Assembly (NCBI RefSeq): GCF_009914755.1
Contig: NC_060934.1
From: the human T2T-CHM13v2.0 reference genome, Homo sapiens
Length of the DNA: 64,000 nt
Direction: 5' to 3' (one strand)
Part shown: positions 1 to 64,000 of the stretch, piece after piece
Numbering within the stretch: position 1 is the stretch's first letter
Layout of the letters: every line of letters begins with the position of its first letter
Translations under genes and position numbers: made by a program
The notes under the pieces: model-generated
The model's database searches: none
Told to the model about the DNA's origin: nothing
What the model saw: the letters and a program-made list of their open reading frames with translations, nothing else

Positions 1-832
1 GATGACTTCTGAACCAAGTTTAAGGAGCTGGCCCCGGGTCTGAGCCTGGAGATCCACATCAACGTTCTGTGCAGGGTGCTGGGCGAGCTGAGCCTGGCCA
101 GGACTGACCTGGAGATGGGGATGGAAAGCCTGAAGGAGGAGCTGGCCTACCTGAAGAAAAATTGCCAGAAAGGAATTGTTGCCCTGAGGGGCCAGGTGGG
201 AGGCCTAGTCAGTGTGATGATAGATTCCCCTCCAGGCATCAACCCAGCCTAGATCCTGAACAACGACTTGAGAAGCAAATAGGAAGTCATGGCTGAGCAG
301 AACTAGGAGGGTGCTGAAGCCTGGTTAACCAGCCAGTCCCAGGAGCTGAATCAGGAGGTTACCAGCCACATGAGCAGCTCCAGATGAGCAAATTCAAGGT
401 CACTGACCTGCGGTGAACCCCCCAGGGTTTTGACATTGAGCTGCAGCAGCTCAGCATGAAAGCCGCCCTGGAAGGCACACTGGAAGAAACAAGGGCCCTC
501 TTTGGAGCCAAGCTGGCACAGATCCAGGCGCTGGTCAGGGGTGTTGAAGCCCAGCAGGGTGACGTGGGTGCTGACAGCCAGCAGCAGAACCAGCACCAGT
601 GGTTCATGGACATCAAGTCTCAGCTGGAGGAGGAGATTACTATCTACTGAAGCCTGTCCTTGGGCCAGGATGCCCAATAACAACCCTCCTGCCTCTAAGG
701 TCCTCTGAGTCCACTGGCTTCTGGGCTTCTGTCCTCCAGGAGAGGAGTTCCCCTGGGTAGGGGAAAGGGAGGGGAGGGACACTTACCCCTGGCTCTTTTC
801 CTGGCCAGCCAATAAAGTTTTATGGCCTAAGG
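1..832 (+). pseudogene. KRT19P4: Processed keratin 19 pseudogene, 3' portion (5' part lies outside the window)
   Basis: Translation follows KRT19 rod and tail without introns ([24 protein letters not shown]; [12 protein letters not shown]; [11 protein letters not shown]; ASKVL-stop, TGA 706-708). Premature stops at 10-12 (TGA) and 250-252 (TAG) plus frameshifts. KRT19-like 3' UTR with AATAAA at 811-816. The P4 number is from recalled position next to PBLD. Confidence 0.9.
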
Positions 833-1453
833 TGGGTGTAGGGGTGTGGGGAGGAGAAGTAGATTTCATAGTTGAAGGCTGAGGAGCCAATTGAGATTAA
901 AGGTGGGGCAGGACGCCGGAGGCGGTGCTACAAAAAAAGAACCCAAGAAGTCTGTGTGGAAAACTCTCTCAGGTCTTGGCCAATTCCTGGGCCATGTAAG
1001 AACAGTGACTAGAAGACGGAGTGCTGGGTGGAGATCTGGAGTTTTCACAGTGCTGGGAGACATTGGGATTTGGATCCAGCCAGAGTGGAGAAACTTCAGT
1101 GAACACCCAACATTCAGTTGAGACCCTAGCAAATTACACAGATGGGTTGAAAGTAAAAAGATGAAAAAGATAAACCCTGCAAACACTATCCAAAAGAAAA
1201 CAGTTGTGCTTTATTAATATAAAACAAAGTAGACTCTAAGACAAGAAATATTACAAGAGATATTATACCTTATTAAGAGGGCTAACAATCGTATACATTA
1301 AAAAATTAACATGTACCTAATAATACAGGTTCAAAATATGTAAAGGAGAACTTGACAGAACTAAAAACAGGGATAACATTCCATTTACATAGTTAGAGAT
1401 TTTAACAACTTCTCTGAGTAACTGATAGCAAAAGCATACAAAAACATCAGTAA

Positions 1454-1783
<330 letters not shown>

Positions 1784-1848
1784 TTAACTAACTTGGTCCA
1801 TAAAATATTGCACCAACAATATAGAAAACACATTCTTTTCAAGTACAC

Positions 1849-2232
1849 TAATATGGTTTGGATTTGTGTCCCCACCCAAATCTCATGTCAAATTGTAACC
1901 ACCATTGTTGTGGGAGGGGCCTGGTGGGAGGTGATTGAATCATGGAGGCAGACTTCCCCCTTGCTGTGCTCATGATAAGGAATGAGTTCTCATGAGACCT
2001 GGTTGCTTAAAAGTGTGTGGCACCTCTCCCCTCTCTCTCTCCCTCCTGCTCCAGCCATGTAAGACGTGACTCCTTCCTCTTCACCTTCCACTATGATTGT
2101 AAATTTCCTGTGGCCTCCCCAGCCATGCTTCCTGTACACGGTGTGGAACCATGAGCCAATTAAACCTCTTTTCTTTATAAATTATCCGGTCTCGGGTAGT
2201 TCTTTATAGCAATGCAAGAACAGACTAATACA
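1849..2232 (+). mobile_element. MaLR solo LTR (MSTA-like)
   Basis: Starts TAATATGGTTTGGATTTGTGTCCCCACCCAAATCTCATG, ends GACTAATACA; perfect 5-bp target duplication TACAC at 1844-1848 and 2233-2237. Confidence 0.9.
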
Positions 2233-2813
2233 TACACACAGAACATTTATCCAAGTAGACCATGTTTTGGGCCACAAACAAGTCTTCACAAATTTCAAGG
2301 GATTGAAATCAAACAGGACATGTTCTCTAAACATTGTGGGATAGAAAAATAAACTCAAAAGAAAGGAGAGGAAAGAAAATAATAAGAAAAAAGCAAAAAT
2401 CAATGATATCAAAAATAAATCTATGCTGGAAAAAATCCACAAAGACAAGAATTGATTTTTTGAGAGGAATAATAAAATTGATAAACTCCTAGCAACTAAT
2501 CCATAACAAAGAAAACACAAATTGTCATCTTTATGAATAAAATAAGGGATATCACTACATATCCTACAGACATTAAAAATGTGAAAAGATACTATGAACA
2601 ACCTTATGTCAACAAACTAAAAATAGAGATTTTCCAAGGAAAAAGTCCTTGGAAAGCACAATTTACCAAAACTGATACAAGAAATAGAAAATTTGAATGG
2701 TTATACAATTATTAACTATTCAATAGTTAAATAAATTAACTGGTCAACTGTTAAATAAATTGAATCAATTATTAAAAGGCTTCTACTGAGAAAACATCAA
2801 GGCCATATGGTTT

Positions 2814-3212
2814 TGGTCTCAGATTGGTTTCCCTGGAAACAGATTCTGAGATGCTGAATTTCATGCAGGAGTGGGAGACACATCTGTAGGAAACTGGTGT
2901 TTCTGACAGGATTGGCCAGAAATAAAAACTGACTCACAATGCAGTTGCAACCCAGGCCTCAGCCAAGCCCTAGAGCTGAGATAACCATTGAGAATTGAAT
3001 CAATTTGAGGAAAGGGGCTAGGCTTTAGTATTCCTATCTTAGCACCCTGAAAATAAGCTTAATCTTGGGTGAGGCAGTTCCCTGCAGCTGAAGGTAGCTC
3101 CCAAGGAGGAACATGTTGTGAGCTGTCAGCATCAGACATTTGAGCAGTTGGAGAAAGGGTGCATTAAACCTTAGAAGAGATTTAGGTTGAGTACCAGAGT
3201 ATCCAATAAGGT
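2814..3212. mobile_element. Old ERVL-type LTR remnant (LTR33/LTR16-like) inserted in L1
   Basis: GC-richer block interrupting L1; begins with a motif resembling LTR33-family ends (TCTCAGATTGGTTTCCCTGGAAACAGATTCTGAGATG). Family assignment is by memory only. Confidence 0.45.
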
Positions 3213-3896
3213 TGCACTGGTGATTTTTCCAAACATGTAAGGAATAAAATCTTACACAAACTCTTCCAGAGAATAGGAAAAGAGGAATCAATTCTCAACT
3301 CATTTTATGAGGTTGACACTAAAACTTAACAAGGACATTAGGAGAAAGGAAAATTATAGATCAATATCACTTATTAATATATAGTCAATATCCTAAATAA
3401 AATATAAACAAATAGAATCTAACAATACATAAAATAAGAAAATATTATTACCAATTAGTATGTATTTCAGGAATATAAGGTTGGTTTAACATCTGAAATC
3501 AAGGTATTTCATCCACACTAACAAAATAAAGGAGAAAATCCATAGGATAATTTCAATAAAGAAGGAAAAGCATTTTACAATATGCAACATCTATTCACGC
3601 CAAAAGAAAATGTTCAGTTGGGCAAGGTGGTTCACACCTGTAATGCCAACACTTTGGGATTCTGAGGTGAGGAGATCACTTGAAGCCAGGAGTTTCAGAC
3701 CAGCCTGGGCAACATAGCAAGACTCCATCGCTACAAAAAAATTTTTTTAAATTAACTGGGCATGGTGGCATGCACCCGTAATCTCAGCTACTCAGGAGGC
3801 TGAGGTGGGAGGATCGCTTGATCCCAGGAGTTCAAGGCTGTTAAGCTATGATCCCACTAGTAAACTGTAGCCTGAGTGACAGAGCAAGACCCTCTC

Positions 3897-3963
3897 GAAA
3901 GAAAGAAAGAAAGGAAGGAAGGAAGGAAGGAAGGAAAGAAAAAAGGAAGGAAGGAAGGAAGGA
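3897..3963 (+). repeat. (GAAA)n/(GGAA)n purine microsatellite at an Alu tail
   Basis: Directly visible tandem repeat. Confidence 0.95.
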
Positions 3964-4048
3964 GAGTTCTCAGCAGACTAAACAGAAGAAAAATTTCTTA
4001 ATCTGATATCTACAAGAAAGCTACAGCTAACATCATATTCAATGGTGA

Positions 4049-4354
<306 letters not shown>

Positions 4355-4685
4355 TGATCCACCCACCTCAGCCTCCTAAAGTGCTGGGATTACAAGCGAG
4401 AGCCACTGTACCCGGCAGGATGTTCACTCTTATCACTTCTACTCACTATTGTACCAGAGGTCTCAGCCAGTGCAATAAGGCAAGAAAAGGAAATAAGGGG
4501 TAAAAGGTAGAAAGGAAGAAATAAAAATGTCTTTGTTATTCATAAATGGCATGACTGTTTATGTAGAAAAACCAAAAGAATCTATAAGCTGCCAGGTGCA
4601 GTGGCTCGTGCCTGTAATCCCAGCACTTTGGGAGGCTGAGGTGGGCGGATCACTTGAGGTCAGGAGTTCAAGACAAGTCTGGTCA

Positions 4686-4823
<138 letters not shown>

Positions 4824-5936
4824 TCATCCCTCCGCACTCCAGCTTGGGCAGCAAAGTGAGACTCCATCTCAAAAAAAGAATCTACAAGCAACTAGAATTA
4901 ATAAATTCTATTAAGGTCACTGAAAAGAAGACAAAACATATAAAATCAGTTGCATATATATTTATAATAAATTACTGGAAGATGAAATTTTCTTTTTCCT
5001 TTTTTTTTTTTTTTTTTTTTTGAGACTGGGTCTCATGTTGGAGTGCAGTGGCAAAATCATAGGTCACTGCAGCTTTGCAGCCTTGATCTCCCAGGCTGAG
5101 ACTACAGGCACATGCCACCAGGCCTACCTAATTTTTTTTTTTTTTTTTAAGTAGAGATGAGGTCTCCCTCTATTACCCAGGCTGGTCTCAAACTCCTGAG
5201 CTCAAGCAATCCTCCCACCTCGGCCTCCCACAGTGCTGGATTACCGGTATGAGCCACCTCACCCAGCCTGAAATTTTAAACTACCATTTATGATAACATT
5301 TTTAAAAATCACAAACCTGGAAATAAATCTAGTGAAAGATGTGTAAGTCCTACACTGAAAATTACAAAATATTGCTAAGAGAAATAGAAAAACTTAAACA
5401 TGTGGAAGGAAAATTCATTGATTAGAAGACTAAATCTTGTTAAGATATCAGCTCTCTATAGATTCATCTGTAGAGTCAATGCAATCTAAATAAAATTCTC
5501 AGCAAGATTTTAAAGACTTTGTCATCCTCAAAAGTTGGCTAACTTACACTTTCAGCTATTGAAATGTGCTATAATGTTACATTAAATTAAGACCGCATGT
5601 TGGTGCAAAGATAAATAGGCCAGTGGAACACAGTAGAAAATCCAGAAAAATACCCCACAGATACAGTTGGTTGATTTGAGGTAAGAACACTACTGAATTT
5701 AGTGGGGGAAAGTGGTTTTTTCAGTCGGCAGTGCCAGAGCAGTTGGTTATCCACATAGAAAAAGAATGAATCTTGACCCCTACCTTACAATACATAAAAA
5801 TTAATTTGAGGGGCCAGGCGTGGTGGTTCACGCATGTAATCCCAGCACTTTGGAAGGCCAAGTGATCAGGCGGGCAGATCACCTGAGGTCAGGAGTTCAA
5901 GACCAGCCTGGCTAACATGGTGAAACCTCTTCTCTA

Positions 5937-6122
<186 letters not shown>

Positions 6123-7797
6123 TCAGGTAGGTCATAGATCTACATGTGAAAAGTAAAATAATTTCTAAAAGAAAACATAGAGAGAAATTTTCATATTCTT
6201 GGGGAAGGCAAAGATTTCTTAGACTGAACACAAAAAACACTAATCATAAAAGATCAGATTGATAAATTAGGCTTTATTAAAATAATTTGTTATTAAAATA
6301 TACCATTAAGAAAGTGAATGAAGATGCCACAAACTAGGAGAAAATATTCACAGTATATACATCTGATGAAGGATTCATATCCAAAGTATATAAAGAACTC
6401 CTACAAATCAATAAAAAAGACAACTCAGTTGTGAAGTAGACAAAAATTTGAACCAGCATTTTGACAAAAGAAGATCCCAAATGTCCAACAAACCTATGAT
6501 GAAGTTGTTCAATAACAGAACTCGCTGGGGTATGCAACTTAAAACCCACAATGAGATAGCACTATACTCTCCCAAAATGACTAAAATTAAAGAGTGACAC
6601 TACCAAATGCTGGTGGGAATGTAGAGCAAGTAGAACTCTCAGATGTTACTGGTGAAAAGCGTACGTTCATTCAACTGCATTAGAAAACCATTTGGCAGTA
6701 TCAAAGTTAAACATATAATAAATCTGTTACTCAATTATACTCCTAAGTATGCTCTTCAAAGTAAATGCATGTATATGTCTACCAAAAGACATGTACAAGA
6801 ATGTATTTATAACCAAAAACTAGGAACAACCCAAATGATCACGAACAAATGGTAAAAATAAAGCATAATATAGTTACACAATGAAATGCTATACAGCAAT
6901 AAAAAAGAATAAACTCACCATCATGTATAAATCTAAAAAACATTATGTTGAATGAAAGAAACCAAAACCAAACAGTATATACTTTATGAATCTATTTATA
7001 AAAGCTAAAGAATAGGCTGGGCACAGTGGCTCACATCTGTAACCTCAGCACTTTGGGAGGCCAAGGCAGGCAGATTGCTTGAGCTCAGGAGTTCAAGACC
7101 AGCCTAAGCAACATGGTAAAACCTCGTCTCTACAAAGAATACTAAAATTAGCCAGGTGTGATGGCGTGCACCTACTGTAGTCCCAGCTATTCAAGAGGCT
7201 GAGGTGGGAGAATTCCTTGAGCCTGGAAGGTTGAGGCTGCAGTGAGCCATGATCCAGCCACTGTACTCTAGCTAGCCAGACGACAGAGCAAGACCCTGTC
7301 TCAAAAAAAAAAAAAAAAGCCCAACAATAAGCAACCAATTTATAGTGATAGAAGTTTCAGAATAGTGATAATTTTAGGGAGTGAGATATGGAGAGTTATT
7401 TTGCTTTGTTTTATTTTGCCAAGAAAGAGCATGAGGGAACATTCTAGGCTGATGGGAACATTCTATATCTTGATCTGGATGGCTGATACACATTGTATAC
7501 TTATGTTAAAACACATATAATATTGGCTGGGGACGACGGCACTTCGGGAGGCTGAGGCAGGTGCGATCACTTGAGGTCAGGAGTTCAAGACAAGCCTCAC
7601 CAACATGGTGAAACTCCATCTCTACTAAAAATACAAAAATTAGCTGGGCGTGACGGCACATGCTTGTAATCCCAGCTACTTGGGAGGCTGAAACAGGAGA
7701 ATCACTTCAACCCAGGAGATGGAGGTTGCAGTGAGCCAAGATCGTGCCATTGTACTCCAGTCTGGGCAACAAGAGCGAAACTCAGACAAAAAAAAAA

Positions 7798-7826
7798 AGA
7801 TAGATAGATAGATAGATGATAGATAG

Positions 7827-7857
<31 letters not shown>

Positions 7858-7869
7858 GATAGATAGATA
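7798..7869 (+). repeat. (GATA)n tetranucleotide STR at an Alu tail
   Basis: Imperfect GATA array directly after the Alu poly(A). Confidence 0.97.
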
Positions 7870-9554
7870 AAAATAATACATATGTGCTGAACAGCTCCCA
7901 CACATTGGGCAATTTCCTTACCCCACCATGGGAAAAAAGACTAGAGGTTTTTTCTTTGGAGAATATAAAACAGAAGAAGAAGATCTCAAGACTCAAAGGC
8001 ACCAAGCACAACTGAAGGAGGGATACCTTACTGAACATCAGGGGCTTAAGTAAACCTATGCATGTCAAATGCTGTTTCATCCCACCTTTTTCCTCACTTG
8101 ACTCCCTGAACTGAAAACTTACCCTCATGTCTCGTTGGCCAGAATTGTATCACATATTCATTCCTAAACCAAGGAACAGGATAGGAAATGTCCAAGATGG
8201 AGGAATCCAGAAAAATCAAGACAACCTTGAAGTTTGTCATCACTATCATCATCCCCCTCATCATCACACATTTATCATACGTTCATACAACACAGACTTG
8301 ATTCCGTTACCTACTAGACCAAAATTAAACAAATATTGTTCGTGCAGCCATTATTCTGAGAAGCTACCAAATTCCCAGGACAACGTCTCTAACTTGGTTG
8401 AGCGTGAGTAGCATGCCCACTCTCTGATTTGCAGGAAGAGATGGCATCTGGCCACATTGGCTTCCATGATAGAAGTTGGGTACTACCTCCTTAGACTACT
8501 CACAATGAGAATTTCCCAATTTCAGGTGCCAGGACAATGGTGTTTGGATGCTGAATAACCCCAAATGACAAATATTCATTCCCAAGAAAAAGTCATGAAC
8601 TGCCTTTAATCTACCTTGAGCTAAAATTTGAAAACACTTTCCCTGTTATTTATCTGTCTTTGAGTTTATCTGATACCTTTTTAACTGGACAGTCTCATTT
8701 CTTTCCTTGCTCCAATAGCACAAGGCTATAAATTCTCTTTTTGTGATTCAACATGCAGGAGTGTTCCTGGTCTCTAGGAGTTCACCATCTCCCACTCACT
8801 TGATGCTCTGAATAAAGTGCAAAGGCCTGGTATGTAATTTTCACTCTTTCTTCTCTAAGTCCCGTCCCATTAACCAATGGTCTCCATTATAGTAGATTGC
8901 ATATGTGTAAACAGAAAATATGATTGAGCAATATACTTCGCCTATAACAGATCTCACTAGAATACTACATGAGTTTTGTTGTATGGATCAATTCCTGCTG
9001 GAAAAAAGTACAATATTAATGTGCAGTGATTAATTAACATTGCCAAGTCAATTCCCTAATATTGCATAAAATAAAGTTTGTTTTGGCTCCCTTAAAAATG
9101 AGTATGTTTTATTCTTGCAGGTCTCAGCAACCCAACTTGTTCTGCATATGGTTGCATGTTTAATTAGTGATCCTTCTGTAAGACTCTGCAATTAGCACCC
9201 TGATGATTAATAAAACAACTCCTTTAAAGCTCCATTTAGCTAGCAGAACTGCACAATCAGGTATAATTAATTCATCATTAATAAATCATGGCTGATTAAC
9301 TAATCTGTTTATTACCAACACATTACTGAACAGCTCCCACCTGAGCACAGCTAATTTTTCTATGCTGAACAGAGCTAGAAGCTAATAAAAAATTAAAAAA
9401 AAATAAAAGCTTCTCTAAAAGTGCACTAAGTAGCAAGTGTGTTGGTATAGTCAGGGAGATCATGGGACAATGCATATTTAAAAGTTATTGAACTGCACAG
9501 GCAATTGTCACTCAAGAGTGAAGAAAATGGTGGCTAAGTCTGAAAGCCTAAACA

Positions 9555-10050
<496 letters not shown>

Positions 10051-11104
10051 TCTACCTTTACTCATATACTGGGAATGACTCACCATTGCTATGATTTCTA
10101 AGTCCTTTTTATAGATTTTAATAGTTTCCAAAATAAAACACCAGTAAGAATAACTTTCAGTATTGTTTATCTGTCCTTGTGTTTACATGTTATCTATTCA
10201 ACTGGAATGTTAGTTTAAAAATTGCTGTTTTTTTAATTTCTTTCTGTGTGCCCCCAGAACCTAACAACTACTTTCTAGATGTAGAAACCCTAGACAAAAC
10301 CCACACATGCCCTGAGCGTTCATCTCTGAGTCTTTGCTCATACCCTGATATTTCTAAGCCCTTTTCTTCAATACTCCCCTGCTATCGCCCTTGGTGTCTG
10401 TGCCATATGTAGGCCTTAATCACAGACCCACACAAGAGCTCATTATCTTTTCATAAAAGGATGAGCCTGGTCTCCACAGTTAGCATGAGTCCCTTGAGAG
10501 CCGGGTAAGCTCCCTCTCTAATCATGTTTGCCGCCTGCCCCCCAGCTCTCTGCCCTGCCAACTTCTAGCAGAGTGTCTTACATTGCTTTTTACCAACCAT
10601 GTAAGATTGCTTTACAACACATCTGACCCCAGGCTGTGAAATCAGATCCCAGCTGGGTACCTAACTCGCAGGATACAGGGATGGACAGCGGGGGGATTCC
10701 CCTCCTGAAGAGAACTTGGAAAGAGGAAAACAATTCACCCTCTGAGAGTTAAGCCACAAAACAAACAAAAGAATGAAAGAAAAAAAAGACAGATAAACTT
10801 AAAGCAGTGGTTCTCAGCAGAATAATGGATTTTCCCCTTGGCAACCACCTCCCTGGGACATTGGGCAATGTCTAGCAACATTAAAGGAACAGAATGGCTT
10901 GACTATAATCTGATCCACGTGGAAAGACAGCACTGGTTAGCATGGAAGCTCTGGAAAAGCTTGCTCAGGGAGTCACGCTTTGGCAGGGCCCAGGCAGGTC
11001 TTATCTGAGAGAAAGGCTAAGGCATGGAAACAAGAATCCAGACTGTGCTATGAGGCAGGTTACATACAGTAGACTCACATCTCATGAAGTGCAGGCTAAA
11101 GTCA

Positions 11105-11653
<549 letters not shown>

Positions 11654-12027
11654 TTAACTGGATATTCAATAATATTAAGTAATTGTTGCTAATGTTTTGG
11701 ATAGTAGTTTTCTATTGCTGCACCAATATTACCACAAACTTAGTAGCTGAAAACAACACACATCTATTATTTCACAGTTTCTGTGGATCAGAAGTCCAGG
11801 CACAACTGAGTTCTCTTCAAAGCTGCAATCAAGGTGTTAGCGAGGGTTGGGGTCTCAGTCTCATAAGAATGCTCAACTGGGGAAAGATCTGCTTCCAAAT
11901 TTATCCAGGTTGTTGGCAAAATTCAGGTCCTTGCTTTCATAGGACCGAGAGCTTCATTTTCCTGCTGGCTATTGGCTACAGGCTGCCCTCAGCTTTTAGA
12001 GACCACCCTGAGTTCCTTTTGGGTTGC

Positions 12028-12785
12028 TGTAAACCAAAAATAAAATTCTAAGCCCCTCAGCCATCTGAATGGACCCCTCTTCTTGGCAAGGGCATTCCAA
12101 ACTTAACCTGAAAAACTAGCTCAGGCCATGATGGGAAGGGGACATGACTTGTTATACCCTCCTCCCTTTTGGCATTACTGATAGAACAGACTCTAAGTCT
12201 GATAAGAAACATTTACAATCTTTCTCTCTCCAGCCTGCTCCTGGAGGCTTCAACTGCATGATAAAACTTTGGCAAGAAGAGGGAGAGCATTAGGACAAAT
12301 ACCTAATGCATGCAGGGCTTAAAACCTAGATTGTTGATAGGTGCAACAAACCACCATGGCCCATGTATACCTATGTAACAAACCTGCACATTCTGCACAT
12401 GTATCCCGAAACTTAAAATTAAAAAAAAAAAAAAAAAAAAAAACCTTGGTCTCCACAACCCATTATCATAACCCAGACATTCCTTTCTATTGATAATAAC
12501 CCTTTCAACCAATTGCCAATCAGAACATCTTTGAATCCACCTATGACCTGGAAGCCCCTGTTCCCAGTTGTCTCACCTTTCCAGACCGAATCAATGAACA
12601 TCTTACATGTATTGATTGATTGATGCCTTATGTCTTCTCTAAAATGTACAAAACCAAGCTGTAGCTGGACCACCTTGGCACATGTCATCAGGACACCCTG
12701 AGGCTGTCACAGGCATGTCCTTAACTTTGGCAAAATAAGTTTTCTAAATTGATTGAGACATGTCTCAGATAGTTTTTGGTTTATA
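12028..12785 (+). mobile_element. ERV1 MER4-family solo LTR
   Basis: Starts TGTAAACCAAAAATAAAATTCTAAGCCCC; ends ..GACCACCTTGGCACATGTCATCAGGAC..AAATTGATTGAGACATGTCTCAGATAG..; subfamily not resolved. Confidence 0.75.
12273..12443 (+). mobile_element. 5'-truncated L1PA 3' end with poly(A), inserted in the MER4 LTR
   Basis: GCATTAGGACAAATACCTAATGCATGC..TATACCTATGTAACAAACCTGCACATTCTGCACATGTATCCC..A tail; flanks AAAACTTTGG (12263-12272) and AAAACCTTGG (12440-12449). Confidence 0.9.
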
Positions 12786-13260
12786 TTCCCCAACATGGTA
12801 CCTTGCATCCTCATAGCCAGCAAGGGAGAGGGAGTCTCCAACAAGACCATGCTACAATCTTATATAACATAACCATGCAATACATATATGTAATCACATA
12901 CATTTCATCATCTTTGTTGTACTTATTGGTTATAAGCAAGTCACTCTCAAGGGGAGGTGATCACATAAGTGCTTGAACACCAGACCACCTTAATGGTCTG
13001 TCTATCACAGAAGTGATATTAGTGTTAAGGTTACTTTTTTTTAAGAGTACTTATATTTAAAAGATAAATACTTAAATATTTGCTGATGAGAGTGTATGAT
13101 TTCTTCAAAATAATCCAAGGGAGAAAAGAAGTGGGCTCTGAAGTGGGGTATAGATGATTGGCCATGCACTAAAACTGCTGAACCTGAGGGATAGGTTCAT
13201 GGGGGCTCATCACACTATTCTATACCTTTGAATATGTTTGAAATTTTCATAATAAAATTA

Positions 13261-13587
<327 letters not shown>

Positions 13588-13624
13588 TCAAAAAAGTAAA
13601 TAAAAATAAAAGATAAAGACACCA

Positions 13625-14135
13625 TGTGCATTCATTTTCTTTTGCTGCAAAACAAATTACATCAAATTTAGCTACTTAAAACTACAAACGTTTATTATCT
13701 CAGTCTCTGTGGGTTAACAATCTGGAGTAGCATAGCTGGGTACCTCTGGTTCAGGGTTTCTCACAAGGCTACTGTCAAGGTGTCAGCAGGATGGCATCAT
13801 CTGAGGATGACCGGAGCGGGAAGGTCCACTTCCAAGCTCATTTATGTGGCTGTTGGTCAAAGGCCTCAGTTCATTGCTGCGTGGGCTTCTTCTTAAGGCT
13901 GCTCATGATGAGGCAGCTGGCTTCCCACAGGGCAAGGGATTCAAGAGAGGGAGGTAGACGGACAGAAACTGACCAAAACAGAAGATGCAGCCTTTTATAA
14001 CCTAACTGCATTACCTCTGGATATTCCACTGGTCTCACAGACCAATCATGGTGCAATGTGGGAGGGGACTGCCTAAGGGCCTGATAGCAGAAGATGGGGA
14101 TCATTGGAAACCATTTTGGAGGCAGGCTACCATAG
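13625..14135 (-). mobile_element. MLT1-type MaLR LTR remnant
   Basis: TTTGCTGCAAAACAAATTACATCAAATTTAGCTACTTAAAAC..TTTATTATCTCAGTCTCTGTGGG..GGAGGCAGGCTACCATA pattern typical of reverse MLT1. Confidence 0.65.
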
Positions 14136-14628
14136 CGCATAAGGCAAAAATTAAGTTTTCCAAGATTATCCTTGAAAATCCCACAAATAGGCCGGGTGTG
14201 GTGGCTCACACCTGTAATCCCAATACTTTGGGAGGCCAAGGCAGGCAGATCTTTTGAGGTCAGGAGTTCGACACCAGCCTGGCCAATATGGCGAAACTCT
14301 GTTTCTACTAAAAATACAAAAATCAGCCAGGTGTGGTGGCAGGCGCCTGTAGTCCCAGCAACTCAGGAGGCTGAGGCAAGAGAATCACTTGAAACCATGA
14401 GGCAGAGGTTGCAGTGAGCCAATACCACGACATTGCACTCCAGCCTGGGCGACAGAGCGAGACTTTGTCTCAAAAAAAAAAAGAAAGAAAGAAAATCCCA
14501 TTAATAACCTGTAAAGCATAGTTGACAGACACACCAGTTCACAAGCATAGCACTACCAGTTTTTTCCTACAGTGCTAGAACAAATCACTGTTTTGTTGAG
14601 TGTCCGACAAAGATGTTTGCTTGAACTA

Positions 14629-14787
<159 letters not shown>

Positions 14788-15469
14788 TCAAAAAATTAGC
14801 CAGGAGTTGTGGCACATGCCTGTGGTCCTAACTACTCAGGAGGCTGGGGTGGGAGGATGGCTTGAGCTCAAGAAGTCAAGGCTGCAATGAGCTATGATCA
14901 CGCCACTGCACTTCAGCTTGGGTGACAGAGAAAGACCCTATCTCAATCAATCAATCAACACTAAAAGCACATGTGGCCTTGACCTGAGCACATGTAGTCA
15001 AATTTGACTAAAGTAAGTGCAATATGATAGGATTCTATTGTGTTGTCAAAGTGGGGAAGCTTATCATGTTTTGATGACATCTGCCATTTAAGTCCATTTT
15101 GCTGACTCTCCTTGTTTTGGCTCCCTGGTCACCAAGGAGCTTTCTGATTACAATTTGGTTTCCCAAACAGATATGCAAATGCTGTTTGGGAAATCAGAGA
15201 ATAGGTTAGATCAGAGAAAATGCTCTGATCTAATCTATTCTGTGGTTATATTTCTCATTGTAAAATAACAAATTGGTGTTTTGGCTTTATACGTCAGTCT
15301 CTATGTGCTAGGTTAATGTGAGTCTGCCCCTGAAAGATAGATTTATTCTTGGTGCACTTACATAATAGGGCTTTTGAGACTGTACCCCTAATCCCCTGGG
15401 CTGTGATAAGTTTACCCATGTAATGTCATCCTAGAGGGAACCATCTGAGTGGCCTGAAAACCTTCCCCA

Positions 15470-15840
15470 GGCACAGCAATTACATTTACTGTACACAGAA
15501 TAGATCCATGAGCTCTCACATTTCTCAGCTCTTTGGCTGTTAGATGGAGATATGTGACCAGTTCTGGCCAAAGGCTGTGAACAGAATTGACACCTATCAC
15601 TTCTGAGCCAAAGCACAGGAAGGTGTCCATACACTCTTTCCTCCTGCTGCCACAACCACAGAGACCACATGTTGAGATGGCAGAATGAAAAATCAGCCTG
15701 AGCCACTGCATGATCACAAGGAACAGTACCCCTCCTGGCCTGTACTAGACACTGAGGTCAAATAAAATGTTTGTTATTTTAAGCCACTGTGATTTTGTAG
15801 ATATTTTGTGCTTTAGCATAACCTAGTCTAATTCAATACA
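15470..15840 (+). mobile_element. Old MLT1-type LTR remnant
   Basis: ATGTGACCAGTTCTGGCCAAAGG..TTTAAGCCACTGTGATTTTG..AGCATAACCTAGTCTAATTCAATACA. Confidence 0.65.
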
Positions 15841-15910
15841 CCAGAGATGGGATGCCAACTTTACTGGGAGCACTCTTTTCAACCAATAGCAACATTAAAC
15901 TTGAAAGCAG

Positions 15911-18900
15911 TGATATGGTTTGGCTGTGTCCCCACCCAAATCTCATCTTGAATTGTAGCTCCCATAATTCCCACAACTTGCGTGAGGGACCTGGTGGGAG
16001 ATAATTGAATCATGGGGGCGGTTTCCCCCATACTGTTCTCATGATAGTGAATAAGTCTCATGAGATCTGCTGGTTTTATAAGGGGTTTCTCCTTTTGCTT
16101 GGCTCTCATTCACTCTTGCCTGCCACCATGTAAGACATGCCTTTCACCTTCTGCCATAATTGTGAGGCCTCCCCAGCCATATGGAACTGAGTCCATTAAA
16201 CCTCTTTTTCTTTATAAATTATCCAGTCTCAGGTATGCCTTTATCAGCAGCATGAAAATGGACTAATACAGTAAATTGGTACTGGGAGTGGGGCACTGCT
16301 GTAAAGATACCCAATAATGTGGAAGCAACTTTGAAACTGGGTAACAGGCAGAGGTTGGAACAGTTTGGAGGGCTCAAAAGAAGATAGGAAAATGTGGAAA
16401 GTTTGGAACTTCCTACAGATTTGTTGAACAGCTTTGACCAAAATGCTGATAATGATATGGACAATGAAATCCAGGCTGAGGTGGTCTCAGATGGGAATGA
16501 GGAACTTGTTGGGAACTGGAGTAAAGGTGACTCTTGCTATATTTTAGCAAAGAGAATGGCAGCATTTTGCCCCTGCCCTAGAGATCTATGGAACTTTTAA
16601 CTTGAAGGAGATGATTTAGAGTATCTGGCCAAAACAATTTCTAAGCAGCAAAGCATTCAAGATGTGACTTGGGTGCTGTTAAAAGCATTCAGTTTTAAAA
16701 GGGAAACAAAGCATAAAAGTTCAAAAAATTTGCAGTCTGAGGATGCGATAGAAAAGAAAAACCCATTTTCTGAGGAGAAATTCAAGCCAGCTGCAGAAAT
16801 TTGCATAAATAACAAGTAGACAAATGTTTATCACCAACACAATGGGAAAAATGTCTCCAGGGCATGTCAGAGATCTTTGTGGCAGCCCCTCCCACTATAG
16901 GCCCAAAGTCCTAGGAAAAAAAATGGTTTTGTGGGCCAGGTCCAGGACCCTCCTGCTGTGTGCAACCTAGGGACTTGGTGCCCCACATCCCAGCTGCTCT
17001 AGCCATGGCTAAAAGGGGCCAAGGTATAGCTCAGGCCATTGCTTCAGAGTGTGCAAGTCCCAAGCCTTGGCAGCTTCCACATGGTGTTGAGCCTGCGGGA
17101 GCACAGAAGTCAAGAACTGAGGTTTGGGAACCTCTGCCTAGATTTCAGAGGATGTATGGAAATGCCTGGTTGTCCAGGCAGAAGTGTGCTGCAGGGATGG
17201 AGCCCTCATGGAGAACCTCTGCTAAGGCAGTGCGGAAGGGAAATGTGGGGTGCAAGCCCCCACAAAGAGTCCCCACTGGGGCACTGCCTAGTGGAGCTAT
17301 GAGAGGAGGGCCACTGTCCTCCAGACCCCATAATGGTAGATCAACCAACAGCTTGCACCATGCACCTGGAAAATCCACAAACACTCAACATCAGCCTGTG
17401 AAAGCAGCCATAAGGGGGGCTATACCCTGCAAAGCCACAGGGGTAGAGCTGCCCAAGGCTGTGGAAGCCCATCTGTTGCATCAGCGTGGCCTGGATTGAG
17501 ACATGGAGTCAAAAGATATCATTTTGGAGCTTTAAGATTTGACTGCCCCAGTGGATTTCAGATTTGCATGGGGCCTGTATGTAACCACTTTGTTTTGGCC
17601 AATTTCTCCCATTTGGAACAGTTGTATTTACCCAATGCCTGCACCTCCATCGTATGTAGGAAGTAACTAACTTGCTTTTGATTTTACAGGCTCATAAGTG
17701 GAAGGGACTTGACTTGTCTCAGATGAGACTTTGGACTGTGGACTTTTGAGTTAATGCTGAAATGAGTTAAAACTTTGGGAGATTGTTGGGAAGGCATGAT
17801 TGGTTTTGAAATGTGAAAACATAAGATTTGGGAGGGACCAAGAAGGGAATTATATGGTTTGCCTGTGTCCCCACCCAAATCTCACCTTGAATTGTAGCTC
17901 CCATAATTCCCACATGTTATAGGAGGAACCTGGTGGTGGGAGATAATTGAATCATGGGGGCAGTTTCCCCCATACTGTTCTTGTGGTATTGAATAAGTCT
18001 TACAAGATCTGCTGGTTTTATAAGGGGTTTCTCCCTTTTGCTTGGCTCTCATTCTCTCTTGCCTGCCACCACGTAAGACATGCCTTTCACCTTCGCCATG
18101 ATCATGAGGCCTCCCCAGCCATGTGAAACTGTGAGTCCACTAAACTCTTTTTCTTTATAAATTACCTAGTCTCGGCGCACGCAGCTCGCGCCCAGCGCTC
18201 TCCAGCCGGGGTGGTGGCGGCAGCAGCAGCGGCGGGGGAGGGGTGCGGCGGGGGAGGGGTGCGGCGGAGGAGGGGAGGAGGCCTGGCCCCGCGGTCGCAG
18301 CCGCCACCGCCCACCCCGACCTCCCGGACCGCCGCGGGGCCATGGGCCTGAGCCCCGGATTCGCGCTCCGGATTCGCCTCGGCTCGGCCGCGCGTATATT
18401 TGCCTTCCCTCCATGATCTCCAACACTATCCAATAAAGTAGAAGCAACTGAGGTACCATGAAAGAGAAAGAAGCTGGAACTGAGGAAAAGCAGAGGCTGG
18501 AGTGCAGTGGCGTGATCTTGGCTCACTACAACCTCCATCTCCCAGCCGCCTGCCTTGGCCTCCCAAAGTGCCGAGATTGCAGCCCCTGCCCGGCCGCCAC
18601 CCCGTCTGGAAAGAAGTGAGGAGCATCTCTGCCCGGCCGCCCATCGTCTGAGATGTGGGGTGCACCTCTGCCCCGCCACCCCGTCTGGGATGTGAGGAGC
18701 GCCTCTGCCCGGCTGCGACCCCGTCTGGGAGGTGAGGAGCGTCTCTGCCCGGCCGCCCTGTCTGAGAAGTGAGGAGCCCCTCCGGCCGGCAGCCACCCCG
18801 TCTGGGAAGTGAGGAGCGTCTCCGCCCGGCAGCCGCCCCGTCCGGGAGGGAGGTGGGGGGACAGCCCCCGCCCGGCCAGCCGCCCCGTCCGGGAGGGAGG

Positions 18901-19526
18901 TGGGGGGTGCCTCTGCCCGGCCGCCACCCCGTCTGGGAGGTGTACCCAACAGCTCATTGAGAACGGGCCATGATGACGATGGCAGTTTTGTTGAATAGAA
19001 AAGGGGGAAATGTGGGGAAAAGATAGAGAAATCAGATTGATGCTGTGTCTGTGTAGAAAGAAGTAGACATAGGGGACTCCATTTTGTTCTGTACTAAGAA
19101 AAATTCTTCTGCCTTGGGATGCTGTTATCTATGACCTTACCCCCAACCCGGTGCTCTCTGAAACATGTGCTGTGTCCACTTAGGGTTAAATGGATTAAGG
19201 GCGGTGCAAGATGTGCTTTGTTAAACAGATGCTTGAAGGCAGCATGCTCGTTAAGAGTCATCACCACTCCTTAATCTCAAGTACCCAGGGACACAAACAC
19301 TGTGGAAGGCCCCAGGGTCCTCTGCCTAGGAAAACCAGAGAGCTTTGTTTACTTGTTTATCTGCTGATCTTCCCTCCACTATTGTCCTATGACCCTGCCA
19401 AATCCCCCTCTGCGAGAAACACCCAAGAATGATCAATAAATAAATAAATAAGAAAAAATAAATAAATAAATAAATTACCTAGTCTCAGGTATGTCTTTAT
19501 CAGCAGCGTGAAAATGGACTAATACA
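15911..19526 (+). mobile_element. Full-length THE1 (MaLR) provirus: 5' LTR 15911-16270, internal 16271-17849, 3' LTR 17850-19526 interrupted by an SVA
   Basis: Both LTRs start T(G/T)ATATGGTTTG..TGTGTCCCCACCCAAATCTCA and end GGACTAATACA; the internal region starts GTAAATTGGTAC; purine tract before the 3' LTR; 5-bp target duplication AGCAG (15906-15910) / AGCGG (19527-19531). Confidence 0.95.
18174..19469 (+). mobile_element. SVA retrotransposon with a heterologous 5' leader (18174-18495), partial Alu-like domain from 18496, short VNTR (about 18580-18940), SINE-R (about 18940-19440) and (TAAA)n-patterned tail
   Basis: VNTR units CCCCGTCTGGGAxGTGAGGAGCG; SINE-R TGTACCCAACAGCTCATTGAGAAC..CACCCAAGAATGATCAATAAA; perfect 17-bp target duplication ATAAATTACCTAGTCTC at 18157-18173 and 19470-19486; no CCCTCT hexamer. 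Confidence 0.95.
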
Positions 19527-20394
19527 AGCGGAAACATAGCTCCCTCTGCACTCACCTCTGGCCATTCTCAGTAAGATCAGGTAGGCAAGAGGTGGGCAGA
19601 GGTGGAAGAGGCAGGAACAAACCTATCTGGAAGTAGGGCTCTCAAACCTGCCCTGCTCATATCAGCAGATAACTCACTGTACAGCGTATACCCTAGAGGC
19701 TCTTTGCTCTTGCTACCCAGAGATGTCACTTTTTATATTTGTATAAAAACATGAAAAGCTGGCCAGGCACAGTGGCTCATGCCTGTAATGCCAATGATTT
19801 GGGAGGCCAAGGCAGGAGGATCACTTGAAGCCAAGAGTTCAAGACCACCCTGGGCAACATAACAGGACCCTGTCTCTACAAAAAATTCAAAAATTAGCTG
19901 GGCATGGAGGCACATGCCTGTAGTCCTAGCTACTCAGGAGGCTGGGGTGGGAGGATCACTTGAGCCCAGGAGTTTGAGGCTGCGATGAGCTATGATCACC
20001 CCACTGCACTCCAGCCTGGGCAACAAGCAAGGGCAAAAGAGCAAGACCTTTTCTCTTAAAAACAAAGAAACAAACAAACATTAAAAAGCTGCATAGTGAC
20101 AAAGAAGCCAAAATAAGAAGAGTCAGCAAAATGGCAAAATGGACTTAAATTGTAGACGTCATCAAGACATGATAAGCTTCCCCACTTGGTGAATTAAAAT
20201 CCCATCATACTGTATTTAATTTAGTAGAATTTGACTACACATGCACAGTCAAGACCAAATGTGATTTTACTGTTTATTTATTTATTTTTAGACAGTCTCG
20301 CTCTGTCGCCCAGGCTGGAGTGCAGGGTGCAATCTTGGCTCGCTAAAACTTCTGCCTCCTGGGTTCAAGTGATTCTCCTGCCTCAGCCTCCTGA

Positions 20395-20568
<174 letters not shown>

Positions 20569-20987
20569 TAGTGTTTAAATATGTTTATTTTTATATAAAT
20601 GTAGGCATATTTATATAAAGATAAATAGATGTTTTGTTTATTCAGGTGTGCTTGTCCTGTCCCAGTCCCTGCTTCTCTGGTGGCTACTTCCCACACACAT
20701 GTGCACTGCAGCCCCTGAGTCCATTTTCAGCAGGCTGAGGAAACACAGTAAACATAATCAGTGTTCTTACATAAACAGCCTATGTATGGAAAAAAACATA
20801 ATCAGTATTCTGACTATTTGGACTCAACTATCCATTGGACAATTTCAAACAAAAATCACACAAGTGAATATGTGGTTTGAAAATATAGGATGAGGCCAGG
20901 CGCGGTGGCTCACGCCTGTAATCCCAGCACTTTGGGAGGCCGAGGTAGGCGGATCACGAGGTCAGGAGATCGAGACCATCCCGGCTA

Positions 20988-21212
<225 letters not shown>

Positions 21213-21270
21213 TCAAGTCAGGTGCTACAAATAACAACTTTCATGTGAAAAGGAATCCAGAGTTATGTCA

Positions 21271-21597
<327 letters not shown>

Positions 21598-21829
21598 TTA
21601 GCATACATTTGAAAGATCAGATTCAGATCTGATCAAATTCAGGCCCTCTCAACTGTACATTTATATAAACTTATTCATATAGTTCAGTCTCAGGTTTGGA
21701 AAATCCAAAATTGGGGGAAAACCCTCTGGTGATTCTCGCCCTTGGTATCATGACCCGTGGGTGTGTTGTGATGAGTTGTGAGGTCTTCTGGGGGGCGGTG
21801 GGGCACTGGTTACTCAGTAAGTTAAGGCA

Positions 21830-46055
<24,226 letters not shown>

Positions 46056-46623
46056 TTTCCTTGCAAGCTGTTTTTGCAAGTTCTCAAAATTGCTGGTAGC
46101 CTGCTTTACGTCTTCTTCTTGGAAAAGGAAATCAAAAAGTTAATGTTTTACTTGGTGTCCAGACGCAAAGAACAGTTCCCAGATACAAAGTCAAGCAATT
46201 ATTCAAAGATACTACATTTAAAGATATATAATCCCCTAACTTCTTTTTTCATTTTTTGAGATGGAGTCTTGCTCTGTTGCCCAGGCGGGAGTGCAGTGGC
46301 ACCGATCTCGGCTCACTGTAACCTCCGCCTCCCCGGTTCAAGCGATTTTCCTGCCTCAGCCTCTTGAGTAGCTGGAATTACAGGCACCTGCCACCACGCC
46401 TGGCTAATTTCTGTGTTTTTAGTAGCGTCAGGTTTTCACGGTGTAGGCCAGGCTGGTCTCGAACTCCTGACCTCAGGTGATCTGCCCTCCTCAGCCTCAA
46501 AAAGTGCTGAGATTATAGGCATGAGCCACTGTGCCTGGCCAATCCCCTAACTTTTTAAAACCTCTAAAATGAAATTCATTTTAAAATACTGGCTAAATTG
46601 ATTTTTTCCATATTCTGTATTGA

Positions 46624-46915
<292 letters not shown>

Positions 46916-47688
46916 TAGCCAGGATGGTCTCGATCTCCTGACCTTGTGATCCACCCGCCTCGGCCTCCCAAAGTGCTGGGATTACAGGCATGAGCCACCG
47001 CACCCGGCCGCTTAAGCTCTGCTTTTAATGAAATGCATGAAACATACAAGAGGCATGTATGTTGCTTACAGTCTCCCAATGAATATTATTACTATTTTTT
47101 AAAAGAACGCATTTTTTCTAATTAAAAAATATGCTCATTATAAAAAACTTGGAAAATAAAGACCCATAAGTGCACAAATTAGCAATAACATTATTAATGT
47201 TCTGGATGTACAGCTTTTATCAGAATTTTACCCTCTTAACAGTAAATTGGCCCTCTGTATTCACAGAGGATAGATCCCAGGACCCCCTGAGGACACCATA
47301 CTCCCACAGATGCTCAAGTCCCTTATATAAAATAGCGTAATTCAAGGGACATTCCAATACAATTGGAAAACACTGTATAGCATGAATATTTTCTAAACAC
47401 ACCAAATGCTTCAAAAACACCCTTTTAATAGATTTACAATACGTTTATGGATATGCTATAAGTTGTTTAACCATATCCCTTTGGGTGAATATTTAAGTTG
47501 TTTCTAATTTTTCACTTGTAAAGATAATGCAGTGATCAAACCTGTTAAATGTAAATTTTCTTCTGTGTTCCTGATTCTTTTATATATATTCCTAAAAGTG
47601 AAATCCCTGGGTCAAAGAGTACAGATGTTTTAACTTAAACAGTTAAATTTATCTGCAGAAAAAGTATACCAATTTAGACAGTATATGA

Positions 47689-48000
<312 letters not shown>

Positions 48001-48055
48001 TAGGCCTCCCAAAGAGCTGGGATTGCAGGCATGCCCCACTGCACCTGACCTGCAT

Positions 48056-48056
<1 letters not shown>

Positions 48057-48105
<49 letters not shown>

Positions 48106-48116
48106 TGTGTGTGTGT
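48057..48116 (+). repeat. (TG)n microsatellite
   Basis: TG run with one interruption. Confidence 0.98.
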
Positions 48117-48461
48117 TGAGACCATTCTCTTGAATTTTAATCTTGGTTCCATTTACCACGTAAATGTAGGAAAATCAGAAAGCTTCCTTGTCCAAATAGC
48201 TTAGTCATTAAACCTGCCCATGGATGTGCCTGGGGAGAGTGATGTATATTTGTCCCTCTGTAATAGTCTTAGTTTGTTTACAGTTTTCCTGTCACTGCAG
48301 ATTCCTGTTATTCTGTAGCTGTTAGCACAAAAGAACCCACTTCATGGCCTGGTGCAGTGGCTCACGCCTGTAATTCAGCACTTTGGGAGGCCAAGGCAGG
48401 CAGATCACTTGAGGTCAGGAGTTTGAGACCACCCTGGCCAACGTGGTGAAACCCATCTCTA

Positions 48462-48701
<240 letters not shown>

Positions 48702-48984
48702 CTACTCATTAATAAATATCAGTTTAGTTCTTTGAAAAAAATAAATATTGGCCAGGTGTGGTGGCTCACGTCTGTAATCCTAGCACTTTGGGAGGCCGAG
48801 GCAGGCAGATCACGAGGTCAGGAGATCGAGACCATCCTGGCCAACATGGTGAAACCCTGCCTCTACTAAAAATACAAAAATCAGCTGGGCATGGTGGCAC
48901 ATGCCTGTAATCCCAGCTACTAGGGAGGCTGAGGCAGGAGAATCGCTTGGACACAGAGTCAGAGGTTGTGGTGAGCCGAGATCA

Positions 48985-49459
<475 letters not shown>

Positions 49460-49519
49460 TTATAAAGTGTAAATAAAATAAGTTTTAAATCAAAATTTGA
49501 AAGAAAATTTTTCTTTTTA

Positions 49520-52600
<3,081 letters not shown>

Positions 52601-53148
52601 GAAAACTAACCTCTAAATTAGTTTCATCTAGCTACTAATATAGATCTATTCAAATACGACATATGTAGTGTTCAACTACTTTGTGTTTACTTTTATGCAT
52701 ACTTCCCGGATGTCACAGAAGCTCCAAACACCGCCTTTGTTAAAATGTTCATAGGCTAGTTCTGAATTCCTCAACCAGATTTATGTTCAAACACCTGATG
52801 TTTGGGAATTTTTTCACTTTTCTGCTAAAATTTAGGATTCTCATATTATCATCATGATTTACCATTTACCAAACAAATTTTATGAAAACACTTTGGTGTT
52901 AAGATCCACATTCTTGCTCCTCAAAAGCTCAAGGGCCTGGAAGGGACTTCAGAAAATAGATTATAAATTGATATTAAGATGCTTTCTAAATAAGAAAACA
53001 TAGTTCAGTACTTTGCAGTGGTAAAACCTTTACCATATGCCAGAAAAAGACAACAACAACAACAAAAAAACCCTTTTCCATATGCCAAAAATTGTTTAGG
53101 TTCTTTCTGCTGCTCTGTTAAGGAAGCTGTACTTGACAATCCAATTGA

Positions 53149-53493
<345 letters not shown>

Positions 53494-53735
53494 TAGCCTA
53501 AATTTAGAATTTTCAGTTTCACAGTTAAAGACTTAAGAATCTGTTTATAAGCACTGGTGGAGTTTTGCTCTATCTTGAAATTAATGGGGAAAACTTGGTC
53601 CACATATTCTTTACGAAAAGATATTACCTATCACTCTTGCCCTAGTTGATACTCTCTCCCCAGCTACATGATAGCTTTGAGAACCACCATCCTGCAATCA
53701 CCTGATAGCTACTAGAAGGGACAGGATGTGGTTGA

Positions 53736-54402
<667 letters not shown>

Positions 54403-54700
54403 TAATAGCACCATGGCTGTCTGAGTCAGTGGATAATAGCTAAGGCAAATGATAGGCTAATCAAAAGTTGATAAGGAATAGCAAGGGAATGAGATGTCCA
54501 GAAAGGGTTTTGAAAAGCTCTGATGACCAGGCATGGTGGCTTGTGCCTGTAATCCCAGCACTCTGGGAGGCCTAGAAGGGTGGTTGACTTGAGGTCAGGA
54601 GTTCAAGACCAGCCTGGCCAACATGGTGAAACCCTGTCTCTACTAAAAATACAAAAATCAGCTGAGCATGGTGGTGTGTGCCTGTTATCCCAGCTACTCA

Positions 54701-54931
<231 letters not shown>

Positions 54932-55895
54932 TCACCTCTGACTGAGACCTAGGGGTTTTGTGCAAGCAGAAAGTGAAAGGTAAGGCAGAGTTACTACCTG
55001 TCTGGCTGAGTGTCAAGGGTGTGCCCCAGCATGTACAACTGAGTCCATCAGCAAAGACTGAGAGACATATTGACTCCAGGAACGTAAGAAAATCTCTGTC
55101 TAATAATTAGCTGATGCTAAGCTAACATACCAGTGTCTTCAATGGCCACACACCACAAAGAATACAGACTTGAGAGAAAGTAAAGAAAAGTAACTAAAGA
55201 ACTCACAATAACAAACAATGGTGAAGGGGAGAATCTGATTTCCAGAGGTACCACAGTATATTATCTAAAATTTCCAGATTTCAACAACAAAAAAGAGGTG
55301 TATATAGAAACAAGAAAGTATACCATACAAAGAATAAAGAGTAGTTAATAAAAACTGTCCCTGAGGGAGTCCCAATGTCGGGCTTACTAGACAAGAACAT
55401 TAAATCAGCTGTAGTTAAATATGTTCCAAAAACAAAAGGAAACCAAGTCTAAAAAACTAAAGCAAAGTATGAGAAGCATGTCTCATCAAATAAAGAATAT
55501 TAATAAAGAAATTATTTTTTAAAAGAGAACCAAGTAGAAATTGTAGAGATTGAAAAGTATAACAATGGAAATGAAAAATTAATTAGAGAGGTCCAACAGC
55601 AGGTTTAAGCAAGCAAAAGAAAAGGCCAGTGAACTTGAAAATAGGTTAATTGAGATTATTCAGTTTGAGAAACAGAAAAAGGAATGAAGAAAAATTATAA
55701 GAGCCTCAGAGATCTCTGGGACATCATCAAGTATACCACTATATGCATAATGAGAGTCCTAGAAACAGAAAAGAGAAAGTGGCAGAGAAATTACTCGAAG
55801 AAATAAATGGTCAAAAACTTATCATATTTGATGAAAAACATTAATCTATGCAGCAAAGAAACACAGCAAACTCCAAGTATTATAGAATTAACTCA

Positions 55896-56417
<522 letters not shown>

Positions 56418-57186
56418 CTATGTCTAGCAAAACTATCACTCAAAGCAAAGGTAAAATTAAGATACTTCCAGATAAACAAAAACTTGTTGCTAGAATTTGT
56501 TGCTAGTATTCCTTTTCTGGAGGAAGTATTAGTGGGAGTCCTTCAGGCTAAGATGAAAGGACACTAGACAGTAACTCAAATCAACATAAAAAAACAAAGA
56601 GCAACAAACATACAAATGGCCAATAAGCACATGAATGGGTACTCAAAATCACTAATCATTAGGGAAATGCAAATCCAAACCACAATGAGACATCATCTCA
56701 CACCTTTCAGGATGGCCACTATCAAAAGAACAGAAAATGCCAGGTGTGGTGGCTCACACCTGAAATCCCAGCACTTTGGGAGGCCAAGGAGGGCATCCCC
56801 TGAGGTCAGGAGTTTGAGACGAGCCTGGGCAACATGGTGAAACCCTGTCTCTACCAAAAAAAATTACAAAAATTAGGTGGGCATGGTCATGTGCCTGTAA
56901 TCCCAGCTACTCAAGAGGTTGAGGCACGAGAATCGGTTGAGCCCAGGAGGCAGGGGTTGCAGTGAGCCGAGATCACACCACTGCACTCCAGCCTGGGCAG
57001 TGACAGAATAAGACACTGTCCCATAAAAAACAAACAAACAAAAAAAATGTAGAGATTTGTTGCACAATGATATGAATATACTTATTACTATTGAGCTTAA
57101 CTTCAAAATGGTTAAGAGGGTAAATATAATGTTATGTGATTTTTACCACAATAAAAAAATAAAGTAAGGCCGGGCACGGTGGCTCA

Positions 57187-57447
<261 letters not shown>

Positions 57448-58154
57448 CTAAATAAATAAATAAATAAACAGCACCAGTAGACCAGACAAGGTGGCTAGTG
57501 CCCATAATCCCAGCCCTTTGGGAGGAAGGTGAGAGAACTGCTTGAGGCCAGGAGTTCAAAACCAGTCTGGGTAACACAGCAAGACCCTGCCTCTATTAAA
57601 AAAAAAAAAAAAAAAAAAAAAAAGCCAGGGATGGTGGCATGAAAGGCTGAGGCTGGAGGTTCCCTTGAGCTCAGGAGTTGGAGGCTGCAGTGAGATATGA
57701 TCATGCCACTGCACTGTAGCCTTGGTAACAGAGATCCTGTCTCTTTTAAAAAAAAAAAAAAGACAACTGCATAAAGCAATAGTCATAAATCTATATTGAT
57801 GCCCATAAAATGTAAAAAGATATATTTGAATGGCAAGAAAGTCACAAACAGGTGAGGTGGGAATGGAGCTATATAAGTGCAGTTTTTTTATACTATTAAA
57901 ATTAAGTTTCTGTTAATCTAAACTAGATTGTTATAAACTTAAATGTTAAGTATGATTCTCCAGGCAACCATTAGAAAATGACTCAAAATATATAGAAAAT
58001 GAAGTGAGTTGGGTGCAGTGGCTCACGTCTATAATCCCAGCACTTTGGGAGGATGAGGCAAGAGAACAGCTTGAGTCCAGAAGTTCACAGCTGCAGTGAG
58101 GTATGATCACACCACTGTACTCCAGCCTCAGCAACAGAGTGAGACTTTGTCTCA

Positions 58155-58276
58155 AAGAAGAAGAAAGAAAGAGGAAAGAAGAAAGGCAGGCAGGCAAGAA
58201 GGAAGGAAGTTAGGAAAGAAAGAGAGAAAGAAAGAAAGAGAGAGGGAGAGAGAAGGAAAGAAAGAAAGAAAGAGAG

Positions 58277-58338
<62 letters not shown>

Positions 58339-58365
58339 GAAAAAGAAAGAAAGAGAGAAGGAGAA
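58155..58365 (+). repeat. Long (GAAA)n / GA-rich purine tract at an Alu tail
   Basis: About 200 bp of almost pure purines; source of the spurious K/E/R-rich and F/S/L-rich ORFs. Confidence 0.97.
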
Positions 58366-58443
58366 ATAGCAATGGAACACAAGAAAATATCTAGTTGGGA
58401 CTCCACTGATGGAGAGTGAAAAAAAAAAAGGATGAAAATATCA

Positions 58444-58860
<417 letters not shown>

Positions 58861-59069
58861 TCACTTGAACCTGGGAGGCGGAGGTTGCAGTGAGCTGGGA
58901 TCACAACACTGCACTCCGGCCAGGGCGACAGACAAAGACTCCATCTCAAAAACAAAGAAAAAGATAAAACAAAACAAAAAACTGACTAAATGCTTTCTAT
59001 AAGAGACAAACTTTTTAATTTTTATTTTTTATTTATTTATTTATTTTTATTTATTTATTTTTTTTTTGA

Positions 59070-59228
<159 letters not shown>

Positions 59229-59650
59229 TAGTAGAGAAGAGGTTTCTCCATGTTGGTCAGGCTGGTCTCAAACTACCGACCTCAGGTGATCTGCCCGTCT
59301 CGGCCTCCCAAAGTGCTGGGATTACACGCGTGAGCCACTCGCCCGCCTAAGAGACAAACTTTAGATTCAAAGACACAAATAGGTGAAAATAAAAGAGTGG
59401 AAAAAAGATATGCCATGAAAAAAGTAACCAAAAGAGAGCTGGAGCAGCTATACTAATATCAGACAAAATTGACTTTAAGACAAAAGTTGTTAGTAGAAAC
59501 AAAGAAGGACATTTTATAACAATAAATGGAAGAATCCATCAGGAAGATAAGACAATTATAAACATATACACACCTAACAACAGAGCCCCAAAATACATGA
59601 TGCAAAAACTGATAGAATTAAAAGGAGAAACAGGCAATTCAACAACAATA

Positions 59651-60485
<835 letters not shown>

Positions 60486-61686
60486 TAGCTGGAGATTTCA
60501 ATGCCTACTTTCAACAGTGGATGAAACAGCTAGACAGAAGATCATCAAGGAAACAGAAGACTTGAGTAACACTATAAACCAACTAGACCCAACAGACGCC
60601 TACAGAACACTCCACAACAACAGCAGACAACACATTCTCCTCAAGAGCACATGAAACATTCTCCAGAGTAGGCCATTTGTTAGCCCATTAAAGAAGTCTC
60701 AATAAATGTAAAGGACTGAAATAATAAAAAGCATGTCCTTCAACCACAATAGAATGAAATTACATAACAGATAGGAAAGGAAATTTGGGAAATTCAAAAA
60801 AATGTGGAAATTAAACAACATTCTCTAGTAGTAAAAAGACCTGGAGCTTCCTGGAGACATGACTGATTCTAGCATAAGTGCAGGGAAAAGACCAGGTGAG
60901 GCTGGAATCTCTTCTAGTACTACAAAGTAAACCAGTACTCAAAAAAATAAATAAAAAGGAATACAGGAGTCAACCTGGAAGAGCTCCCAATGGCTGAAGC
61001 AAGAACAATTTGAGTAACAAAAGAAGCAACACGGTATTGGATTATAACCCAAAGATAAAATTAATATCCATAACCCATACTTACATAAATAAAAGACTAC
61101 ATAAATAAATGGAGGAGAAGAGACAAACTTCCTTACAGAATTCCAAATAGCTTATCTAGCTAACTACCTAATCTCCTTTCCAGGAGATGGAGCTTAACTT
61201 CCCCAGGACCCTGAGTATGGGCTGCTCTCAGTAACTTGCTTCCAAAGAACAGAGCATGGAAAGACAGTAAAGAGTAACTTTACAGTGGAGAAACCTAGCA
61301 AACACTACCTCAGCCAGGTGATCAAGGTAAAGAGTCATGTTATTACCATGTGAAGAGGATGGCACTTTACCTCTGTGGTTTTCCTCCCAAGAACCCATAA
61401 CCCCTGTCTAATCCTGAGAAAAACATCAGAAAAAAACCCAGTTGAAGGATATTCCACAAAATACCTGACCAGCAGATGCTAAGGAGACATGATGACTAAT
61501 GTAATGTGGTATCCTGGATGGGATCCTGGAACAGAAAAAGGACATTAGGGGAAAACTACTGAGCCGTACATAAAATTTGGAGTTTAATTAATAGTAATGG
61601 ACCAGAGCTAGGCACGGTGGCTCACAACTGTAATCCTAGCACTTTGGGAGGCCGAGGTAGAAGGATCACTGGAGCCCAGGAATTCA

Positions 61687-62051
<365 letters not shown>

Positions 62052-62133
62052 TCACTGCAACCTTGAGAGGCTCAAGTGAGCCTCTCCATTAACTGGGACT
62101 ACAGGCACACACCACCACATCTGGCTAACTTAA

Positions 62134-62271
<138 letters not shown>

Positions 62272-63371
62272 TAAGATGTTAACAGAGGAAACTGAGTGAG
62301 CCATATATAGGAATTCTATGTAATATCTTTGCAACTTTTCTATAAATCTACAACTATTCAAAAATCTAAAATTTTATTTTTTTTAATGATCTGAGGCCTG
62401 CCAATAGCCATGGGAGTGAGCTTTTAAGCAGATCCTACCCTAGTTGACCCTTGAGATAACTGAAGCTCCAGCTGACATTTTAATTATACCCTTATAAGAG
62501 ACCCTAGGCTGGGCATGGTGGCTCACGCCTGTAATCCCAGCACTTTGGGAGGCCAAAGTGGGTGGATCACATGAAGTCAGGGGTTCAAAACCAGGTGGGC
62601 CAACATTGGGAAAACCCGTCTCTACTAAAAATACAAAAATTAGCCAGGCTTCGTGGAGCATACCTGTAATCCCAGCTACTCAGGAGGCTGAGGCTGGAGA
62701 ACAGCTTGAACCCATGAGGCAGAGGTTGCAGTGAGCTGAGCACACCACTGCACTCCAGCCTGAGGGACAGAGTGAGATTCCATCTCAAAAAAGAAGAAAA
62801 AGAGATCCTGGGCTAGAAGCATCCAGCTAAGCTGCCCCAAGATTTCTGATCCACAGAAATTATGAAATAATAAAAGTTTGTTGTTTTAAGCTGTTAAGTT
62901 TTGGAGCAATTTGTTACACAGCAATAATAACTAATAGAGTATACTTCCTTTTATGTAGAATATTCAGAAGTATCCCCCACAAAAACACTGGGATAATTTG
63001 CATTCCATTTGTTTGATAGTTATATTCTTCACTGTAAATAATAAATTCTCATTCTAGTTTTTACAACAGATTCCACAGCAAATTTACTTAGCCTGAGGCC
63101 ATCCCAAAAAACTTATTTTGAAGTATAAAAGCAAAATATATGTCAATGAATGCCAAATCTACATTCCTATCCAGATTAATTTCCTACTAGACACATTCAC
63201 TCGGACAGTACATGGCATCTCAAAATCAACACACCCGATATTCCTGTATTTCCTATGTCAGTTAAAATTCTCAGCATCCAACCCTAAGCCAAAAATAATT
63301 CATCCTTGACTTCTTTTCACTCACCCATGCACAGCCTTTCTACTCAAGCACTAAACCCTGCTGATAAATAG

Positions 63372-63682
<311 letters not shown>

Positions 63683-63791
63683 TGAGCCACTGTGCCCAGC
63701 CAAATATTTCTTAAAGAGAGCCTCCTGTATCTATCCCTAATACCATTGCTCTAGTTTAAGTATTCATCATCTCTACTGGTCCTTCTCCTAG

Positions 63792-63998
<207 letters not shown>

Positions 63999-64000
63999 TG

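What the first reader, a model, noticed from the sequence alone, without database searches (positions are those of the whole stretch)
18174..18495. SVA carrying a captured 322-nt CpG-island leader from an unidentified gene (5' transduction by splicing, apparently not MAST2)
Seen: the 17-bp target duplication encloses leader plus SVA, so they were inserted as one RNA. The hexamer and most of the Alu-like domain are missing. The junction ..GAAAAGCAGAG|GCTGGAGTGCAGTGG falls exactly where the SVA consensus reads GCCCAG|GCTGGAG, a known cryptic 3' splice acceptor. The leader is very GC-rich to about 18395, then turns purine-rich, like a first exon plus possibly a second exon. The insert starts with G, possibly a copied cap. 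Known: SVAs can trap upstream exons and mobilise them (SVA_F1 with MAST2 exon 1); this leader and junction differ from that family as I recall it. Inference: a source SVA in an intron of another gene was driven by that gene's promoter, possibly founding a small separate subfamily.
Basis: partly seen in the sequence, partly recalled or inferred. Interest (0 to 1): 0.8.

Follow-up and report, generated by a model that had tools for sequence, protein, structure and literature searches.

The report
SVA carrying spliced chr17 leader exons
This is an old SVA retrotransposon whose usual front end was replaced, by RNA splicing, with the first two exons of a chromosome 17 transcript that starts beside CHD3; this kind of exon capture is well known, so it is a tidy but ordinary example.

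Summary
A 17-bp target duplication (18157-18173 / 19470-19486) encloses a 322-nt leader plus an SVA that lacks the hexamer and most of the Alu-like domain.

The leader maps to chromosome 17 of the same genome, minus strand, in two blocks 1.8 kb apart. Each block ends at a GT donor, and the second follows a CAG acceptor. The exon 1/2 boundary is at 18394|18395. The source transcript starts 83 bp inside intron 1 of a CHD4 paralogue (CHD3 by recall), antisense to it. It runs towards NAA38.

The SVA junction lies at TGCCCAG|GCTGGAG, as in 20 of 21 canonical copies. That is 50 nt upstream of the acceptor used by a 70-copy group that I take to be SVA_F1.

A chr8 copy has the same junction and shares private changes with this one. 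A chr6 copy carries exons 1, 2 and a third exon, joined to a different Alu-like acceptor of a younger SVA subfamily. The same leader was therefore probably captured twice.

No source SVA remains in the 60 kb of chr17 that I scanned.

The mechanism has been known since 2009. I could not check whether this group is already catalogued.

The parts
18157..18173 (+). 5' copy of the 17-bp target-site duplication. The implied bottom-strand nick is TTTAT/AAAG.
   Evidence: (D8); single copy in the paralogous host repeat at 16214-16230
18174..18174 (+). Untemplated G at the 5' end, possibly copied from the mRNA cap.
   Evidence: The source reads C at this position. The chr8 sibling has the same feature at a start 20 nt further upstream.
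18175..18394 (+). Captured exon 1, a CpG-island leader. It equals chr17 7,790,766..7,790,497 on the minus strand, with a much shorter GGC repeat and one extra 16-nt unit.
   Evidence: 16-nt repeat (D7)
18395..18495 (+). Captured exon 2 (101 nt). It equals chr17 7,788,663..7,788,563 on the minus strand, with 4 differences.
18496..18585 (+). The rest of the SVA Alu-like domain, starting directly after the cryptic acceptor AG of canonical copies. The acceptor used by the F1-like group (CTCCCAG|CCGCC, 18545|18546) is present and unused.
18586..18939 (+). SVA VNTR, in units of about 37-40 nt.
   Evidence: D1-D5
18940..19432 (+). SINE-R of an older SVA subfamily.
   Evidence: (the 39 other scored copies are 96-98% identical)
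19433..19469 (+). AATAAA signal (19435-19440) and a degenerate A-tail. The (AAAT)n AAG start of the tail is shared with the chr8 sibling.
19470..19486 (+). 3' copy of the target-site duplication.
   Evidence: D8

Best explanation
The insert 18174-19469 is a processed copy of a chimeric RNA, and I read its history as follows.

1. An SVA of an older subfamily once lay, in sense orientation, in an intron of a minus-strand transcription unit on chr17. That unit starts in the CpG island of a CHD4 paralogue (CHD3 by recall), 83 bp inside its intron 1 and antisense to it. It runs towards NAA38.
2. Transcription from that promoter was followed by normal exon 1 to exon 2 splicing.
3. The exon 2 donor was then spliced to a cryptic AG acceptor in the SVA Alu-like domain (TGCCCAG|GCTGGAG).
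4. The RNA was polyadenylated at the SVA's own AATAAA signal.
5. LINE-1 proteins reverse-transcribed the capped RNA in full at a TTTAT/AAAG nick on chr10, which produced the 17-bp target duplication.

Shown here: the exon blocks and their splice signals; the AG in canonical SVAs; the target duplication, tail and nick site; and a sibling with the same junction.

Inferred: that the source SVA sat in the intron (none is there now), and that LINE-1 did the copying.

I think the chr8 and chr10 copies are most likely siblings from one source SVA (about 0.55), rather than parent and daughter.

The chr6 copy (exons 1-2-3 joined to another acceptor of a younger SVA) is most likely a second, independent capture from the same promoter (about 0.75).
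For: Source blocks. maps the leader to chr17 in blocks at 7,790,727-766, 7,790,497-680 and 7,788,563-664 (98%, 93% and 96% identity). The gap between the first two blocks is a GGC repeat.

Splice signals. One search shows ...GCCGCGCG|GTGGGT after exon 1, and TTTCAG|TATATT and ...GCAGAG|GTAGGG around exon 2.

Acceptor. One search shows AG directly before the junction in 20 of 21 canonical copies.

Insertion marks. The target duplication is and the paralogous empty site.

chr8 sibling. It aligns to bases 2-1296 of the insert at 88% with the same junction. With chr10 it shares 4 SINE-R states that 27 or 28 of 28 other subfamily members lack. It also shares the GGAAAGAAGTGAG variant and the (AAAT)n AAG start of the tail.

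chr6 copy. It carries exon 3, which equals chr17 7,771,884..7,771,817 (68 of 68 identical) and is flanked there by CAG| and |GTAAGG. Exon 3 is joined to ACGGGGTTTCGC, the Alu-like sequence that canonical copies show directly after ...GGTGGAG.

Copy number. Exon 2 occurs at only 4 places genome-wide and exon 3 at 2.

Start points. The three copies start within 30 nt of each other in the source (7,790,786, 7,790,766 and 7,790,757). Two of the three carry an untemplated G.

Literature. Splicing of upstream exons into SVA acceptors, followed by retrotransposition, is established (passages read).
Against: No VNTR or SINE-R sequence lies anywhere in chr17 7,740,001-7,800,000 of this assembly. The intronic source SVA, or two of them, is therefore postulated and not seen.

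The name and annotation of the source transcript could not be looked up.

The start of the target duplication is blurred by the A/T-rich tail, and its last two bases (TC) also match the source.

Identity of exon 1 to the source is only 93%, because of the unstable GGC repeat and CpG changes.

A role for LINE-1 rests on hallmarks only.
Confidence: 0.9

Rival explanations
1. The chr10 copy is a secondary copy. It was transcribed from the chr8 element, or from an unseen leader-bearing master, with the captured CpG-island leader acting as an internal promoter, as is reported for SVA_F1.
For: chr8 and chr10 share private SINE-R states, a VNTR-start variant, the start of the tail and one leader substitution (GGCGGAGGAGGGG, against GGCGGGGGAGGGG in the source). 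The chr10 leader starts 20 nt inside the chr8 leader. The exon 1 part of the leader still scores as a CpG island, with an observed/expected ratio of 0.91.
Against: All the shared states are equally expected for two offspring of one intronic source. The independent chr6 copy starts only 9 nt from the chr10 start, so that window is a natural cluster of start sites at the native promoter. Only two copies exist, so there is no sign of amplification.
Confidence: 0.3
2. There was a single capture. One exon1-2-3-SVA element arose first. The chr8/chr10 form came from it by renewed splicing from the exon 2 donor to the downstream acceptor. The subfamily difference would then be due to later recombination or gene conversion.
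For: The chr6 form contains everything needed: the exon 2 donor context and the downstream AG|GCTGGAG site.
Against: The chr6 SINE-R differs from the consensus of the chr10-type subfamily at 26 of 496 columns. At 14 of these all 28 panel copies agree against it, and at 3 more they do so 27 to 1. Its 39 other scored genome matches are 98-99% identical, and none of their coordinates recur among the chr10 query's 40 scored matches. The more complete form sits on the younger SVA, which is the wrong order for this scenario. The chr6 Alu-like part shows no switch of type.
Confidence: 0.08
3. The chimera arose without cis-splicing, either by trans-splicing or by template switching of the reverse transcriptase from SVA RNA to an abundant spliced chr17 transcript.
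For: No source SVA is present in the chr17 introns. The same donor transcript is joined to two different SVA subfamilies.
Against: Both junctions fall exactly at an exon 3' end followed by GT in the source, and exactly after an AG in canonical SVAs. Template switching would not respect both boundaries twice. Source elements are often absent from a reference; the SVA_F1 source is described as a polymorphic SVA_F in the passage read.
Confidence: 0.03
4. This is an ordinary unspliced 5' transduction of flanking DNA, or a DNA-level duplication.
For: None found.
Against: The leader is split over two genomic blocks 1.8 kb apart with splice signals. Each of the three copies has its own flanks, target duplication and A-tail.
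Confidence: 0.01

Closest known systems
SVA_F1 (MAST2 exon 1 fused to SVA_F; described in 2009 by Damert, Hancks and Bantysh, none of whose papers I could read)
   Same: A GC-rich first exon of a host gene replaces the hexamer and most of the Alu-like domain through splicing into a cryptic acceptor near the 3' end of that domain. The target duplication encloses leader plus SVA. Leader length varies between copies (passages; my own look at three copies).
   Different: The leader comes from chr17, not from the group's ATG-bearing leader. Two exons are captured instead of one. The acceptor lies 50 nt further upstream (GCCCAG|GCTGG against CTCCCAG|CCGCC). The SVA body belongs to an older subfamily. 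There are 2 copies, against 70 pattern matches here and 84 in the literature.
Chimpanzee pt_SVA_D6 (STK40 exon 1 fused to SVA_D; Damert 2018, PMC6139936, section 10 read)
   Same: A first exon of a host gene was acquired by splicing and replaces the hexamer and Alu-like region.
   Different: Different species, gene and subfamily. It has 94 members, many with further captured exons. Its acceptor cannot be reconstructed from the consensus, whereas here the acceptor is plain.
Single spliced exonic 5' transductions in polymorphic human SVAs (MRPS18A, LINC02916, UQCRC1; PMC12593883, passages read)
   Same: These are one-off captures of upstream exons. They arose by splicing into the Alu region, or by exon 1 to exon 2 splicing before the SVA. 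This shows that the process recurs.
   Different: Those are recent, non-reference insertions of young subfamilies. MRPS18A uses the F1 acceptor, which this element does not use.
Genome-wide inventory of 5'-transduced SVAs (Damert et al. 2009, about 8% of human SVAs by my recall of the abstract; not held)
   Same: [quoted passage not shown] This reference element is likely to be listed there.
   Different: I could not check this. No SVA paper in the searchable library names CHD3, NAA38 or LSMD1 as a donor.

Membership tests
SVA retrotransposon | VNTR of about 35-50-nt GC-rich units | tested here: met
   families D1-D5, 18568-18942
SVA retrotransposon | SINE-R domain ending in AATAAA plus an A-tail | tested here: met
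   (2345 first-look candidates; the 39 other scored matches are 96-98% identical over 493 nt)
SVA retrotransposon | 5' (CCCTCT)n hexamer and a full Alu-like domain | tested here: not met
   Replaced by the leader. Only about 90 nt of the Alu-like domain remain. This is therefore a non-canonical structural variant.
SVA retrotransposon | LINE-1-type insertion marks: target duplication, A-tail, T-rich nick site | tested here: met
   17-bp duplication; nick TTTAT/AAAG read; empty-site paralogue
Spliced 5' transduction (exon trapping by SVA) | The leader maps elsewhere in separate exon blocks that end at GT donors. | tested here: met
Spliced 5' transduction (exon trapping by SVA) | The junction falls directly after an AG in canonical SVA copies. 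| tested here: met
   20 of 21 canonical copies
Spliced 5' transduction (exon trapping by SVA) | A sense-oriented source SVA lies in the intron downstream of the donor exon. | tested here: not met
   No VNTR or SINE-R in chr17 7,740,001-7,800,000 of this assembly. Other haplotypes and apes were not testable.
Spliced 5' transduction (exon trapping by SVA) | The insertion is absent at the orthologous site of outgroup species. | not testable with these tools
   No ape genomes are held.
SVA_F1 | The leader is MAST2 exon 1. | tested here: not met
   The leader maps to chr17 and has no chr1 match. The leader of the 70-copy group is a different sequence. That it is MAST2 rests on my recall.
SVA_F1 | Junction at the F1 acceptor | tested here: not met
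   70 of 80 pattern matches read GCAG|CCGCCTGCC. That site is 50 nt downstream of this element's junction.

The most novel reading that the evidence does not exclude
The CpG-island promoter that fires antisense from intron 1 of the chr17 CHD4 paralogue is a recurrent donor. Its leader exons were captured at least twice, by SVAs of two subfamilies of different age. The two captures used two different Alu-like acceptors, and neither is the F1 acceptor. The chr8/chr10 pair would then be an F1-like, promoter-carrying SVA lineage that arose millions of years before SVA_F1 but failed to spread. If so, a few germline-active promoters seed most promoter-bearing SVAs, and carrying a CpG-island leader is not enough for success.
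Probability: 0.5. Interest if true: 0.45.

Novelty: new member of a known kind. Interest (0 to 1): 0.3.

Why it matters
It is a clean, fully traceable example of exon capture by SVA: the start site, two splice junctions, the acceptor, the target duplication and a sibling are all readable.

Together with the chr6 copy it shows three different Alu-like acceptors in use in one genome. It also shows one promoter that was probably tapped twice.

That bears on two questions. One is how often SVAs acquire promoters. The other is why only SVA_F1 amplified. It does not change the known picture of the mechanism.

The copies also preserve old states of a GGC repeat that is long and uninterrupted at the source today.

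Tried and rejected
Papers not held. Damert 2009, Hancks 2009 and Hancks & Kazazian 2010 are not in the library. I could not see whether these three elements are already listed, and supplements of those papers may bear on the novelty claim.

Literature searches.
- SVA + transduction + CHD3/NAA38/LSMD1: 26 papers held at least 3 of the 5 terms and 15 were listed. None concerns SVA capture from these genes.
- NAA38/CHD3/antisense: 12 of 279 papers were listed, none relevant.
- The 2023 SVA landscape paper (passages) says nothing on this group.

Naming the source transcript. There is no annotation tool for chr17. I placed it by translation instead.
- A minus-strand frame 9 kb downstream of exon 3 matches NAA38 of PDB entry 7mx2 at E = 6.5e-36.
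- The plus-strand gene matches CHD4 PHD finger 1 and has an acidic first exon.
- Calling it CHD3 is recall. One table lists a repeat call under both CHD3 and NAA38 with equal counts, which is only a hint that the two annotations overlap.
- A p53-family search served only to orient myself on chr17.

Looking for SVA_F1 at this element's acceptor. Screens for non-canonical bases at -4, -2 or -5 before GCTGGAG gave 15, 11 and 19 matches and no large group. I fetched 11 of these. They were 3 ordinary Alus, 5 canonical SVAs with a point change, and a trio with a shared internal deletion. The large group turned up at the next AG downstream.

Subfamily names (A to F) were not assigned, because no consensus library is available. 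I speak only of 'older' and 'younger'.

CpG retention is no guide to methylation history. Each row of that count also includes one artefact from my source string, so the true mismatches are 7, 4 and 7 of 221.

The chr6-type panel was therefore not aligned.

Full report
**What is in the window.** Bases 18174-19469 are one insert on the + strand.

- It is bounded by a perfect 17-bp direct repeat, ATAAATTACCTAGTCTC, at 18157-18173 and 19470-19486 (family D8).
- A 90%-identical paralogue of the host repeat in the same window (16008-16270) aligns to the left flank up to 16230. It aligns to the right flank from 16214, so it holds a single copy of the 17-mer.
- The insert ends in AATAAA (19435-19440) and a degenerate A-tail.
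- Read, the nick implied on the bottom strand is TTTAT/AAAG. That is close to the LINE-1 endonuclease preference, which I cite from recall.
- Inside the insert lie a VNTR of 37-40-nt units (D1-D5) and a 493-nt SINE-R. The 39 other scored genome matches to that SINE-R are 96-98% identical.
- There is no hexamer, and only the last ~90 nt of the Alu-like domain are present.

**Where the leader comes from.** I searched the window's own genome with 18174-18495 and got 15 matches.

- One is the query itself.
- Two are sibling copies, on chr6 and chr8.
- Three are blocks on chr17, minus strand: 7,790,727-766 (98%), 7,790,497-680 (93%) and 7,788,563-664 (96%).
- Nine are weak hits to the GGC-rich part only.

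The first two chr17 blocks are one exon interrupted in the alignment by a long GGC repeat. In the chr17 DNA exon 1 ends ...GCCGCGCG|GTGGGT. Exon 2 is preceded by TTCCGTTTCAG| and ends ...GCAGAG|GTAGGG. The exon 1/exon 2 join in the window is at 18394|18395. That is exactly where GC drops from 0.81 to 0.42.

**What the source is.**

- On the + strand of the same chr17 stretch lies an acidic first coding exon (7,790,139-7,790,414) with the donor CCAG|GTAAGC.
- About 9.5 kb further on lies a PHD-finger exon whose best solved match is CHD4 (E = 1.2e-36). CHD4 itself is elsewhere in the genome, so I take this gene to be CHD3; that name is recall.
- The captured exon 1 (7,790,786..7,790,497, minus) lies 83 bp inside that gene's intron 1 and antisense to it, within one CpG island (GC 0.70-0.89 over 7,790,001-7,791,000).
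- About 9 kb downstream of exon 3, on the same strand, lie coding exons that match NAA38 of PDB entry 7mx2 at E = 6.5e-36.
- I could not look up whether the three exons are annotated as 5' exons of NAA38 or as a separate non-coding RNA.

**Siblings.** Exon 2 occurs at four places in the genome: the source and three copies.

The chr8 copy (about 766,700 down to 765,340, minus):
- It aligns to bases 2-1296 of the insert at 88% and has the identical ...GCAGAG|GCTGGAG junction.
- It has its own flanks and a 15-nt target duplication with one mismatch.
- It starts 20 nt further upstream in the source.

The chr10 and chr8 copies share several private features:
- Four SINE-R states that 27 or 28 of 28 other members of their subfamily lack.
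- A GGAAAGAAGTGAG variant at the VNTR start that none of the canonical copies shown has.
- An (AAAT)n AAG start to the tail.
- One substitution in the leader.

They therefore descend from one progenitor. Both begin with a G where the source reads C.

**A second capture.** The chr6 copy (131,996,518 onward, +):
- It has a 12-bp target duplication.
- It starts 9 nt downstream of the chr10 start and carries exon 1 and exon 2.
- It then carries a 68-nt third exon, identical to chr17 7,771,884..7,771,817. That exon is flanked in the source by TTTCAG| and |GTAAGG and is found nowhere else in the genome.
- Exon 3 is joined to ACGGGGTTTCGC..., the Alu-like sequence that canonical copies show directly after ...GGTGGAG. 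This copy therefore retains 128 nt more of the Alu-like domain.

Its SINE-R is of another subfamily:
- It differs from the consensus of the chr10-type panel at 26 of 496 columns, against 11 for chr10 and 14 for chr8. At 14 of the 26, all 28 panel copies agree against it, and at 3 more 27 of 28 do.
- Its 39 other scored genome matches are 98-99% identical. None of their coordinates recur among the chr10 query's 40 scored matches.
- The higher identity among its relatives suggests a younger subfamily.
- The more complete leader thus sits on the younger SVA, so it cannot derive from the chr8/chr10 form, nor the reverse.

The simplest reading is two separate captures from one promoter, at different times.

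**The acceptor, and SVA_F1.** In 20 of 21 canonical SVAs that align from the junction base, the upstream bases are TGCCCAG; one reads CCCAA.

To compare with SVA_F1 I screened the genome for copies with non-canonical bases before this site. I found 15, 11 and 19 matches and no large group.

The same screen at the next AG downstream gave 80 matches, and 70 of them read GCAG|CCGCCTGCC. Three of these 70 copies were fetched. All three share a GC-rich leader directly before the junction. In two it is long and contains an ATG (translation MKRSRCRDRPQ..., taken from one copy); in the third only its last ~60 nt remain. By its size and structure this group is SVA_F1. [quoted passage not shown] That the leader is MAST2 is my recall.

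The F1 acceptor lies 50 nt downstream of the one used here. In the window it is intact and unused, at 18545|18546. At least three Alu-like acceptors have therefore been used in this genome.

**What is missing.** A BLAST of both full elements against chr17 7,740,001-7,800,000 found only Alu-type matches and no VNTR or SINE-R. The intronic source SVA, or more likely two of them, is inferred and not observed. The same holds for SVA_F1, whose origin is described as splicing into a 'polymorphic SVA_F' (passage).

**Rivals.**
- A parent-daughter relation between chr8 and chr10 cannot be excluded. I rate it lower because the independent chr6 copy shows that the native promoter starts transcripts across the same 30-nt window.
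- A single capture followed by re-splicing is contradicted by the subfamily data.
- Template switching or trans-splicing would not hit an exon end and an AG precisely, twice.
- An unspliced flank or a DNA duplication is excluded by the split source and by the separate target duplications.

**Age (rough inference only).**
- The chr10 and chr8 SINE-Rs differ from their subfamily consensus at 11 and 14 of 496 columns, five of them shared columns.
- In the non-repeat part of the leader the copies differ from the source at 7, 4 and 7 of 221 positions. One search reports 8, 5 and 8 of 222, but one in each row is an artefact of my source string.
- These values fit insertions several million years old, well before the human-specific SVA_F1. 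Only ape genomes can date them.

**Novelty.** Exon capture by SVA and 5'-transduction groups made of spliced mRNA parts have been in print since 2009 (cited). A genome-wide inventory of such reference elements exists, but I could not read it. My library searches found no SVA paper that names CHD3, NAA38 or LSMD1 as a donor; supplements were not searched. I therefore file this as a new, or at least not visibly described, member of a known kind. The probable double capture and the third acceptor are its only unusual points.

Noticed in passing
L026 about 1100-1262 and L030 about 2233-2400 (G000 chr17:65.74 Mb and chr17:47.39 Mb): Two SVAs of the same older subfamily share an identical non-SVA stretch that looks like a sense-strand Alu. 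It is joined directly to the VNTR at ...AACTGGGCATG|CCCGTCTGGGATG. This looks like another small 5'-replacement or transduction group.
   Followed up: no
L054, L055, L056 (G000 chr1:44.99 Mb, chr10:9.28 Mb, chr16:93.79 Mb): Three SVAs that keep the hexamer share an internal deletion of the middle of the Alu-like domain (...CTGACTGGTTTTT|GCTGGAG). Its 3' edge is exactly the acceptor boundary used by the element studied here. This may be internal splicing of SVA RNA.
   Followed up: partly
G000 chr17:7,790,640-7,790,725 (L018 about 640-725), compared with window 18205-18235: The source exon 1 holds an uninterrupted GGC run of roughly 28 units in this genome. The three retrocopies hold only about 8-14 units, interrupted by GGT or AGC. 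The copies may preserve older, shorter states of the repeat, or the interruptions may be later CpG decay.
   Followed up: partly
window 16008-16270 and 17950-18173 / 19470-19545: Two copies of the same old interspersed repeat lie 2 kb apart in the same orientation and are 90% identical. The SVA sits in the second one. I did not identify the repeat family.
   Followed up: no
L019 3690-3730 (chr6 copy, 3' part of captured exon 1): Seven substitutions, mostly transversions, cluster within about 40 nt of exon 1. Exons 2 and 3 of the same copy are 100% identical to the source. This local burst of change is unexplained.
   Followed up: no
G000 chr16:28.73-29.34 Mb (four matches): Four SVA-like copies read TCAA|CCGCCTGCC at the F1-type boundary within 0.6 Mb of chr16. 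They are probably one variant copied by segmental duplication.
   Followed up: no
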